Assembly (NCBI GenBank): GCA_001029715.1
Contig: CP011212.1
Coordinates: forward strand, 195,407-259,406
Direction: 5' to 3'
Source of the DNA: a candidate division TM6 bacterium GW2011_GWF2_28_16
Lineage (GTDB): Bacteria; Patescibacteriota; Microgenomatia; UBA1400; PJMF01
DNA length: 64,000 bases
Position numbers and translations under genes: made by a program. Shown piece by piece: positions 1 through 64,000 of the stretch. Each line of letters opens with the position of its first letter. Position 1 is the first letter of the stretch. The notes below the pieces were generated by a model. That model worked only from the letters and a program-made list of their open reading frames with translations, had not been told where the DNA came from and did not search any database.

Positions 1-618
1 GGAGCAATTTCCAAGCTACATAATAAAGCCACTTTTCATTTTGTTAAACAAAAAGATAGTGATCCTTACGGAACTGCTATGCCAGTTATTTTAGCTAAAG
101 ATTATGTTAAAGATGAAGAAGCTTTTTTAGTTCTAATGGGTGATGATTTTATTTATCAAGCAGGAGAAAAAAGCGAGATAGCAATGATGATTGAGGCTTT
201 CGAAAACTCCTTTGCTAAGGGTTTAATTACTTGTGTTGAAAAACCAACTGAACTATTAAATAAATATGGAGTAGTAAAAAGCAGAACTGAGGGTAATTTT
301 CAATTTATGGAAGAAATTGTTGAAAAACCAGAGCTAGGAAAAGCTCCATCTAATTTGGCAAATATCAGTAAATATATTGTTGGTCAGGAAATTTGGCCAA
401 TTTTAGAAAAACAAACAGTTGATCCTAAATCTGGAGAGCTTTATATTACTGACACCATCCAGGCTTTAGCAAGGATGAAAAATGTTTTGGTTTACACCCC
501 TCAGGGTGAATATTTCGATGGCGGTTATCCGCTTGGTTGGTTAGCAGCCAATCTGAGAATTGCCAAAGATCGTCCTGAAATTTGGTCTCAAATTAAGGAT
601 TTCGTCAATAAAAATTAG
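1..618 (+). CDS. galU: UTP--glucose-1-phosphate uridylyltransferase, 5' truncated by window edge
   Basis: Frame 1 is open from nt 1. The GalU-like motif LVLMGDDFI and the C-terminal region match. The N-terminus lies outside the window. Confidence 0.7.
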   Translation, partial: GAISKLHNKATFHFVKQKDSDPYGTAMPVILAKDYVKDEEAFLVLMGDDFIYQAGEKSEIAMMIEAFENSFAKGLITCVEKPTELLNKYGVVKSRTEGNFQFMEEIVEKPELGKAPSNLANISKYIVGQEIWPILEKQTVDPKSGELYITDTIQALARMKNVLVYTPQGEYFDGGYPLGWLAANLRIAKDRPEIWSQIKDFVNKN

Positions 619-710
619 GCATATTTCTATTAATTCTTACATTTTCATGATTTTAATGGATTGATTTTTCTTTTCATATAGACTATCATCTATATGAAAG
701 GTTTTTATAT

Positions 711-1343
711 ATGTATACACTTCCAAACTTACCCTACGCTTACGAGGCTTTAGAGCCAAATATTGATGTAGCAACGATGCGTGTTCATCATGATAAACAT
801 CACCAGGCTTATTTAGATAAATTTAATGCAGCTTTGAAAAATTATCCTCAATTGCAAGCAGAAAATGCAGAAGATGTACTCTGGAATTTTGAGAGTCAGG
901 TTAAACCTGCGACTCCAGCTGATATTCAAGTTGCCATAAAAAATCATGGCGGTGGCTATGTTCATCATAGTTTGTTTTGGAAAACGATGTCGCCAAATGG
1001 ACCAAGAGAGGCAGTGGGCGAACTGGCCGCCGCCATCTCTAGTAGATTTTCCTCTTTCGCAGAATTTAAAACTCAATTTACTGATTTAGCTGGTAAACAC
1101 TTTGGTGCTGGTTGGGCCTGGTTGGTGCTTAATGAAAAAAAGGAACTAGAAATCTATTCATTACCCAATCAAGATTCGCCACTTTTAAGTAAACACTATC
1201 CAATCATGGGGATTGATGTTTGGGAGCATGCCTATTATCTCAAGTATCAGAATCGTCGCCCGGAATATTTAGAAGCAATTTGGAATATACTTGATTGGAA
1301 AAAAATTGAAGAGCGTTACCAAATTGGTTTAAATAAATCGTAG
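711..1343 (+). CDS. sodA: Fe/Mn superoxide dismutase
   Basis: Classic SOD N-terminus LPNLPYAYEALEPNID..HHDKHHQAYL and C-terminal DVWEHAYYL metal-ligand motif. Confidence 0.9.
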   Translation: MYTLPNLPYAYEALEPNIDVATMRVHHDKHHQAYLDKFNAALKNYPQLQAENAEDVLWNFESQVKPATPADIQVAIKNHGGGYVHHSLFWKTMSPNGPREAVGELAAAISSRFSSFAEFKTQFTDLAGKHFGAGWAWLVLNEKKELEIYSLPNQDSPLLSKHYPIMGIDVWEHAYYLKYQNRRPEYLEAIWNILDWKKIEERYQIGLNKS

Positions 1344-1377
1344 ACTTTACTCTAAAATTGTTTTAGTATGTTTGCTT

Positions 1378-1962
1378 ATGCTCGAAGTTATTCTTGACGT
1401 TGAAACAAAACAGATTTTTGACGATGTAGGTGGTTATTTTCCAGAGAAATTAGGTATTTCCTTTGTTGGAGTCTGCGTGCGCAGCGACCGCTCCCAAAAA
1501 GGTGAGATGATGTCTTTCTTTGAAAAAGATCTGCCAAAGCTTTTCCCTCTTTTAGAGCGAGCTGATGTAGTGGTTGGTTTTAATATTGATGGTTTTGATA
1601 TGCCAACTTTTATTCCTTACTATCGTGCAGATATCAGTCGTATTCCTACTTTGGATGTCATGGATCGTATCAAAAAAAGTGTTGGGCATCGCATTGGTCT
1701 TGACGCTGTAGCCAAAGAAACTTTAGGATCAGGTAAATCTGGAGATGGTCTAGATGCAATTCGTTATTATAAATCTGGCAACTTTGAAGCTTTGGAAAAA
1801 TATTGTTTACGTGATGTAGAGGTTACCAGGGATGTTTATGATTATGGTTTGAAAAACGGCAGAATCAAATTTCGCAATAAATGGAACCGTTTAATTGATG
1901 CTCCAGTAGATTTTTCTTTTGTCAGTTCTAAAGCTAGTGGAACGCAAATGAGTTTGATATGA
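1378..1962 (+). CDS. DEDD-family 3'-5' exonuclease (RNase H-like fold)
   Basis: Exo I LDVET, Exo II NIDGFD and Exo III YCLRD motifs in the expected order. ATG at 1378 is preferred over the TTG at 1372. Confidence 0.5.
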   Translation: MLEVILDVETKQIFDDVGGYFPEKLGISFVGVCVRSDRSQKGEMMSFFEKDLPKLFPLLERADVVVGFNIDGFDMPTFIPYYRADISRIPTLDVMDRIKKSVGHRIGLDAVAKETLGSGKSGDGLDAIRYYKSGNFEALEKYCLRDVEVTRDVYDYGLKNGRIKFRNKWNRLIDAPVDFSFVSSKASGTQMSLI

Positions 1963-1972
1963 TTCGTTTCAG

Positions 1973-2521
1973 ATGACTCCAAAATTCTGTTTTACAGCCT
2001 CAGTATTTCTCATTCACAATGACAAAGTTCTCCTGATTAAGCACAAAAAACTAAATATGTGGCTTGGTCCAGGAGGGCATATCGATGAGAACGAATTGCC
2101 TCATTTGGCAGCTGAAAGAGAATTTTTTGAAGAAACTGGTCTAAGAGTTAAAGTTTACAGTGCCTATAAAAAGCTGAGTATTTCGTCTAAAGACGATCGT
2201 TTTTTTCATCCCTTACCTTTTGCGATTAATGAACATTGGGTTTGCAAAGAAAACTATGAAAGACGCTTGCTTGCCGAGAAGAATAAAGCAGAATTTGCCC
2301 CAGAAACCAAATGGCCTAAAGGCTGTGAAAAACATTTGAATTTTACTTATTTGGCTAAACTCATTGGTCCTTTAGAAATTAATCCAGCAGAAGGTGAATC
2401 ACAAGAAATTACTTGGTTCTCGCTAGAAGATCTAAAAGGAAAAGATAAAAAAGGATTAATGGAAGATATTTTTAAAGAGTTGTTGAAAGCTTTTGAACTT
2501 GCTAAGTCGAGTCATTCTTGA
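1973..2521 (+). CDS. NUDIX hydrolase
   Basis: Nudix box GPGGHIDENELPHLAAEREFFEETGL. Confidence 0.75.
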   Translation: MTPKFCFTASVFLIHNDKVLLIKHKKLNMWLGPGGHIDENELPHLAAEREFFEETGLRVKVYSAYKKLSISSKDDRFFHPLPFAINEHWVCKENYERRLLAEKNKAEFAPETKWPKGCEKHLNFTYLAKLIGPLEINPAEGESQEITWFSLEDLKGKDKKGLMEDIFKELLKAFELAKSSHS

Positions 2522-2538
2522 GAGAATAACCACATATT

Positions 2539-3036
2539 ATGTCTCCTAAACATCAGCTAACAGAAAATGTTAAATTACTGCAAAAAGCAGCCATTATTCG
2601 TCAAGGTGAATCTTTTGCAGAAGTATTACTCTTAAAACGAAATATAAGTTCTCTATCCAGACCAAATTGTTGGGATTTACCAGGTGGCAATAGTGAATGG
2701 CCAGCAGTAGATCAAAACTCGGCAGCCAATCTTCATTTAAACGACATTACTAGAGAAATTACTGAAGAGACGGGTTTAGTTGTTGATGAAAAATCTTTTT
2801 CTTTAGACAAGTTGAGTCATTTATCCACCTATTTTGATGTTGATAAACAAGTTTACACAATGATTTGTGGCTGGTTTGTTGATTTTTCAGCAACTGATCA
2901 AAAAGAAATTCAGACATCTGATGAGCATCAAGAATATACTTGGGTGTCTGAAGCTGAATTGAGCAATTATGATTTTGGTGGAGAGAGCGGTGCTTTTCTT
3001 TTAGATACTATCAGAAAATCTTTTGCTAAACTCTAA
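2539..3036 (+). CDS. NUDIX hydrolase (divergent)
   Basis: Degenerate Nudix box LPGGNSE...REITEETGL. Confidence 0.55.
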   Translation: MSPKHQLTENVKLLQKAAIIRQGESFAEVLLLKRNISSLSRPNCWDLPGGNSEWPAVDQNSAANLHLNDITREITEETGLVVDEKSFSLDKLSHLSTYFDVDKQVYTMICGWFVDFSATDQKEIQTSDEHQEYTWVSEAELSNYDFGGESGAFLLDTIRKSFAKL

Positions 3037-3044
3037 AAATATCC

Positions 3045-3614
3045 ATGAAATTTTTCGTTGCTTCCAAAAATCCAGTCAAAATTAATGCAGTCATAAGTGC
3101 CATAAAAAAAGAATTTCCCAATTCCTCAGTCGAAGGCTTTGAAGTAGATAGTGCTGTTTCAGCTCAGCCGATGAGTGATGAAGAAACCAGACAAGGAGCG
3201 CTTAATCGTGCTAAAAACCTTCGAGTTTTGCTTATAAAACAAGAAGTAATTGAGCCAAAAGAAGAAGTTTTATGTATCGGTTTAGAGGGCGGTGTTTTTC
3301 ATCCTGATTTTGCTAAGAGTAAAAATGAACTTTGGTCAACAGTTTGGGCGGTTGCTATAGACCATAATAATCAAAGCTATTTTAGCAATGGCGCTCGTTT
3401 TCCTTCACCACAATTTTTATCAGATATGATCTTGGCTGGAGAAGAGATGGGTCCAGCTTTAGGTCGTCATTTGCAAGATCCAGATTTGCGGAAAAAATCA
3501 GGTATGATCGGCTTTATTACCAACCATTTTACCAATCGGACTGATGAATACGAAAGTGTTGTGAAAATTGCAATTGGCCTCTGGTATGGTCGAGACTGCG
3601 TCTTGACAAAGTAG
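3045..3614 (+). CDS. YjjX-like inosine/xanthosine triphosphatase (non-canonical purine NTP phosphatase)
   Basis: N-terminus MKFFVASKNPVKINAV and SDEETRQGALNRA resemble the YjjX family. Confidence 0.6.
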   Translation: MKFFVASKNPVKINAVISAIKKEFPNSSVEGFEVDSAVSAQPMSDEETRQGALNRAKNLRVLLIKQEVIEPKEEVLCIGLEGGVFHPDFAKSKNELWSTVWAVAIDHNNQSYFSNGARFPSPQFLSDMILAGEEMGPALGRHLQDPDLRKKSGMIGFITNHFTNRTDEYESVVKIAIGLWYGRDCVLTK

Positions 3615-3650
3615 TTTTTTCTCGGCAGAATGGGATCATAGTAATACTTA

Positions 3651-4172
3651 TTGCAAGGAAATATGTCAAAAAAACTGCAAAATTTTCTCCCTTATATTTT
3701 TCCACTAATTGCCATCATTTTGGTAGTAGTGATGTTTGCTCGCTGGTACAAAGGCAAAACTGCCGAAGCTCCAGTTAGTTTATTGGATTCACAATTAGAG
3801 GTTGAGAGTTTGCCAGTTGATGTGCAAGATAGCATTATCAAAGGAGCTACAGATTACTCAATGATAGATATGCAAGGTTCAAATTTAGCTACTGGTGAAC
3901 TACGCTATCAGATTAAAGATGACAAACTTAGTTTTACTGTAACAGCTAATTTGCAAGAATCAAAAGAAGATTATGCCGTTTGGTTGGTTGATTCTGCTAG
4001 CGATGCTAAGAAACGTGTTTTTAACCTCAAATATTCTAAAGCAGGTTATATTGGAAGTGCGATGGTTCCGGCTAATATTTTATCTGTTGAAGTAGTGGTT
4101 GCTAAAGCCTCTGATCTAATGTTAGAAGATGTGCTTTTACATGCAGAACTCTTAGCTCCAGAGGCAAATTAG
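3651..4172 (+). CDS. hypothetical N-terminally membrane-anchored protein
   Basis: Single N-terminal TM helix (IFPLIAIILVVVMF) followed by a soluble domain. No recognisable family. Confidence 0.45.
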   Translation: MQGNMSKKLQNFLPYIFPLIAIILVVVMFARWYKGKTAEAPVSLLDSQLEVESLPVDVQDSIIKGATDYSMIDMQGSNLATGELRYQIKDDKLSFTVTANLQESKEDYAVWLVDSASDAKKRVFNLKYSKAGYIGSAMVPANILSVEVVVAKASDLMLEDVLLHAELLAPEAN

Positions 4173-4247
4173 TTCTTTGTTTGATATATTTAGATGTTCT
4201 TTGACATAAAAAAATGAAAACTGCTTCTTGATTAGCTAGTCAAGTGT

Positions 4248-4292
4248 GCTAATCTTAGTAGCAGACTTACATTAATAAATAAGTCTATATTA
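4248..4292. promoter_or_regulatory. short palindrome AGACTTA-N10-TAAGTCT upstream of small gene
   Basis: 7-bp half-sites identical to the terminal stem base of the 6409-6570 element. A further TCTCTGT/ACAGAGA inverted repeat follows. Confidence 0.4.
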
Positions 4293-4334
4293 ATAAAAAT
4301 TATTCTCTGTGTTACAGAGAAAGAAGGGTACTAC

Positions 4335-4538
4335 ATGGCAAACGCCTACAGTTACACAAACTCAAAAGGTCAAACCTACTACCTCCACACCAGAGATGTC
4401 ACCTTGAAGAATGGTAGAGTTCAAACCATCTACTTTTTCGCACGTGATATTCGTGAGGGTTCCTTAAGTGCAGTTCCAGCCGCCTATCAGGTGATTGAAA
4501 CCAGCAGAACAGGAATGCCAGTTTTGAAGAAGAAATAA
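4335..4538 (+). CDS. small hypothetical protein (67 aa)
   Basis: SD-like GAAGGG sits 8 nt upstream and a strong terminator follows immediately. Unknown family. Confidence 0.5.
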   Translation: MANAYSYTNSKGQTYYLHTRDVTLKNGRVQTIYFFARDIREGSLSAVPAAYQVIETSRTGMPVLKKK

Positions 4539-4565
4539 ACTCTTCTTCACTATTTGTGAAAAGAT

Positions 4566-4591
4566 AGCCCCGCTTTCAAGCGGGGCTTTTT
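4566..4591 (+). terminator. rho-independent terminator
   Basis: AGCCCCGCTT-TCAA-GCGGGGCT hairpin followed by a T-run. Confidence 0.75.
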
Positions 4592-4608
4592 ATTGATATA
4601 TTAACTTT

Positions 4609-5064
4609 ATGAAAATCTATCTAGGTAGTGACCACGGTGGCTTTAAATTAAAAGAAGAATTTAAAAATTATCTTTTAAATAAACATCCAGAATTTGAATT
4701 AGAAGATTGTGGAGCTTTTACTTATGAAGCCGAAGACGATTACCCGAAATTTGCTTTTGAAGTAGCTTTGAAAACTGCTACTAATCAAGAATTGGGTGTT
4801 TTACTTTGCCGCTCTGGTTCGGGAGTGGTAATTGCAGCCAACAAAGTTAAAGGTATCAGAGCAGTTGAGCTTTATGATGATAGAATTGCCGCTCACAGTA
4901 AGAGTCATAATCAAGCAAACGTGATTGCTTTTAGTGGAGATTATTTATCTTTAGAAAAGATGATTGAACTATTTGAGATCTTTCTAAAAACTGGAGTGGA
5001 TAAGAGTGAACGACACCAAAGACGAATTGCTCAAATTACAAATTACGAAAATACGAATAATTAG
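4609..5064 (+). CDS. rpiB: ribose-5-phosphate isomerase B
   Basis: RpiB/LacAB motifs MKIYLGSDHGGFKLKE and GVLLCRSGSGVVIAANK. Confidence 0.85.
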   Translation: MKIYLGSDHGGFKLKEEFKNYLLNKHPEFELEDCGAFTYEAEDDYPKFAFEVALKTATNQELGVLLCRSGSGVVIAANKVKGIRAVELYDDRIAAHSKSHNQANVIAFSGDYLSLEKMIELFEIFLKTGVDKSERHQRRIAQITNYENTNN

Positions 5065-5089
5065 ATTAAAGATTTAAGGAAAACGAGAA

Positions 5090-5755
5090 ATGAACTTAGA
5101 CGTAAGCGCCAATGTTTTAACTAGTAATTTAGAGTTAGCCAAAAAACAAATCGAGTTAGCTAAAAATGCCAACTTAGAAGCCATTCAAATAGATATTGTC
5201 GATGGCATTTTTGCCGATATGCATACTTTCACTCCACAAGATTTGATTGATATAGATTTTGGCGATTTACAGATTGATTTTCATTTGATGACCGAAGAGC
5301 CGATGGATTATGTTTGGGAAATGGAAGAACATTGCCGTCATCTGCCAATTAGAGCAGTTTTTGGTCAGATCGAAAAAATGTCCTATCAAGAGGCTTTTTT
5401 GGAAGAGGTTAAAAAACAAGATTGGCGTGCAGGTTTAGCTTTGGATTTGTATACCCCTATTGAATCAATTGATGAAAATAGTTGGGAATGGATGGATTCA
5501 ATTCTTCTTTTAGGAGTCGAAGCTGGCGCTTCAGGTCAAAAACAGAATCTTTTCCTTTTTGAAAAAATCAGGGTTGTTAAAGAAAAAATTCAAAAAGGCG
5601 AGCCAATGCGAGTTTTTGTTGATGGCGGAGTAAATAAGGACAACATTGAAAAATTACAAATGACGGGAATCAGTGGAGTGACAGTTAATTCAGCATTTAA
5701 TAATGCTGAAGATTACAAACAGGCTGTAGAGGAATTTTTAAGTCATGTCGAATAA
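5090..5755 (+). CDS. ribulose-phosphate 3-epimerase-like TIM barrel (divergent)
   Basis: Collinear with Rpe motifs (IDIVDGIF..HT, DFHLM, FVDGGV). The first metal-ligand His is replaced by Gln. Confidence 0.55.
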   Translation: MNLDVSANVLTSNLELAKKQIELAKNANLEAIQIDIVDGIFADMHTFTPQDLIDIDFGDLQIDFHLMTEEPMDYVWEMEEHCRHLPIRAVFGQIEKMSYQEAFLEEVKKQDWRAGLALDLYTPIESIDENSWEWMDSILLLGVEAGASGQKQNLFLFEKIRVVKEKIQKGEPMRVFVDGGVNKDNIEKLQMTGISGVTVNSAFNNAEDYKQAVEEFLSHVE

Positions 5756-6362
5756 TAAAAAAATTACTATCCCAAAGTCTAATCGTTTGTGCAAAATAAA
5801 TAAAATTGCTTTTTATGGTAGCGCCGATTTAAATGAGTCAGATCATGAATATGCTGAGGCCTTTGCTGCTGCTAAACATGCAGCTAAGCGAGGAAAAGTT
5901 ATTGTTAATGGTGGTGGTCCTGGAATTATGGAGGCTTCTACCAGGGGAGCAAAAGCAGGTGGTGGTAAAACCTTAGTAGTTACTTTTTATCCAGAGGATC
6001 TGCCAGAGTTTGAAGGTAGAGCTGAGCAAAATATTGCTGACAAAGAAATTAGAACAGCTAATTACATCGAGCGCATGTTTGGTTTGATGGATAATGCTGA
6101 TTTGTTTGTTTGTTTCAAAGGTGGAACGGGCACCTTGAGTGAATGGGCCACTGCTTGGCTTTTGGCGCATCTTTATTATGGCAATCATAAACCCTTGATT
6201 CTCTATGGTGAGTTTTGGCATGAATTTATGGATGTGGTTCATAAAAATTTTATGATTGGTTATAAAGAAGCCAAAGTTTATCGTATTGTGAGTAATTTAG
6301 AAGAATTTAAGGTAGCTTTACGTATTTTTGAAGAAGAGATGACTGCTCGTCGTTTGAAATAA
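5745..6362 (+). CDS. LOG-family (TIGR00730) nucleotide 5'-monophosphate nucleosidase-like protein
   Basis: GGGPGIMEA motif and Rossmann-like layout typical of LOG/YgdH. Confidence 0.65.
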   Translation: MSNNKKITIPKSNRLCKINKIAFYGSADLNESDHEYAEAFAAAKHAAKRGKVIVNGGGPGIMEASTRGAKAGGGKTLVVTFYPEDLPEFEGRAEQNIADKEIRTANYIERMFGLMDNADLFVCFKGGTGTLSEWATAWLLAHLYYGNHKPLILYGEFWHEFMDVVHKNFMIGYKEAKVYRIVSNLEEFKVALRIFEEEMTARRLK

Positions 6363-6408
6363 TCCCAACTTTTAAGTTAAGATAGAGACATAAAGAAAGT
6401 CTGCCACT

Positions 6409-6570
6409 AGACTTACAGCAAAATAAAAAAAGGTTCCTTAACTTATCTTTTACATATTTTAGTCTTTTCTTCTTCCTCAAGTAGACTAAGCTACTATTGT
6501 CATCAGAAGAAGACTAAAATATAGTAAAAGCTAATATTAATTAACTCATTTTTTATTTTGCTGTAAGTCT
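6409..6570. repeat. 162-bp nested palindromic element with 22-bp perfect terminal inverted repeats
   Basis: AGACTTACAGCAAAATAAAAAA at 6409-6430 is the exact reverse complement of 6549-6570. The interior is itself near-palindromic. Confidence 0.7.
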
Positions 6571-6572
6571 AT

Positions 6573-7508
6573 ATGTATGATGTTATTTCAATCGGTTCAT
6601 CTTTGCTTGATATTTTTATCAAGTCTAATGATTTAGAATCTGATCGCGATGGCGATAGGCAAATTTTGACCTATGGCGAAAAATTAGAATTAACAGATTT
6701 TCACATTGTTACTGGTGGTGGAGGTAGTAACACTGCGGTTGCTTTTTCTCGCTTAGGATTAAACACAGCTGTAATTTCTGAAACGGGACGTGATGATTTT
6801 TCTGGATTGATTACTTCTGATTTTCAAAAAGAGGATGTGTCCACAAGCTTACTTATTCAAGAAAAATTAGAAAAGACTGGTGGCTCAGTTGCTTTGGTAG
6901 CAAAAAATTCAGAAAGAGTAATCATGGTGCACCGAGGGGCAGCTTCAATGTTAGATCCTTTTGACATTCCAGCTTTCTGGTTATCTAAAAGCAGATGGAT
7001 TCATCTTTCTAGTATCGGTGGTAACCCACAGACTTTAAGTAAGATTTTTAAGGTATTAAATAACAATCAAGAGACTAAAATGTCTTGGAATCCTGGTAAA
7101 AAAGAACTGCAGTTGTTAGTTGAAGAAAAATTTGCCATAGATCAGATTCCTTGCGAAATCTTTTTTGTGAATGAAGAAGAATGGGCTTTAGTGGAGCCAT
7201 TACACGAAGAAATTTTATTGAATTTTCCACAAGTAGTTATTACTAAAGGTAAAAAAGGTGGTGAGGTTCATCTTTTTGGTAAGAAAACTTTTGAATATGT
7301 GGGTGAGGCTAGTTCTTCAGTTGATAGCACTGGGGCGGGCGATGCTTTTGCCTCTGCCTATGTAGCAGCTATTTTAGATGGCAGAGATGTCCCAATGGCC
7401 ATTGCGTGGGGAGTTAAAAATGCTGGCAATGTAGTAGCTTATTTTGGAGGGAAAACTGGCTTGCTTCGTAAAACGCAAATCTTGGAGTTAACAAAGGATC
7501 AAAAATAG
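6573..7508 (+). CDS. PfkB-family carbohydrate/ribokinase-like kinase
   Basis: TGGGGSNTAVAF and the anion-hole motif TGAGDAFASAY. Confidence 0.75.
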   Translation: MYDVISIGSSLLDIFIKSNDLESDRDGDRQILTYGEKLELTDFHIVTGGGGSNTAVAFSRLGLNTAVISETGRDDFSGLITSDFQKEDVSTSLLIQEKLEKTGGSVALVAKNSERVIMVHRGAASMLDPFDIPAFWLSKSRWIHLSSIGGNPQTLSKIFKVLNNNQETKMSWNPGKKELQLLVEEKFAIDQIPCEIFFVNEEEWALVEPLHEEILLNFPQVVITKGKKGGEVHLFGKKTFEYVGEASSSVDSTGAGDAFASAYVAAILDGRDVPMAIAWGVKNAGNVVAYFGGKTGLLRKTQILELTKDQK

Positions 7509-7527
7509 TGTTTAATTAATTAGCCAT

Positions 7528-8031
7528 ATGAAAAAAGTCTTCTTTATTTTATTTTTACTTGTCTCTTTTTTGCTTTTTCCAAATAGTGCTCGTGCTATGG
7601 AATTAACCAAAATTGGAACTTTAGATATTACTGGTGATGGAATTGGTTCGACTGTCTCTGCTTATACTTATCCGTTGCGCTCTTTTAGTCTTTATGGTTT
7701 AGCTAACGCCTCCAGTTCAGTAGCTATTAAAGTTGATGATGTAACTTATAGCGCAACTGCTGATAAAGATGGTGCTTGGTCCACTTATCTTTCCAATTTA
7801 ACTTATGATGCTCATGGTGTAGCAATTAGTTCTACTGGTCAAACTAGTTTAAATTTTACTTTGACGATCAGTTCTGCTTCGGCAACGACTACTCCAACTG
7901 CTACTCCGACTAGTACGGCTACAACCACTAGTACTTTGCCTAGCGCAGGTGCCACAGAAAACACTTTTTTAATTGTCGCTCTAGCTTTATTTTCAATTGG
8001 CTTGGGTGTAGCAGTTAAATACAGAGATTAG
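7528..8031 (+). CDS. secreted surface protein with LPSAG sortase sorting signal
   Basis: Signal peptide, Thr-rich linker, LPSAG, hydrophobic stretch, then a basic tail KYRD. Confidence 0.6.
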   Translation: MKKVFFILFLLVSFLLFPNSARAMELTKIGTLDITGDGIGSTVSAYTYPLRSFSLYGLANASSSVAIKVDDVTYSATADKDGAWSTYLSNLTYDAHGVAISSTGQTSLNFTLTISSASATTTPTATPTSTATTTSTLPSAGATENTFLIVALALFSIGLGVAVKYRD

Positions 8032-8050
8032 TTTACCTTAATAGAAATTT

Positions 8051-9109
8051 ATGTCAGATTTTCGCGAACTTCTTAACCAAGAAATTGCTGCATTAGCAGC
8101 TAAAGTTGAACAGGGAGAACTTCCCGATGAGATGCGTTACCAGCTCAAAAAAGAAATGGTGGCGCTACAGCGTAGTGTTGAACTTGGCAATTATGATGAG
8201 AAATATGAAAAAGTTTCTCATTATGTCGATTGGTGTTTGCGCATTCCTTTTGGTAAAAAAACTGAAGATACTTTAGATATCCAAAAAGCCCAAGAGATTT
8301 TTAATCAACATCACTATGGTATGCAGGAGGTCAAAGATCGTTTTTTGGAATATTTAGCAGTTTTAAATTTACAAAAAAATAATCTTCAAGATGAAAAGTT
8401 TTCTGCTCCAATTTTGCTCTTAGTTGGCTTGGTTGGTACTGGAAAAACTACTTTTGCTTATTCGTTAGCTGAAGCCTTGGGTCGCAAACTAGTACGTATT
8501 CCTTTTGGTGGTATGGGTAGTTCTAAAGAATTACGCGGTAATTCACGCTTACTTTTGGGTTCAGAGCCAGGCAAAGTTTTAAAAGGAGTTTGCGAATCTG
8601 GAGTAATGAATCCAATTATTTTACTTGATGAAATTGATCGCGCTTCTGATGATGCCAATATGGATATCATGGGTGTTTTAGTGGAATTGCTTGATCCAGC
8701 CCAGAATCATGCTTTTACTGATGACTATGTTAATTATCCAATTGATCTCTCCCAAGCGATTTTCTTAGCAACAGCCAACAATACTCGTAAGATTGCGACT
8801 GCTGTAATGGATCGTATGGAAAAAATTAGCATGCCTTCTTATACTGATGAGGAAAAAATCGCAATTGCTAAGAAATATATCATGCCAAAAGTTCTTAAGG
8901 AAGTTGGTTTAAAAACTGAGCAGTTTGTTATTCGTGACGAAATGTGGATTAAGATGGTTCGTCCGCTTGGTTTTGATGCTGGTATTCGTACTTTGCAGAG
9001 AACTATTCAGGGCGCGGCGCGTAAAGCGGCGCGCATTATTGTTGAAGGTAAATATAACAAGGTTGAAATTGGTCAAGAAAATTACAAAATTTTCTTACCC
9101 TCCTACTAG
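8051..9109 (+). CDS. Lon-like AAA+ ATPase lacking N-terminal and protease domains
   Basis: Collinear with the Lon long helix and ATPase module (HYGMQEVKDRFLEYLAV, GLVGTGKTT, LLDEIDR, LDPAQNHAFTD). The ORF ends where the Lon protease domain would start. Confidence 0.7.
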   Translation: MSDFRELLNQEIAALAAKVEQGELPDEMRYQLKKEMVALQRSVELGNYDEKYEKVSHYVDWCLRIPFGKKTEDTLDIQKAQEIFNQHHYGMQEVKDRFLEYLAVLNLQKNNLQDEKFSAPILLLVGLVGTGKTTFAYSLAEALGRKLVRIPFGGMGSSKELRGNSRLLLGSEPGKVLKGVCESGVMNPIILLDEIDRASDDANMDIMGVLVELLDPAQNHAFTDDYVNYPIDLSQAIFLATANNTRKIATAVMDRMEKISMPSYTDEEKIAIAKKYIMPKVLKEVGLKTEQFVIRDEMWIKMVRPLGFDAGIRTLQRTIQGAARKAARIIVEGKYNKVEIGQENYKIFLPSY

Positions 9110-9135
9110 GCTCAATTCTTGATATAATATTTTTA

Positions 9136-9759
9136 ATGCATTTTACTGATTTAAAGACGCTCAAAGCAGATCTAGAAAAGAATTTTCAAAATTTACCCTT
9201 GGTAGAAAAAGTTGAAGACATCGTTCATGGTGAAGGTAATGAGAATGCTAGTGTGATGCTAATTGGTGAAGCTCCTGGTTATAATGAGAGCGTGCAGAGA
9301 AGACCTTTTGTTGGTCGCTCTGGGCAGTTGTTGCGTAAAGTTTTAGCCGAGAGTGGTTTACAAGAAGATCAAGTTTATATTAGCAACATTGTCAAAGTTC
9401 GCCCACCAGACAATCGTGATCCTTTACCAGCAGAAATTTTAGCTTTTAAGCCTTATCTAGATGCAGAAATTCAAATTATCAAGCCAAAACTAATTATGAC
9501 TTTGGGGCGTTTCAGTATGGCCAAGTTTTTGTCAGATGTAAAAATCTCGCAGATTCATGGACGTTTACATAAGGTAAAATGGAATGACCAGCTCTTATTT
9601 ATTTTGCCAATGTATCATCCCGCCGCCGCTTTGAGAGCGACTAGAGTAAAAGATTCATTTATCAAGGATTTTGCCAAAATAGATAAAATTGTGGATTGGG
9701 TGGAAAACACCAAAGACGAAGCCTTTTTTAGCGAAACAGTTAAAGAAGCATTATTATAA
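9136..9759 (+). CDS. uracil-DNA glycosylase family 4
   Basis: GEAPGYNE..RPFVGRSG family-4 motifs and a C-terminal HPAA-like motif. Confidence 0.8.
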   Translation: MHFTDLKTLKADLEKNFQNLPLVEKVEDIVHGEGNENASVMLIGEAPGYNESVQRRPFVGRSGQLLRKVLAESGLQEDQVYISNIVKVRPPDNRDPLPAEILAFKPYLDAEIQIIKPKLIMTLGRFSMAKFLSDVKISQIHGRLHKVKWNDQLLFILPMYHPAAALRATRVKDSFIKDFAKIDKIVDWVENTKDEAFFSETVKEALL

Positions 9760-9780
9760 AAAATTATTTAACAATAAATT

Positions 9781-9879
9781 AAAAAGAAAGGAACGAATTT
9801 ATTTTTCGATGCATTGCGCCACCCGAGTGAACGTCTTCACTCGAGAGACGCTGAGGAGAAAAATATAATTCGTGAAATT
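9781..9879 (+). promoter_or_regulatory. conserved ~100-nt leader element (copy A) upstream of rnj, with hairpin 9824-9843
   Basis: Near-identical to 34759-34862 upstream of tuf. The hairpin CGAGTGAA-CGTC-TTCACTCG covaries with copy B. Confidence 0.6.
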
Positions 9880-11541
9880 ATGTCCAAACTAAAACTTTTA
9901 CCCCTAGGGGGAATGGGTGGTGTCACCCAAAATATGTATTTATATCAATATGAAAAAGAAATTCTAATTGTCGATTGTGGCATTGGTTTTCCTGACATGT
10001 ATATGCCAGGCGTCGATACTTTGATTCCTGATATTAGTTATTTACAAGATCAGCTCGAACAGGGCGCTAAAATTGTTGGTATGATTCTTAGTCATGGCCA
10101 TGACGATCATATTGGAGCTTTACCTTATTTATTGGGTGAATTGCCAAGCTTCCCAATTTATGGTTCACCTTTGACGATTGGTTTTGCGCGCGATCGTATC
10201 TCAGAGAAGAAACTCGATCGTGACATGCAAGCTATTTCTGACGAGAGAATTACTAAAATTAGCGATTTCTTTTCATTTGAATTAATTCCAATGACTCATT
10301 CTGTACCAGATACAAGACACATTGTAATTGATACACCAGTCGGTAGAATTTATCACGGCAGTGATTTTAAACTTGATAAAGCTCCAGTTGATGGCATTCT
10401 GTCAGACATGGAAGAAATCAAAAGAGTTGCCGATCAGGGTATTTTGTTAGCCATGATTGATTGTTTGCGTGTTGAAAGAGATCAGTGGACTAAATCAGAA
10501 TCAACTATTACTCCAGTTTTCGAAGAAGAAATGGCCAATGTCAAAGGTAAGATTTTGGTTACCTTGATGAGTTCCCATATTCATCGTATTCAACAGGTAG
10601 TTAATGTTTGTGAAGCTATTGGACGCAAAGTGGTTTTTGTGGGTCGCAGTGTTGAGCAAAATATGGTTGTAGCCACTATGCTAAAGAAATTACGCATGGC
10701 TCCTGGAACTCAAGTGGATAAGAAACACATTAGCGAAGTTCCAGATAATCAGCTCTGTGTTATTATTGCTGGCAGTCAGGGTCAAGAGGGTTCATCGCTA
10801 GTGCGAGCCGTTTATGGCGAGCATCGTATTATCCAAATTTCTCCAGAGGATAAAGTGATTTTTTCAGCTGACGCTATTCCTGGCAATGAAATTAATTATT
10901 ATGCAGCTATTGATGAATTGTCTTCCAATAATGTTGATGTGGTTTATCCAACCATTAACTCAGGCATTCATAGCTCTGGTCATGCTAGTGCCATTGAGCA
11001 AAGAGAAATTGTCGAAGTTTTAAACGCTAAATACATCATGCCAATTGGTGGTGCCAATCGCCATCGCGCTCTTTTCAAAAAACTTGTGGCTCCAGTTCTC
11101 AATTACGATAATCGCCATGTTTTATTGCCTGATTCTGGTCAAGTGCTTGGTATCGACGAAAACGGTATCCAAGTAGTTGATGAAGTTTTACTCAATGCTA
11201 AAGCAGTTGATGGTTTAGGAATTGGTGATGTTGGACCAGTGGTTTTGTCAGATCGCCTCTCTCTTTCTAAGTCAGGTATTATTGTTTTGATTATTCCAAG
11301 AACCAAAGGACAATTTGACTTCAAAGAAATGAAAGTCATTTCTCGAGGCTTTGTCTTTATGAAAGAAGCTGATGAAGTCATTCAATTTATTAAGCAAAAA
11401 ACTGCCGAGATAGTGGGTGATGAAGCACAGAATATCAAAGATGACGATCTCAAGAGAAAAATTGAGCGTCGTTTGGCAAAAAAACTATATAAAGTGATTC
11501 GTAGAGAACCAATTATTGTACCGGTAATTTTGGAAATGTAG
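9880..11541 (+). CDS. rnj: ribonuclease J
   Basis: Metallo-beta-lactamase HGHDDHIGALPYL, beta-CASP and C-terminal domains. ATG at 9880 (MSKLKLLPLGG) is preferred over the upstream TTG. Confidence 0.85.
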   Translation: MSKLKLLPLGGMGGVTQNMYLYQYEKEILIVDCGIGFPDMYMPGVDTLIPDISYLQDQLEQGAKIVGMILSHGHDDHIGALPYLLGELPSFPIYGSPLTIGFARDRISEKKLDRDMQAISDERITKISDFFSFELIPMTHSVPDTRHIVIDTPVGRIYHGSDFKLDKAPVDGILSDMEEIKRVADQGILLAMIDCLRVERDQWTKSESTITPVFEEEMANVKGKILVTLMSSHIHRIQQVVNVCEAIGRKVVFVGRSVEQNMVVATMLKKLRMAPGTQVDKKHISEVPDNQLCVIIAGSQGQEGSSLVRAVYGEHRIIQISPEDKVIFSADAIPGNEINYYAAIDELSSNNVDVVYPTINSGIHSSGHASAIEQREIVEVLNAKYIMPIGGANRHRALFKKLVAPVLNYDNRHVLLPDSGQVLGIDENGIQVVDEVLLNAKAVDGLGIGDVGPVVLSDRLSLSKSGIIVLIIPRTKGQFDFKEMKVISRGFVFMKEADEVIQFIKQKTAEIVGDEAQNIKDDDLKRKIERRLAKKLYKVIRREPIIVPVILEM

Positions 11542-11644
11542 CTATCTCTTGCAAGTGGAGCTTTTTTCCTCTTAAATAGAGTTAGTACTTAATAAAGCAC
11601 TTGACGCGATAGTGTTTTGTGTTATATCCTATAACAATACAAAT

Positions 11645-13843
11645 ATGGCTAATTTTAAACGCAGCAAAAGAAAAAAACGCAAAGCAATTCGTCTTAAAAT
11701 GCGTAGCGACACTAGTTATTCAGTAGTGGCAGTTCTATTGATTTTGCTTGGTTTATTGGTCTTAATTTCATTTACCGGTCAAGGTCAATTGCTTATTTTC
11801 ATCAATGATATCCTGTCTTTAAAGTTTGGTTTATCAATGTTGTTTTTACCTTTTGTTTTGATTTCTGCAGGCTTAGTAATGCTACGTAGTAAACATGCTT
11901 GGTCAAAACCAACTATTTTACTTGGCACGATTTTACTAATGCTTGGTACCATGGGCGTTACTAAAAGTGGACAAGTAGGTTCAAGTCTTTTTGTTAATTT
12001 TGCCAGACTAATTACTGAATCTGGTTCCTATGCTTTTTTTAGCGCCATTGTTTTAATTGGTATTTTAATTTTGTCCCAATCTTCTTTATTGGAGCTGGTT
12101 GAATTACTTGGCAAATTATTTAAGAAGAGAGCCAAAGATAAAAAAGAAGCTAAAGATATTTTTGCTGATCAAGTCAGCGAAAAGGAAATCACTAAAGCCA
12201 AGGGTTTTTCTATTCCTAATTTTGGTTTTGGATTTAGTAAAGACAAAGGTCTTAAAAAAGGCTCTTCTTTTAATGAGGAAATTGAACAAGATAACAGTAG
12301 TGCTAAGGCAATTATTGAAGACGAGCTTAAAAAAGAAACCTCTTCTTCCAATCTTGATAATCAAGAAGCTCTTAACGCCTCTTCAGTGCCAATGATGTGG
12401 GATTATCCACCTTTATCCTTACTCTCACAAAAGTCTGGTGGCAAAGCCGACCGTGGAGATGTCAAAGGCAACGCAGCGATTATTGAAAACACTTTGGATT
12501 CTTTTGGTATTCAAGCCAAAGTGACTGAATATAATCCTGGTCCAGCAGTTACTCAATATGCGCTAGATATTAACAAAGGTACTCGTTTATCTAAGATTAC
12601 TGCTCTATCAACTGATTTAGCTTTAGCTTTATCTGCTCCAACTGGACAAATTCGTATCGAGGCGCCAATTCCAGGTCGTAATTTAGTTGGTGTTGAAGTG
12701 CCAAATCGTAGTGCTGAGTATGTCACTCTCAAAACCATGTTGTCATCTCCAGAGCTTAAAAAGCATAAATCTAAATTAGCCGTGGCTCTTGGCATAGATG
12801 TAGCTGGTCGTCCATCGATTGTTGATATTGCGGCGATGCCTCATTTATTAATCGCTGGTTCAACTGGTTCTGGTAAATCTGTTTGTATTAACTCTTTTAT
12901 GTGCTCAATTTTGTTTAGAGCTACGCCAGAAGAAGTTAAGTTTATTTTGGTTGATCCTAAGCGTGTCGAATTAACTGGCTACAATGACATTCCTCATTTA
13001 TTAACTCCAGTAATTGTTGAGCCAAATAAGGTTGTTTCTGCACTCAAGTGGGCCTGTCAAACTATGGACAAGCGCTACAAAATGTTGGCAGAAGTAGGTG
13101 TCAAAAATATTAATGAATATAATGAACTAGCTGGTTTGGCTTCCATGCCAAACATCGTGATTGTGATTGATGAGTTGGCTGATGTAATGCTCTTTGCGCC
13201 TTCAGAAGTTGAAGAGAGTGTGACGCGTATTGCTCAGATGGCTCGTGCCGTTGGTATCCATTTAGTTTTGGCTACTCAGCGTCCTTCTGTGGATGTCTTG
13301 ACCGGACTGATTAAAGCTAACGTACCAACTCGTATCGCTTTTAACGTGGCTTCGATGATGGACAGTCGTGTCATTTTGGATAGTCCAGGTGCAGAAAAAT
13401 TGCTTGGTCGTGGTGATATGCTTTTCCAAGCTCCAGACAAACCAAAGCCATCTCGTGTCCAGGGTACTTTTGTCAGTGTTCAAGAAACCAATAATTTGAT
13501 TAATTTCTTAAAATCCCAGGGTCAAAAACCTCATTATGAGGAAGAAATTACTACCAAGTATCAGTCTAGCAAAGTTACTGGGGGCAGTATGGGTTCTGAT
13601 GATGGTGGTGGATCAGATATTGATGATAAATGTGAGGCAGCGGCGCGGCTCTTTTTGACCGCCGATAAGGCTTCCTCCTCTTTGATTCAGCGTCGCATGT
13701 CTGTTGGCTATGCCCGCGCCGCTAGAATTCTAGATCAACTCTACGAACTCGGCATGGTTGGCCCTCCAGATGGCAGTAAGCCAAGAGAAGTCAACAACGG
13801 CAAAATTAGAGAGTTTTTGATGAGCAAAGAACAAGAAGGATAA
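11645..13843 (+). CDS. ftsK: DNA translocase FtsK/SpoIIIE
   Basis: N-terminal TM segments, Walker A GSTGSGKS, and a C-terminal gamma winged-helix (LIQRRMSVGYARAARILDQL). Confidence 0.85.
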   Translation: MANFKRSKRKKRKAIRLKMRSDTSYSVVAVLLILLGLLVLISFTGQGQLLIFINDILSLKFGLSMLFLPFVLISAGLVMLRSKHAWSKPTILLGTILLMLGTMGVTKSGQVGSSLFVNFARLITESGSYAFFSAIVLIGILILSQSSLLELVELLGKLFKKRAKDKKEAKDIFADQVSEKEITKAKGFSIPNFGFGFSKDKGLKKGSSFNEEIEQDNSSAKAIIEDELKKETSSSNLDNQEALNASSVPMMWDYPPLSLLSQKSGGKADRGDVKGNAAIIENTLDSFGIQAKVTEYNPGPAVTQYALDINKGTRLSKITALSTDLALALSAPTGQIRIEAPIPGRNLVGVEVPNRSAEYVTLKTMLSSPELKKHKSKLAVALGIDVAGRPSIVDIAAMPHLLIAGSTGSGKSVCINSFMCSILFRATPEEVKFILVDPKRVELTGYNDIPHLLTPVIVEPNKVVSALKWACQTMDKRYKMLAEVGVKNINEYNELAGLASMPNIVIVIDELADVMLFAPSEVEESVTRIAQMARAVGIHLVLATQRPSVDVLTGLIKANVPTRIAFNVASMMDSRVILDSPGAEKLLGRGDMLFQAPDKPKPSRVQGTFVSVQETNNLINFLKSQGQKPHYEEEITTKYQSSKVTGGSMGSDDGGGSDIDDKCEAAARLFLTADKASSSLIQRRMSVGYARAARILDQLYELGMVGPPDGSKPREVNNGKIREFLMSKEQEG

Positions 13844-13845
13844 AG

Positions 13846-14243
13846 TGGAGATGGCGGGTTATGAACCCGCGTCCGTATCCAAATGTTTAAATAGCTTCTA
13901 CAGATTTAGTTTGCTTTCGATTAAAGATCAATAAGTTGTACAAACAAACTTTTACTGACCTATCCGCGTTATGTCTTAGAACTTTTTGCAACGCGAGTTC
14001 AAAAAGTTAGCCAAGTGACTGAGTTTTCACTTACCTATCTGCATCACTAACACAAATAAATAAATGCCTAAATTAGCAATAAGCTAAAGCAGGAGCATTG
14101 AAACTGGCAACAAAATTGCTGACAGCAGTCTTTGCTTTTGAGATTATGTTATCGACATTTATTGTCCGGGCCTTTTTAATGTCTTTGGTCCAAAGACAAT
14201 CTGCGACTATCTAAAAGATGTTACGTCAAAGCAATACATCCCC
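13846..14243 (-). ncRNA. ssrA: tmRNA (SsrA)
   Basis: On the minus strand, the 5' GGGGATG pairs with the 3' CATCTCC to give G3:U70, and the discriminator is A. The T-arm is GCGGG-TTCATAA-CCCGC. An internal 44-codon stop-free frame ends ...PALAYC-TAA. Length is 398 nt. Confidence 0.7.
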
Positions 14244-14284
14244 TTTTTAAAGAACTAAGCTTATTATAGCAGATACTTGCTAAT

Positions 14285-14944
14285 TTATTCCATTTTTGAC
14301 CCTATTATCAATCCAAACACCTTCTTTGCGCCAGCTTTTTTTAAAGCTTGGCTAGCGGCATTGAGTGTAGCGCCGGTAGTTAAAATATCATCAAGTAAAA
14401 TAATTTTCTTTTCCTTGACAAAATTCTGGTATTTTTCTCTGACAGCGAATAGGTTTGCCATTCTCTCAAGTCTTTCTGCTTGGTTTTTAATTTGTGCTTG
14501 TGCTTGGTTATTAATTTTTTTCTCAAGTAAATTCTTAGCTGGAATGTTGCTAAGTTTAGCGAGTTCTAGAGCGATTTCTTGGCATTGGTTATAGCCGCGA
14601 AGCTTAAGTTTTCGAGGGTGAAGTGGCACAAAAGTAATTAAATCGGCTTCAGGGATCAGTAAATGTCGCCACAACATTTTAGCCAAAAAAGGCGCAACAT
14701 TTTTACTATTTTTATACTTGAGCGCTTTGACTAATTTTTGCAAAGTGAAGTTAAATCTAGCGATGATTTGTAATTGATCGAGGTAAGCTGTCTCAAAATG
14801 AGGAGTAATTTCCTCGAGTTTATTTTGTAGAAAATAGAACTCCAGGCCGTGATAACAATTTTCGCAAAGCAGGTAGCCTAGCTTTTGGCAATGCAAACAA
14901 AAACTAGGGAAAAACAATTCTAAGAGCAGATTTTTAAGTCTCAT
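14285..14944 (-). CDS. comFC: ComF-family phosphoribosyltransferase (ComFC-like)
   Basis: N-terminal CxxC..CxxC zinc finger plus C-terminal PRTase motif ILLDDILTTGATL. Confidence 0.7.
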   Translation of the reverse strand: MRLKNLLLELFFPSFCLHCQKLGYLLCENCYHGLEFYFLQNKLEEITPHFETAYLDQLQIIARFNFTLQKLVKALKYKNSKNVAPFLAKMLWRHLLIPEADLITFVPLHPRKLKLRGYNQCQEIALELAKLSNIPAKNLLEKKINNQAQAQIKNQAERLERMANLFAVREKYQNFVKEKKIILLDDILTTGATLNAASQALKKAGAKKVFGLIIGSKME

Positions 14945-15038
14945 CTAGCTTAATTATCGATGGCGAAGTTAGCAAGAAGTGCAACAGATTGTCTTTTCCT
15001 CCAGAGTTTTCTATAATACGACCTAGTTTGCTAGATAA

Positions 15039-15112
15039 GGACAATTAGCTCAGTTGGTTAGAGCGCACGATTCACATTCGTGAGGTCACAAGTTCGAGTC
15101 TTGTATTGTCCA
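15039..15112 (+). tRNA. tRNA-Val (anticodon CAC)
   Basis: Cloverleaf with acceptor GGACAAT/ATTGTCC, D-arm GCTCAGTTGGTTAGAGC, anticodon loop TTCACAT and T-arm ACAAGTTCGAGTCTTGT. No encoded CCA. Confidence 0.85.
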
Positions 15113-15154
15113 CAAGAAAGAGTATTAAGTTGAAATTTAAAAGGGAAAATTTTT

Positions 15155-15571
15155 ATGACAAAATCTGAGACCTTCATTTTAAAAGATGAAGAAGAAACAA
15201 ATTTTTCTTCAAATCCAGATATAGACGTACTTCGCCAATCTATTTATGATCATTTAATTGAATCAGGTAATATCTCTGTTTTAGAAGCTTATTTTAAGAA
15301 TCCAAAAGATATAATATTCTTTAGTCCTTTTAATAGACCAGGTAACACTTTAGTTGTGGTTGAACAGGAACCCGACCCAAAAGGTTTTATTTTGGATCCT
15401 TCAAAAAAGTTAGCGTTGAAGACTGTTGATGGGCAGACAAAAATTCTTCGTAATGTTAAAGATTTCACTGCCTTAGTGAAAAGCAATAACTCTAGATTAG
15501 AGGGGGAAAAATTTATCAATAATTCTCTAAAATCAATTTCAAACAAATTAAAAAGAATATTTAAAGGATAA
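15155..15571 (+). CDS. hypothetical protein
   Basis: 138-aa ORF with SD AAGGGAAAA upstream. No recognisable motifs. Confidence 0.4.
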   Translation: MTKSETFILKDEEETNFSSNPDIDVLRQSIYDHLIESGNISVLEAYFKNPKDIIFFSPFNRPGNTLVVVEQEPDPKGFILDPSKKLALKTVDGQTKILRNVKDFTALVKSNNSRLEGEKFINNSLKSISNKLKRIFKG

Positions 15572-15587
15572 ACTTAGAAAGGCTAAA

Positions 15588-16019
15588 ATGACATTAAAAG
15601 AACAACTTATGGAAGATATGAAAAATGCGATGAGGGCTCACGAAACTCTCAAATTAGATGTGGTGCGCATGATTCGTAGCGATGTGAAAAACTTTGAAAT
15701 TGATAATGGTGAGGCTGACGATGAAAAAGTGCAGAAGATTATCAAAAGCATGCTCAAGCAACAAAAAGATGCTTTGGTCGATTTTTTAAGAGCAGCTCGT
15801 CAAGATTTAATTGATGAGACTAATTCCAAAATTGAAATTTTTGCCAGTTATTTACCAACTGAACTTTCAGATGCAGAGCTAGAGGCAGTTGTTGCTGAAG
15901 TTTTAGCTAGTGTAGAAAATAAAGACTTTGGTCCACTCATGGGTCAAGTCATGAAAAAAGTTGGTAGTAGAGCTGATGGTGGCAGAGTAACTGCTTTTTT
16001 GAAAAAAGCCCTATCCTAA
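15588..16019 (+). CDS. yqeY: GatB/YqeY domain protein
   Basis: The YqeY-family pattern runs throughout, including the C-terminal GPLMGQVMKK..G. Confidence 0.75.
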   Translation: MTLKEQLMEDMKNAMRAHETLKLDVVRMIRSDVKNFEIDNGEADDEKVQKIIKSMLKQQKDALVDFLRAARQDLIDETNSKIEIFASYLPTELSDAELEAVVAEVLASVENKDFGPLMGQVMKKVGSRADGGRVTAFLKKALS

Positions 16020-16036
16020 AATTATCAAAATAAATT

Positions 16037-16681
16037 ATGCAAACTCAGACAATTGGTGATTTGTTGCGCTCTGCTAGAGAGAAAAAACATTTTACCCTAG
16101 AAGATTTGGCCAAAGAAACCCATATTAAATTAGAGTATTTGCTTGCTTTAGAAGAAAATGATTTTGACGCTTTGCCGGCAGCAACTTTTGTCAAAGCTTA
16201 TATTCGTAATTACGCCAGACTTTTTGAACTTGATGAAAAACCTTTGTTTGCTATCTTGCGCCGAGATTTTGAAGAAAGCGTCAGAGGACAATTAATTCCC
16301 AGAGAATTTCTCTATCCACAATTAAAGAAAAAAACCCTTTGGTCGCCGGTACGTCTAGTTCTGTTTTCAGTGATTACAGTTTTTCTAGTCTTTTTTTCCT
16401 ATGCTGCTTGGCAGTGGTATCAACTAAGTCGTCCGCCAGCTTTGATGCTTTCAGCTCCACTAGAAAATGAAGAAGTTTCTTCAAGAGTAATTTTGAAAGG
16501 TGACACCGAGGTAGAAGCAATTTTAACGGTTAATTCTTTGCCAGTGGCTTTGCGGGAAGATGGTTCTTTTGAAACAGAGTTGTATTTACCTCAAGAAGGA
16601 GTGAACACAATTACCATTAAAGCCAGTGATAAAAATGGTAAAAGTAGTGTTTTACAAAGATCTGTCCGCGTTAAGTTTTGA
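16037..16681 (+). CDS. RodZ-like HTH membrane protein
   Basis: N-terminal XRE-type HTH (TIGDLLRSAREKKHFTLEDLAKETHIK), one TM segment, and a C-terminal domain. Confidence 0.6.
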   Translation: MQTQTIGDLLRSAREKKHFTLEDLAKETHIKLEYLLALEENDFDALPAATFVKAYIRNYARLFELDEKPLFAILRRDFEESVRGQLIPREFLYPQLKKKTLWSPVRLVLFSVITVFLVFFSYAAWQWYQLSRPPALMLSAPLENEEVSSRVILKGDTEVEAILTVNSLPVALREDGSFETELYLPQEGVNTITIKASDKNGKSSVLQRSVRVKF

Positions 16682-16710
16682 TAAAAATTTCAACTTATGT
16701 CACAATGGTC

Positions 16711-17015
16711 TTATGACAAATGAAATTCTTCCTATCGTTCTAGTTGTTTGCTTGGTAGTTTTGACAATTGTTTTGGTGGTTGTGGCGATTAATTTAATTG
16801 GTGTTTTAGTGGAGAGCAAAAAAGTGCTCAAAAAAGCCAATGCGACAATTGATACTACTCAAGAGAAAATTACTGGGATTCTTAATCCTTTTCATAGTCT
16901 AAGTTCTTTCGTAACTAATTTTACTGCTGGTTTAAAAGTTGCTGAAGGTTTTATGTCTTTTGCTAATAAAGACAAAAAAGATAAAGATAAGGATGATGAA
17001 AAAGACGGAGAATAA
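16711..17015 (+). CDS. small membrane protein with KD-rich tail
   Basis: ATG at 16711, a single TM segment, and a charged C-terminus. Overlaps the next ORF by 23 nt. Confidence 0.4.
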
Positions 17016-17337
17016 TTCCTTATTATTATTTGCTGGCGCCTTTAGTTTGGGCGCCATTTTTTCATATTTTGCTAGTCCAAGTGGCAGCAAAAAAAGACAA
17101 GAACTTGCCGAAAAATGGGAAGAAGCTAAAGAATACCTTTGGCAGCAAGGTTTAATCAAAGACAAAAACATTTCTTTTGAAGATTTTCGCAAAGAATATT
17201 TACAGAAATTAGCAAATTCTTTTACTGGTATGAAAGATGCTTTTGAAAGCAAAAGTATAGAAAAAGAATTGGCTCATTTAGCCAAACTCAAGCGTCGCCG
17301 CAACCGTAGCAAAAAGCCAAAGTTTAAAGGTATTTAA
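16993..17337 (+). CDS. YtxH-like small membrane/coiled-coil protein
   Basis: MMKKTENNSLLLFAGAFSLGAIF TM segment, then a coiled-coil and a basic tail. Confidence 0.4.
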   Translation: MMKKTENNSLLLFAGAFSLGAIFSYFASPSGSKKRQELAEKWEEAKEYLWQQGLIKDKNISFEDFRKEYLQKLANSFTGMKDAFESKSIEKELAHLAKLKRRRNRSKKPKFKGI

Positions 17338-17374
17338 TTATTAGCAAAGCAATTGATCGGGTATAATAAGCTTC

Positions 17375-19279
17375 ATGTCAGATTTATCTTTTGTTCGTCA
17401 ACAATATTTGAACTATTTTAAGAGTTTGGATCATAAGATTGTGCCTTCAGCTCCTCTGGTTCCTGAAAATGATCCAAGTACTTTATTCACTAGTGCTGGC
17501 ATGCAGTCGATGATCCCTTATTTTTTTGGTGCGGCTCATCCTGAGGGTAAAAGAGTTGCCAATTCGCAAAAATGTTTCAGAGCTGATGACATTGAAGAAG
17601 TTGGCGATAATCGTCACACTACTTTTTTTGAAATGTTAGGTAATTGGTCTTTTGGAGATTATTTCAAAAAAGAACAGATTACTTTTGTTTTTAATTTTTT
17701 AGTCAAAGAACTAAAACTTGACCCAAAAAAGCTTTATGTATCCTGTTTTTCTGGTAATAAAGAATTAGGAATTGAGCGTGATAATGAAGCCGCTGAGCTT
17801 TGGCAGGAACTTTTTCAGAGCGTTGGAGTAGAGGCTAAAATTATTGACAATCCAGAGGAAGCTGGTTTGCAAGATGGAAAAATTTATTTTTACGGTGAGA
17901 AAAAAAATTGGTGGTCACGTTCTGGTGTGCCGGTCAACATGCCAGTTGGTGAACCGGGTGGACCAGACAGTGAGATTTTTTATGATTTTGGTGAGCAAGA
18001 TAGTGATCTAGCCAGAGCAATGCACGCTGAGAATCCTTGTCACATTAATTGCGATTGTGGCAGATTTTTGGAAATTGGTAATTCTGTTTTTATGCAGTAT
18101 CAAAAAACCAATTCTGGTTTTGTGCCACTCGCTCAAGCAAATATTGATTTCGGTGGCGGTTTAGGAAGAATTTTAGCAGCTTATCAGAATCAGCCGGATG
18201 TTTTTAAAACAGACGCCTTTTTACCTTTGATTGAAAAAATCCAATCTTTTACAAGTTTTAGTTACGACGATCAAGATAAACAAAAATATTTCCGAGTTAT
18301 TGCTGACCACATGAAAGCAGCAGTCATGTTGATGTCTGATGGAGTTTTTCCCTCAAGTAAAGAGCAGGGATATGTTTTGCGTCGTCTACTGCGTCGTGCT
18401 TTGCGCCAAGCCGCTTATTTAGAGATCAAACAGGAAACTTTAGTAGAATTAGTGCCAAGCGTAGTTGAGATCTATGCAGATTTTTATCCACAGCTTAAAG
18501 AACAACAGGCAAAAATTAGCCAAGTTTTAGCTGATGAGCAAAAGAAATTCAGTAGAAGTTTAAGTAAAGGTTTAAAAGAGTTTGAAAAAATGCTGGCTCA
18601 AAAAAGCCTTTTTACGGCTGAAATTGCCTTTTATTTATACGAAAGTTTTGGTTTTCCTTTTGAGCTTTCTCTCGAAGAGGCAAAGAATCGATCGCTGCAA
18701 ATAGAAGAAAAAATCGAAGAAAAATATCAATCCAAAAAAACTTTTCATTCGCTTAACTCCAAACAAGGTAGTCAAGCTCAGTTCAAGAGTGGTTTGGCTG
18801 ATCAAGGAGAAATGACCACTAAGTATCACACCGTCACTCATTTACTTCATGCTGCTTTACGTCAAGTTCTTGGTGACAGCGTGGAGCAAAAAGGTTCCAA
18901 TATTACTGCCGAGCGTTTGCGTTTTGACTTTTCTCATCCAAAAGCTTTAACCGCAGTAGAAAAAGCCAATGTGGAGTCTTTAATTAATGAGTGGATCAAG
19001 GCTGATTTTGAAGTTGATAAGCAGATTATGCCAAAGAGTGAGGCTCTGAAAACTGGCGCTGTTGCTTTATTTATTGATAAATATCCAGATATAGTCAATG
19101 TTTATTCAATTGGTAAAAATCCATCAGGCAATAAAAAAGGCGAAGATTTCATCTCTCGCGAGCTTTGTTCTGGTCCACATGTCGAGAGAACTGGGGTTAT
19201 TGGAGAGATCACTCTGACCAAGGAAAAAGCGGTTGCCGATGGGATCAGAAGAATATACGCTCTTCAAAAAAGCGCTTAA
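17375..19279 (+). CDS. alaS: alanine--tRNA ligase, shortened form lacking C-Ala domain
   Basis: Class II catalytic core (FTSAGMQ, RADDIEEVG, WSFGDYF) and editing HxxxH (HTVTHLLH). Only 634 aa. Confidence 0.85.
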   Translation: MSDLSFVRQQYLNYFKSLDHKIVPSAPLVPENDPSTLFTSAGMQSMIPYFFGAAHPEGKRVANSQKCFRADDIEEVGDNRHTTFFEMLGNWSFGDYFKKEQITFVFNFLVKELKLDPKKLYVSCFSGNKELGIERDNEAAELWQELFQSVGVEAKIIDNPEEAGLQDGKIYFYGEKKNWWSRSGVPVNMPVGEPGGPDSEIFYDFGEQDSDLARAMHAENPCHINCDCGRFLEIGNSVFMQYQKTNSGFVPLAQANIDFGGGLGRILAAYQNQPDVFKTDAFLPLIEKIQSFTSFSYDDQDKQKYFRVIADHMKAAVMLMSDGVFPSSKEQGYVLRRLLRRALRQAAYLEIKQETLVELVPSVVEIYADFYPQLKEQQAKISQVLADEQKKFSRSLSKGLKEFEKMLAQKSLFTAEIAFYLYESFGFPFELSLEEAKNRSLQIEEKIEEKYQSKKTFHSLNSKQGSQAQFKSGLADQGEMTTKYHTVTHLLHAALRQVLGDSVEQKGSNITAERLRFDFSHPKALTAVEKANVESLINEWIKADFEVDKQIMPKSEALKTGAVALFIDKYPDIVNVYSIGKNPSGNKKGEDFISRELCSGPHVERTGVIGEITLTKEKAVADGIRRIYALQKSA

Positions 19280-19294
19280 TTTTGCTTTAATGGA

Positions 19295-19458
19295 ATAGAG
19301 TTCTGTACTTTAATACAGTCACGCTTCACTAAAATTGTTTGTTATTTAAATTAACAATCTTCTTTTCGCTCAGTGAAGTCGCTGTTTATTGAATAAGTGC
19401 CAACTCACGCTAATTAATCAGCTCCTTCAATGGACTGTATTAAAGTACAGAACTCTAT
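19295..19458. repeat. 164-bp structured element with 26-bp perfect terminal inverted repeats (copy 1)
   Basis: ATAGAGTTCTGTACTTTAATACAGTC at 19295-19320 is the exact reverse complement of 19433-19458. The core is ~80% identical to the reverse complement of 52114-52260. Confidence 0.7.
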
Positions 19459-19477
19459 ATAATAAAAACTAAACGTT

Positions 19478-21697
19478 ATGCCCGACCAAGAGAAACATTA
19501 TTTTCTTACTGTTTTGTTGACTGATAAGTTTTTGCAATCATCTTTGGTTTCAAATAATGGTCAAGGTATTCAGATCAAAGAATTTTCAGAAATTAAGGCT
19601 TATTTCGATCGTAAAGATTTACTAGAGCAACTAGATAAAAGTTTGCAGCAGCTGGGTCCAGATTCTCAAGATGTAGTGGAAACTGTTTTTGCTTTTGATA
19701 ACACTTGGCTAGAAGATAAAGATCTAAGCGATACAAAGAAGCCTATCGTTAAGGAAATTTCTGAAGAATTAAGCTTAGATGCCATTGGACAATTTAGTAT
19801 TTCGGAAGCTATGGCTGAAGCTCGTTTAATTGGAGATGAGGGTGATTCTTGTCTTTTACTGATTTTCAAAGAAGATAGTTTTGATCTTATTTTTCTCAAA
19901 CATGGACAATTCTTAGATTTAATCACAGTTGGTCGCTCTGGAAATATAGTAAATGACTTCAATGAAGTTTTAGCCAGAGCATCTAAACATTTAGGTCAAG
20001 AAGGCAAATACTTTCCAAATAAAATTTTAATGACTTCTATTGCCCTTAAGCAAAAAGAGTTGGAGTCTTTACACGATCAATTAGTCAAAGAAGATTGGAC
20101 AAATAATCCTGGTTTCACTCAAGCTCCAAATATTGTTGTTTTGGAGGCTGATTATATGATCAAATCAGTAAGTTTGAGTGCTGGGAAAATTTTCACTAAA
20201 GAAAATTTTCTAGCTAAAATGCCAAACGCTGGCGAGCAAAGAATTGATACATCAAGGCAAGAGATAAAGCCAGAGCCAGAAAAAGAAATTGAGCCAGATT
20301 TATCATTAGAACAGGTTGAGGAATTGAAACCAGTTGGACCAACTATCGAGCCAATTAAAAATCAAATAAATGAAGATTATGCAGTTGAAAAGCCAAGCGC
20401 TAGTAGTTTTGGGATTAAATTCGATCAGAATTATTTTTCTAAAGACAAAGAGAAGGCTGTAATGCAAGATCAAGATTTCCAAAGAATCGAAGAAACAAAA
20501 AATCAGTCTAAAAAGAAACGTTCTCCTTTGGCTAGATTTTATCTAGCTCACAAGAAAATGATTTTACTTGGCTTTGCTGCCGGTTTATTAGCTGTTCTAT
20601 TAATTTTTACTATTTTTTCTTTTTTCTTTTCTAAGGTTAAAGTTATTTTAACTCCTGAACAAACCTTACTCCAAAAAAATGTTGCCATTGTTCTGGATCC
20701 GAATATTGAAGATTCTGATTTTAGTAAAGCACTTTTAAAAGCTTCTTTAGAAGATAAAGAGATTAGCGGTCAAGATGTTACTGCCACTACTGGTATTGGT
20801 TTGGTAGGTGATAAAGCAAAAGGTAAAGTTGCTATTTATAATAAAACTTCTGAAGAAACTGAACTAAATAGTGGAACGATTATTAGTAGTGAAGGAATTA
20901 AATTTTTACTTGATGAGACAGTTAAGGTTCCTGCTGCTACCGAAAAAGATGGTGGTTCTGGTGTAGATTACGGCAAAATTGAAGTAGCGGTTACAGCCAA
21001 TGATATTGGCTCAGAAGCTAATCTCAATAAAGATACCAAGTTTCGCGTGGCTGATTACTTTGATGATAAGTTTTCTGCTACTGCGACCGACACTTTCTCT
21101 GGTGGTTCTAGTCGAGAAGTTAGAGTTGTAGCAGAAGTTGATCAAAGTCGTTTGCTTGCTAGTTTGAGTGAAAAATTAGTAATCGAAGCAAGTAAAGAAC
21201 TTGAAGAAGAATCTAAAGATGGCGTCCATTTAGTTCCCACTAGTAAGACTACTGTAACAAAGAGCGATTTTTCTGCCAAAGTTGGAGATGAAACAGAGTC
21301 ATTGAGTCTGGATCTCAGCTTGGAAGTTGAAGCAGTCAAATATCTTTCTTCAGATCTTAAGCAATTAGCATTGGCGATTCTTAAAGAAGATTTGCCAGAT
21401 GGTTATGCTTTTATCGACCAAGATCCATCTTTATTAAGTGATAAAGCCCAAGTGGCATCAGGATCAAGTAAGATTAAATTAAATGCTGACTTAAGTGCTA
21501 AAGCTGTGGCTAGTTTAAAATTAGACGAGCTAAAAAAAGAAGTTTTAGGTCAGCAGTGGTCTGAAGTAATTAAGAACTTAGAAGATAAAAGTGAGATTAA
21601 GCAGGTTCAGGTAATTTACAATCCGCCTTTTTTGAATGGCATTTTACGTAAGTTGCCAAGTGATCAGTCCAGAATTACCGTAGAACTGAGTAAGTAA
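19478..21697 (+). CDS. large bitopic membrane protein, function unknown, adjacent to sortase
   Basis: 739 aa with a single central TM (ILLGFAAGLLAVLLIFTIFSFFF) separating two roughly 350-aa domains. Confidence 0.5.
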   Translation: MPDQEKHYFLTVLLTDKFLQSSLVSNNGQGIQIKEFSEIKAYFDRKDLLEQLDKSLQQLGPDSQDVVETVFAFDNTWLEDKDLSDTKKPIVKEISEELSLDAIGQFSISEAMAEARLIGDEGDSCLLLIFKEDSFDLIFLKHGQFLDLITVGRSGNIVNDFNEVLARASKHLGQEGKYFPNKILMTSIALKQKELESLHDQLVKEDWTNNPGFTQAPNIVVLEADYMIKSVSLSAGKIFTKENFLAKMPNAGEQRIDTSRQEIKPEPEKEIEPDLSLEQVEELKPVGPTIEPIKNQINEDYAVEKPSASSFGIKFDQNYFSKDKEKAVMQDQDFQRIEETKNQSKKKRSPLARFYLAHKKMILLGFAAGLLAVLLIFTIFSFFFSKVKVILTPEQTLLQKNVAIVLDPNIEDSDFSKALLKASLEDKEISGQDVTATTGIGLVGDKAKGKVAIYNKTSEETELNSGTIISSEGIKFLLDETVKVPAATEKDGGSGVDYGKIEVAVTANDIGSEANLNKDTKFRVADYFDDKFSATATDTFSGGSSREVRVVAEVDQSRLLASLSEKLVIEASKELEEESKDGVHLVPTSKTTVTKSDFSAKVGDETESLSLDLSLEVEAVKYLSSDLKQLALAILKEDLPDGYAFIDQDPSLLSDKAQVASGSSKIKLNADLSAKAVASLKLDELKKEVLGQQWSEVIKNLEDKSEIKQVQVIYNPPFLNGILRKLPSDQSRITVELSK

Positions 21698-21702
21698 TCT
21701 CT

Positions 21703-22644
21703 ATGTCAAAAAATTTCAAAATAAATAAGCAAGAGTTGCTAGGGGTTTACAGGCAAGCTCTCTTAAAGAATGTTTCTTTGGATGAGTTAGATAATAAATT
21801 TTCTGATTTTATTAAGCGTGACGCAGCTAATAAAAATTTTGAAAAAGAGCTGGATAAAAAAATTGAATCTAAATTTTGGCAGCGCATCCCACAGTATATT
21901 AAGGTTGGCGCTGCCGCAATGCCATTAATTCTAATTATCATAGGGATTGTTTTAGCTGGTAGCGCTGCTTGGCCAATTATTAGTCAAGTTTTAACTAAAA
22001 ATGATCAAAAGGCAAGTGAACTATTGTCTCCTCTGTCTAAAACTCAAATAGCAAATTCCAATAACTTAGTTTTTGCCAAATCTAGTTTAATCGATGAAAA
22101 TGAAGTAGCTCCAGTTTTAGATGAGCCAATTATTTTAGATTACAATCTCGATTACACTGACTTAAGTAATTGGTTTGATGAGCAAAGTTCTGCTTTTTCA
22201 GATGTTGATTATCAGGCTGAAGAATATCGTCTTGATATTCCAGCAGTGAATGTCAGCAATGCCAAGGTTAAAGTTGGTGGTACAGATCTCAATAAAAGCT
22301 TAATTCAATATCCTGGCACCGCTCTTCCTGGTCAGCCTGGTGCCCCAGTGATTTTTGGTCATTCTGTTTTGCGTCAGTTTTATAATCCTAGTGAAAAGAA
22401 TTCTCGTCGCTACACTTCTATTTTTAGCAAAATTATGACTCTCAAAAATGGAGATATGATTTATTTGACTTATAATAACGCCAAATATACTTATCAGGTG
22501 CAAAGCAATACCGAGGTGAAGCCAACTGATACTTTTATTTTGGCGCAACGCTATGATGCTCGTCAACTTAAGTTAGTCACTTGTGTTCCAGAGGGAACGG
22601 TTCTACGTCGAGGAGTGGTAATAGCACAGCTAATAAAAGAATAA
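21703..22644 (+). CDS. sortase family transpeptidase
   Basis: N-terminal TM anchor, catalytic His in VIFGHS, the LVTCVP Cys motif, and a downstream Arg. Confidence 0.7.
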   Translation: MSKNFKINKQELLGVYRQALLKNVSLDELDNKFSDFIKRDAANKNFEKELDKKIESKFWQRIPQYIKVGAAAMPLILIIIGIVLAGSAAWPIISQVLTKNDQKASELLSPLSKTQIANSNNLVFAKSSLIDENEVAPVLDEPIILDYNLDYTDLSNWFDEQSSAFSDVDYQAEEYRLDIPAVNVSNAKVKVGGTDLNKSLIQYPGTALPGQPGAPVIFGHSVLRQFYNPSEKNSRRYTSIFSKIMTLKNGDMIYLTYNNAKYTYQVQSNTEVKPTDTFILAQRYDARQLKLVTCVPEGTVLRRGVVIAQLIKE

Positions 22645-22645
22645 T

Positions 22646-23059
22646 ATGAAAAAATTTCTAGGAATTGATTATGGAACTAGGAGAATTGGATTAGCCTTCA
22701 ATGTGGCTAGTTTAGCTGAACCTTTTTTGGTTATTGCTAATAAAACTAGTGAAGAGAATCCAATAGCTAACGAAGAAGTCCTATCTAAAATAGCTAACAT
22801 TTGTCAAGAAAAAGCCATTAATGAGATTGTTCTAGGTATTTCGGAAGCGCAAATGGCTTTGAAAATTAAAGATTTTGCTGTTCTCCTTGAGAAAAAGACT
22901 TCTCTTCCAGTAAACATGATTGATGAAACTCTTTCTTCCTATGAAGTGGGCAGAAGAATGAAAGAAGCTGGTTTTAGCTTGAAAAAGCGTCAAGGTCAAA
23001 TTGATCATTACAGTGCTGCCCTGATCTTAGAAGATTTCCTTGAGAATTTGCCTCTATAA
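22646..23059 (+). CDS. ruvX: Holliday junction resolvase-like RuvX/YqgF
   Basis: FLGIDYGTRRIGLA N-terminal signature. Confidence 0.8.
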   Translation: MKKFLGIDYGTRRIGLAFNVASLAEPFLVIANKTSEENPIANEEVLSKIANICQEKAINEIVLGISEAQMALKIKDFAVLLEKKTSLPVNMIDETLSSYEVGRRMKEAGFSLKKRQGQIDHYSAALILEDFLENLPL

Positions 23060-23111
23060 AATTTCCTTCCAAACTATTTTTATGCTACACTTATTGCTTC
23101 AAACTTAAAAT

Positions 23112-24092
23112 ATGTTTAAAAAATTGCCAAAACTTTTCTTTTTACTTATTTCTTCACTAATTGTTTTAATTTCTTTGTTTTTTGCATTCGCTAGCTTTTT
23201 TCAGGCTAAATCAAATGTTAGTCAGCAAAGTATTCGTTTTGTAATTCCCAAAGGACAGGCTTTGTCGATCATTGCTTCCAGATTAGAAGAGGCAGATTTG
23301 ATTAAAAGCAAATGGGCTTTTCGTTTTGCAGTTTATAAAAATGACTTGACTAATAAAATTCAAGCCGGCAGTTTTGAGCTTTCATCCGACATGAATACTT
23401 GGGAAATTGCTCACGCTTTGACTGTTGGCACAGATGATACCTGGATAACTCTTCCAGAAGGTTGGCGTTTAGAAGAAATTGCGGAAAGTTTGAGTAAGCA
23501 GGGCTTAGAGAATTTTAATCAAACAGAATTTTTAAATTTAAGTAAAGGTTTGGAAGGGCAATTGTTTCCTGATACGTATTTAGTGCCAAGAGAAATTACC
23601 ACCACCACACTTTTATCTTTACTAAAAAACACTTTTGCTAGTAAAGTCAGCTCTGGGCTTAGTAAAGAAATTTCTTCAAGTAAAATGAGTCTGAACGAAG
23701 TTTTAACCTTAGCCTCTTTAGTTCAAAGAGAAAGTGCTAACGATGGAGAAATGCCACTTGTGGCACAGATTTTACTCAATCGTCTCGATATAAATATGCC
23801 TTTGCAAGTTGATGCAACACTACAATATGTTAAGGGTTATAGCAAAACCGAACTTTCTTGGTGGCAAACTCCTTTAGCTGAGGATAAGAAATTGGATTCA
23901 CTTTACAATACTTATAAAAACGCAGGTCTTCCTCCTGGACCAATTTGCAATCCAGGCTTAGCAGCGATCAAAGCGGCTTTAAATCCAGGTCAAACTCAGG
24001 CGCTCTATTATATTCATGATAATAGCGGTAAAATTCATACTGCTATTACTTTGGAGGAACATAATACTAACGTAAATAAATACTTGCGCTAG
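23112..24092 (+). CDS. mltG: endolytic murein transglycosylase MltG (YceG-like)
   Basis: N-terminal TM plus YceG motifs (QAGSFEL, LPEGWR, SLVQRE). Confidence 0.8.
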   Translation: MFKKLPKLFFLLISSLIVLISLFFAFASFFQAKSNVSQQSIRFVIPKGQALSIIASRLEEADLIKSKWAFRFAVYKNDLTNKIQAGSFELSSDMNTWEIAHALTVGTDDTWITLPEGWRLEEIAESLSKQGLENFNQTEFLNLSKGLEGQLFPDTYLVPREITTTTLLSLLKNTFASKVSSGLSKEISSSKMSLNEVLTLASLVQRESANDGEMPLVAQILLNRLDINMPLQVDATLQYVKGYSKTELSWWQTPLAEDKKLDSLYNTYKNAGLPPGPICNPGLAAIKAALNPGQTQALYYIHDNSGKIHTAITLEEHNTNVNKYLR

Positions 24093-24210
24093 AGATTATT
24101 TGTTGCTATAATAGCAAATTGTCTAAAAGGGACTGAGTAGAAAACTAGCAGAAAAAACAAAGATTGGTGACTTTAGTTTTTATAAAACAACTAAGCAAGT
24201 AGTTTGGTTC

Positions 24211-24244
24211 ACACAGCGTTATCGAGCATAAGCTGTGTTTTTTT
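24211..24244 (+). terminator. hairpin plus T-run in the mltG-rpoB intergenic region (terminator or attenuator)
   Basis: CACAGC..GCTGTG stem followed by TTTTTTT. Confidence 0.5.
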
Positions 24245-24336
24245 GCTTTGTTAATCTTTGTTTATTTTTACTTTGTTCCTTTTAAAAATCAAGTAGCAAG
24301 AAGAAATAGTTACACTAAAACTAAAAAGGAATTTTC

Positions 24337-27300
24337 ATGCCACAAAAAGCACGTCGTCAAAATTGGGGTCAAAAGCACCAGATTTTGCCAATCTTAGATC
24401 TTATTCAACTCCAAAGTGAGAGTTACAAGGATTTCTTAGAAAATGGCATTGCGGTTGCTCTCAAAGAAGTTAACGGCGACAAAGGCATTGAAGATTTTAC
24501 CGGTAAAAATTGGTCCCTAACTTTTGGCAAATATCGTTTTGGTGAAGTTAAATACAGTCCAGCTCAAGCCAAATCAAAAAATGTTTCCTATGACATGCCT
24601 TTATACGTTGAAGCCACTCTTCTTAATAAGAGAACTGGTGAGGAACGTACTCAAGAAGTTTTCTTAGGTGATATTCCAAAGATGACCGCTACTGGCAATT
24701 TTATTGTCAATGGTATCGAAAGAGGAATCGTTACTCAGTTAGTTAGATCTCCTGGTGTTTTCTTTTTGGGTGAAGAAGATTCAGCTAGTAAGCAATTACT
24801 TTATAAAACCGAACTTCGTCCAATGCGTGGTTCTTGGTTAGAGGTAACTGTCAGTCGTCGTAATGTAATCACTGTCAAAATTGATCGTCGTCGTAAGATG
24901 CCTGTGACTGTTTTACTTAGAGCTTTTGGTTATGAAAGCAATGATGATATTGCTGCTCTTTTTGAAGATGTGCTCAAAAAAGACAAATTAGATTTACTAA
25001 ACAATACTCTCAAAAAAGATTCCACTACCAATCAAGCTGAAGCTTTGATTGAAATTTATGAAAAGATGAGACCTGGTGAACCAGCTGTGCTCGAAACAGC
25101 TCGTGAATTTTTAAATCACATGTTTTTCGACGATCGTCGTTATGATCTCGGTGAAGTTGGTCGTTACAAAGTTAATCGTCGTTTAAAAATTGATGTTGAT
25201 AAGAAAAAAACCATTTTAGATCCTCAAGATCTGGTGGCTGCTATTGGCTACTTAATTGCGCTACAAAATGGTGAAGGTAAAGTCGATGATATTGACCATC
25301 TATCTAACCGTCGTGTTCGTCGTGTTGGCGAATTGGTTGCAGGCAATGCTTTCCGTATTGGCTTAATTCGTTTAGAGAGATCTATCCGTGAAAAAATGTC
25401 TTTAACTAAAACTGATGAAATTTTAACTCCATCAGCTTTAGTTAATGCTAGACCATTAATTGCTGCTGTTTCTGAATTTTTCCGTCGCAATCGTTTATCT
25501 GCAATTTTAGATCAAACTAATCCTTTATCTGAAGTCGATAACTTGCGTCGTTTATCCGTGATGGGAACTGGCGGTGTGACTCGCGAACGTGCTAGTTTCT
25601 CTATGCGTGACATTAATGCTTCCCAATATTCTCGTATTTGTCCAATTCGCTCACCAGAGGGTCCAAATATTGGTTTGGTGACTTACTTGTCACTTTATAC
25701 CAGAGTTAATGACTATGGTTTCTTAGAAGCTCCTTACCTTAAAGTTATCAACGTCAAAGGTAAGATGAAGATTACTGATGAGATCGTCTATTTAAGTGCT
25801 GATGAAGAAGAAGATTATCACATTACTCACGCTAGTATTGGCATTAGCGATGATGGCTACATTACCGAAGAGTGGATTCCAATGCGTTATAGAAATGAAT
25901 TCATTGAAAGTAGCGTTGAAGAAGTTGAATATATTGACGTTGTTCCAAGACAAGTGGTTGGTAGTTCTGCTTCATTAATTCCTTTTATTGCTCATGATGA
26001 AGCTAACCGTGCTTTGATGGGTTCTCATATGCAATGTCAGGCTGTGCCTTTAGTTAAAGCACAGGCTCCTGTGATTGGTACTGGTATGGAAGCAGAAATT
26101 GCTGCCGCCATGGGTCGTACCATCTTAGCTCCATTTGATGGTGTTATTGAATATGTAGACAGTAGTAAAGTTATTCTTAAATTAGATAAGAAACTTCATG
26201 AGAAAGCTAAAACTTTTGTAGAAGTCAGCAATAATGAATTAATTGAATTCAATAAAGGTTCAATTGAATACAAGCTGTCTAAATATGTTAGAACTTCGCA
26301 AAGTACCTGTTTCTCTCAAAAAGCTGTCGTTAAATTTGGCCAAGAAGTCAAAAAAGGCGACGTCTTAATTGATGGTCCAGCTACTGATCAAGGAGAATTG
26401 GCTCTAGGTACCAACTTATTAATTGCTTACACCTCATTTAATGGTTTAGGCTATGAAGATGCTTTGGTTATTTCAGATCGTTTAGTTAAAGAAGATGCTT
26501 TAACTTCTATCCAAATCAGTGAACATAAAGCTAAAGTCATGGACACTCGCTTAGGACCTGAGGAATTGACTAATGATATTCCAAATGTTAGCGAAACTTT
26601 CTTAGCTAATCTGACTGTTGATGGCATCATCCGTATTGGTAGTCACGTTAAATCAGGCGATATCTTAGTTGGTAAAGTTGCTCCAAAAGGTGAAACTGAA
26701 CTTTCTCCAGAAGAGCGTTTGCTCAGAGCTATCTTTGGTGAAAAATCCAAAGAAGTGCGCGATACTTCGCTTAGAATTCCTCATGGTGAAGAAGGTGTGG
26801 TTATTGATGTACAAATCTTAGATCGTGATTTAGGCGATGAGCTAGATCCAGGTACAATCAGAGAAGTAATCGTCAAGATTGCTGAAATGAGAAAAATCAC
26901 CGTTGGTGATAAGCTCGCTGGTCGCCATGGTAATAAAGGTGTTATTTCTAAGATTGTTCCAGCTGCTGATATGCCTCATTTAGAAGATGGCACTGCAGTG
27001 GATATTATCATTTCACCTCTTTCTGTTTTGGCTCGTATGAACCTTGGTCAGCTGCTCGAAACCCATTTGGGTTGGGCTGCCGATAAGTTGGGCTACAAAG
27101 TAGCTGTACCAGCTTTTGAAGAATTCAATGAAGATAAAATTTGGAATGAGCTAGAAAAAGCAGGCTTGCCAGTTTCTGGTAAAGCACAGCTTTACAATGG
27201 CTACACAGGTGAAGCTTACCGTGAGAAATCAGTGGTTGGTATCAACTACATTCTCAAATTAAGTCACATGGTTGAGGATAAAACTCATGCTCGTTCAACT

Positions 27301-27786
27301 GGTCCTTACTCCTTAGTTACTCAACAGCCTTTGGGTGGTAAAGCTCAAATGGGTGGACAGAGAATGGGTGAAATGGAAGTTTGGGCACTTGAAGCTCACC
27401 GTGCCGCTCATGTTCTTCAAGAAATGTTAACTATTAAGTCCGATGATGTTCATGGTCGTGCCAAAGCTTTTGAAGCTATTGTTAAGGGTGAGGATATTCC
27501 AACCCCAACCGTTCCAGAAGCTTTCAGAGTCTTGTGTAAAGAACTCAATTCTTTATCTTTAAATGTCATTGCTCTCGATCCAACTGAAGAAGAAGTTGTG
27601 GAAAAAGTTGCCGCAGTTGCACCAGAAGAAATTCTAATTCTTGATGATTTGGAAGGTACAACTATCACTAGTGGAGATGAAGAAAAAGTTGATTTAGAAG
27701 AAGATGAAGAAGTAGAAGATTTTGATGGAAAAGAAGAAGAGATAGAAGACGAAGTCTCCGAGACAGAAGAGGAGACTTTAAACTAA
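24337..27786 (+). CDS. rpoB: DNA-directed RNA polymerase subunit beta
   Basis: Full-length RpoB with conserved blocks (e.g. GDKLAGRHGNKGV) and an acidic C-terminal tail. Confidence 0.97.
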   Translation: MPQKARRQNWGQKHQILPILDLIQLQSESYKDFLENGIAVALKEVNGDKGIEDFTGKNWSLTFGKYRFGEVKYSPAQAKSKNVSYDMPLYVEATLLNKRTGEERTQEVFLGDIPKMTATGNFIVNGIERGIVTQLVRSPGVFFLGEEDSASKQLLYKTELRPMRGSWLEVTVSRRNVITVKIDRRRKMPVTVLLRAFGYESNDDIAALFEDVLKKDKLDLLNNTLKKDSTTNQAEALIEIYEKMRPGEPAVLETAREFLNHMFFDDRRYDLGEVGRYKVNRRLKIDVDKKKTILDPQDLVAAIGYLIALQNGEGKVDDIDHLSNRRVRRVGELVAGNAFRIGLIRLERSIREKMSLTKTDEILTPSALVNARPLIAAVSEFFRRNRLSAILDQTNPLSEVDNLRRLSVMGTGGVTRERASFSMRDINASQYSRICPIRSPEGPNIGLVTYLSLYTRVNDYGFLEAPYLKVINVKGKMKITDEIVYLSADEEEDYHITHASIGISDDGYITEEWIPMRYRNEFIESSVEEVEYIDVVPRQVVGSSASLIPFIAHDEANRALMGSHMQCQAVPLVKAQAPVIGTGMEAEIAAAMGRTILAPFDGVIEYVDSSKVILKLDKKLHEKAKTFVEVSNNELIEFNKGSIEYKLSKYVRTSQSTCFSQKAVVKFGQEVKKGDVLIDGPATDQGELALGTNLLIAYTSFNGLGYEDALVISDRLVKEDALTSIQISEHKAKVMDTRLGPEELTNDIPNVSETFLANLTVDGIIRIGSHVKSGDILVGKVAPKGETELSPEERLLRAIFGEKSKEVRDTSLRIPHGEEGVVIDVQILDRDLGDELDPGTIREVIVKIAEMRKITVGDKLAGRHGNKGVISKIVPAADMPHLEDGTAVDIIISPLSVLARMNLGQLLETHLGWAADKLGYKVAVPAFEEFNEDKIWNELEKAGLPVSGKAQLYNGYTGEAYREKSVVGINYILKLSHMVEDKTHARSTGPYSLVTQQPLGGKAQMGGQRMGEMEVWALEAHRAAHVLQEMLTIKSDDVHGRAKAFEAIVKGEDIPTPTVPEAFRVLCKELNSLSLNVIALDPTEEEVVEKVAAVAPEEILILDDLEGTTITSGDEEKVDLEEDEEVEDFDGKEEEIEDEVSETEEETLN

Positions 27787-27813
27787 TTTTAGTAAATTTT
27801 TTGAAAGAAACTT

Positions 27814-30800
27814 ATGAAAAACATTGTCGACTTCTCAGCCCTACAAATTAAAATAGCTTCTCCAGATGACATCATGAGCTGGTCTCATGGTGAAGTCAAA
27901 AAACCAGAAACTATTAACTATCGTTCTCTTAAGCCAGAAAAAGATGGTCTTTTTGATGAAAAAATCTTTGGACCAAGTAAAGACTACGAATGTTATTGTG
28001 GAAAATATAAGCGCATTCGTTATAAAGGTATTATCTGTGACAAATGTGGTGTGGAAGTTACTGAAGCTAAAGTTCGTCGTGAACGCATGGCTCACATCAA
28101 GTTAGCTTCTCCAGTTGCTCATATCTGGTTTTTCAAGGGAGCTCCTTCTAAATTGTCTTTACTTTTGGATATTTCTCCAAGAAATCTTAACTCCATCATG
28201 TACTTCTCTCAGTATGTAGTTCTTGCAGTTGATGATGAAGAAAAGAAAGCAGTTCTAGAGAGATTAGATATTGATCAAGTTGCTGCAGCTGACCAGTTAC
28301 GTGACAATGCTGAAAAAGCCATTCTTACTCTTAAAGAGACCTTAGATCAAGAGAAAACTTCCCTAAGCGAAAGAGTTAAGAGTAAAGAAGCTATGCAGCT
28401 TAAAATTACTGAACTCGAGCTTAAGGCTAAAAACAAAATTATTGCTACCAAACAACAATTAGAAGTTCAACTTGAGCAAACAGAAGAAATTTTCAAGACC
28501 ATTAAACAAATGGTTAAAAAAATCAAAATCAAAACTGTTTTAACTGAAGATGAATATCTCAAGTTAGATGAATACGATGCTGCTTCTCATTTAGAAGTTG
28601 GTATGGGTGCAGAAAGTATTTTGGCTTTGGCTAAAAAAGTTGATTTAGACGCTGAAGTTAAAATTTTAAGAGATGAATTAGCTGAAAGCAAAGGTGCTAA
28701 AAAAGCCAAAGTTACCAAGAGACTGCGCGTAGTTGAAGGTTTCAAAAAGTCTAGTATTGACCCAGCTTGGTTGTTCTTAACAGTTTTACCAGTTTTACCT
28801 CCAGACTTGCGTCCTATGGTGCAATTATCTGGTGGTCGTTTTGCAGCTTCAGATCTTAATGATCTCTATCGTCGTGTCATTAACCGTAATAATCGTTTGG
28901 CTCACTTAATTAATTTAGGTGCCCCAGAAATCATTTTACGTAACGAGAAAAGAATGCTCCAAGAAGCTGTTGATTCTTTAATCGATAGTTCTCAAACCAA
29001 GCAAACTCGTCGTCGTAGTAATCGTCGTCCACTGCGTTCTCTTTCTGAGATGTTACGTGGTAAGACTGGTCGTTTCCGTCAAAACTTACTTGGTAAACGT
29101 GTCGACTATTCAGGTCGTAGTGTTATCGTGGTCGGTCCAGAACTAAAACTCAACCAATGTGGTTTACCAAAAGACATGGCTTTGGAAATTTTCAAACCTT
29201 ATGTTTTGAGAGAATTAATTCTCAAAGGCATTGCTCCAAACGTTAAGAGTGCTCGTCATTTAGTTGATCGTCGTGAATCTAGTGTTTACGCAATTCTTGA
29301 GCAGGTTATCGAGAACCACCCGGTTCTTTTAAACCGTGCTCCTACTTTGCATAAATTAGGTATTCAAGCTTTCTTCCCAGTTTTGATTGAAGGTGGGGCT
29401 ATTTCGCTTCATCCTTGTGTTTGTTCTGGCTATAATGCTGATTTTGATGGTGATCAAATGGCTGTTCACGTACCTTTGACCAAACAAGCTCAACAAGAAG
29501 CGATCGATTTAATGATGGCTAACCACAATTTGCTCAAGCCAGCTAATGGTGAACCTATTACTGTGCCAAATAAAGAAATGGCTCTTGGTGCTTATTACTA
29601 CACTAGTTTTGATGAAAAGTTTGAGCTTTTCCCATCTATTTTGGGTAGTAAGAATGAGGCTTATCATTTACATCAGATTGGCAAACTTGATCTTCGTCAA
29701 AAAGTTAAAGTTTTTATGAAGATTAAAGGTAAAAAACAAATTGTTGAAACCAATATTGGTCGCTTGCTTTTCAATAGTGTTTTACCTGAGAGTTTGCGTT
29801 TTATCAATGAACCAGTTAATGCCAAAATGATTAAACAAATTGTCACTAAAGCTATTGAAATCGAAGATAACGAAGTGGTAGCCAAAATGATTGATGACAT
29901 TAAAGATTTAGGTTTTGAAGCAGCTACTGTCTCTGGTTTATCTGTTTCAGTCAGCGATTGTGAAATGCTTGCTGAGAAAGATCAGGTTGTCGATGCCGCT
30001 AATCAAAAAGCTGAATTAATTCGTGATAATTATTTACAAGGTTTGATTACTGATGAAGAACGTCGTCGTCAATCTCTTGATGTTTGGATTAAAACCACCG
30101 ATGAATTAGCCGAAAAAACTTGGAAAACCTATGCCGATGACAACTCAGTCAAAGTAATTATTGATTCAGGTGGTACTCGTGCTTCCAAAGATCAGGTGAA
30201 GCAGTTAGGTGCCATGCGCGGATTAGTGGTTGATCCACTTGGAAACATTGTGGAAATGCCTACTAAATCTAACTTTAGACAGGGTTTATCTATCTTTGAA
30301 TATGTGACTTCAGCTCGTGGTTCTCGTAAAGGTTTGACTGACTCAGCTATTAAAACTGCTGATGCTGGTTATTTAACCCGTCGTTTAGTGGATGTCTCTC
30401 ATGATGCTATTATTCGTCAAGAAGATTGTGGAACTACAGAGGGAATAGAGCTAGTAAGAGCACCTAGAAATGATGTTTTCTATTACAGAATTCTTGGTCG
30501 CTATACTAGTAAAGATATTAAAATTGGCAAAAGAACCGTAGTCACTGCTGGTGAATTAATCAATGATGATATGGCTAAAGAGATTGCCGCCTCAGACTTA
30601 GAATCAGTTTGGGTGCGCTCTCCAATTACCTGTCATTGTAACAAAGGTCTTTGTAGCAAATGTTATGGTTGGGATTTTGCCACCAGAACAGACGTAGAAA
30701 TTGGTGTACCAGTTGGTGTCATTGCTGCTCAGTCAGTAGGTGAACCAGGTACTCAGCTTACAATGCGTGTTAAACATTCAGGTGGTATCGTCGGTTTAGA

Positions 30801-31503
30801 CGTGACCCAAGGTTTGCCTCGTGTGGAAGAATTACTTGAAGCACGTAATCCAAAAGTTCAAGCTTTGATTGCTCATATTGTTGGTAAAGTTAAAATTGAA
30901 GAAAAAGATGGTGAAAATATTATCACCATTAAAAATAAAGAAGGTGAAGAAGAAACCTTTACTCTCCCAGCTTCAGTTGCTTTGCTAGTTAAAGATAAAG
31001 ATTTGGTTTTTGCAGGTCAAAAATTAACTAGTGGTGGTGTGAACATTCAAGAGCTTTTACAACTTAAGGGTCTAATCTTCACACAGCAACACATCATTGA
31101 CCAAGTTCAAGAGGTTTATGAATCTCAGGGTGTAACTATTAATGATAAGCATTTTGAAGTTATCACTCGTAAAATGGGTGACAAACTCCAAATTGAACTT
31201 TCTGGAGACACTGATCTCTTAGTTGGTGAAGTAGTCGAGCGTGCTCGCTTCGTAGAAGTGAATGATAATGTTATGGCAGCCGGTGGTGATCCAGCTACTG
31301 CAAGAGTTTTGCTTTTGGGTATTACCAGATCATCTCTCTTTACCAGTTCTTGGTTGTCTGCTGCTTCTTTCCAACACACCAAGCATGTTTTGACCGATGC
31401 TGCTTCTGAGGGCGCGATCGATTACCTGGAAGGTTTGAAAGAAAATGTTATTATTGGTCGTTTAATCCCAACTAGTGAGGAAAGGGCCAGAGCAACAGTA
31501 TAG
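27814..31503 (+). CDS. rpoC: DNA-directed RNA polymerase subunit beta'
   Basis: Zinc-binding CxxC motifs, [12 protein letters not shown] catalytic motif, and trigger-loop regions. Confidence 0.97.
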
Positions 31504-31570
31504 AAGTAATAATGAAAAAACAAGGCTAATGTGTTAAAATTGTTGCCTTGGAGAAATAGAAAATAAAATT

Positions 31571-31981
31571 ATGCCTACAATCAGTCAATTAATTAGAAAA
31601 GGTGGCCGCGTCAGCAGAGTCAAACGTATCAAAGCTACAGCTCTTCGCCGTAGTTTTAATTCAAATGATAATCGCCCAGTTGCTACCAATAGTCCTCAAA
31701 AAAGAGGTGTTTGTACTGTGGTTAAAACCATGACTCCAAAAAAACCAAACTCAGCTCTTCGTAAAGTAGCTAGAGTACGTTTGTCCAATAAAATGGAAGT
31801 CACCGCTTATATTCAAGGTGAAGGTCATAATTTGGCTGAACATAGTATTGTTATGATTAGAGGCGGTCGTGTTAAAGATTTACCAGGTGTTAAATACCAT
31901 ATTATTCGTGGTAAATATGACTGTGCTGGTGTTGAGGGTCGTAAAACCAGTCGTAGTAAATATGGAGTCAAGAAAAGTTAA
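31571..31981 (+). CDS. rpsL: 30S ribosomal protein S12
   Basis: [23 protein letters not shown]. Carries a small N-terminal insertion. Confidence 0.95.
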
Positions 31982-31992
31982 AGGAAAATAGT

Positions 31993-32469
31993 ATGAGAAC
32001 CAAAAAGGCTCAAGTTCGTGAAATAGAAAAAGACGCTAAATACGGATCTGTTTTAGTGCAGAATATTATCAATCGCAGTATGCAAGATGGTAAGAAATCT
32101 GTCGCTCAAAAACAAGTTTACGATGCATTAGCTATTGTCGAAAAAGAAACCAAGCGTAAAGCTTTGGAAGTTTTAGAAGAAGCTATCGGCAAGATCCAAC
32201 CTCAAATGGAGGTTCGTTCTCGTCGTGTTGGTGGTGCTTCTTACCAAGTGCCTATGCCAGTACGCGGTCGTCGTGCCAATTCTTTAAGTGTAAGGTGGCT
32301 AGTCACTGAATCTAATAAACGTCCAAACAAGCAATATCATAGTTACGCTGAAAAATTAGCAGCTGAACTACTCGATGCTTTAATTGAACAAGGTGGTGCA
32401 ATAGAAAAGCGTAATGGTTCTCACCGTATGGCTGAATCCAACAAAGCTTTCTCCCACTTTAGATGGTAA
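31993..32469 (+). CDS. rpsG: 30S ribosomal protein S7
   Basis: S7 motifs DGKKS..Y and the C-terminal W. Confidence 0.95.
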   Translation: MRTKKAQVREIEKDAKYGSVLVQNIINRSMQDGKKSVAQKQVYDALAIVEKETKRKALEVLEEAIGKIQPQMEVRSRRVGGASYQVPMPVRGRRANSLSVRWLVTESNKRPNKQYHSYAEKLAAELLDALIEQGGAIEKRNGSHRMAESNKAFSHFRW

Positions 32470-32523
32470 GGTTTTATATTCCGCATTTATTATTAGCTAG
32501 AGAAATTGTAAAATTATAGATCT

Positions 32524-34662
32524 ATGTCAGACATTTCAAAATCAAGACAAGTTCCATTGGAACGCATCAGAAATATTGGTATTATTGCTCACATCGATGC
32601 TGGTAAAACTACCACCACCGAGCGTATCCTTTTTTATACTGGTCGTAATTATAAAATTGGTGAAGTTCACGAGGGCGCAGCCACTATGGACTGGATGGCT
32701 CAGGAACAGGAGCGTGGAATTACTATCGTTTCTGCTGCTACCACTTGTTTTTGGGAACCATATTTTAAAACTGTTTTGCCAAAGGCAAAATATCGTTTTA
32801 ATATCATTGACACCCCAGGACACGTTGATTTTACTGCTGAAGTCGAGCGCTCATTACGCGTTTTAGACGGTGGAATCACTGTTTTAGATGCTTCTGAAGG
32901 CGTACAATCTCAATCTGAAACTGTTTGGCGTCAAGCTGATAAGTATAATGTGCCTCGTATTTGTTTTGTTAATAAAATGGATAAATTAGGTGCTGATTTT
33001 AATGCTACCGTAGAAGATATTCGTGTCAAATTTGGTGTTACTCCAGCAGTGATGGTTTTGCCAATGGGTAGCGAAAACTTTTTTGAAGGAGTCATTGATT
33101 TAATTTCCCGCGATGCTTATTTTTGGGAAGATCACGAAGCCGCTACTGAACCAGAAATTAAAGCAATTCCAGAGGAATACAAAAAAAAAGTTGAAGAAGA
33201 AAGACTGAAATTAGTTGAAGCTATTGCTGAAACTGACGATGCTTTAATGGAAAAATTCTTTGCTGAAGAAGAAATTAGTATTGAAGAACTTAAGACAGCT
33301 TTACGCAAAGCTGTTATTGGTTATAAATTAGTTCCAGTTTTTGCTGGTTCTTCCTTAAAGAATACTGGTATTCAACCTTTACTTGATGCTGTTATCGAAT
33401 ATTTACCATCTCCAACCGATATTGATCACATCGAGGGTCACGTCCCAGGAAAAGTAGAAGAGATAGTGCAACGTAGATTAGTTCCAGAAGAGAAGTTTTG
33501 TGGTCTAGCTTTTAAGATTCAAACCGATCCTCACGTTGGTAAGTTAACTTACTTCCGTGTTTATTCAGGTTCAATTAAAGCTGGTTCTTATGTCTACAAC
33601 TCTAGTAAAGATGTTAAAGAAAGAGTTGGTCGTTTACTTTTAATGCATGCTAATGACAGAGAAGATGTAAATGAAGCTTTTGCCGGAGAGATTATTGCTG
33701 TGGTTGGTCTTCGTGATACTAAAACTGGCGACACTCTTTCTGATGAAAATGCTCCAGTAATTTTGGAAGGCATTACTTTTGCTGATCCAGTTATTTCTTT
33801 AGCTATTGAACCAAAAACTAAGTCTGACCAAGAAAAAATGGGTATGGCTTTGGCTAAACTTTCTGAAGAAGATCCTACTTTTAGCATTACTGTTGATCAT
33901 GAAACTGGACAAACCATCATCGGTGGTATGGGCGAGTTGCATTTGGAAATCATTGTTGATCGTCTCAAAAGAGAATTTAAAGTTGATGCCGATGTAGGCA
34001 AGCCTCAAGTAGCTTATCGTGAAACTATTACCAAAGAAGCCAATGGTGAGGGTAAGTACATTAAACAATCTGGTGGACGTGGACAATATGGCCACGTTTT
34101 ACTCAAAATTGAGCCAAAGGATCGTGGCACTGGTTATGAATTTGTAAATGCTATTACTGGCGGTGTTGTTCCACGTGAATACATTGAGCCTACCAATAAA
34201 GGTATTAAAGAATCTCTTGACAGAGGTTTCTTGGCCAGCTATCCAATGGTGGATGTCAAAGTTACTCTTTATGATGGTTCTTATCATGATGTTGACTCTA
34301 GTGAATTATCTTTTAAGATGGCCGGTTCTCTTGGTATGAGAGATGGTCTTGCTAGAGCAGGAATGATTTTAATAGAACCTGTTATGAAGGTTGAAGTTAG
34401 CACCCCAGAAGAATTCATGGGTGATATTATTGGTGACCTCGGTTCTCGTCGCGCTCAAATTCAGGGTACTAATACCAGAGGTAATGTAGTAATTATTACT
34501 GCTTTAGCTCCTTTATCTGAAATGCAAGGCTATGTAACTAACTTACGTGGCATGACTCAAGGTCGCGCCAGTAGTGTTATGCTTCCAAGTCACTACGAAG
34601 AGGTGCCAAAAAATATTACCGAAAAAATTGTTGAAGAGAGAAAAGGAATTAGAAAAAGGTAA
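32524..34662 (+). CDS. fusA: elongation factor G
   Basis: G-domain [21 protein letters not shown]. Full five-domain length. Confidence 0.95.
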
Positions 34663-34758
34663 ATAATCCAAATCGCTTGTTTTGCCTGTTTTTTTAAGGT
34701 AAAATACAAGCTCGACAGCAATAATAATTGTTATTTTATAAATTAGTAAACAAATAAA

Positions 34759-34862
34759 AAAAAGAAAGGAGTGAATTTATTTTTAGATGCATTTGATCAC
34801 CTGAGTAAACGTCTTTACTCAAGAGATCACTGAGGATAAAAATAAGATTCACGACATACATT
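34759..34862 (+). promoter_or_regulatory. conserved ~100-nt leader element (copy B) upstream of tuf, with hairpin 34802-34821
   Basis: Aligns base-for-base with 9781-9879. The hairpin TGAGTAAA-CGTC-TTTACTCA carries two compensatory base-pair swaps relative to copy A. Confidence 0.6.
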
Positions 34863-36059
34863 ATGGCAGACGCAAAAAAATTTGTCAGAAGTAAGCCGCA
34901 TGTTAACATTGGTACCATTGGTCACGTTGATCACGGTAAAACCACTTTAACTGCAGCTATTACTCAAACCTTAGCTAAACAGGTTCCATGTGAAACCAAT
35001 AAAGCTATGCTTTACTCAGATGTTGAGAGCAGTCAAGAAGAAGTTGCTAGAGGTATTACCATCAATATTAAACATATTGAATATGAAACCTCAAAACGTC
35101 ACTATGCTCATATTGATGCTCCAGGTCATGCTGATTACATCAAAAATATGATTACTGGCGCTGCTCAAATGGATGGTGCTATCTTAGTCGTAGCCGCTAC
35201 TGATGGCCCAATGCCTCAAACTCGCGAGCACATTTTGTTAGCTAATCAGGTTAACGTGCCAAAGATCGTTGTTGCTTTAAATAAATGTGACATGGTCGAT
35301 GATGCAGAATTATTAGATTTAGTTGAATTTGAAGTTCGTGATCTTTTGACTAAATACAATTACGATGGAGAGAATACCCCAGTCATTCGCGTTAGTGCAG
35401 CTAAAGCTTTGGCAGGTGATGCAGATGCTCAGGCCAAAATCATGGAATTAATGGATGCAGTAGATAGCTACATTCCAGAGCCAGTTCGTGATATTGATAA
35501 GCCTTTTAGTATGTACATCGAAGATGTTTTTTCAATCAAAGGTCGTGGCACTGTCGTTACTGGTCGTATTGAAAGTGGTGTCGTCAAAGTTGGCGAAAAC
35601 ATTGATATCATTGGTATTCGTCCTAAAGTATCATCTACCGTTACTGGTGTTGAAATGTTTAGAAAAATGCTCGATCAAGGTCAAGCAGGCGATAACGTTG
35701 GTATTTTGCTTCGTGGCATCGAAAAAGATGGTGTTGAAAGAGGTCAGCTCTTGGCTAAGCCAGGTTCTGCTTCTGCTCACAAGAAATTCGAAGCTGAAGT
35801 TTATATTTTGAAAAAAGAAGAAGGTGGTCGTCACAAACCTTTCTTCTCTGGTTACAAACCTCAGTTCTACATTAGAACAACTGATGTTACCGGTGAAATT
35901 AAACTTCCAGATGGAGTTGAAATGGTTATGCCTGGTGATAATGCTAAGATGACTGTTGAACTCTTAGTGCCAGTCGCTGTTACCGAGGGTTTCCGCTTCG
36001 CTATTCGTGAAGGTGGATTAACTGTTGGCGCAGGTGCTGTGACCAAGATTTTGGATTAA
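34863..36059 (+). CDS. tuf: elongation factor Tu
   Basis: [36 protein letters not shown]. Confidence 0.97.
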
Positions 36060-36091
36060 CTTTCACAGTCTTAGAAAAAAGAAACAAAGAA

Positions 36092-36116
36092 ACCCCGCTT
36101 TATAGCGGGGTTTTTC
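36092..36116 (+). terminator. rho-independent terminator after tuf
   Basis: ACCCCGCT-TTATA-GCGGGGT hairpin followed by TTTTT. Confidence 0.8.
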
Positions 36117-36330
36117 TTTATTAGTTACTCTTGCTCTCCCTACTTCCTTCTGGTACAATACAATCCTCTCGAGAAATATGGGAGTAATTTGTTTTTTTGA
36201 GCATTTCTAAAGAAAACTGTTTGAAGAAATATACAAATTTCCCCTGTACAAGAGGGAGAGAATTAGATATAATCGCGTTTTGTGATTTAAGAGATCACAA
36301 ACATAGAGAAAGCAATAAATTAAAAATAGT

Positions 36331-36651
36331 ATGAATAAAAATCAAAACTCATACAAGATTAGAGTTAGGCTCAAATCTTACGACCACCGCGTTATAGACG
36401 AGGCTTCTCGTAAGATTTTGCAAACCGCTTTGTCTACTGGTGCTAAAGTTATTGGCCCAGTACCATTGCCAACTCATAAAAAATCTTTTACAGTTTTGGT
36501 TTCACCTCATACGGATAAAAATGCTCAAGAGCATTACGAGATTCGTACTCATAAGCGTTTGATCGACATCGTCGATCCAACCAATAAGACCATCGATTCT
36601 TTAATGCACTTGGAACTACCTGCTGGTGTTGATATTCAAATCAAAATGTAG
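36331..36651 (+). CDS. rpsJ: 30S ribosomal protein S10
   Basis: [17 protein letters not shown] signature. Confidence 0.95.
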
Positions 36652-36709
36652 TTTAAGGCAGTAGGATAAGTTAGCTTGAAAACCTAACGCTTTATTTTGT
36701 TGACAAACA

Positions 36710-37453
36710 ATGCTAAATACAATATTTGCTACCAAAGTGGAAATGTCCCAAGCCTGGTCAGAGGATGGTAAGCGCTTGCCTATTACAAAGCTTAAGGTAA
36801 GTGATAACGTCGTTTTATCCAAAAAAGAAACCCAAGATAAACAAGTCACCGTTGAAATTGGTTATGGTCAAAAAAAATTAAAGAATGTTGCTAAACCACT
36901 CAGAGCAAAGATTGCGAAAAGTGGTTTTTCTTTTGGTGTTAAGCAAGTTGAAGGTGTCAAATTAGCCACTCAAGAAGAGGGTGAAACTGTTGTAGAAGCG
37001 GGTCAAACTTTAGCTTTAACCGATGTTTTATCAATTGGCGATGTAGTCGAAATTCAAGGATCAACTAAAGGCCGTGGTTTTGCCGGTGCTATCAAGAGAC
37101 ATGGTTTCCATGGTGGCCCAAAAACCCATGGTCAATCAGATCGTGCTAGAGCTGTTGGCTCTATTGGCTCAGGTACTACTCCAGGTCGTGTTTGGAAAGG
37201 CAAGAGAATGCCAGGCAGATATGGTTGTGATACTAAAACCGTTTCTGGCTTGGTTGTTGTTTATATTGATCAAAAAAGTAATGAAGTTTGGGTTAATGGT
37301 CCTGTTCCAGGATACAGAACTTCAACAGTCAGGATCAGCAAAACTGGAATCAATAAAGAAATTAAATTAAATTTGGGAATGCTTGGTTTGGCTATTCAAA
37401 GTGAACCAGAAGTACCAGAAGTAGCAGAAGTTACTGAGGAAAGTAAATCATAA
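36710..37453 (+). CDS. rplC: 50S ribosomal protein L3
   Basis: Position in the S10 operon and L3 motifs (KGRGFAGAIKRHGF). Confidence 0.93.
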   Translation: MLNTIFATKVEMSQAWSEDGKRLPITKLKVSDNVVLSKKETQDKQVTVEIGYGQKKLKNVAKPLRAKIAKSGFSFGVKQVEGVKLATQEEGETVVEAGQTLALTDVLSIGDVVEIQGSTKGRGFAGAIKRHGFHGGPKTHGQSDRARAVGSIGSGTTPGRVWKGKRMPGRYGCDTKTVSGLVVVYIDQKSNEVWVNGPVPGYRTSTVRISKTGINKEIKLNLGMLGLAIQSEPEVPEVAEVTEESKS

Positions 37454-38097
37454 TGCAATTGACAGTGATCGATTCTGCCAGCAAAAATGAAAAAGTCAGA
37501 GTAAGTGACTCTTTGTTTACTGACTCCGGCTCTGACGTACTTTTGTCTCAATCAATCAGAGTTTATTTGAGTAATCTAAGACAGGGTACTAGTCACACTA
37601 AAACCAGATCTGAAATCAATAGAACCAAGAAGAAGTGGTATAAACAAAAAGGTACTGGTAATGCTCGCCATGGTGCTCGTACTCCAAGTATTTTTGTAGG
37701 TGGTGGAGTTGCTTTTGGTCCAAGAGGAAATGAGAACTGGAGTAAGACTTTAACTGCTAAGAGTAAACTTTTAGCCCTTAAATTAGCCTTAAGTGCTCAA
37801 AAAGCCAATCTCTTTTTAAGTAAAAATATTTCTTCTTTAAATGGCAAAACAAGCGAAGCTGTTTCTCTTTTATCTTCTGTAAGTAAAGAAGATGAGAAAG
37901 TTTTGGTAGTTCTAGCCAAGAGTTCAGAATTAGCTCTTCGTTCCTTGCGTAATTTAGAGAATGTTTTAGTAATGACTGCAGATCGTATTAATTCTTTACA
38001 CGTCGCCATGGCTGACAAAATCATTATTGATTTTACTGCCCTCAAAATTTTAGAAGAAAGATTATTAAAAGTTAAGAAAACAGTGATCAAAAAATAA
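37453..38097 (+). CDS. rplD: 50S ribosomal protein L4
   Basis: Operon position. [11 protein letters not shown] motif. Confidence 0.93.
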
Positions 38098-38099
38098 TC

Positions 38100-38399
38100 A
38101 TGAATGCCTATTTAATTAAAAAACCAGTTGTCACAGAAAGATCTCTTAGCTTAGCCAAGAAAGAGCATGTTTATACTTTTGAAGTAGAAATGGGTGCTCA
38201 CAAAGGTCAAATTAAAGAAGCCGTTGCCTCCGTTTTTGGAGTCAAGGTTCTTTCAGTTAACACTGTGGTTAGACATAGAGTTAAAAAGAAAACTGGTAAG
38301 AAAAGAATGAATACTGTTAGTCCAAAAACCAAAAAAGCTTACGTGACTTTGGCTAGTGACAATCATATTGATCTTTTTGATGTAGGAGGAGAAAGCTAA
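38100..38399 (+). CDS. rplW: 50S ribosomal protein L23
   Basis: Operon position. L23 fold motifs. Confidence 0.9.
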   Translation: MNAYLIKKPVVTERSLSLAKKEHVYTFEVEMGAHKGQIKEAVASVFGVKVLSVNTVVRHRVKKKTGKKRMNTVSPKTKKAYVTLASDNHIDLFDVGGES

Positions 38400-39235
38400 T
38401 GTTAAAGAAAATGAAAGGCACCACTCCAGGAAAGAGACATCGCGTTGATAACGATCGCAGTAGTTTACATAAAGGCGATCCTGAAAAATCTCTTTTGGCC
38501 AAGGGTCATAAAAAGAGACAAGGTAAAGATGCTTCTGGTCACATTTCAATGAGACATAGAGGTGGCGGTGTCAAAAAGAAAATGAGAGTAGTCGATTTTC
38601 GTCGCACTAAAGTTGGTATTCCAGCTATAGTCAAGAGAATTGAATATGATCCAATGCGCAGCGCTAATGTTGCTTTGCTTTTTTACAAAGATGGTGAAAA
38701 AAGTTACATTATTGCTCCAGAAGGTTTGGAAATCGGTGCTGAAATTATCGCTGATGAAAAAACTGAGGTTAAAGTTGGTAACTGTATGAAATTGAAGAAT
38801 GTGCCAATTGGTGTTGAGATTCATAACATTGAGTTGCGTGCAGGAAAAGGTGCTCAAATTGTTAGAGGAGCTGGCCTTGGAGCCATGATTCAGTCTAAAG
38901 AAGGTAAATATGCTATCATTGCTTTGCCTTCCAAAGAACATCGTTTGGTTAACTTAGAATGTATTGCTACTATTGGAAGCGTTGGTAATCAAGAATGGAA
39001 GGGTGTTAAATTAGGCAAAGCCGGTAGAAAAAGAATGATGGGTATTCGCCCAACGGTTAGAGGTACTGCTCAACATCCAGACAGTCATCCACACGGTGGT
39101 GGTGAAGGTCGTAGCGGTGTAGGTATGAAGCACGCTAAGTCTCCATGGGGTAAGAATGTTGCTCCAGGTAAGAAGACCAGAAGTGTTAGAAAATCAAACC
39201 GCCACTTAGTAAGAGATCGTCGCGCTAAAAATTAA
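38399..39235 (+). CDS. rplB: 50S ribosomal protein L2
   Basis: SMRHRGGG and the C-terminal HPHGGGEGR. Confidence 0.95.
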   Translation: MLKKMKGTTPGKRHRVDNDRSSLHKGDPEKSLLAKGHKKRQGKDASGHISMRHRGGGVKKKMRVVDFRRTKVGIPAIVKRIEYDPMRSANVALLFYKDGEKSYIIAPEGLEIGAEIIADEKTEVKVGNCMKLKNVPIGVEIHNIELRAGKGAQIVRGAGLGAMIQSKEGKYAIIALPSKEHRLVNLECIATIGSVGNQEWKGVKLGKAGRKRMMGIRPTVRGTAQHPDSHPHGGGEGRSGVGMKHAKSPWGKNVAPGKKTRSVRKSNRHLVRDRRAKN

Positions 39236-39256
39236 TTAAAGTAAAGTATAAAAATT

Positions 39257-39541
39257 ATGTCTAGATCAAGTAAAAAAGGACCATACATCGACCCAAAGCT
39301 TTTAAAAAAGGTTTTAGCCCAAAAAGCATCTGGAGAGAAAAAGCCAATCAAAACTTGGAGTCGCGCTTGCGTGATTGCTCCTGAATTTGTTGGTCATACT
39401 TTTATGGTTCATCAAGGCAAGAACTTTATTGAAGTTTTTGTATCTGAATTAATGGTTGGTCATAGCTTAGGCGAGTTTTCTCCAACCAGAACCTTTAGAG
39501 GTCACGGTAAGATCGTCAAGAGAACACTTACTAAGACTTAA
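39257..39541 (+). CDS. rpsS: 30S ribosomal protein S19
   Basis: SKKGPYID and GHTF.VHQGK motifs. Confidence 0.95.
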
Positions 39542-39559
39542 AATTTTGGAAACAATAAA

Positions 39560-40111
39560 ATGATAATTAAAGCAGAACAAAGAAACACCAGACAAACATC
39601 TCGCAAAGTGCGATTAGTTGCTGACGTGGTCAAGAAAATGAGCATCGTTGATGCTATTAATCAATTGGCCGTAATGAATAGAAAATCTAGTCTTTTGGTT
39701 CTAAAAGTTTTGCGCCAAGCAACTGCTAACGCAACTAATAATTTTAATTTAGTTCTTAGCGATTTGGAAATTGACAACATTGTTATAAATGATGGTCCTG
39801 CACTCAAGAGATGGAGAGCTGTTAGCCGTGGTCGTGCTCATACTATTTTGAAAAGAACCTGTCACGTTAGAGTAGACTTAAGAACTAAAAAAGAAGTTGA
39901 GCCTACAAAAATTGTTAAAAAAGAAGTTACTAAAAAAGTAGAAGAAGTTAAAAAAGAATCTGAAGTTAAAGAGGTCAAGAAAACCACTGTTAAGAAAGCT
40001 CAGGATGCTATTAAGTTAGATCGTAGCAAGAGCCAAGCTGCAAATCTACAGGGTTCTGGCAAAGGTCAAGCTAACAAGTTAATACAAAGTCAGAAAAAGG
40101 GATCTAAATAA
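39560..40111 (+). CDS. rplV: 50S ribosomal protein L22 with Lys-rich C-terminal extension
   Basis: RKVRLVADVVKKMSIVDAI core plus a roughly 70-aa basic tail. Confidence 0.9.
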   Translation: MIIKAEQRNTRQTSRKVRLVADVVKKMSIVDAINQLAVMNRKSSLLVLKVLRQATANATNNFNLVLSDLEIDNIVINDGPALKRWRAVSRGRAHTILKRTCHVRVDLRTKKEVEPTKIVKKEVTKKVEEVKKESEVKEVKKTTVKKAQDAIKLDRSKSQAANLQGSGKGQANKLIQSQKKGSK

Positions 40112-40115
40112 AGAT

Positions 40116-40766
40116 ATGGGACAAAAAGTTAATCCAATTAATTTTAGAACAGGCGGGATTTTCAACTGGAAATCTCTCTGGTTTGCTAGCAAAACAGATT
40201 ATGCTGAAAAAGTTCTAGAAGATTACAAGTTGCGTGAGTATTTGGAAAAGAATCTCGCCAATGCTGGATTAGTTGAAATTGAAATCAGACGTTCTATCAA
40301 TAAACTTTTAATAGTTTTATCAGTGGCCAGACCAGGTGTGGTGATTGGTAAAGGCGGCACAAATTTAGAAAAAGTTAAAAAAGGTGTCGAAAGAATGACT
40401 AACGTTTCTAAAGATAAGAAAGACAAGGCAAGAGTCGAATTAAAAGTCGAAGAAGTTAAAAAACCAGACTTAAGTGCTAAATTAGTTTTAGAGAGAATTA
40501 TTTCTCAACTATTAGCTAGATATCCACATCGTCGTGCTGTTACTCAGGCTATGGAAAAGGTCATGGCGGCTGGCGCAAAAGGTGTTAAAATTCAACTCTC
40601 CGGTAGAATCGCTGGAGCCGAAATTGGTCGTAGTGAAAAATACTTTCAAGGTAGTATTCCAACACAGACTTTGAGAGCAAATATTGATTATGCCGAAGCC
40701 CCAGCCAAAACAAGATCTGGCTACGTGGGTATTAAAGTATGGATTTATAAAGGGGAAGTAGTCTAG
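40116..40766 (+). CDS. rpsC: 30S ribosomal protein S3
   Basis: MGQKVNPI N-terminus and KH domain. Confidence 0.95.
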
Positions 40767-40768
40767 CA

Positions 40769-41176
40769 ATGTTACAACCAAAAAAAGTAAAATACCGTAA
40801 GACCTTTAGAGGTAAGAATAGAGGTAAAGCCTTAAGAGGTTGTGAAATTGTTTTTGGCGAATATGGTCTTAGATCTTTAAGTTTAGGAGAGATTTCTGCT
40901 CGTCAAATTGAAGCAGCTCGTAAGAAAATTACTTATGCTACCAAAAGAGAAGGAAAATATTGGATTAAAATTTTTCCTCACAAGCCTTTAACCCAAAAGC
41001 CACTTGGTGTCAAAATGGGTTCAGGTAAAGGTGCTATTGAAGAATATGTCGCTCTTGTAAAACCTGGAGTGATTATGTTTGAGATCGGTGGAGTTAGTGA
41101 AGAAATTGCAAAATCAGCTATGCAAAAAGCTGCTGCTAAATTATCAGTTAAAACAGAGTTTGTAAAGAAAAAATAA
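40769..41176 (+). CDS. rplP: 50S ribosomal protein L16
   Basis: [11 protein letters not shown] signature. Confidence 0.95.
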
Positions 41177-41383
41177 ATGAAAAGAAACGATATTAAAGCC
41201 CTCCATCAAAAAACTGAAGTAGAACTCAACAAGGAATTGCTTGATTTGACCCACAGTTTGGCTAACATGCGTTTGCAAAAGAAAGTTGGAAAGCTAAGTA
41301 GTGTTTCTAAATTAAAGAATTTAAGTGATGACATAGCTAGAATAAAAACCATTTTGACAGAAAAGAAAACTCAAATTAAATAA
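41177..41383 (+). CDS. rpmC: 50S ribosomal protein L29
   Basis: Operon position and the L29 helical pattern. Confidence 0.85.
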   Translation: MKRNDIKALHQKTEVELNKELLDLTHSLANMRLQKKVGKLSSVSKLKNLSDDIARIKTILTEKKTQIK

Positions 41384-41384
41384 T

Positions 41385-41624
41385 ATGAAAAAGTTACAAG
41401 GCAAAGTTACATCTTTAAAGACAGTGAACACAGCAATTGTTAGTGTAGAGCGTAAGTGGGCTCACCCTCTTTATCAAAAATTGGTTAGACGCAGTAAAAA
41501 ATACGCTTGTGACTTTGATGTAAAATCTATTGAATTAGTTTTAAATGATGTGGTCGAAATCCAAGAAACTCGTCCTCTCAGTAAAACTAAGAGATTTAAA
41601 GTAGTCAAGAAAATTGGAAAATAG
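41385..41624 (+). CDS. rpsQ: 30S ribosomal protein S17
   Basis: [14 protein letters not shown] motif. Confidence 0.9.
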
Positions 41625-41626
41625 AA

Positions 41627-42001
41627 ATGATACAACTAAAAACCGTACTAGCGATAGCTGACAACAGCGGTGCCAAAAGAATTAGAGTAATCCAGGTTTA
41701 TGGTGGCTCTAAGAGAAGATTTGGTGGTGTTGGTGATATGGTTATCGGTTCAGTCATTGCTGCCGATGCCAATGGCACAGTTAAAAAAGGTGAAAAAGTT
41801 AGAGCCGTAATTGTGCGTACTAGAAAAGAACAAAGAAGAGCTAGTGGTGAGTATATTCGTTTCGATGAAAATGCTGCCGTGATTGTTCAAGCCAGAAATA
41901 ACAAAGAACCAATTGGTACTCGCGTTTTTGGACCAATTGCCAGAGAAGTTAAAGATCAAGGTTATAATAAAATTGCTAGTTTAGCTCCGGAGGTATTATG
42001 A
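41627..42001 (+). CDS. rplN: 50S ribosomal protein L14
   Basis: MIQ..T.L.VADNSGAK signature. Confidence 0.95.
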
Positions 42002-42333
42002 AATTAAAAATTGGAGATAAAGTCTTAGTTACCGCCGGTAAAGATAAAGGCAAAAGAAGTGAAATTATTGCTGTTTTTCCTGCTACTGATAAAGTTTCAG
42101 TCAAAGACGTCAATCTTTACTTTAAGCACGTTAAGCCTTTTATGGATAAACCAGGTGAAAGAACCAGAAAAGAACGTCCTATGTCTGTGGCCAAAGTTGC
42201 CATTATTAATGACAAAGATCAGGCAGATAGAATTTCTTACAAAGTTACCGCTGATGGTAAAAAGGAAAGAATTTTTAAGAAAACTGGTCAATTAATTAAA
42301 GACCAAAAAGAAACTAAACCTAAGAAAAAATAA
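41998..42333 (+). CDS. rplX: 50S ribosomal protein L24
   Basis: [19 protein letters not shown] motif. Confidence 0.93.
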
Positions 42334-42335
42334 AT

Positions 42336-42899
42336 ATGAATCGTTTGAAAGAAAAATACCAGCAAGAAGTTTTAAAAACTTTGATGAAGGAGTTCTCTTA
42401 TAAGAATCCTAATCAAGTGAGTAAAATTGAAAAAGTTATCTTAAACATGGGTGTTGCTGAACCTCAGGATCCTCATGCTAGAGAAAAAGTGATGCCTTTA
42501 ATTGTTAAGCAATTTGAAGATATTACTGGACAACATCCTCAGGTTACTAAAGCTCGTAAAGCTATTTCTAACTTTAAATTAAGAGCAGGTGACCCAATGG
42601 GTGTGATGGTGACCTTGCGTGGAGAATTAATGTGGGAATTCTTAGATAGATTAATTTCTATCACATTGCCACGTGTTAAAGATTTCCGTGGAGTCAGCAA
42701 AGTGGCTTTTGATGGTCAAGGAAATTATAGTCTTGGAATTGAAGAGCAAATTTCTTTTCCAGAGATAGAATTTGATCAAATCGATCGTATTAGACCACTT
42801 CAAGTTAACATTGTAACTAGTAACAAAGATGACAAAGAGGCATTCCGCCTTTTAGAACTCTTAGGTATGCCTTTCAAGAAGGAAGAGAAAAATAATTAA
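42336..42899 (+). CDS. rplE: 50S ribosomal protein L5
   Basis: L5 motifs and operon position. Confidence 0.95.
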
Positions 42900-42901
42900 T
42901 T

Positions 42902-43132
42902 ATGGCAAAGAAATCAAAGATTGCTAAAACAAAAAAACTTTTGGCTAAAAATGAAGTCTTGTTAAAGTCAGAAGTTAAAAAAGTGAATAGAGTCTCGACT
43001 AGAGGCGTTAATCGTTGTAAAATTACGGGTCGTCCAAGAGGCTACATGCGTTTTTTTGGTTTGAGCCGTATTACTTTTAGAGAATTAGCAGCCAAGGGTG
43101 AATTACCAGGTGTAGTAAAAAGCAGTAAATAA
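42902..43132 (+). CDS. rpsN: 30S ribosomal protein S14 (short type, single Cys, no full Zn ribbon)
   Basis: Operon position. R.RGY motif. 76 aa. Confidence 0.85.
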
Positions 43133-43136
43133 AATT

Positions 43137-43526
43137 ATGACCGATCCTATAGCAGACATGATTATCAGAATTAAGAACAGCGTAATGGCAGGACGTAAAG
43201 ATCTTGTAATGCCTCATTCTAAATTGAAAGAAGCACTGGCAAGAATCTTAAAGGACTTCGATTACATTGATGCTTATGAAGTTTTAAATACTTCTGACTT
43301 TAAAGAAATTAAAATTACTCTCAAGTATGCTGGTAAAGCATCGGTAATTAGTGGAGTTAAAAGAGTTTCTAAGCCAGGATGTCGTATTTATAAAAGTGCT
43401 GACGCTATTCCAAATACTTTAAATGGTTATGGTTTAACCATTTTATCAACTAATAAAGGTATTATGGATGGCAAGAGTGCTCGCAAGAATAATATTGGTG
43501 GAGAGGTACTTTGCCAAATTTGGTAA
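43137..43526 (+). CDS. rpsH: 30S ribosomal protein S8
   Basis: MTDPIADMIIRIKN signature. Confidence 0.95.
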   Translation: MTDPIADMIIRIKNSVMAGRKDLVMPHSKLKEALARILKDFDYIDAYEVLNTSDFKEIKITLKYAGKASVISGVKRVSKPGCRIYKSADAIPNTLNGYGLTILSTNKGIMDGKSARKNNIGGEVLCQIW

Positions 43527-43541
43527 AGAATTCAAAAAGAT

Positions 43542-44081
43542 ATGTCAAAAATTGGTAAAAAAATCATTACAATCCCAAGTCAAGTCATTGCTACACTCGT
43601 TGGTGATGAATTGACCACGAAGGGTCCAAAAGGCGAATTGAAATTAACTATTCTGCCTAATATTGTAGTGAAAATTGATGGCAACGAAATATCTTTGTCT
43701 CGCAAAAATGATGAGAAACAAAATAGAGCTAATCATGGTTTAATGAGAAGTTTGATTGCCAATAACATCGAGGGTGTAGCCAATGCTTATAAAAAGACTT
43801 TAAAACTAATTGGCACTGGTTATAGAGTAACTTCTAGGGGTGCTGGTTTATCCATGACCTTGGGCTATTCTCACACTACTGAGGTTGTGGCAGTCCCAGG
43901 TATTACTTTTAAAGTTGAGGGAAATGATACGGTTAATATTGAAGGCATTGATAAACAATTAGTTGGTCAGGTTGCCGCTGATATTAGAAGTTTAAGACCA
44001 CCAGAGCCTTATTTAGGCAAAGGTATTCGTTACAGTGATGAAATAGTCAAAAAGAAGCCAGGCAAAGCAGCCGCTAAATAA
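43542..44081 (+). CDS. rplF: 50S ribosomal protein L6
   Basis: SKIGKK..I N-terminus and a two-domain L6 layout. Confidence 0.93.
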   Translation: MSKIGKKIITIPSQVIATLVGDELTTKGPKGELKLTILPNIVVKIDGNEISLSRKNDEKQNRANHGLMRSLIANNIEGVANAYKKTLKLIGTGYRVTSRGAGLSMTLGYSHTTEVVAVPGITFKVEGNDTVNIEGIDKQLVGQVAADIRSLRPPEPYLGKGIRYSDEIVKKKPGKAAAK

Positions 44082-44092
44082 TTAGGAAAAAA

Positions 44093-44452
44093 ATGTCAGA
44101 TATTAAATTATTAAACAAAAATAGAATCAAGAGACAGAAGCGTATCAGAACAAAGATTGTTGGAACCACTCTTCGTCCTCGTTTAACTGTTTTCCGTTCC
44201 AATGAGCATATTTCACTTCAAGTGATCGATGATTCAATTGCTAAAACTTTGGTTAGTGCCGATGACAAGTCTAAAGACAAAAAAGTTAAAGGTACTAAAA
44301 CAGAGAGAGCGATTGCTACTAGCAAAGTTTTATTAGAACTTTTGAAGAAAAATAAAATTGAAAATTTAGTTTTTGATCGTTCTTATTATAAATATCACGG
44401 CAGAATTAAAGCAGTTGCTGAAACTCTTCGTGAGGGTGGAATTAAATTATAA
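44093..44452 (+). CDS. rplR: 50S ribosomal protein L18
   Basis: RLTVFRSN.HI..Q.ID motif. Confidence 0.93.
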   Translation: MSDIKLLNKNRIKRQKRIRTKIVGTTLRPRLTVFRSNEHISLQVIDDSIAKTLVSADDKSKDKKVKGTKTERAIATSKVLLELLKKNKIENLVFDRSYYKYHGRIKAVAETLREGGIKL

Positions 44453-44454
44453 AT

Positions 44455-45117
44455 ATGGCAAGAGATAATTTCGGTAAACCAGAAGTCAAAGAATTTGAAG
44501 AGAAAGTCATTCAAATTTCTAGAGTATCTAAAAAAACCAAAGGTGGTAATAAGGTTGGTTTTTCAGTATTGATGGTGGTCGGTGATAAAAAAGGTCGCGT
44601 TGGTGTTGGTCTTGGAAAAGCTGGCGATGTTTTAGCCGCTATCAAAAAAAGTGTCAAAAAAGCCAAGAAAAAATTAATTAGTATTCCTCTTGATGGAACC
44701 ACTATTCCTTTTGCTATTACTGTTAAAAAAGGTGCTGGCAAAGTTATGTTAAAACCATCCTCTAAAGGAACTGGTGTTATTGCTGGTGGTCCAGTTAGAG
44801 CCGTTGTCGAAGCTGCTGGTGTTAGAGATATTACCTGCAAAATTATGGGTAGCGATAATCAAGCTTCTTCAGTTTATGCAACCTTTGAAGCACTTAAACA
44901 AATTTCTAAGATAGTTGCAATTAAAGGCATTAAATTACGTTCTATTTCTGATATCGAAGAAGAAGAGAGAAAGAAAGTTGAAGAATTACAGAAACACGCT
45001 GTTGAAGTTGCTGAAAAACATGAAGAAACTATTAAAACCGAAGTAGCTAAGCAGAAACCAGTTGCTAAAAAACTAGCAGTCAAAAAACCAACTGCTAAAA
45101 AAGCAGCCAGTAAATAA
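44455..45117 (+). CDS. rpsE: 30S ribosomal protein S5 with C-terminal K/A-rich extension
   Basis: RVSKKTKGG and GTG.IAGG motifs plus a roughly 55-aa extension. Confidence 0.93.
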   Translation: MARDNFGKPEVKEFEEKVIQISRVSKKTKGGNKVGFSVLMVVGDKKGRVGVGLGKAGDVLAAIKKSVKKAKKKLISIPLDGTTIPFAITVKKGAGKVMLKPSSKGTGVIAGGPVRAVVEAAGVRDITCKIMGSDNQASSVYATFEALKQISKIVAIKGIKLRSISDIEEEERKKVEELQKHAVEVAEKHEETIKTEVAKQKPVAKKLAVKKPTAKKAASK

Positions 45118-45126
45118 GGATTTAAA

Positions 45127-45567
45127 ATGTCTATTTTAAGTATAATTAAAAAAATCAGCACAAATAAAATGAAACGCCTTGGTAGAGGTTATGGTTCTGG
45201 AAAAGGTGGTCACACTTCATCCAGAGGTCAAAAGGGTCAAAAATCTCGTACTGGCTCAAAGGTTCCTCTTTGGTTTGAAGGTGGTTCTTTGCCTCTTTCT
45301 AAAAGAATTCCAATGTGGAGAGGTAAAGGTCGTTTTAAAAATTTGAATCCTAGTGCAGAGTTGACATTCGACGATCTGAACAAAATTGAATTAACTGATA
45401 TTACCTTAGACTCTCTTAAGTTAAATAGAATTATTGATAAAAGATTTAAAAAAGCTAAAGTGATTAGCAAAGGTAAATTAAACAAAAAAGTTAATTTAAA
45501 AGGCATCGGCGCCTCTGCATCTGCTAAAAAAGAAATCGAAGCCCTTGGCGGTGCTGTTGAAATTTAA
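45127..45567 (+). CDS. rplO: 50S ribosomal protein L15
   Basis: RLGRGYGSGKGGHTSSRG signature. No rpmD lies between rpsE and rplO. Confidence 0.93.
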   Translation: MSILSIIKKISTNKMKRLGRGYGSGKGGHTSSRGQKGQKSRTGSKVPLWFEGGSLPLSKRIPMWRGKGRFKNLNPSAELTFDDLNKIELTDITLDSLKLNRIIDKRFKKAKVISKGKLNKKVNLKGIGASASAKKEIEALGGAVEI

Positions 45568-45624
45568 AAGCTTCTTGCTTTTATAATAGTCTTTGCTTTA
45601 GAATATTAACTTCTTGCCATAGAA

Positions 45625-46911
45625 GTGATAGAAAAAATTTTAAATAAAATTCAAGCGATTATTTCCAATCCAAAGCTTAAAAGCAAGCTCTTATTTACCC
45701 TAGCAATTTTTGCTCTTACCAGAGTTCTCGCTCATGTTCCAGTTCCAATCGTTGATTTATCACAATTAAAGTTTTTATTTGATTCAAATCAATTTCTTAA
45801 TTTCTTGAATGTTTTTTCAGGTGGAACGTTGTCTCAGTTTTCCATTGTGGCTGTTGGCATTAATCCTTATATTACTGCTTCTATCATTATGCAGCTGGCG
45901 GGAATGGTTATTCCTAAAATCAAAGAAATGCAAAAAGAGGGCGAAGCCAGTCGAGCTAAACTTAATCAATATATGCGTTTAATGTCGGTGCCAATTGCAA
46001 TTGTTCAATCTATTGCGGTGATTGCTTTACTTAACTCTCAAAATTTACTTAGTAATTCAGGCCTGTCTAATATGATTGTAGTGGTAGCTACTTTAGTTGC
46101 TGGTTCAATGATTATGATGTGGCTTGGTGAAATTATTAACGAGAAAGGAATCGGTAATGGTATTTCTATGATTCTTTTGGCTGGTATTATTAGTCAAATT
46201 CCAACGAGTACCGCTTCGCTTTTTGCTTTAGCAGATACGATTGATCTAACTTCACTTTTAGTAATCTTGGCTTTGCTAGTTGCTGTGATTTGGATGGTTG
46301 TTTTTATGAATGAGGCAGTGCGTAAAATTCAAATTCAATACGCCAAGAGAATTAGAGGTGGTAGGCAATATGGTGGTCAGCAAACTCATTTACCAATTAA
46401 GGTTAACGTGGCCGGAGTGATGCCGATCATTTTTGCAATCTCTCTAATGATGTTGCCATCTTTTGTGGGTAAGTTATTACTCTTGGCTAAGAGTGAATCA
46501 CTAATTAGCTTTGGAGAAAAAATAACTGTTTGGTTTGCACCAACTTCTTCTATTTATTTGATTACTTATTTTGTTCTGGTTTTTGTTTTTAGTTATTTTT
46601 CAGCGATTATCTTTTTTAATGCTCAGGATATTTCTGATGAGCTAAAAAAAAGTGGCGCTTTTATTCTTGGTATAAGACCAGGAAGTCCAACTAAAAAATT
46701 CTTAGAATTTGTAGTAACCAGAATTACTTTTGCTGGAGCTATCTTTTTAGCCTCTATCGCTATCTTGCCTTCTTTGGCCCAAATCATGACCGGCATTCAG
46801 TCATTAGCTGTGGGTGGAACAAGTATTTTAATTGTGGTTTCAGTTATTTTGGAAACTTCCAAGCAAATTAATTCTCAACTTTTGAGTGAAAACTATGAAA
46901 AATATTCTTAA
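45625..46911 (+). CDS. secY: preprotein translocase subunit SecY
   Basis: Ten-TM layout and GINPYITASIIMQL motif. Confidence 0.95.
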   Translation: MIEKILNKIQAIISNPKLKSKLLFTLAIFALTRVLAHVPVPIVDLSQLKFLFDSNQFLNFLNVFSGGTLSQFSIVAVGINPYITASIIMQLAGMVIPKIKEMQKEGEASRAKLNQYMRLMSVPIAIVQSIAVIALLNSQNLLSNSGLSNMIVVVATLVAGSMIMMWLGEIINEKGIGNGISMILLAGIISQIPTSTASLFALADTIDLTSLLVILALLVAVIWMVVFMNEAVRKIQIQYAKRIRGGRQYGGQQTHLPIKVNVAGVMPIIFAISLMMLPSFVGKLLLLAKSESLISFGEKITVWFAPTSSIYLITYFVLVFVFSYFSAIIFFNAQDISDELKKSGAFILGIRPGSPTKKFLEFVVTRITFAGAIFLASIAILPSLAQIMTGIQSLAVGGTSILIVVSVILETSKQINSQLLSENYEKYS

Positions 46912-46941
46912 TTTACAAAATCCAATTAGCAGAAAGGCATC

Positions 46942-47502
46942 ATGCAATTAGTTTTGGTAGGTATCCAAGGAGCTGGCAAATCCACCCAAGGAAACCTTTT
47001 ATCAGAAAAATTTAAAATTCCTTATCTTTCTTCAGGTCACGTTTTTCGTGAGATGTCCAAGGAAAAGACTCCACTCGGTCGTTTCTTAAAAGAGACTCTT
47101 AATGCTGGTTATCTAATTCCTGATGACAAAACAGTTGATATTGTTATGGAATATTTAGAAAAGCCAGAATACCAAAATGGTTTTATTCTCGATGGCTTTC
47201 CACGTACAGTTCCTCAAGCTGAAGCTTTTCAAAAATTCACTAAAGGAGAAGAGGTAACTATTTTAATTGATGTATCAGATAAAGAAGCATTATGGAGAAT
47301 CTCTGGTAGAGTCAGTGATCGCAGCGATGAGACATTACAAGCTATTCGCAAAAGAATTGATCTTTTTCATGAAAAAACTTCTAAAGTTTTAGATTATTAT
47401 GCTGATCGTAAGCATTTAGCTGTAGTTGATGGTGAAAAAAGCGTGGAAGAAGTTTTTGAGCAAATTGTTGAAAAAATAGAGGCTATTTGTTCAAAAAAGT
47501 GA
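46942..47502 (+). CDS. adk: adenylate kinase (short, no lid Zn motif)
   Basis: P-loop GIQGAGKSTQ and the NMP-binding region. Confidence 0.9.
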   Translation: MQLVLVGIQGAGKSTQGNLLSEKFKIPYLSSGHVFREMSKEKTPLGRFLKETLNAGYLIPDDKTVDIVMEYLEKPEYQNGFILDGFPRTVPQAEAFQKFTKGEEVTILIDVSDKEALWRISGRVSDRSDETLQAIRKRIDLFHEKTSKVLDYYADRKHLAVVDGEKSVEEVFEQIVEKIEAICSKK

Positions 47503-47574
47503 TTAGTTTTGCTAGAGGATGATTATTTTTCTAAATCTGGTATAATATTGCGGTTACTTTGAAAAAATAATCAT

Positions 47575-47904
47575 ATGGGTAAAGTACAAGATCATAAAAG
47601 AAGTTCTAAGGTCAAGCGACAGGTCGATTTTACGCTTCATAGCGCCGATAGTCAGACTGACCGCTTCGAAATACTTGGCGAAGTGGTAGATTGTCTACCA
47701 AACACCATGTTTAGAATTAAAGTGACAGAGGCCACTGCAGAGCAGATGGTTGGAAGAATGTTGTTGGGAACTTTGGCTGGCAAAATGCGCCTTTATCGCA
47801 TCAGGGTAATGCCTGGAGATTTTGTCAAAGGTTATGTCTCTAAATATGACTTAACCAAATGTAAAGTGACCTACCGCAGTAGTAAAGAAAAAAGTATAAA
47901 ATAA
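47575..47904 (+). CDS. infA: translation initiation factor IF-1 with N-terminal extension and an internal insertion
   Basis: LPNTMFRIK...GKMR.YRIRV..GD.V..Y.SKYDLTK.KV.YR S1-like core. Confidence 0.8.
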
Positions 47905-47989
47905 ATCCGCGAAAGCAGGTTTAATTAGCGCAATTGCCTCTTTAAAAAGTCGCTTTTATGAGGTATATTGCGAGGCTATTGTTATTATT

Positions 47990-48103
47990 ATGAAAGTTAA
48001 AGCATCATTAAAGAAAATGTGCATCAATTGCAAGTTTGTAAAACGCAAGGGAAAGTTGTTTGTTATCTGTACTAATCCTAAACACAAACAGCGCCAAGGA
48101 TAA
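47990..48103 (+). CDS. rpmJ: 50S ribosomal protein L36
   Basis: Manual translation gives [37 protein letters not shown]. Missed by the ORF track because it is too short. Confidence 0.9.
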
Positions 48104-48105
48104 TT

Positions 48106-48510
48106 ATGTCACGTATTGCAGGTCAAGATTTACCAGATCATAAAAAAGTGCCTTACGCACTACGCTATATTTTTGGTGTTGGTCCAAAAATAGCTGATGA
48201 TGTTGTCAAAAAAGCTAGAATTAATCCAGATAAAAGAGCCAACGAATTAAGCTCCGAAGAGGTTACTAAGATTCAGGCTGCTTTAGATCAAATTATGATT
48301 GAAGGTGATCTTCGTAGAGAAATTAATGATAATATTTCTCGTTTAAAAAGAATTCATGCTTATCGTGGTTTACGCCATATGGCTGGTTTACCAGTCAGAG
48401 GTCAGAGAACCAGATCTAATGCTCGTACCAAAAGAGGTGCTAAGAAGACCATCGGTGCATTAAGTAAAGAAGCAGCAACTAAAGTAGAAGAAACAAAAAG
48501 TACTAAGTAA
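48106..48510 (+). CDS. rpsM: 30S ribosomal protein S13
   Basis: MSRIAGQDLP N-terminus and basic C-terminus. Confidence 0.95.
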   Translation: MSRIAGQDLPDHKKVPYALRYIFGVGPKIADDVVKKARINPDKRANELSSEEVTKIQAALDQIMIEGDLRREINDNISRLKRIHAYRGLRHMAGLPVRGQRTRSNARTKRGAKKTIGALSKEAATKVEETKSTK

Positions 48511-48525
48511 TTAAATTAATGAGAT

Positions 48526-48915
48526 ATGGCCAAACAAATTAAGAAAACTCAAAAAAAGAAAGTCATTCGCGTTGTTCCTTCTGGGAGATTATACGTTAGT
48601 GCTACTTTTAACAATACTTTAGTTAGTATTACTGATGAACAAGGTGCAGTTTTATGCTGGTCAAGCACTGGTGAAGCTGGTTTTTCTGGTTCTCGTAAAT
48701 CTACTCCTTATGCAGCTACTGTTGCTTTAGAAAATGCCATTAATAAAGCCAAGAATTACGGCATGAATAAAATGGATGTTTTCATCAAGGGTCCAGGTCC
48801 AGGTAGAGATGTTGCTTTGCGCGTACTTCGTGCACAGGGCATTAGAGTCTCAATGATCGCTGACCTCACCCCAGTGCCTCATAATGGCACTAGACCAAGA
48901 AAGGCTAGACACTAA
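48526..48915 (+). CDS. rpsK: 30S ribosomal protein S11
   Basis: ATFNNT.VSITD..G and GPGPGR motifs. Confidence 0.95.
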   Translation: MAKQIKKTQKKKVIRVVPSGRLYVSATFNNTLVSITDEQGAVLCWSSTGEAGFSGSRKSTPYAATVALENAINKAKNYGMNKMDVFIKGPGPGRDVALRVLRAQGIRVSMIADLTPVPHNGTRPRKARH

Positions 48916-48916
48916 T

Positions 48917-49522
48917 ATGGCAAGATATATTGGCCCAAAACAGAGATTACAGAGGCAAATAGGCGAAGATTTAGGTCTTAAGACCAATGCTTTGAAAACT
49001 GCTCGTAGATTAGCCACTAGACCTGGTCAGCATGGTGCTAAAGGTCGTCGTAAAATTTCTAACTATGGTGTTCAGCTCAAAGAAAAACAAAAATTGAAAT
49101 ATATTTATGGTTTACTTGAAAAGCAATTGCGTGCCACCTATGAAGAGGCTGCAAAAAATCCAGCCGCTACTGGTAGTGCAATGTTGAGTTTCTTAGAGAG
49201 AAGACTTGATAATGTTGTTTATCGTTTGGGTTGGGCTCCTACCAGAGCAGCTGCCAGACAATTAGTTAATCATAATCATTTCACTCTTAATAATAAAAAA
49301 ATGAACGTTCCTTCATATCAGGTGAAAGTTGGCGATATTTTGGCTATGAAAGCTAAAACCGCTAAAATTCCAGCTGTGATGGAAGTCATGAAACAAGAGA
49401 CTAATTTGCCGGCTTGGTTGGAAGCTAAGAATGGCGTTGCTCATGTAGCCAAATTACCAGTAAGAGAAGATATTACTGAAAAAATTGAAGAGCAATTAAT
49501 AGTTGAGTATTACAATAGATAA
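48917..49522 (+). CDS. rpsD: 30S ribosomal protein S4
   Basis: MARYIGPK start is preferred over the upstream TTG. S4 domain present. Confidence 0.92.
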   Translation: MARYIGPKQRLQRQIGEDLGLKTNALKTARRLATRPGQHGAKGRRKISNYGVQLKEKQKLKYIYGLLEKQLRATYEEAAKNPAATGSAMLSFLERRLDNVVYRLGWAPTRAAARQLVNHNHFTLNNKKMNVPSYQVKVGDILAMKAKTAKIPAVMEVMKQETNLPAWLEAKNGVAHVAKLPVREDITEKIEEQLIVEYYNR

Positions 49523-49580
49523 TTATAAATTACGGAAACGGATTTCTCCAAAAATGGAGAGAGATGAAACAAAGGAAAAT

Positions 49581-50525
49581 ATGTCAAACAAAATCAAAGA
49601 CTACGCAGTCATGAACCCAAGCTTTAGTGTGGTTGAAGTAGAGGCTAGCGCTTCTCGTTCAACTATTGTTATTGAAGCTTTGGAAAGCGGTTATGGTCAC
49701 ACTTTGGGCAATGCTTTGCGCCGTGTGCTTCTAACTTCCTTACCAGGTGCAGCTATTACTAAATTAAGTATCGATGGGGTTGCTCATCAGTTTACTTCTT
49801 ATGAAGGTATGACCGAGGATGTAGTCGAGTTAATTTTAAACTTAAAACAAATTCGTATTAAGTCAGATAGTGATGAGTCTGGTATTTTGAAATTAAACGT
49901 TAAGGGCGCTAAGGAAGTCACAGCTGCTGATGTTGAATGTGAAGCAGGTTTTGAAATTGTTAATAAAGATTTGTATTTAGCTACTTTAGCTAAAGGCAAA
50001 GCTTTGAGTATTGAAATGATTGTTGAGTCAGGAGTTGGTTATAAATTAGCTTCAGAAACTGAGACTGAAGTAGTTGACCAAATTGCTGTTGATGCTCTTT
50101 TTTCTCCAGTCATTAAAGTTTCTTATAAGGTCGAAGCCACTCGTGTTGGTCGTCGTACTGATTTTGATAAAATTGTTTTTGATATTGAAACCAATGGAGC
50201 AATTTCTCCTTTGGACGCTGTCAAACAAGCTGCTGAAATTTTAATCAAACAATTTGATCAAATTCTTCACCCAGTCATCAAAGAAGTCGAAGAAGAACTA
50301 AGTAGTTTAAGTCAAGAAGAAATTGAAACCATGAAGTTGACCGTTGAGGAACTCGACTTGCCAACCAGAATTGCCAACGCTCTTCGTAAGGGTGGTTTCG
50401 AGACAGTTTCTGATTTAACCAAATCGCCAAAAGATGAAATTTCTAGAGTCAAGAATTTAGGTGGTAAGAGTATTGATTTAATCGAAGAAGCTCTTGGTAA
50501 AAAGGGAGTTGTCTTAACTGACTAA
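49581..50525 (+). CDS. rpoA: DNA-directed RNA polymerase subunit alpha
   Basis: GYGHTLGNALRRVLL motif and C-terminal alpha-CTD. The ATG at 49581 has an AGGA 7 nt upstream. Confidence 0.9.
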   Translation: MSNKIKDYAVMNPSFSVVEVEASASRSTIVIEALESGYGHTLGNALRRVLLTSLPGAAITKLSIDGVAHQFTSYEGMTEDVVELILNLKQIRIKSDSDESGILKLNVKGAKEVTAADVECEAGFEIVNKDLYLATLAKGKALSIEMIVESGVGYKLASETETEVVDQIAVDALFSPVIKVSYKVEATRVGRRTDFDKIVFDIETNGAISPLDAVKQAAEILIKQFDQILHPVIKEVEEELSSLSQEEIETMKLTVEELDLPTRIANALRKGGFETVSDLTKSPKDEISRVKNLGGKSIDLIEEALGKKGVVLTD

Positions 50526-50543
50526 GATTTTTGAAAGCTGATT

Positions 50544-51047
50544 ATGAAACATAGAGTAAAAACTAAACATTTCAACAGAGACACCAAGAGTCGTAAGGCT
50601 CTATTGAAGAATTTATTACGTGATCTCTTTGAACATGGTGAAATCAAGACTAGTGAAGCAAGAACTAAAGAGGTAAGAAGATTGGCTGATAAGCTAATCT
50701 CAGTAGCCCAAAAGAACACTTTGGCCGCTCGCAGAGAGTTACATAAGGTTTTTGGCAGAAGAGACGTAGTTAATGCTTTGGTGGATAAAATCGCTCCAAG
50801 TTTTGGCAATAAAAAATCTGGTTTTACTTCTTTAGAAAAAACTGCTCCTAGACGCGGTGACAATATGACTGTTTTTAAACTAAGTTTATTAACAGGTGAT
50901 CTTAAATTGACCACTTTAAAGAAAGAAAAAATTGCTGAGGAAAAGACTGAAGTTAAGGCAAAAGCCAAAGCTCCAGTAGCCAAAGCCAAGCCAGCTGTCA
51001 AAAAAGCTCCAGCTACTAAAGCTAAAAAATCAGAGGAGAAAAAATAA
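50544..51047 (+). CDS. rplQ: 50S ribosomal protein L17 with K/A-rich C-terminal extension
   Basis: L17 core plus a roughly 50-aa tail. Confidence 0.9.
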   Translation: MKHRVKTKHFNRDTKSRKALLKNLLRDLFEHGEIKTSEARTKEVRRLADKLISVAQKNTLAARRELHKVFGRRDVVNALVDKIAPSFGNKKSGFTSLEKTAPRRGDNMTVFKLSLLTGDLKLTTLKKEKIAEEKTEVKAKAKAPVAKAKPAVKKAPATKAKKSEEKK

Positions 51048-51481
51048 TGTTTCAAAAATTTAAAACTTATAGTCAAAAAAAAGAAGAGGTTAAGAGAGAG
51101 TGGTTGCAGTACGATGCTACTGGCAAAGTATTAGGCAGATTGGCTACTGAGATCGCAGAGAAACTAATCGGTAAAGATAAAGTTACTTTCACCCCAAATA
51201 TTGATGGTGGAGATTATGTTGTCTTAATTAATGCTGAAAAAATTGAAGTAACCAGAGATAAAGCTAATAAAAAAGTTTATTCATGGAACACTGGTTTCCC
51301 AGGTGGACTGAGACAGCGCACTTTTGCTGAAATGCTGGCCAAAAACCCAGAAAAATTGATCAAAAGAGCAGTCAAAAACATGATGCCAAAGAATAGATTG
51401 AGAGATGAAAGACTGAATAGATTGAAGGTTATCGTTGGTAGTGAGAATCCATACCAAGGAATGATAAAAAAGGCAAAATAA
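51047..51481 (+). CDS. rplM: 50S ribosomal protein L13
   Basis: W...DA.GK.LGRLAT.IA motif. Confidence 0.93.
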   Translation: MFQKFKTYSQKKEEVKREWLQYDATGKVLGRLATEIAEKLIGKDKVTFTPNIDGGDYVVLINAEKIEVTRDKANKKVYSWNTGFPGGLRQRTFAEMLAKNPEKLIKRAVKNMMPKNRLRDERLNRLKVIVGSENPYQGMIKKAK

Positions 51482-51482
51482 T

Positions 51483-51998
51483 ATGGCAATAAGAATGAAC
51501 AAGAAAAACGCTAAGGCTAAAAAAGTAATTAAAAAAATAATTGCTCCAAAAGTTGTTAGTAAGAAAAAAACAGTTGAAGCCGAAAAAAACTTCAAGATCC
51601 CAAAAAGTAAATATTTTGAAGCAATGGGGCGTCGCAAAGTTGCCAGTGCTAGAGTTCGTATTTATGAAGGTCAAGGTGATTTTGTAGTTAACAATCTATT
51701 GGTGTCTGAATATTTTAAAAATGTTAGAAATGCTCCAGCTATTTACATGAAGCCTTTTGAGTTAACCGGTACTAAGGGAAAATTCTCAGTTACTGTGAAA
51801 ATTTCTGGATCAGGACTAGATGCTCAATTAGATGCTTTGTTAAATGGTGTAGCTAAAGCTTTAGTTGCTTTCAATCCAGATTTCCGTACTTTCTTAAAGC
51901 CAGCTGGTTTATTAACCAGAGATGACAGAATGAAAGAAACTAGAAAAATGGGCATGGGTGGTAAAGCTAGAAGAAAGCGTCAATCTCCAAAACGTTAA
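51483..51998 (+). CDS. rpsI: 30S ribosomal protein S9 with N-terminal basic extension
   Basis: GRRK.A.ARV and a C-terminal ...RR.QSPKR. Confidence 0.93.
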   Translation: MAIRMNKKNAKAKKVIKKIIAPKVVSKKKTVEAEKNFKIPKSKYFEAMGRRKVASARVRIYEGQGDFVVNNLLVSEYFKNVRNAPAIYMKPFELTGTKGKFSVTVKISGSGLDAQLDALLNGVAKALVAFNPDFRTFLKPAGLLTRDDRMKETRKMGMGGKARRKRQSPKR

Positions 51999-52053
51999 AC
52001 TTATCTCGTCCTCCGTCTCCACTCCGGACATTCCCTCGCAAAGCTCGGTCAAA

Positions 52054-52080
52054 AAAACCCGCTCTTTTGAGCGGGTTTTT
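52054..52080 (+). terminator. rho-independent terminator after rpsI
   Basis: AACCCGCTC-TTTT-GAGCGGGTT hairpin followed by TTTTT. Confidence 0.8.
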
Positions 52081-52113
52081 AAATTCATTCCATTAAGAAT
52101 TGCGATATTTTTA

Positions 52114-52260
52114 GCACTTAAACTCATGTCCATTGAAGGAGCTGATCTATAAAACATAAATTAGCACTTACGTAATGGAACAGCGACTTCACTGAGTGAG
52201 ACAAAGATTGATGCTTAAAAAAGCAAACAATTTTAGTCGAACGTGACTGAGTTTAAGTGC
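52114..52260. repeat. 147-bp structured element (copy 2), homologous to 19295-19458 in reverse orientation
   Basis: Terminal stem GCACTTAAACTCA/TGAGTTTAAGTGC differs from copy 1. The core (GTCCATTGAAGGAGCTGAT, AACAGCGACTTCACTGAG, CAAACAATTTTAGT) is conserved. Confidence 0.7.
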
Positions 52261-52269
52261 AAAAATATA

Positions 52270-52545
52270 TTACCAAACTTCTTTTTTAAGAGGTTTGCCA
52301 ACACGGAAGTTAATGACCTTATGTCCTTTAACTAATTGTCTCTTAGCTTTATCGCCAAAAGGTTCGACGTGCTTATCATTGACTTTATTTACATAAAAAG
52401 TACCAAAGCCGGATAAAACGACTTTATCGCCTTTTTTCAAACTGCGAATGATTTCTTCAAACAATGACTCAACTGCTTCTGAGGAAGCTTTCTTGGTCAA
52501 ATGAGCTTTTTTGGCGACGACATTAATCAAATCTGATTTTGTCAT
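52270..52545 (-). CDS. hup: HU-family DNA-binding protein
   Basis: MTKSDLI..VA and GFGTF...R arm motifs. Confidence 0.9.
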   Translation of the reverse strand: MTKSDLINVVAKKAHLTKKASSEAVESLFEEIIRSLKKGDKVVLSGFGTFYVNKVNDKHVEPFGDKAKRQLVKGHKVINFRVGKPLKKEVW

Positions 52546-52632
52546 GATGGCCTTTCTATAATAATTGGTTCAAAAGAACCTGTTAAATACTATCCCAAGT
52601 GTACTATTTTGATTTAGTAAGTCAAGAAGTAA

Positions 52633-53022
52633 TTAGATCAATTTTAGTTGATATAACAATGCAGTTGTCACTCCAAGCATATCATAGCCCATATCTCTCA
52701 AAGTGGGGTATCTACCCGGAACGGTGCTTTGATGAAGCTCATCAGTTAAAGAATAAATTAGACTAATTAAAAGTGGAAATAAATAACTTTTGCGAGTGAT
52801 TTTTTTACCATTTGTTTTTTGGTAAGCTCTAAAAAGTAATAGATATAGAATAGCGTAAACAAACATGTGAGCGCTCTTTTTGAAAATGAAATCGTAAACT
52901 GATACTGAAAAACCAGGCAATACTTCTTGTGCTGATAAAACAAAAATAAAAGCAGCCCAAAGAGTTGGAACTGAATAAGCTAGAAAATAGGTTTTAATAG
53001 TGTTTACTTTTAACTTTGGCAT
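52633..53022 (-). CDS. VanZ-like membrane protein
   Basis: Four TM segments and the DELHQ..VPGR motif. Start may be 53040; either start overlaps the upstream LTD gene end. Confidence 0.6.
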   Translation of the reverse strand: MPKLKVNTIKTYFLAYSVPTLWAAFIFVLSAQEVLPGFSVSVYDFIFKKSAHMFVYAILYLLLFRAYQKTNGKKITRKSYLFPLLISLIYSLTDELHQSTVPGRYPTLRDMGYDMLGVTTALLYQLKLI

Positions 53023-53680
53023 AAATGAGAAATAGAGCACTAAGAATAATTAAGGAACTTCCAATTATAGCACCTAGGACCTCTGCTTGTCCTTGCTTTT
53101 TTCCAAAGAAAACCAAACGTCCTACTCGGTTTTCAAATATTTTATCTTGACTTTCTAACTTAATTTTACTGAGGTCGTAGTAATGGTATTTTTTACTTTT
53201 TTTTGGAGATGGAGCTGGATTTGTAGGGCTAGCAGTTGGAATTGTAGAGAGGGTTGGCGTTGGAGTTGCAGTTGGACTTATAGTCGGATTCGGTTCTTCA
53301 GTGGGAGCAAGTGTTATTAGCGGATTTACTAGGTTACAACTAGCTTCACTTAATGAAAAAATACTCGAATCAATTTCTCTTGCCCAGCTCAAGCCTTTTT
53401 CGGTTTCTAGGTAGCTAAAGGAATCGATGATATTTCCTGTAGCATTTTTAATAATAACACTGTCTTGGTCATTATTCAGTCCACTGACTTCTACAACTAA
53501 TAATTGATTAAGGAATTGCTCATCACCGCTAAATCTATAGATTTGGTGATAACTGTCAAAAATAGTGTAATCTTCTATACTAAAATCTTCAGCAATCTTT
53601 TCAGTGACAATCAGCTCTACCCATTCACTACCGGTTTCTGGATTTGGATAGACTTCATTGATTAGAATTTGTGGCTCCAC
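52994..53680 (-). CDS. lamin-tail-domain (LTD) surface protein with PT-rich linker and C-terminal TM anchor
   Basis: INEVYPNPETGSEWVELI LTD signature, a Pro/Thr-rich linker, and a hydrophobic C-terminus. Confidence 0.65.
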   Translation of the reverse strand: MEPQILINEVYPNPETGSEWVELIVTEKIAEDFSIEDYTIFDSYHQIYRFSGDEQFLNQLLVVEVSGLNNDQDSVIIKNATGNIIDSFSYLETEKGLSWAREIDSSIFSLSEASCNLVNPLITLAPTEEPNPTISPTATPTPTLSTIPTASPTNPAPSPKKSKKYHYYDLSKIKLESQDKIFENRVGRLVFFGKKQGQAEVLGAIIGSSLIILSALFLIYAKVKSKHY

Positions 53681-53789
53681 TTTTTTATTATTTCATCTCC
53701 AGTTTGCAATAAGTGTGACAATGTTGCACTTGTATTATTTATATTTCTTTGTTAAAAGTTAAACTAATACAAATTACAAAAAGTAACCT

Positions 53790-54170
53790 ATGAAAAAAAT
53801 TCTTCCACTATTGCTAGCATTACTTTTGGTTCCTGCCTTTTATTTTTACCAAAAATCCAATCAACTAGTTCAACAAGAAAAAGCCACAGAGGAAACCAGC
53901 CCGTCTCCATCAACAAATAAATACTCCCTTGCTGAAATAGAAAAACACAATACCAAAGATAATTGTTGGTTTGCCGTCAGTGGTAAAGTTTATGACGTCA
54001 CTCCATACGTAGCTAGTGGCATGCATCCTGGTAAGGAAGCTATATTAGAAGGTTGTGGTAAAGACGCCACTGTTCTATTTAATACCCGTCCAATGGGTTC
54101 TGGCACAGCACATTCTGATAGAGCTAGAGACTACTTAAACAACTTCCAAATTGGTGATTTACAGGAGTAA
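53790..54170 (+). CDS. cytochrome b5-like heme-binding domain protein, secreted or membrane-anchored
   Basis: Signal/TM segment, then HNTKDNCWFAVSGKVYDVTPY..HPG...GKDAT.LF b5 pattern. Confidence 0.65.
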   Translation: MKKILPLLLALLLVPAFYFYQKSNQLVQQEKATEETSPSPSTNKYSLAEIEKHNTKDNCWFAVSGKVYDVTPYVASGMHPGKEAILEGCGKDATVLFNTRPMGSGTAHSDRARDYLNNFQIGDLQE

Positions 54171-54201
54171 TTTTAGTCTTTACGCATCTTGAAATTAGAG
54201 C

Positions 54202-54225
54202 ATATATAGATTATGATCTATATAT
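54202..54225. promoter_or_regulatory. palindromic operator candidate ATATATAGA-N6-TCTATATAT abutting the ArsR start codon
   Basis: 9-bp perfect inverted repeat ending 1 nt before the ATG at 54227. Confidence 0.5.
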
Positions 54226-54226
54226 T

Positions 54227-54508
54227 ATGCAAGCTACTTTCTGTAATCATTGTTTCTCTAATTTAGCTGTTGATTCACGGATGAAAATTTTTATCTTTCT
54301 TAAAGATAATGGTCCTAAAACTGTTTCCGAAATTGTCAAACAAACTTCGCTTAGTCAGCCAACTATTTCTTATCATCTTAAAAGCATGAGTGAGGCTGGT
54401 CTTCTTTCAAAGCAGAGAGAGGGCAAGGAAATTTATTATAAGGTCAATAAAGATTGTCCAAATAATAAGAAAATTTGTATGCTTAAACAAATGGATTTCA
54501 GTAATTAA
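54227..54508 (+). CDS. ArsR/SmtB-family transcriptional regulator upstream of suf operon
   Basis: HTH LSQPTISYHLKSMSEAGLL. Cys residues at both ends. Confidence 0.7.
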   Translation: MQATFCNHCFSNLAVDSRMKIFIFLKDNGPKTVSEIVKQTSLSQPTISYHLKSMSEAGLLSKQREGKEIYYKVNKDCPNNKKICMLKQMDFSN

Positions 54509-54525
54509 TTTTTTAAAGGAGTCCC

Positions 54526-55257
54526 GTGTTCAAAATAAAAAATCTTCAAATTTCATTAAATAAAAAAAATATCTTAGATAAAATTGATTTATCAATCAAA
54601 GATGGTGACACACATATTTTAATGGGCCAAAATGGCGCCGGAAAAAGTACTCTTGCTCAAAGCATCATGGGCAATCCAAATTATTTGGTAAAAGGTGAAA
54701 TTTCCTTTAACTCTCATGATTTACTCAAATTAGATCCACAGCAAAGAGCTGCTCTTGGAATATTTTTATCTTTTCAACAAATTCTGGAAATTCCTGGAGT
54801 GAAAATTTATGATTATTTGAAATTGCTCTATAAAACTAGCCACGAAAAGAAGTTTACCCCATTGAAATTTAAAGAGTTCTTAAAAGAAAGAATGGCGATT
54901 CTGAACTTTAATGAAGAGTTTTTGACAAGATCATTGAATTATGGCTTTTCTGGCGGTGAAAAAAAGAAAATGGAAGTTTTGCAAATGTTAGTTTTAGAAC
55001 CAAAACTAATTATTTTGGACGAAATTGATAGTGGTTTAGACATTGATGCCATTCAAGCGGTAGCCAAAGCAGTGAACTTTTTGAAAAAAGAAAAACAGAG
55101 CTCAGTACTACTGATTACACATTATTCTAGAATTTTATCTTTTCTGAATATTGATGTAGTGCACTTATTAAGTAAGGGAAAAATTATTAAAACTGGTTCC
55201 AATGATTTAGTTACAGAAATTGAAGAAAAAGGCTTTGCTAATTTTCTTAAAGCATAA
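54526..55257 (+). CDS. sufC: Fe-S cluster assembly ATPase SufC
   Basis: Walker A GQNGAGKST and the ABC signature. Confidence 0.9.
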   Translation: MFKIKNLQISLNKKNILDKIDLSIKDGDTHILMGQNGAGKSTLAQSIMGNPNYLVKGEISFNSHDLLKLDPQQRAALGIFLSFQQILEIPGVKIYDYLKLLYKTSHEKKFTPLKFKEFLKERMAILNFNEEFLTRSLNYGFSGGEKKKMEVLQMLVLEPKLIILDEIDSGLDIDAIQAVAKAVNFLKKEKQSSVLLITHYSRILSFLNIDVVHLLSKGKIIKTGSNDLVTEIEEKGFANFLKA

Positions 55258-55266
55258 AGATATTGC

Positions 55267-56676
55267 ATGAAACGAACCAATCTCAAAAAACTCAATGATG
55301 CTTATGCCGATAAATTTGGATTTTCTATGCCAGAGAAATCGGTTTTGAGTTTTGACTTTGGTCTTTCGCAAAAAATTATCAGTGATATTTCTACCAGCAA
55401 AAATGAGCCCCCATGGATGAGGGAATTTCGTCAAAAATCTCTGCAAGTTTTTAGAAAAATGAAGTTGCCAAGTTGGGGCCCAAGTTTAGCAGAAATTGAC
55501 TTTGAACAAATCCGTTATTTTATTAAAGACACTGATGTGGAAAAGAAAACTTGGGCGGAAGTGCCTAAAGAAATCAAAGACACATTTGATCGTTTAGGAG
55601 TTCCGCAAGCAGAAAGAGAGTTTTTAGCTGGAGTGAAAGCTCAATATAATAGCGAAGTAGCTTATTCTTCCTTGCAAGCAGAACTAGATGAACAAGGAGT
55701 AATTTTTTGTTCAATGGAAGAGGCTCTGCAAAAACACAGCGATCTTTTTAAAGAATATTTTGGCAAACTGGTTCCTGCCGCTGATAACAAATTTGCTGCT
55801 CTTAATAGCGCAGCTTGGTCAGGTGGTTCTTTTGTTTATATTCCCCCAAACACACACGTCAAGAGGCCTCTACAGAGCTATTTTCGTATTAACGCTGCTC
55901 GCATGGGTCAGTTTGAGAGAACTCTGATTATTGCTGATGAAGGTTCTAGTGCTAATTATGTAGAAGGTTGCACTGCACCGGTTTACAGTGAATATTCGCT
56001 TCACGCTGCAGTAGTAGAAGTTTTTGTGAAAAAGAACGCTCGCTTTCGTTATACTACCATCCAAAATTGGTCAGGAAATATTTATAACTTAGTAACTAAG
56101 CGTGCTAAGGTTTTTAAAGATGGTGTCATGGAATGGATCGATGGCAATTTAGGAGCCAAAACCACCATGAAATATCCTAGCTGTTATTTAGCAGAAGAAG
56201 GTGCTTATGGAGAAATGCTCTCTATCGCTTATGCTAAAAATAATCAGATTCAAGACACTGGTGCAAAAATGTTACATTTGGCCAAAAATACTTCATCTAA
56301 GATCATTGCTAAATCAGTCAGTCTTGGTGGAGGGCAAAGCAATTACAGAGGTTTAGTTTATATTTCTAAAGCAGCGGTTGATAGTAAAAGCAAAGTGGAA
56401 TGTGACGCATTAATTTTAGACAAAGATTCTGCGACTTGCACTTACCCAGATATGAAAGTTTCTGGTGAGAATGCAACCATGGAGCATGAGGCGAGTGTGA
56501 GTGAGATAGAAGAAGAAAAACTTTTTTATTTAATGAGTCGTGGTTTAACTAAAACTGAGGCTATGACTTTGTTGGTCGCAGGTTTCATTGAACCAATTGT
56601 TAAAGAATTACCGCTTGAATATGCTGTTGAACTCAATCGTTTAATTGAGTTAGAAATGGAAGGGAGCGTAGGTTAA
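55267..56676 (+). CDS. sufB: Fe-S cluster assembly protein SufB
   Basis: Full-length SufB C-terminal beta-helix motifs. Confidence 0.9.
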   Translation: MKRTNLKKLNDAYADKFGFSMPEKSVLSFDFGLSQKIISDISTSKNEPPWMREFRQKSLQVFRKMKLPSWGPSLAEIDFEQIRYFIKDTDVEKKTWAEVPKEIKDTFDRLGVPQAEREFLAGVKAQYNSEVAYSSLQAELDEQGVIFCSMEEALQKHSDLFKEYFGKLVPAADNKFAALNSAAWSGGSFVYIPPNTHVKRPLQSYFRINAARMGQFERTLIIADEGSSANYVEGCTAPVYSEYSLHAAVVEVFVKKNARFRYTTIQNWSGNIYNLVTKRAKVFKDGVMEWIDGNLGAKTTMKYPSCYLAEEGAYGEMLSIAYAKNNQIQDTGAKMLHLAKNTSSKIIAKSVSLGGGQSNYRGLVYISKAAVDSKSKVECDALILDKDSATCTYPDMKVSGENATMEHEASVSEIEEEKLFYLMSRGLTKTEAMTLLVAGFIEPIVKELPLEYAVELNRLIELEMEGSVG

Positions 56677-57263
56677 TGCAAATGGTTCTATTAGAAAAGC
56701 AAACTGAATTCACCCTAGAACCAAAGGTAGATACTTTTTATTTGGTTTTGTTGGATAAAAATGTAGAGCAAGGCAATATTAAAGTTGATGTATCTTTTAA
56801 GAAAGCAGGTGTTTCATGCCAATTACTTTTTCTTGGTCGTTTGAAAAATAATAGTAGTTGGCAATTAGAAAGTAATACGAGGCATTTTGTGACTGGAACG
56901 AGTTGTTTGACCAATGTCTATTTAAGTCAAAGTGAAGAATCTAGAGTTGATTATTTTGGGCAAATTTATATTGATCGTTTAGCTTCTCAAACAAAATCAT
57001 TTTTAAAAGAACAAAGTTTGATATTGGGTAAAGCCACTTACAATCGCTCTCGCCCAATTTTAGAGATTTTTAATAATAAAGTTAAAGCCTCTCACAGTGC
57101 TAGTAGCAGTAGATTGAGTGAAGCCGATCTTTTTTATTTAATGAGCCGCGGTTTTAAAAAAGTAGAAGCGCAAAAGATTTTAGAAGAAGCTTTTTTTAAC
57201 AAGGTTTTAGATTCGATTAAAGTAGAATTGGCACGTAAACTAATTAAGGATTATTTATGTTAG
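56676..57263 (+). CDS. sufD: SufD-like protein (short)
   Basis: C-terminal SufBD domain (ADLFYLMSRGF). Only 195 aa. Confidence 0.6.
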   Translation: MQMVLLEKQTEFTLEPKVDTFYLVLLDKNVEQGNIKVDVSFKKAGVSCQLLFLGRLKNNSSWQLESNTRHFVTGTSCLTNVYLSQSEESRVDYFGQIYIDRLASQTKSFLKEQSLILGKATYNRSRPILEIFNNKVKASHSASSSRLSEADLFYLMSRGFKKVEAQKILEEAFFNKVLDSIKVELARKLIKDYLC

Positions 57264-58471
57264 ATATTGAAAAAATAAAAAAAGATTTTCCAATTTTTGC
57301 TAATCATAAAAAATTAATTTATTTGGATAGTGCTGCTACTAGTCAAAAACCACAAATAGTAATCGACAGAATTGCTAAATTTTATAGTAGCGAGAATGCT
57401 AATGTGCATCGGGGTGTTCATCCTCTGAGTGAGCAAGCAAGCGAAGCTTACGATTTAGCGAGAAAAAAAGTGGCTAATTTCATTGGCGCTAAAAGTAATA
57501 GAGAAATAATTTTTACCAAAGGTACAACTGAATCACTAAACTTAGTGGCACAAAGTTTTGCTTTGGAAAATTTAAAAAATGGTGATGAAATTTTAGTTAC
57601 TGACTTTGAACATCACAGTAATCTTTTACCTTGGCAAATGGTTTGCCAAAAGACTGGCGCAATTTTAAAAATTTTAAATAGCGATGAAGCTGGTTTTATT
57701 GGTCCACAGGAATTAAAAAACAAGTTGAATAAAAAAACTAAAATAGTCGCTGTCGCTCACGCCTCAAATGTTTTGGGAATAATCAGCGATATTAAAAAAA
57801 TTGCTAAGATAGTTCACAATGTTGGGGCAGTTTTAGTGGTTGATGGTGCACAAGCCATTCCGCATTTGCAAGTTAATGTGCAAGACTTAGATTGTGATTT
57901 TTACGCTTTCAGTGGACATAAAATGTTAGCCCCAATGGGCATTGGTGTTTTATATGTTAGAGAAGAAATTCTAGCCGAGATGTTTCCTTACCAATTAGGT
58001 GGCGGAATGATTGAGGAAGTTACTTTTGAAAAAGTAACTTTTGCTGATTATCCAGAAAAATTTGAAGCTGGCACACCTAATGTAGCCGGAGCAATTGCAC
58101 TAGCAAGTGCAGTGGATTATTTATCAGCAATTGGTTTGGAAGAAATTAGAAAACATGAAATTGAATTAAGTAAATATTTGTTAGATGGTCTAAGTAAAAT
58201 AAAAGAGGTCAAACTTTTAGGCAATGCTTCTGCCAAAGAACGTACTGGTTTAGTTTCTTTTTATGTTGAAGATATTCATGCTCATGATTTGAGTGACTTT
58301 TTAGCTAAGCAGGGTTTAGCTTTGCGTGCTGGTTTTCACTGCAGCATGCCACTTCATCAAAGCCGTCACTGTGGTGCTACACTACGAGCTTCTTATTATT
58401 TGTATAATAACGAACAAGACTTAAAATCTTTATTTAATAATTTAAAAAAGGCAATTGCTTACTATGGATGA
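57257..58471 (+). CDS. sufS: cysteine desulfurase SufS
   Basis: PLP Lys in SGHK and catalytic Cys in HCSMP. Confidence 0.9.
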   Translation: MLDIEKIKKDFPIFANHKKLIYLDSAATSQKPQIVIDRIAKFYSSENANVHRGVHPLSEQASEAYDLARKKVANFIGAKSNREIIFTKGTTESLNLVAQSFALENLKNGDEILVTDFEHHSNLLPWQMVCQKTGAILKILNSDEAGFIGPQELKNKLNKKTKIVAVAHASNVLGIISDIKKIAKIVHNVGAVLVVDGAQAIPHLQVNVQDLDCDFYAFSGHKMLAPMGIGVLYVREEILAEMFPYQLGGGMIEEVTFEKVTFADYPEKFEAGTPNVAGAIALASAVDYLSAIGLEEIRKHEIELSKYLLDGLSKIKEVKLLGNASAKERTGLVSFYVEDIHAHDLSDFLAKQGLALRAGFHCSMPLHQSRHCGATLRASYYLYNNEQDLKSLFNNLKKAIAYYG

Positions 58472-58841
58472 TCTTTATCGCAGTGAACTAATGGAGATTT
58501 ATAAGGATCCAAGTCATCATGGCAACCTTAATAATCCTTCTGTGGTTTTAGAAAAACAAAATGCTTTTTGTGGCGACAAGCTTCATCTGTCTATAAAGAT
58601 TAAAAATAATATTATTGAAGATGCTAAATTTGAGGGCAGTCTTTGCTTCGTGAGTATTATTGGAGCTGAGTTTTTAATAGAAGAAATTATTGGTAAAACT
58701 ATTGAGGAAGCAAAAAAAATTGACCAAAAAAAATTGCTAGAATTAATTAATTTGAATTTAAGTACTAGTCGCGTGGCTTGCGCCACGCTAACCCTCAAAG
58801 CTCTACAAGAGGCTTTGAAAAAATATGACAAAAAAGATTGA
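58455..58841 (+). CDS. sufU: SufU/IscU-type Fe-S scaffold or sulfur acceptor
   Basis: Three conserved Cys (FCGD, LCFVS, ACAT). Confidence 0.8.
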   Translation: MLTMDDLYRSELMEIYKDPSHHGNLNNPSVVLEKQNAFCGDKLHLSIKIKNNIIEDAKFEGSLCFVSIIGAEFLIEEIIGKTIEEAKKIDQKKLLELINLNLSTSRVACATLTLKALQEALKKYDKKD

Positions 58842-59043
58842 CAAAAACAGCAACATTGCTGAGTTAATTGGAGAAAATCCAGAGCTAAATGATGTTCTAT
58901 ATGAATATGGTTTATATTGTGGCAATTGTTTTGCGGCTGGCTATGACACTTTAGAGGCAGGAGCACAGATGCACGGCTTAGAAACTGAGGAAATCGAAGA
59001 ACTCATTCAAGAACTAAATAAAAAAACAAAGAAAAATCTATGA
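58825..59043 (+). CDS. DUF1858-type small redox-disulfide domain protein
   Basis: IAELIGENPELNDVLYEYGLYCGNC....LEAGAQMHGL pattern. Confidence 0.6.
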   Translation: MTKKIDKNSNIAELIGENPELNDVLYEYGLYCGNCFAAGYDTLEAGAQMHGLETEEIEELIQELNKKTKKNL

Positions 59044-60074
59044 AACTAAAAGTTGTATTAGGAATGAGTGGTGGAGTGGATAGCTCAGTGGCAGCAGCTT
59101 TACTCACAAAGCAAGGTTATGAAGTTTTGGGCGTGACGATGCAAATTTGGGAGAATGATCAGGAGTTAGCAATTGCCGATGCTCAAACAGTGGCCAAAAA
59201 ATTAAACATTGAACACCGAGTTTTAGATTTTAGAAAAATCTTCAAAGAGAAAATTATTAAATATTTTACCGATGAATATTTAATTGGTAAAACTCCCAAT
59301 CCATGTATTGCTTGTAATCATGAAATTAAATTTGGCGAGTTGCTTGACTATGCTCTATCTATTGGAGCTGATTTTGTTGCTACTGGTCATTACGCCAAAA
59401 TTGTCAAAGAAAATGATCGCTATTTACTAAAAAAATCTAGCAGTCAAAACAAAGATCAAACTTATCCGCTTTATCATTTAACTCAAAAACAATTAGCTCA
59501 CATTCTTTTTCCTTTAGCTAATTATGAAAAAACTGAAGTTAGAAAAATGGCTACCGATCTTGATTTAGCAGTAGCTAATAAATCAGATAGTCAAGATATC
59601 TGTTTTGTGACTAATCAAAATTATTCATCCTTTATTGAAAAAGAAACTGGTGTTAAAGTTCAAGAAGGGAATTTTGTGGACAAATCAGGAAATATTCTTG
59701 GTAAACATCGTGGCATCTATAACTATACGATTGGTCAGCGTAAGGGTTTGGGTATTGCCACTGGCAAGCCAATTTTTATTTCAAAAATAGATGCTACTAA
59801 AAATGAAATAGTTCTAGGCGATGAAGAAGATATTCTATCTAAAAGTTTGATTGCTAAAAAACTTAATTTTATTCCTTTTGATAAATTAGAAAAAGAAATT
59901 CTGGCGAAGGTCAAAATTAGATATGGAGCTAGAGAAGTTCCTGCTCGAATTTTTCCACAAGGATTGAATGAAGTTGAAGTAGTTTTTGATCAGCCACAAA
60001 GAGCGGTCACAGCCGGTCAATCAGTAGTTTTCTACCAAGGAGATTTGGTTTTAGGTGGTGGAGTTATTTGCTAA
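59040..60074 (+). CDS. mnmA: tRNA-specific 2-thiouridylase MnmA
   Basis: PP-loop SGGVDSSV and the catalytic Cys region. Confidence 0.9.
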   Translation: MKLKVVLGMSGGVDSSVAAALLTKQGYEVLGVTMQIWENDQELAIADAQTVAKKLNIEHRVLDFRKIFKEKIIKYFTDEYLIGKTPNPCIACNHEIKFGELLDYALSIGADFVATGHYAKIVKENDRYLLKKSSSQNKDQTYPLYHLTQKQLAHILFPLANYEKTEVRKMATDLDLAVANKSDSQDICFVTNQNYSSFIEKETGVKVQEGNFVDKSGNILGKHRGIYNYTIGQRKGLGIATGKPIFISKIDATKNEIVLGDEEDILSKSLIAKKLNFIPFDKLEKEILAKVKIRYGAREVPARIFPQGLNEVEVVFDQPQRAVTAGQSVVFYQGDLVLGGGVIC

Positions 60075-60127
60075 TTGCCTCATAATGTTTTTGTAATTGA
60101 AAAATTATTTAAAATAAAGAAAGGCGT

Positions 60128-61183
60128 GTGATGTCTACAACCTTTTATAAATACCTTGGTAAAACGGAAGAATGGCCAAATCTCAGTAATGTTCAGCCAG
60201 CCAGCCTCACTTATGATGATGTACTTTTAGTTCCTCAGGCTAAAACAGCAATAGATTCTAGAAAGGAGACCGATATCTCTGTTGAATTTGGTCCATTTTC
60301 TTTAAGAAAACCAATTGTTACCGCTCCGATGGATACGGTCAGTGGTGAAGAAATGGCGCGTTTAATGCAACGACTCGGTGGTCTAACTTTTATGCCAAGA
60401 GTTTTTATTGATGAAGCTTTGGCAGCTTGCAAGCGTTTACAAAAAGATAAGATCGACGCGGTTTATTCAATTGGTCTTAAAAATGCTTTGGCAGATGCCA
60501 CGGCTTTTAAGAAATTGGGAGCTAAAGCATTGTTGATAGATGTAGCTCATGGTGGAATGCAAAACGTTGTGGAAACTGCTAGAGAGATTCAAGAAAAATT
60601 AAAAATAACTGTCATTGCTGGCAATATTGTTAGTTTTGATCAAGTGATGACTTATAAAGAAGCGGGTTTAAAAATTGCTAGAGTTGGTGTAGGTGGTGGT
60701 GGAATGTGTATTACTCGCTTAGTAGCTGGAGTTGGTTTTCCACAATTATCTGCAGTTTTTGAAACTGTTTCTTCAGGTTTGGAAATTATTGCTGATGGGG
60801 GTATTCGTAAGCCAGCAGATTTTGCTAAAGCTATTGCCGCTGGAGCTAGAGTGATTATGATTGGTTCAATGTTGGCAGGAACCGAGGAAGCTCCTGGCGA
60901 AGTTGTAGGTGGAGTAAAAAAAGCTCGTGGTCAAGCCTCTGAAGATTACATGAAAGATAATGGTTCAAAGCTTGGAGAATTCCGCAGTGCTGAGGGTATT
61001 ACGGCAATGGTGCCATATAAAGGCTCAGCAGAATGGATTATTAATGATTTAGTCGGCGGATTACGCAGTGCCATGTCATATATCGGAGCGAAGAATATTA
61101 AAGAGTTTCAAGCTAAAGCTCAATTCGTAGTGGCCTCAAATTCAGCACAGGGTGAGGGAGTGGCGCATATTGAGAGAGGGTAA
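60128..61183 (+). CDS. guaC: GMP reductase/IMPDH-family TIM barrel without CBS domains
   Basis: GVGGGGMCITR catalytic Cys loop and ADGGIR. Length and C-terminus match GuaC. Confidence 0.7.
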   Translation: MMSTTFYKYLGKTEEWPNLSNVQPASLTYDDVLLVPQAKTAIDSRKETDISVEFGPFSLRKPIVTAPMDTVSGEEMARLMQRLGGLTFMPRVFIDEALAACKRLQKDKIDAVYSIGLKNALADATAFKKLGAKALLIDVAHGGMQNVVETAREIQEKLKITVIAGNIVSFDQVMTYKEAGLKIARVGVGGGGMCITRLVAGVGFPQLSAVFETVSSGLEIIADGGIRKPADFAKAIAAGARVIMIGSMLAGTEEAPGEVVGGVKKARGQASEDYMKDNGSKLGEFRSAEGITAMVPYKGSAEWIINDLVGGLRSAMSYIGAKNIKEFQAKAQFVVASNSAQGEGVAHIERG

Positions 61184-61196
61184 GGTGCGCTCTCTT

Positions 61197-61889
61197 CTAC
61201 TTTTTTGCTTTTTCTTTTTTTAGACTCAAAAATTTTTCAAATAAATGATCTTTTATTTTAAGTAAAGAATATAGCACTAATAAACAAGCAACGATCAATA
61301 TAGTCATAAAAAGAGGGTTATCTTTAACTTCTTGCCAAATATTTTCAAGTTGTGTGATGCCCACGTATCCCACCCATAGATAGAAAGAGTTTCTAATTAT
61401 CACTCCAAGAAAAGTGGTGATGATGAAAGATTTTTTACTGTATTTAATCACTCCAGCTCCCACAGAAACAAGACTAGTAGGAATAAATGGTAGAGCTCTA
61501 GCCAAAACCATCAGAAAATCATCTACCCAAGTACCAGTTAAGAATCCACCAATTTGTTCAATTAGTTTGTGACTAACGCCAATGTATTTACCTAGTTTTC
61601 CAACCACCACGTCTTCTAATTTGTCGGCAGCCAGGTAAATTAAGAAACTAGAGACTGTTTTAGCTAAAGAAGCGACGAGCACAATTACAGCCAATTGTAA
61701 GAAAACATAATTTTGGGCTTGAGCTAAAGCAGCGGTGGTAGTCATGACAAAAGGTGAAGGAATAGGAGCAATAATTTCTTCCAAAAATGAACCAATTACT
61801 ACAAAGAGTTGTAAATTGATGGTTTGTGATAAGTGTTCAAGCCAGGTGACGATTTGATCGATAATAGACATAGGACTTGATGGTAACAT
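61197..61889 (-). CDS. DedA/VTT-family membrane protein
   Basis: Multi-TM protein with DedA-like pattern. Start is ambiguous (61889, 61871 or the track's 61967). Confidence 0.55.
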   Translation of the reverse strand: MLPSSPMSIIDQIVTWLEHLSQTINLQLFVVIGSFLEEIIAPIPSPFVMTTTAALAQAQNYVFLQLAVIVLVASLAKTVSSFLIYLAADKLEDVVVGKLGKYIGVSHKLIEQIGGFLTGTWVDDFLMVLARALPFIPTSLVSVGAGVIKYSKKSFIITTFLGVIIRNSFYLWVGYVGITQLENIWQEVKDNPLFMTILIVACLLVLYSLLKIKDHLFEKFLSLKKEKAKK

Positions 61890-62083
61890 AAAAAATGAGT
61901 GAGGGGAATAAAGCTTTTTTAAAGCGTGCTTGCTTGACTGTGCGGAGATGACTCGCCCTGCGGGCATTAGGCGGGAACTTGTCGCGCTTTGCTCGATTGC
62001 GTTCTCTCCGTCAGGATTTAGAATAATCTTTTTCTTCTTTCACATTGTCAATCACTTTAGCTTCGCTAGATTGTTTGCCAATG

Positions 62084-62166
62084 CGGAGATGACAGGATTC
62101 GAACCTGCGAAGCCGTGAGGCTCACGCTTTCCAAGCGTGTGCAATTGACCGCTATGCGACATCTCC
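62084..62166 (-). tRNA. tRNA-Ser (anticodon GGA), type II with long variable arm
   Basis: Acceptor GGAGATG/CATCTCC, anticodon loop TTGGAAA, variable arm AGCCTCACGGCTTC and T-arm GCAGGTTCGAATCCTGT. No encoded CCA. Confidence 0.85.
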
Positions 62167-62238
62167 TTTTGTGAAGTATTTCAAAGAACTGTCAAATTAT
62201 ATCAGAAAAGTTCTGGAATTATTTGCTAGAGAATATTT

Positions 62239-62883
62239 CTATACGAGCAAATTTCTTTTCATTTCTTTTTTGTGCTTGTACATTAATTTATCAGCTCTAT
62301 CTTTGGTATTTTCCAAATTTCCATCTTTTTTTTCATAAACAGCCACCCCATACGCAAAACTAATCTCTGTTCTTTCATCTTTATTTTTAGGTTTTTCTGC
62401 CATAATTTTTACTATTTTTTTCTTCAAATTTTCTTCAAAATTCTCATCATTGTTATTATTGTGACAAATTATAACGAATTCATCTCCGCCAATTCTACAA
62501 ATTTCATCACCATCTCTAAACTTAGATTCTAGATAGCCAATAATGTTTTTAATTGTCTGATCTCCAATTCTGTGAGTGTATTGATCGTTGATTTTTTTAA
62601 GTCCATTTAGATCAATGAAAATGAGACCAATCTTATTATGGTCAGTTTCAGGATTAAATCTGCTTTTTTTGAAAGATTCAAAGTAAGCTCTATTCATGAC
62701 GCCGGTTAATGGGTCAGCATTGATTTTCCTATTTAATTTATTGCTTTTATCAATTGAGGGGACGCCAATTAAACCTCTTTTAATTTCAAAGTTTATTTCT
62801 TTTGCTTTTGTACGACTTTCTTCATTCCAGTTGTTACCTTGCCAGGAATTTGGATTTTGATTTTTATATTCAGGATTTAACAT
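62239..62883 (-). CDS. GGDEF-domain protein (putative diguanylate cyclase)
   Basis: RIGGDEF active-site motif. ATG at 62883 is preferred because the upstream GTG lies inside the terminator hairpin. Confidence 0.7.
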   Translation of the reverse strand: MLNPEYKNQNPNSWQGNNWNEESRTKAKEINFEIKRGLIGVPSIDKSNKLNRKINADPLTGVMNRAYFESFKKSRFNPETDHNKIGLIFIDLNGLKKINDQYTHRIGDQTIKNIIGYLESKFRDGDEICRIGGDEFVIICHNNNNDENFEENLKKKIVKIMAEKPKNKDERTEISFAYGVAVYEKKDGNLENTKDRADKLMYKHKKEMKRNLLV

Positions 62884-62905
62884 ATAAGTTTCTATTTTAA
62901 AACAG

Positions 62906-62932
62906 AAACGCCAGGTTTTCACCTGGCGTTTT
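62906..62932 (-). terminator. rho-independent terminator for the RRM protein gene
   Basis: AAAACGCCAGGT-TTTC-ACCTGGCGTTTT perfect hairpin, T-run on the minus strand. Confidence 0.8.
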
Positions 62933-62951
62933 CAAATTTTGATCTAAAAGA

Positions 62952-63305
62952 TTAATATCTACGATCTCTATTTTGTGGTCTGCTGTTACCAAAAGAACGA
63001 TTGTTATCTCTACGAGGGAAACTATCATTTCTTGGCTCACGAGGTCGAGCGATGTTAATAACCAACTCTCTTCCTTCTACTGCGATTTGCTTTTTAGTGG
63101 CAGCATCAGCAGCGGATTCTTCGGCAAATTCTACAAAAGCGAAACCCTTAGAACGGCCGGTCATTCTATCAGTGATTAAACTGATTTGGGTAATTTCGCC
63201 AAATTCGGAAAACAGTTCTTGTAAACCATCTTGGGTCATGCTGAAAGGCAAGTTACCCACGAAGATTTTTTTCTTGTTTTCCATGGTGTCATTTTGATCT
63301 GACAT
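62952..63305 (-). CDS. RRM-type RNA-binding protein with Arg-rich tail
   Basis: RNP-2 IFVGNL and RNP-1 KGFAFVEF. C-terminal R/N/D-rich tail. Confidence 0.8.
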   Translation of the reverse strand: MSDQNDTMENKKKIFVGNLPFSMTQDGLQELFSEFGEITQISLITDRMTGRSKGFAFVEFAEESAADAATKKQIAVEGRELVINIARPREPRNDSFPRRDNNRSFGNSRPQNRDRRY

Positions 63306-63397
63306 AAATATGGACTCTTCTTTCTTGGACTAAATATCCAAGACAATTAATACTGTGGAGTATTATAGCTTATTTGCCTAAATTAGATAGAGTTGAA

Positions 63398-63976
63398 TCA
63401 AAAAGCCTGGCCTGCAAGCTCTGTAATCTTTTCTAAAATCTTTTCTCTTGCGGCTTTATCTTTTTTACGTAGCTGACCAATGCGAGTGATCTTAACTGGC
63501 TTGATTCCACAAAACTCTAGTGTTGCTTGTTTCATTACTCTAGTGGTGGCTGAGCCACAAAGATAAATACTTTCAAAAATAGTAGGTCCATCCATGGTTA
63601 TAATCAAGTGTGCGCTGCGACCACTGAGCAATTTTTCATGTCTACTGCCGGATAGATAGTGATGAGAAAATCCAGAAAGAAAAACCCGATCAATAAAGCC
63701 TTTGAGCAAAGCAGGAACATTTCCCCACCAAATTGGATAAATAAATACCAAATGTTCTGCCCACGAGATGTCTTTCTGAGCTTTCTTCAAATCTGGTTCT
63801 AGTTCGACATTGCGATCGTGTGGATTGCGAAAAACTACATCGAAGTTCAATTCCCCCAGTTCTAGGGTGCGAACTTGATGTCCAGCAATACGAGCACTTT
63901 TTATATAGTGCTTAAATATGGCGCCGTTAAAGCTCTCAAGAGAGGGATGCCCAAGAATTACCAAGATTTTTTTCAT
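63398..63976 (-). CDS. flavodoxin-like NAD(P)H:quinone oxidoreductase family protein
   Basis: MKKILVILGHP..S.N and Flavodoxin_2 pattern. The alternative start at 63994 is near the window edge. Confidence 0.65.
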   Translation of the reverse strand: MKKILVILGHPSLESFNGAIFKHYIKSARIAGHQVRTLELGELNFDVVFRNPHDRNVELEPDLKKAQKDISWAEHLVFIYPIWWGNVPALLKGFIDRVFLSGFSHHYLSGSRHEKLLSGRSAHLIITMDGPTIFESIYLCGSATTRVMKQATLEFCGIKPVKITRIGQLRKKDKAAREKILEKITELAGQAF

Positions 63977-64000
63977 TAGCTGACATTCTAACATTTTCTT

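What the first reader, a model, noticed from the sequence alone, without database searches (positions are those of the whole stretch)
52114..52260. Second copy of the structured element, between the rpsI terminator and hup
The closing stem has drifted while the interior has held, which supports a functional structure. This copy lies in a convergent intergenic region. Its terminal stem GCACTTAAACTCA/TGAGTTTAAGTGC (13 bp plus a bulge) replaces the 26-bp stem of copy 1. Core blocks GTCCATTGAAGGAGCTGAT, AACAGCGACTTCACTGAG and CAAACAATTTTAGT..GAA.CGTGACTG are retained. In the minus-strand orientation it would form the 3' UTR of hup.
Basis: seen in the sequence. Interest (0 to 1): 0.68.

Follow-up and report, generated by a model that had tools for sequence, protein, structure and literature searches.

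The report
Structured intergenic RNA element, CPR bacteria
The flagged stretch is a real copy of a previously undescribed ~160-nt folded element (a long closing stem around a three-armed core), found sporadically between genes of tiny groundwater "candidate phyla" bacteria; here it lies in the tail of the HU (hup) messenger RNA, and its function is unknown.

Summary
Copy 2 spans window 52105-52268. Its closing stem has about 24 pairs, not 13. It lies between the hup stop codon and the terminator shared with rpsI. Copy 1 is at 19295-19458 in the opposite orientation. No Rfam family matches either copy. Exact-pattern scans and synteny look-ups found 10 more intact relatives and several decayed ones in Woesebacteria/Pacebacteria/Parcubacteria-type MAGs, at 11 different intergenic sites.

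All intact copies share:
- a 21-27-bp, almost purely Watson-Crick closing stem whose sequence drifts with full compensation;
- a three-way junction;
- two arms, each with an invariant 2x2 internal loop.

Covariation exceeds every shuffle and slide control. It also occurs in the inner arms.

The element is present or absent between strains that are 98% identical, and it decays by deletion. It is therefore dispensable, yet its core is conserved in situ.

The strand co-directional with hup (window minus strand) is the likelier RNA strand, at about 70:30. My best reading is a co-transcribed RNA module in which the long stem is a double-strand-specific processing or stabilising site and the core is a binding platform. 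Rivals are a DNA-level mobile palindrome, a reverse-strand RNA, and a mimic of the 16S 3' end.

The parts
52105..52268 (-). Element A, copy 2 (the finding), whole unit with full closing stem, 164 nt
   Evidence: Covariance-model hit 52110-52263 minus strand, 152 bits, E 5e-34. Stem extension seen in the sequence and in the fold.
52245..52268 (-). P1 5' arm in RNA sense (AUAUUUUU GCACUUAAACUCA GUC)
   Evidence: Pairs with 52105-52130. About 24 pairs with two 1-nt bulges.
52105..52130 (-). P1 3' arm in RNA sense (GAC A UGAGUUUAAGUGC U AAAAAUAU)
   Evidence: P1 covaries across 12 homologues.
52196..52242 (-). P3 arm (5' branch in RNA sense): an irregular helix of about 17 pairs. Invariant 2x2 loop at 52198-99 / 52239-40.
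   Evidence: Folds. Pairs 22-70, 23-69 and 26-66 covary.
52181..52194 (-). P2 base, 5' strand in RNA sense (CAGUGAAGUCGCUG). Invariant UC at 52185-86.
   Evidence: Pairs with 52131-52144. 100% paired in 13 sequences. One compensatory A-U to C-G change in L041.
52131..52144 (-). P2 base, 3' strand in RNA sense (CAGCUCCUUCAAUG). Invariant UC at 52139-40.
52145..52180 (-). P2 distal hairpin, variable in sequence
   Evidence: A hairpin is present in nearly all homologues. It is more stable and richer in G-U on this strand: summed -92 vs -75 kcal/mol, 18 vs 8 G-U.
52270..52545 (-). hup (HU, 91 aa). Its stop codon lies 1 nt upstream of the element.
   Evidence: ORF. Pfam Bac_DNA_binding on the identical protein.
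52558..52586 (-). Promoter-like site for hup (TTAACA-17-TATTAT)
   Evidence: A consensus match only.
52051..52080 (.). Bidirectional intrinsic terminator shared by rpsI and hup: A7, CCCGCTC, TTTT, GAGCGGG, T5
   Evidence: Sequence. Terminator parts of Rfam leader models match on both strands.
19295..19458 (+). Element A, copy 1, 164 nt with a 26-bp perfect stem. Lies between the alaS stop (19279) and the ORF starting at 19478.
   Evidence: Covariance-model hit 19302-19452 plus strand, 160 bits..

Best explanation
Copy 2 belongs to an undescribed family of ~150-165-nt structured elements in Microgenomates/Parcubacteria-type CPR bacteria.

Architecture:
- a 21-27-bp closing stem (P1);
- P1 stacks directly onto arm P2, with no unpaired bases on the 3' strand;
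- a second arm (P3) branches from the 5' strand, giving a three-way junction;
- each arm carries an invariant 2x2 internal loop, UC/UC on the gene-directional strand.

I infer that it acts as RNA on the strand co-directional with hup (window minus strand). It would be transcribed as the hup 3' UTR, between the stop codon and the terminator. In most other genomes it would be the 5' UTR or intercistronic spacer of unrelated genes.

Proposed mechanism (inferred, not shown):
- The two-turn, nearly perfect double-stranded stem is a site for a double-strand-specific RNase (RNase III type), or a barrier to exonucleases.
- It therefore sets the ends or the stability of the neighbouring mRNA and releases or protects the ~115-nt core.
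- The core's invariant non-Watson-Crick loops and junction are a binding platform for an unidentified protein or ligand.

The element is accessory. It is gained, lost and eroded by deletion between close strains. Where it stays intact, the core is held constant in place.
For: A real family, and new to the libraries:
- 12 intact homologues at 11 distinct loci, scoring 131-162 bits.
- No Rfam family matches even at E<=10.
- No paper in the library contains the core sequences.

Structure:
- 94% of cells are paired; 17-18 pairs change on both sides; 0 of 500 shuffles reach this; slid controls give 31-47%.
- Inner-arm covariation: pair 23-69 is C-G:6 / U-A:6, pair 22-70 is G-C / A-U / G-U, and the P2 pair 77-131 is A-U:12 / C-G:1.
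- GUC/GAC flips to GAC/GUC in the L041/L053 type.
- Stem length is held at 21-27 pairs although the sequence drifts.

Transcription context of copy 2: promoter-like site, hup, element and terminator lie on one strand.

Strand:
- G-U vs A-C in the annotated pairs of the whole model (P1 included) is 10 vs 4.
- The P2 distal hairpin sums to -92 vs -75 kcal/mol, with 18 vs 8 G-U pairs.
- GC skew is positive across the whole window, yet copies 1 and 2 lie on opposite strands. Orientation therefore follows the genes and not replication.
- 8 of 11 sites have a co-directional gene starting 38-67 nt downstream.

In-situ constraint:
- Orthologous copies in the dnaX-ybaB spacer (L011, L036) keep all core blocks, while their stem arms diverged with compensation.
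- Window copy 2 and L008 are 95% identical, and their differences include compensating changes in the P2 distal stem.

Dispensability: deletion derivatives at hup (L002) and at dnaX-ybaB (L035, L052-L055), and an empty alaS site (L027, L032).
Against: - There is no expression data. RNase III cleavage and any binding partner are pure inference.
- P1 is almost free of wobble pairs and is strand-symmetric: 290 WC / 6 G-U forward, 298 / 7 reverse. That fits a DNA-level palindrome as well as, or better than, an RNA stem.
- On the chosen strand the invariant loops are tandem U-C/C-U plus an A-C opposition, which are destabilising. On the other strand they would be tandem sheared G-A pairs plus a G-U wobble, which are classic RNA motifs.
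- The whole-element MFE is lower for the reverse strand in 10 of 12 sequences.
- The orientation rule is not absolute. L019 lies antisense within an operon. Only about 5-8 sites are truly informative.
- The invariance of the P2 blocks is inflated, because my scans required those blocks.
- Neighbouring genes have nothing in common, so no specific regulatory logic emerges.
Confidence: 0.45

Rival explanations
1. DNA-level mobile or self-maintaining palindrome (MITE-like or foldback element). The arms are terminal inverted repeats, or a cruciform/hairpin in DNA. The conserved core is what a trans-acting mobility protein recognises. Any RNA is a by-product.
For: - Sporadic distribution at 11 unrelated intergenic sites, with presence/absence between strains 98% identical.
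- P1 is nearly perfect, Watson-Crick only and strand-symmetric, as expected for inverted repeats homogenised at the DNA level.
- The element erodes by deletion like junk DNA.
- Other long-stem intergenic elements exist in the same genome.
Against: - The arms are not conserved between copies, while the interior is. This is the reverse of MITEs.
- No target-site duplication or conserved termini were seen.
- Copy number is 1-2 per genome: one pattern match in a 751-kb contig and two in the window.
- Copies within one genome are only 76-79% alike, so there has been no recent burst.
- No transposase, integrase or RT lies nearby.
- Short inner helices covary, and the inner hairpins show wobble asymmetry.
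- Old orthologous copies keep arm complementarity in place, which transposase recognition cannot explain.
Confidence: 0.2
2. The functional RNA is the opposite strand, which is the strand the reader wrote out (window plus strand for copy 2). It would be an independent antisense small RNA whose two arms carry tandem sheared G-A pairs and a G-U wobble.
For: - On that strand the four invariant 2-nt loops read 5'-GA/5'-GA, and the invariant A-C opposition becomes G-U.
- The MFE is lower in 10 of 12 sequences.
- In L019 this strand is the one co-directional with the surrounding operon.
Against: - It would need its own promoter and terminator inside 20-45-nt spacers, and none is evident.
- For copy 2 it lies just after the rpsI terminator.
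- Variable-position wobble counts and the energies of the P2 distal hairpin favour the other strand.
- It is antisense to the neighbouring genes at most sites.
Confidence: 0.15
3. Mimic or derivative of the 3' end of pre-16S rRNA. The blocks appear in 16S order:
- GUCAC (E. coli 1405-1409);
- a hairpin;
- GUGAAGUCG (1489-1497, the decoding site);
- a hairpin of about 35 nt where helix 45 would sit;
- RAUCAGCUCCUU (compare 1530-1541, GAUCACCUCCUU).
All of this is enclosed by a long stem resembling the RNase III processing stem of rRNA operons. The element would titrate or recruit a factor that handles the 16S 3' end.
For: - The E. coli 16S end was verified at 100% identity.
- Block positions were mapped.
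- Gapped local alignment of four cores to it scores 32-43, against 22 +/- 3.5 for shuffles. 27, 1, 0 and 15 of 2000 shuffles reach the observed scores. The reverse complement scores at background.
- ybeY, the 16S 3'-end maturation nuclease, is inferred from my reading of a translated ORF (not run against any family library) to lie in the same operon in L011.
Against: - The resemblance was found post hoc, and a k-mer chain statistic was not significant.
- The decoding-site fold is 10-17 kcal/mol worse than the native fold.
- Covariation supports the fold in which the two 16S-like strands pair with each other.
- The helix-45 position has no conserved GGAA loop.
- L041, the one relative found without sequence bias, has UUGCAGUCG and CUCCUGCA. 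It keeps the pairing but loses the 16S-like words.
- The organism's own rRNA operon could not be inspected.
Confidence: 0.1
4. Decaying neutral remnant. It would be an old insertion with no present function, whose arm complementarity is kept by intramolecular template switching.
For: Repeated independent deletions. Strand-symmetric perfect arms. No common gene context.
Against: - Blocks of 14-19 nt, including unpaired junction and loop bases, are invariant across lineages whose HU and YbaB proteins are only about 70-90% identical. The variable hairpins between them are saturated.
- Compensatory changes occur in short inner helices.
Confidence: 0.1

Closest known systems
Correia repeat-enclosed elements (CREE/NEMIS) of Neisseria and similar small intergenic palindromic repeats (ERIC/IRU, BOX, RUP)
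   Same: - 100-160-bp units made of inverted repeats around a core.
- Located in short intergenic spacers and co-transcribed with neighbouring genes.
- Differ in presence between strains.
- For CREE, the RNA hairpin binds RNase III and is cut or protected by it, which alters expression of adjacent genes (PMC2649163; reviews PMC2229807, PMC10969869).
   Different: - CREE has conserved 26-bp terminal repeats, a TA target duplication, an IHF site and hundreds of copies per genome.
- Here the arms drift freely with compensation and the interior is the conserved part.
- The copy number is 1-2 and no duplication is seen.
- The interior is a three-way junction with covarying helices.
Orphan structured ncRNA motifs found by comparative genomics (Breaker/Weinberg-type candidates in Rfam)
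   Same: A conserved secondary structure supported by covariation, conserved junction and loop bases, variable hairpin tips, and unknown function.
   Different: - It matches none of the 4227 Rfam models.
- The closing stem is 21-27 bp and almost wobble-free.
- It has no consistent gene association.
- It shows strain-level gain and loss.
RNase III processing stems of rRNA operons and rRNA intervening sequences (my own knowledge)
   Same: A long double-stranded stem formed by distant flanks that encloses a structured RNA. Intervening sequences are sporadic between strains and are excised by RNase III. The core carries short words identical to the 16S 3' end.
   Different: It lies among protein genes and not in an rRNA operon. 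The similarity is limited to three short blocks. The native fold pairs those blocks with each other.
REP/BIME elements (my own knowledge)
   Same: Intergenic, co-transcribed hairpins that stabilise upstream mRNA.
   Different: REPs are 20-40 nt, highly repeated and mobilised by RAYT transposases. They have no three-way core.

Membership tests
Any curated Rfam family | Score at or near the family's gathering threshold | tested here: not met
   Gathering search of the whole window found only tmRNA and two tRNAs. Searches at E<=10 on both copies returned only terminator-containing leaders and miRNA noise.
MITE (e.g. Correia/CREE) | Terminal inverted repeats conserved in sequence among copies | tested here: not met
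   The outer arms are unrelated between loci. Only the inner ~12 nt share a loose consensus.
MITE (e.g. Correia/CREE) | Direct target-site duplication flanking the element | tested here: inconclusive
   No consistent flanking repeat was seen at 12 copies or in the filled vs empty alaS site. The spacers evolve too fast to reconstruct the junctions.
MITE (e.g. Correia/CREE) | Many near-identical copies per genome | tested here: not met
   Two copies in 64 kb, with cores 76% alike. One pattern match in a 751-kb contig.
MITE (e.g. Correia/CREE) | Insertion polymorphism between related strains | tested here: met
   Differences at hup, alaS and dnaX-ybaB between strains 98% identical. At least the hup and dnaX cases are deletions.
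MITE (e.g. Correia/CREE) | Hairpin RNA cleaved or bound by RNase III | not testable with these tools
   Only the stem length (21-27 bp) is compatible.
Riboswitch / gene-specific cis-regulatory leader | Consistent association with one gene family or pathway | tested here: not met
   Downstream genes as I read them from the ORF translations (only ybaB was checked against a family library, Pfam YbaB_DNA_bd; the 739-aa ORF had no Pfam hit): ybaB, a 739-aa unknown ORF, prfB, a recombinase, a membrane protein, an adenosyltransferase, holA, a 572-aa ORF. Two copies have none.
Riboswitch / gene-specific cis-regulatory leader | Short, switchable P1 with an expression platform | tested here: not met
   P1 is 21-27 bp at -25 to -41 kcal/mol. 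Eleven of 12 copies have no U-tract after it.
16S rRNA 3' minor domain (mimic or fragment) | Both strands of the decoding site and the anti-SD tail present in the right order | tested here: met
   GUCAC, GUGAAGUCG and RAUCAGCUCCUU are present in 12 of 12 pattern-found copies. They are not kept in L041.
16S rRNA 3' minor domain (mimic or fragment) | Folds into the helix-44 decoding loop and carries the helix-45 GGAA loop | tested here: not met
   The forced decoding-site fold costs 10-17 kcal/mol. The hairpin at the helix-45 position is variable. No SSU model hit.
Retron ncRNA (msr-msd) | Reverse transcriptase gene adjacent to the inverted-repeat-flanked RNA | tested here: not met
   None of the called neighbours within 6-10 kb of either window copy has an RT domain. 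No downstream ORF at the other loci reads as an RT from its translation (not run against a family library).
Housekeeping small RNA (6S, SRP RNA) | One conserved gene per genome, retained in related species | tested here: not met
   Absent or eroded in the dnaX-ybaB and hup spacers of close relatives. The apical parts are variable and the junction is conserved, which is the opposite of SRP RNA.

The most novel reading that the evidence does not exclude
The element is a new class of accessory, horizontally spreading structured RNA specific to CPR bacteria. It would be a 'mini pre-16S': an RNase III-type stem enclosing a core that copies the decoding-site strands and the anti-Shine-Dalgarno tail. 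It would hijack or titrate the machinery that matures or attacks the 16S 3' end (YbeY/Era-type factors or 16S-directed toxins). Alternatively, the three-way core with its two identical 2x2 loops could be a new ribozyme or a ligand- or protein-binding fold.
Probability: 0.1. Interest if true: 0.85.

Novelty: new variant of a known kind. Interest (0 to 1): 0.55.

Why it matters
CPR bacteria have tiny genomes with very short spacers, and almost nothing is known about their non-coding RNA. This element is about 160 nt and has deeply conserved junction and loop bases, so it is held by selection in some lineages. Sister strains nevertheless discard it. That makes it either an accessory RNA function or a new kind of selfish structured element.

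It comes with a ready-made natural experiment. Intact, eroded and empty alleles exist at three loci among strains 98% identical, from a well-sampled aquifer. Strand, processing sites and effects on neighbouring genes (HU, AlaRS, YbaB) could therefore be read directly from existing metatranscriptomes.

The same genomes carry at least two further families of long-stem spacer elements. This hints at a general, unexplored layer of mRNA processing or genome dynamics in these organisms.

Tried and rejected
1. **Flank-copy origin of the stem.** I considered that the 3' arm is created as an inverted copy of the target flank. The 'empty' hup site of L002 and the dnaX site of L035 still carry 5'-arm sequence, which prompted the idea. 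It is rejected. Outgroups without the element lack that sequence. A graded deletion series exists at dnaX-ybaB. These sites are therefore deletions.
2. **Housekeeping RNA gene at dnaX-ybaB** (by analogy with ffs next to dnaX). Rejected, because most relatives lack the element there.
3. **Recent intragenomic duplication or cut-and-paste.** Rejected. Copy 1 is only 76-79% like copy 2 or the dnaX copy. Its alaS flank is a divergent recombination tract.
4. **Promoter belonging to the element.** The TGnTATAAT upstream of several copies pre-exists in empty sites and contains the upstream stop codon. It belongs to the host spacer.
5. **Small ORFs on either strand.** Not conserved (sequence inspection).
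6. **Hammerhead or hairpin-ribozyme cores, K-turn, 6S bubble, SRP domain IV, boxA.** The motifs are absent or in paired, covarying positions, and there is no Rfam hit.
7. **k-mer chain statistic for 16S similarity.** Uninformative and replaced by gapped alignment.
8. **Scan of viral contigs.** No hit.
9. **Look-ups of seven YbaB and HU homologues**. No further intact copies, only remnants.
10. **Search for the organism's rRNA operon among held loci.** None found.

Full report
**1. The observation**

The window is low-GC (about 36%) and carries rpoA-rplQ-rplM-rpsI on the plus strand. The rpsI stop is at 51998. A canonical bidirectional terminator follows at 52051-52080. hup (HU, 91 aa) lies on the minus strand at 52270-52545.

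- a 13-bp perfect stem (52114-52126 with 52248-52260);
- a 1-nt bulge, then GTC/GAC;
- three core blocks shared exactly with a second site at about 19300-19450 in the opposite orientation.

The two long blocks occur exactly twice each, where 0.01-0.04 matches are expected by chance.

The stem of copy 2 is longer than described. It continues with ATATTTTT/AAAAATAT after a second bulge. The unit therefore spans 52105-52268 (164 nt, about 24 pairs) and ends 1 nt from the hup stop codon. Copy 1 is also 164 nt (19295-19458) with a 26-bp perfect stem. It lies between alaS and a 739-aa ORF.

Both copies fold far better than shuffles (z -5 to -8). A covariance model finds no third copy in the window.

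**2. Not a known family**

Rfam 15 at gathering thresholds finds only a tmRNA and two tRNAs in the window. At E<=10 the two copies attract only the terminator parts of leader models and plant miRNA noise. The core sequences occur in no paper of the library. Searches for CPR RNA motifs found nothing relevant.

**3. Relatives**

The genome scan used a 19-mer from the core; the metagenome scan used a gapped pattern of the two P2 strands. Together they returned 10 further loci plus chance hits in GC-rich coding DNA. Look-ups of identical and homologous HU, RuvX and YbaB proteins brought in the orthologous spacers of sister strains and related species.

Source names for the HU and YbaB relatives are Woesebacteria, Pacebacteria and 'Patescibacteria group'. 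One element-bearing MAG (L014) is labelled Parcubacteria.

In all there are 12 intact elements at 11 different intergenic sites (131-162 bits), two end-truncated ones (L012, L041) and several eroded ones.

**4. Structure**

All intact copies share one architecture:
- P1 has 21-27 pairs.
- P1 runs without a break on its 3' strand into P2 (CA.UGAAG[UC]GCUG with CAGC[UC]CUUC.A.UG).
- About 50 nt branch off the 5' strand as P3 (GY[UC]GAC.AA.AUUGUU with AACAAU.UU.GUC[UC]RC).
- The tips of both arms are variable.

On the model-based alignment:
- 94% of cells are paired.
- 17-18 of 42 pairs change on both sides.
- 0 of 500 column shuffles reach any of the five measures.
- Sliding the partners by 1-3 columns drops pairing to 31-47%.

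Most of the signal is in P1, but the inner helices also covary:
- Pair 23-69 is C-G in six sequences and U-A in six.
- Pair 22-70 is G-C, A-U or G-U.
- The P2 pair 77-131 is A-U in twelve sequences and C-G in L041.
- The GUC/GAC extension of P1 is GAC/GUC in the L041/L053 type.

One caveat applies. Both scans demanded P2 or junction words, so the apparent invariance of those blocks is partly ascertainment. L041 was found by synteny alone and does vary there, with compensation.

**5. Which strand**

Evidence for the strand co-directional with hup:
- Copy 2 sits inside the hup transcription unit: promoter-like site 52586-52558, then the gene, the element and the terminator.
- Copy 1 is on the other DNA strand but is again co-directional with its neighbours. 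GC skew is positive along the whole window, so orientation tracks transcription and not replication.
- At 8 of 11 sites a co-directional gene starts 38-67 nt downstream.
- At variable positions of the annotated pairs (all helices, P1 included), G-U outnumbers A-C by 10 to 4.
- The P2 distal hairpin is more stable and richer in wobble pairs on this strand: -92 vs -75 kcal/mol summed, 18 vs 8 G-U.

Evidence against:
- L019 lies antisense within an operon, and only 5-8 sites are really informative.
- The four invariant 2-nt loops are U-C/C-U on this strand but tandem G-A on the other. An invariant A-C opposition would be G-U on the other strand. The whole-element MFE is lower for the other strand in 10 of 12 sequences.
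- P1 shows no asymmetry at all and almost no wobble: 6 or 7 G-U in about 296 pairs on either strand.

I put the gene-directional strand at about 70:30.

**6. Dynamics**

Strains with identical HU, RuvX and YbaB proteins and about 98% DNA identity differ at all three loci.
- The window type has copies at alaS and hup but not at dnaX-ybaB.
- The 751-kb genome (GCA_018817305.1) has only the dnaX-ybaB copy.
- A third strain has only the hup copy.

The 'empty' hup site keeps the 5' arm, and related species lack that sequence. It is therefore a deletion.

The dnaX-ybaB spacer shows a full erosion series:
- intact (L011, L036);
- core deleted with both arms kept (L053, L055);
- 5' arm only (L054, L052);
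- a few outer bases only (L035).

The alaS site has clean 26-nt empty alleles. Its left flank is only 93.8% identical between filled and empty strains, against 98.6% on the right. This points to import of a divergent allele by recombination and not to recent transposition. Consistent with that, copies within one genome are no closer (76-79%) than copies from different lineages, whereas true orthologues are 95% alike.

The element is therefore old, dispensable and often lost. Where it persists, its core words and its arm complementarity are maintained in place.

**7. What it is not**

- Not a gene-specific leader or riboswitch: the neighbours are unrelated and P1 is far too long and stable.
- Not a terminator: only L019 has a U-tract.
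- Not a retron: no RT nearby.
- Not a housekeeping RNA: absent from close relatives.
- Not a typical MITE: the arms are variable and the core conserved, there are 1-2 diverged copies per genome, and no duplication or transposase was seen.
- The extended -10-like TGnTATAAT upstream of several copies belongs to the host spacer and contains the upstream stop codon.

**8. A lead: resemblance to the 16S 3' end**

On the gene-directional strand the conserved words match E. coli 16S in 16S order:
- GUCAC equals positions 1405-1409.
- GUGAAGUCG equals positions 1489-1497.
- RAUCAGCUCCUU is close to positions 1530-1541.
- A hairpin of about 35 nt sits where helix 45 would be.
- A long enclosing stem recalls the rRNA processing stem.

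I verified the E. coli sequence. Gapped alignment scores are 32-43 against 22 +/- 3.5 for shuffles, with 27, 1, 0 and 15 of 2000 shuffles reaching the observed scores. The reverse complement scores at background.

Against the idea:
- It was noticed post hoc, and a cruder statistic was null.
- The decoding-site fold costs 10-17 kcal/mol.
- Covariation supports the fold in which the two 16S-like strands pair with each other.
- L041 keeps the pairing but not the words.

I keep it as a low-probability (about 0.1) but interesting reading.

**9. Most likely mechanism**

What is shown: a conserved, covarying three-way fold; its position inside transcription units; a stem length held at two helical turns; strain-level loss.

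What is inferred: the element works as RNA within the mRNA. The stem serves as a double-strand-specific processing site or exonuclease barrier, by analogy with Correia elements (PMC2649163), REP hairpins and rRNA processing stems. The core, with its twin 2x2 loops and fixed junction, binds a factor yet to be found.

I give this 0.45. The rivals are a DNA-level mobile or self-correcting palindrome (0.2), a reverse-strand RNA (0.15), a 16S-end mimic (0.1) and a neutral remnant (0.1).

**10. Verdict**

The element is a new family that sits between small palindromic intergenic repeats and orphan structured RNAs. It is of moderate interest, with cheap decisive tests available in existing metatranscriptomes.

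Noticed in passing
window 9781-9848 and 34759-34826; also L035:1085-1200 and L041:120-215: A second family of structured spacer elements ('element B'). It is an ~85-nt irregular hairpin beginning with AAAGAAAGGA, and the two window copies are 84% alike. It lies in the 5' UTRs of an RNase J-like gene, tuf and (in sister contigs) ybaB. In L041 it follows element A in tandem. It folds at z -4.4 and -5.3 and has no Rfam match.
   Followed up: partly
window 6408-6571: A third long-stem spacer element. A perfect 23-bp stem encloses 118 nt that contain a second ~20-bp inverted repeat. It lies between two plus-strand genes and ends 2 nt before the next ATG. Rfam returns only miRNA-type noise.
   Followed up: partly
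L053:905-975, L055, L054, L052, L035 (dnaX-ybaB spacers): A graded series of deletion remnants of element A in related species: both arms without the core, the 5' arm only, and a few outer bases only. The core-less hairpin in L053/L055 still has 22 of 24 complementary positions.
   Followed up: yes
window ~16600-19290 vs L027: The alaS side of copy 1 is 93.8% identical between strain types, while the other side is 98.6% identical. This indicates a recombination boundary at the spacer.
   Followed up: partly
window 13843-14243 (minus strand): A tmRNA gene (Rfam 89 bits) with a long insertion in the tag-reading-frame region relative to the model.
   Followed up: no
L011, L012, L013, L018 record titles: MAGs carrying the element are labelled 'uncultured Pseudomonadales' in their records. 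However, some HU relatives in the protein database carry the same label alongside Woesebacteria/Pacebacteria/Patescibacteria names. The label is probably a taxonomy error.
   Followed up: no
L013, ~1.6 kb upstream of the element (locus 1230-2840): A stretch of about 1.6 kb with no stop-free frame longer than 100 codons (table 11) and no Rfam hit. It could be a pseudogene, an alternative code or another non-coding feature.
   Followed up: no
window 52092-52101 and 19285-19294: The 10-mer TTAATGGAAT (minus-strand sense at copy 2) flanks both copies, but on opposite sides of the element. It resembles the core's own CAAUGGAC end. It pre-exists in empty alaS sites (TTTAATGGAC). Possibly chance.
   Followed up: partly
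L019:4643-4665 (3' of the element, RNA sense): This is the only copy whose 3' arm is followed by a U6 tract. It is also the only copy lying antisense within an operon (between a 387-aa gene and obg). It may be an independent transcription unit there.
   Followed up: no
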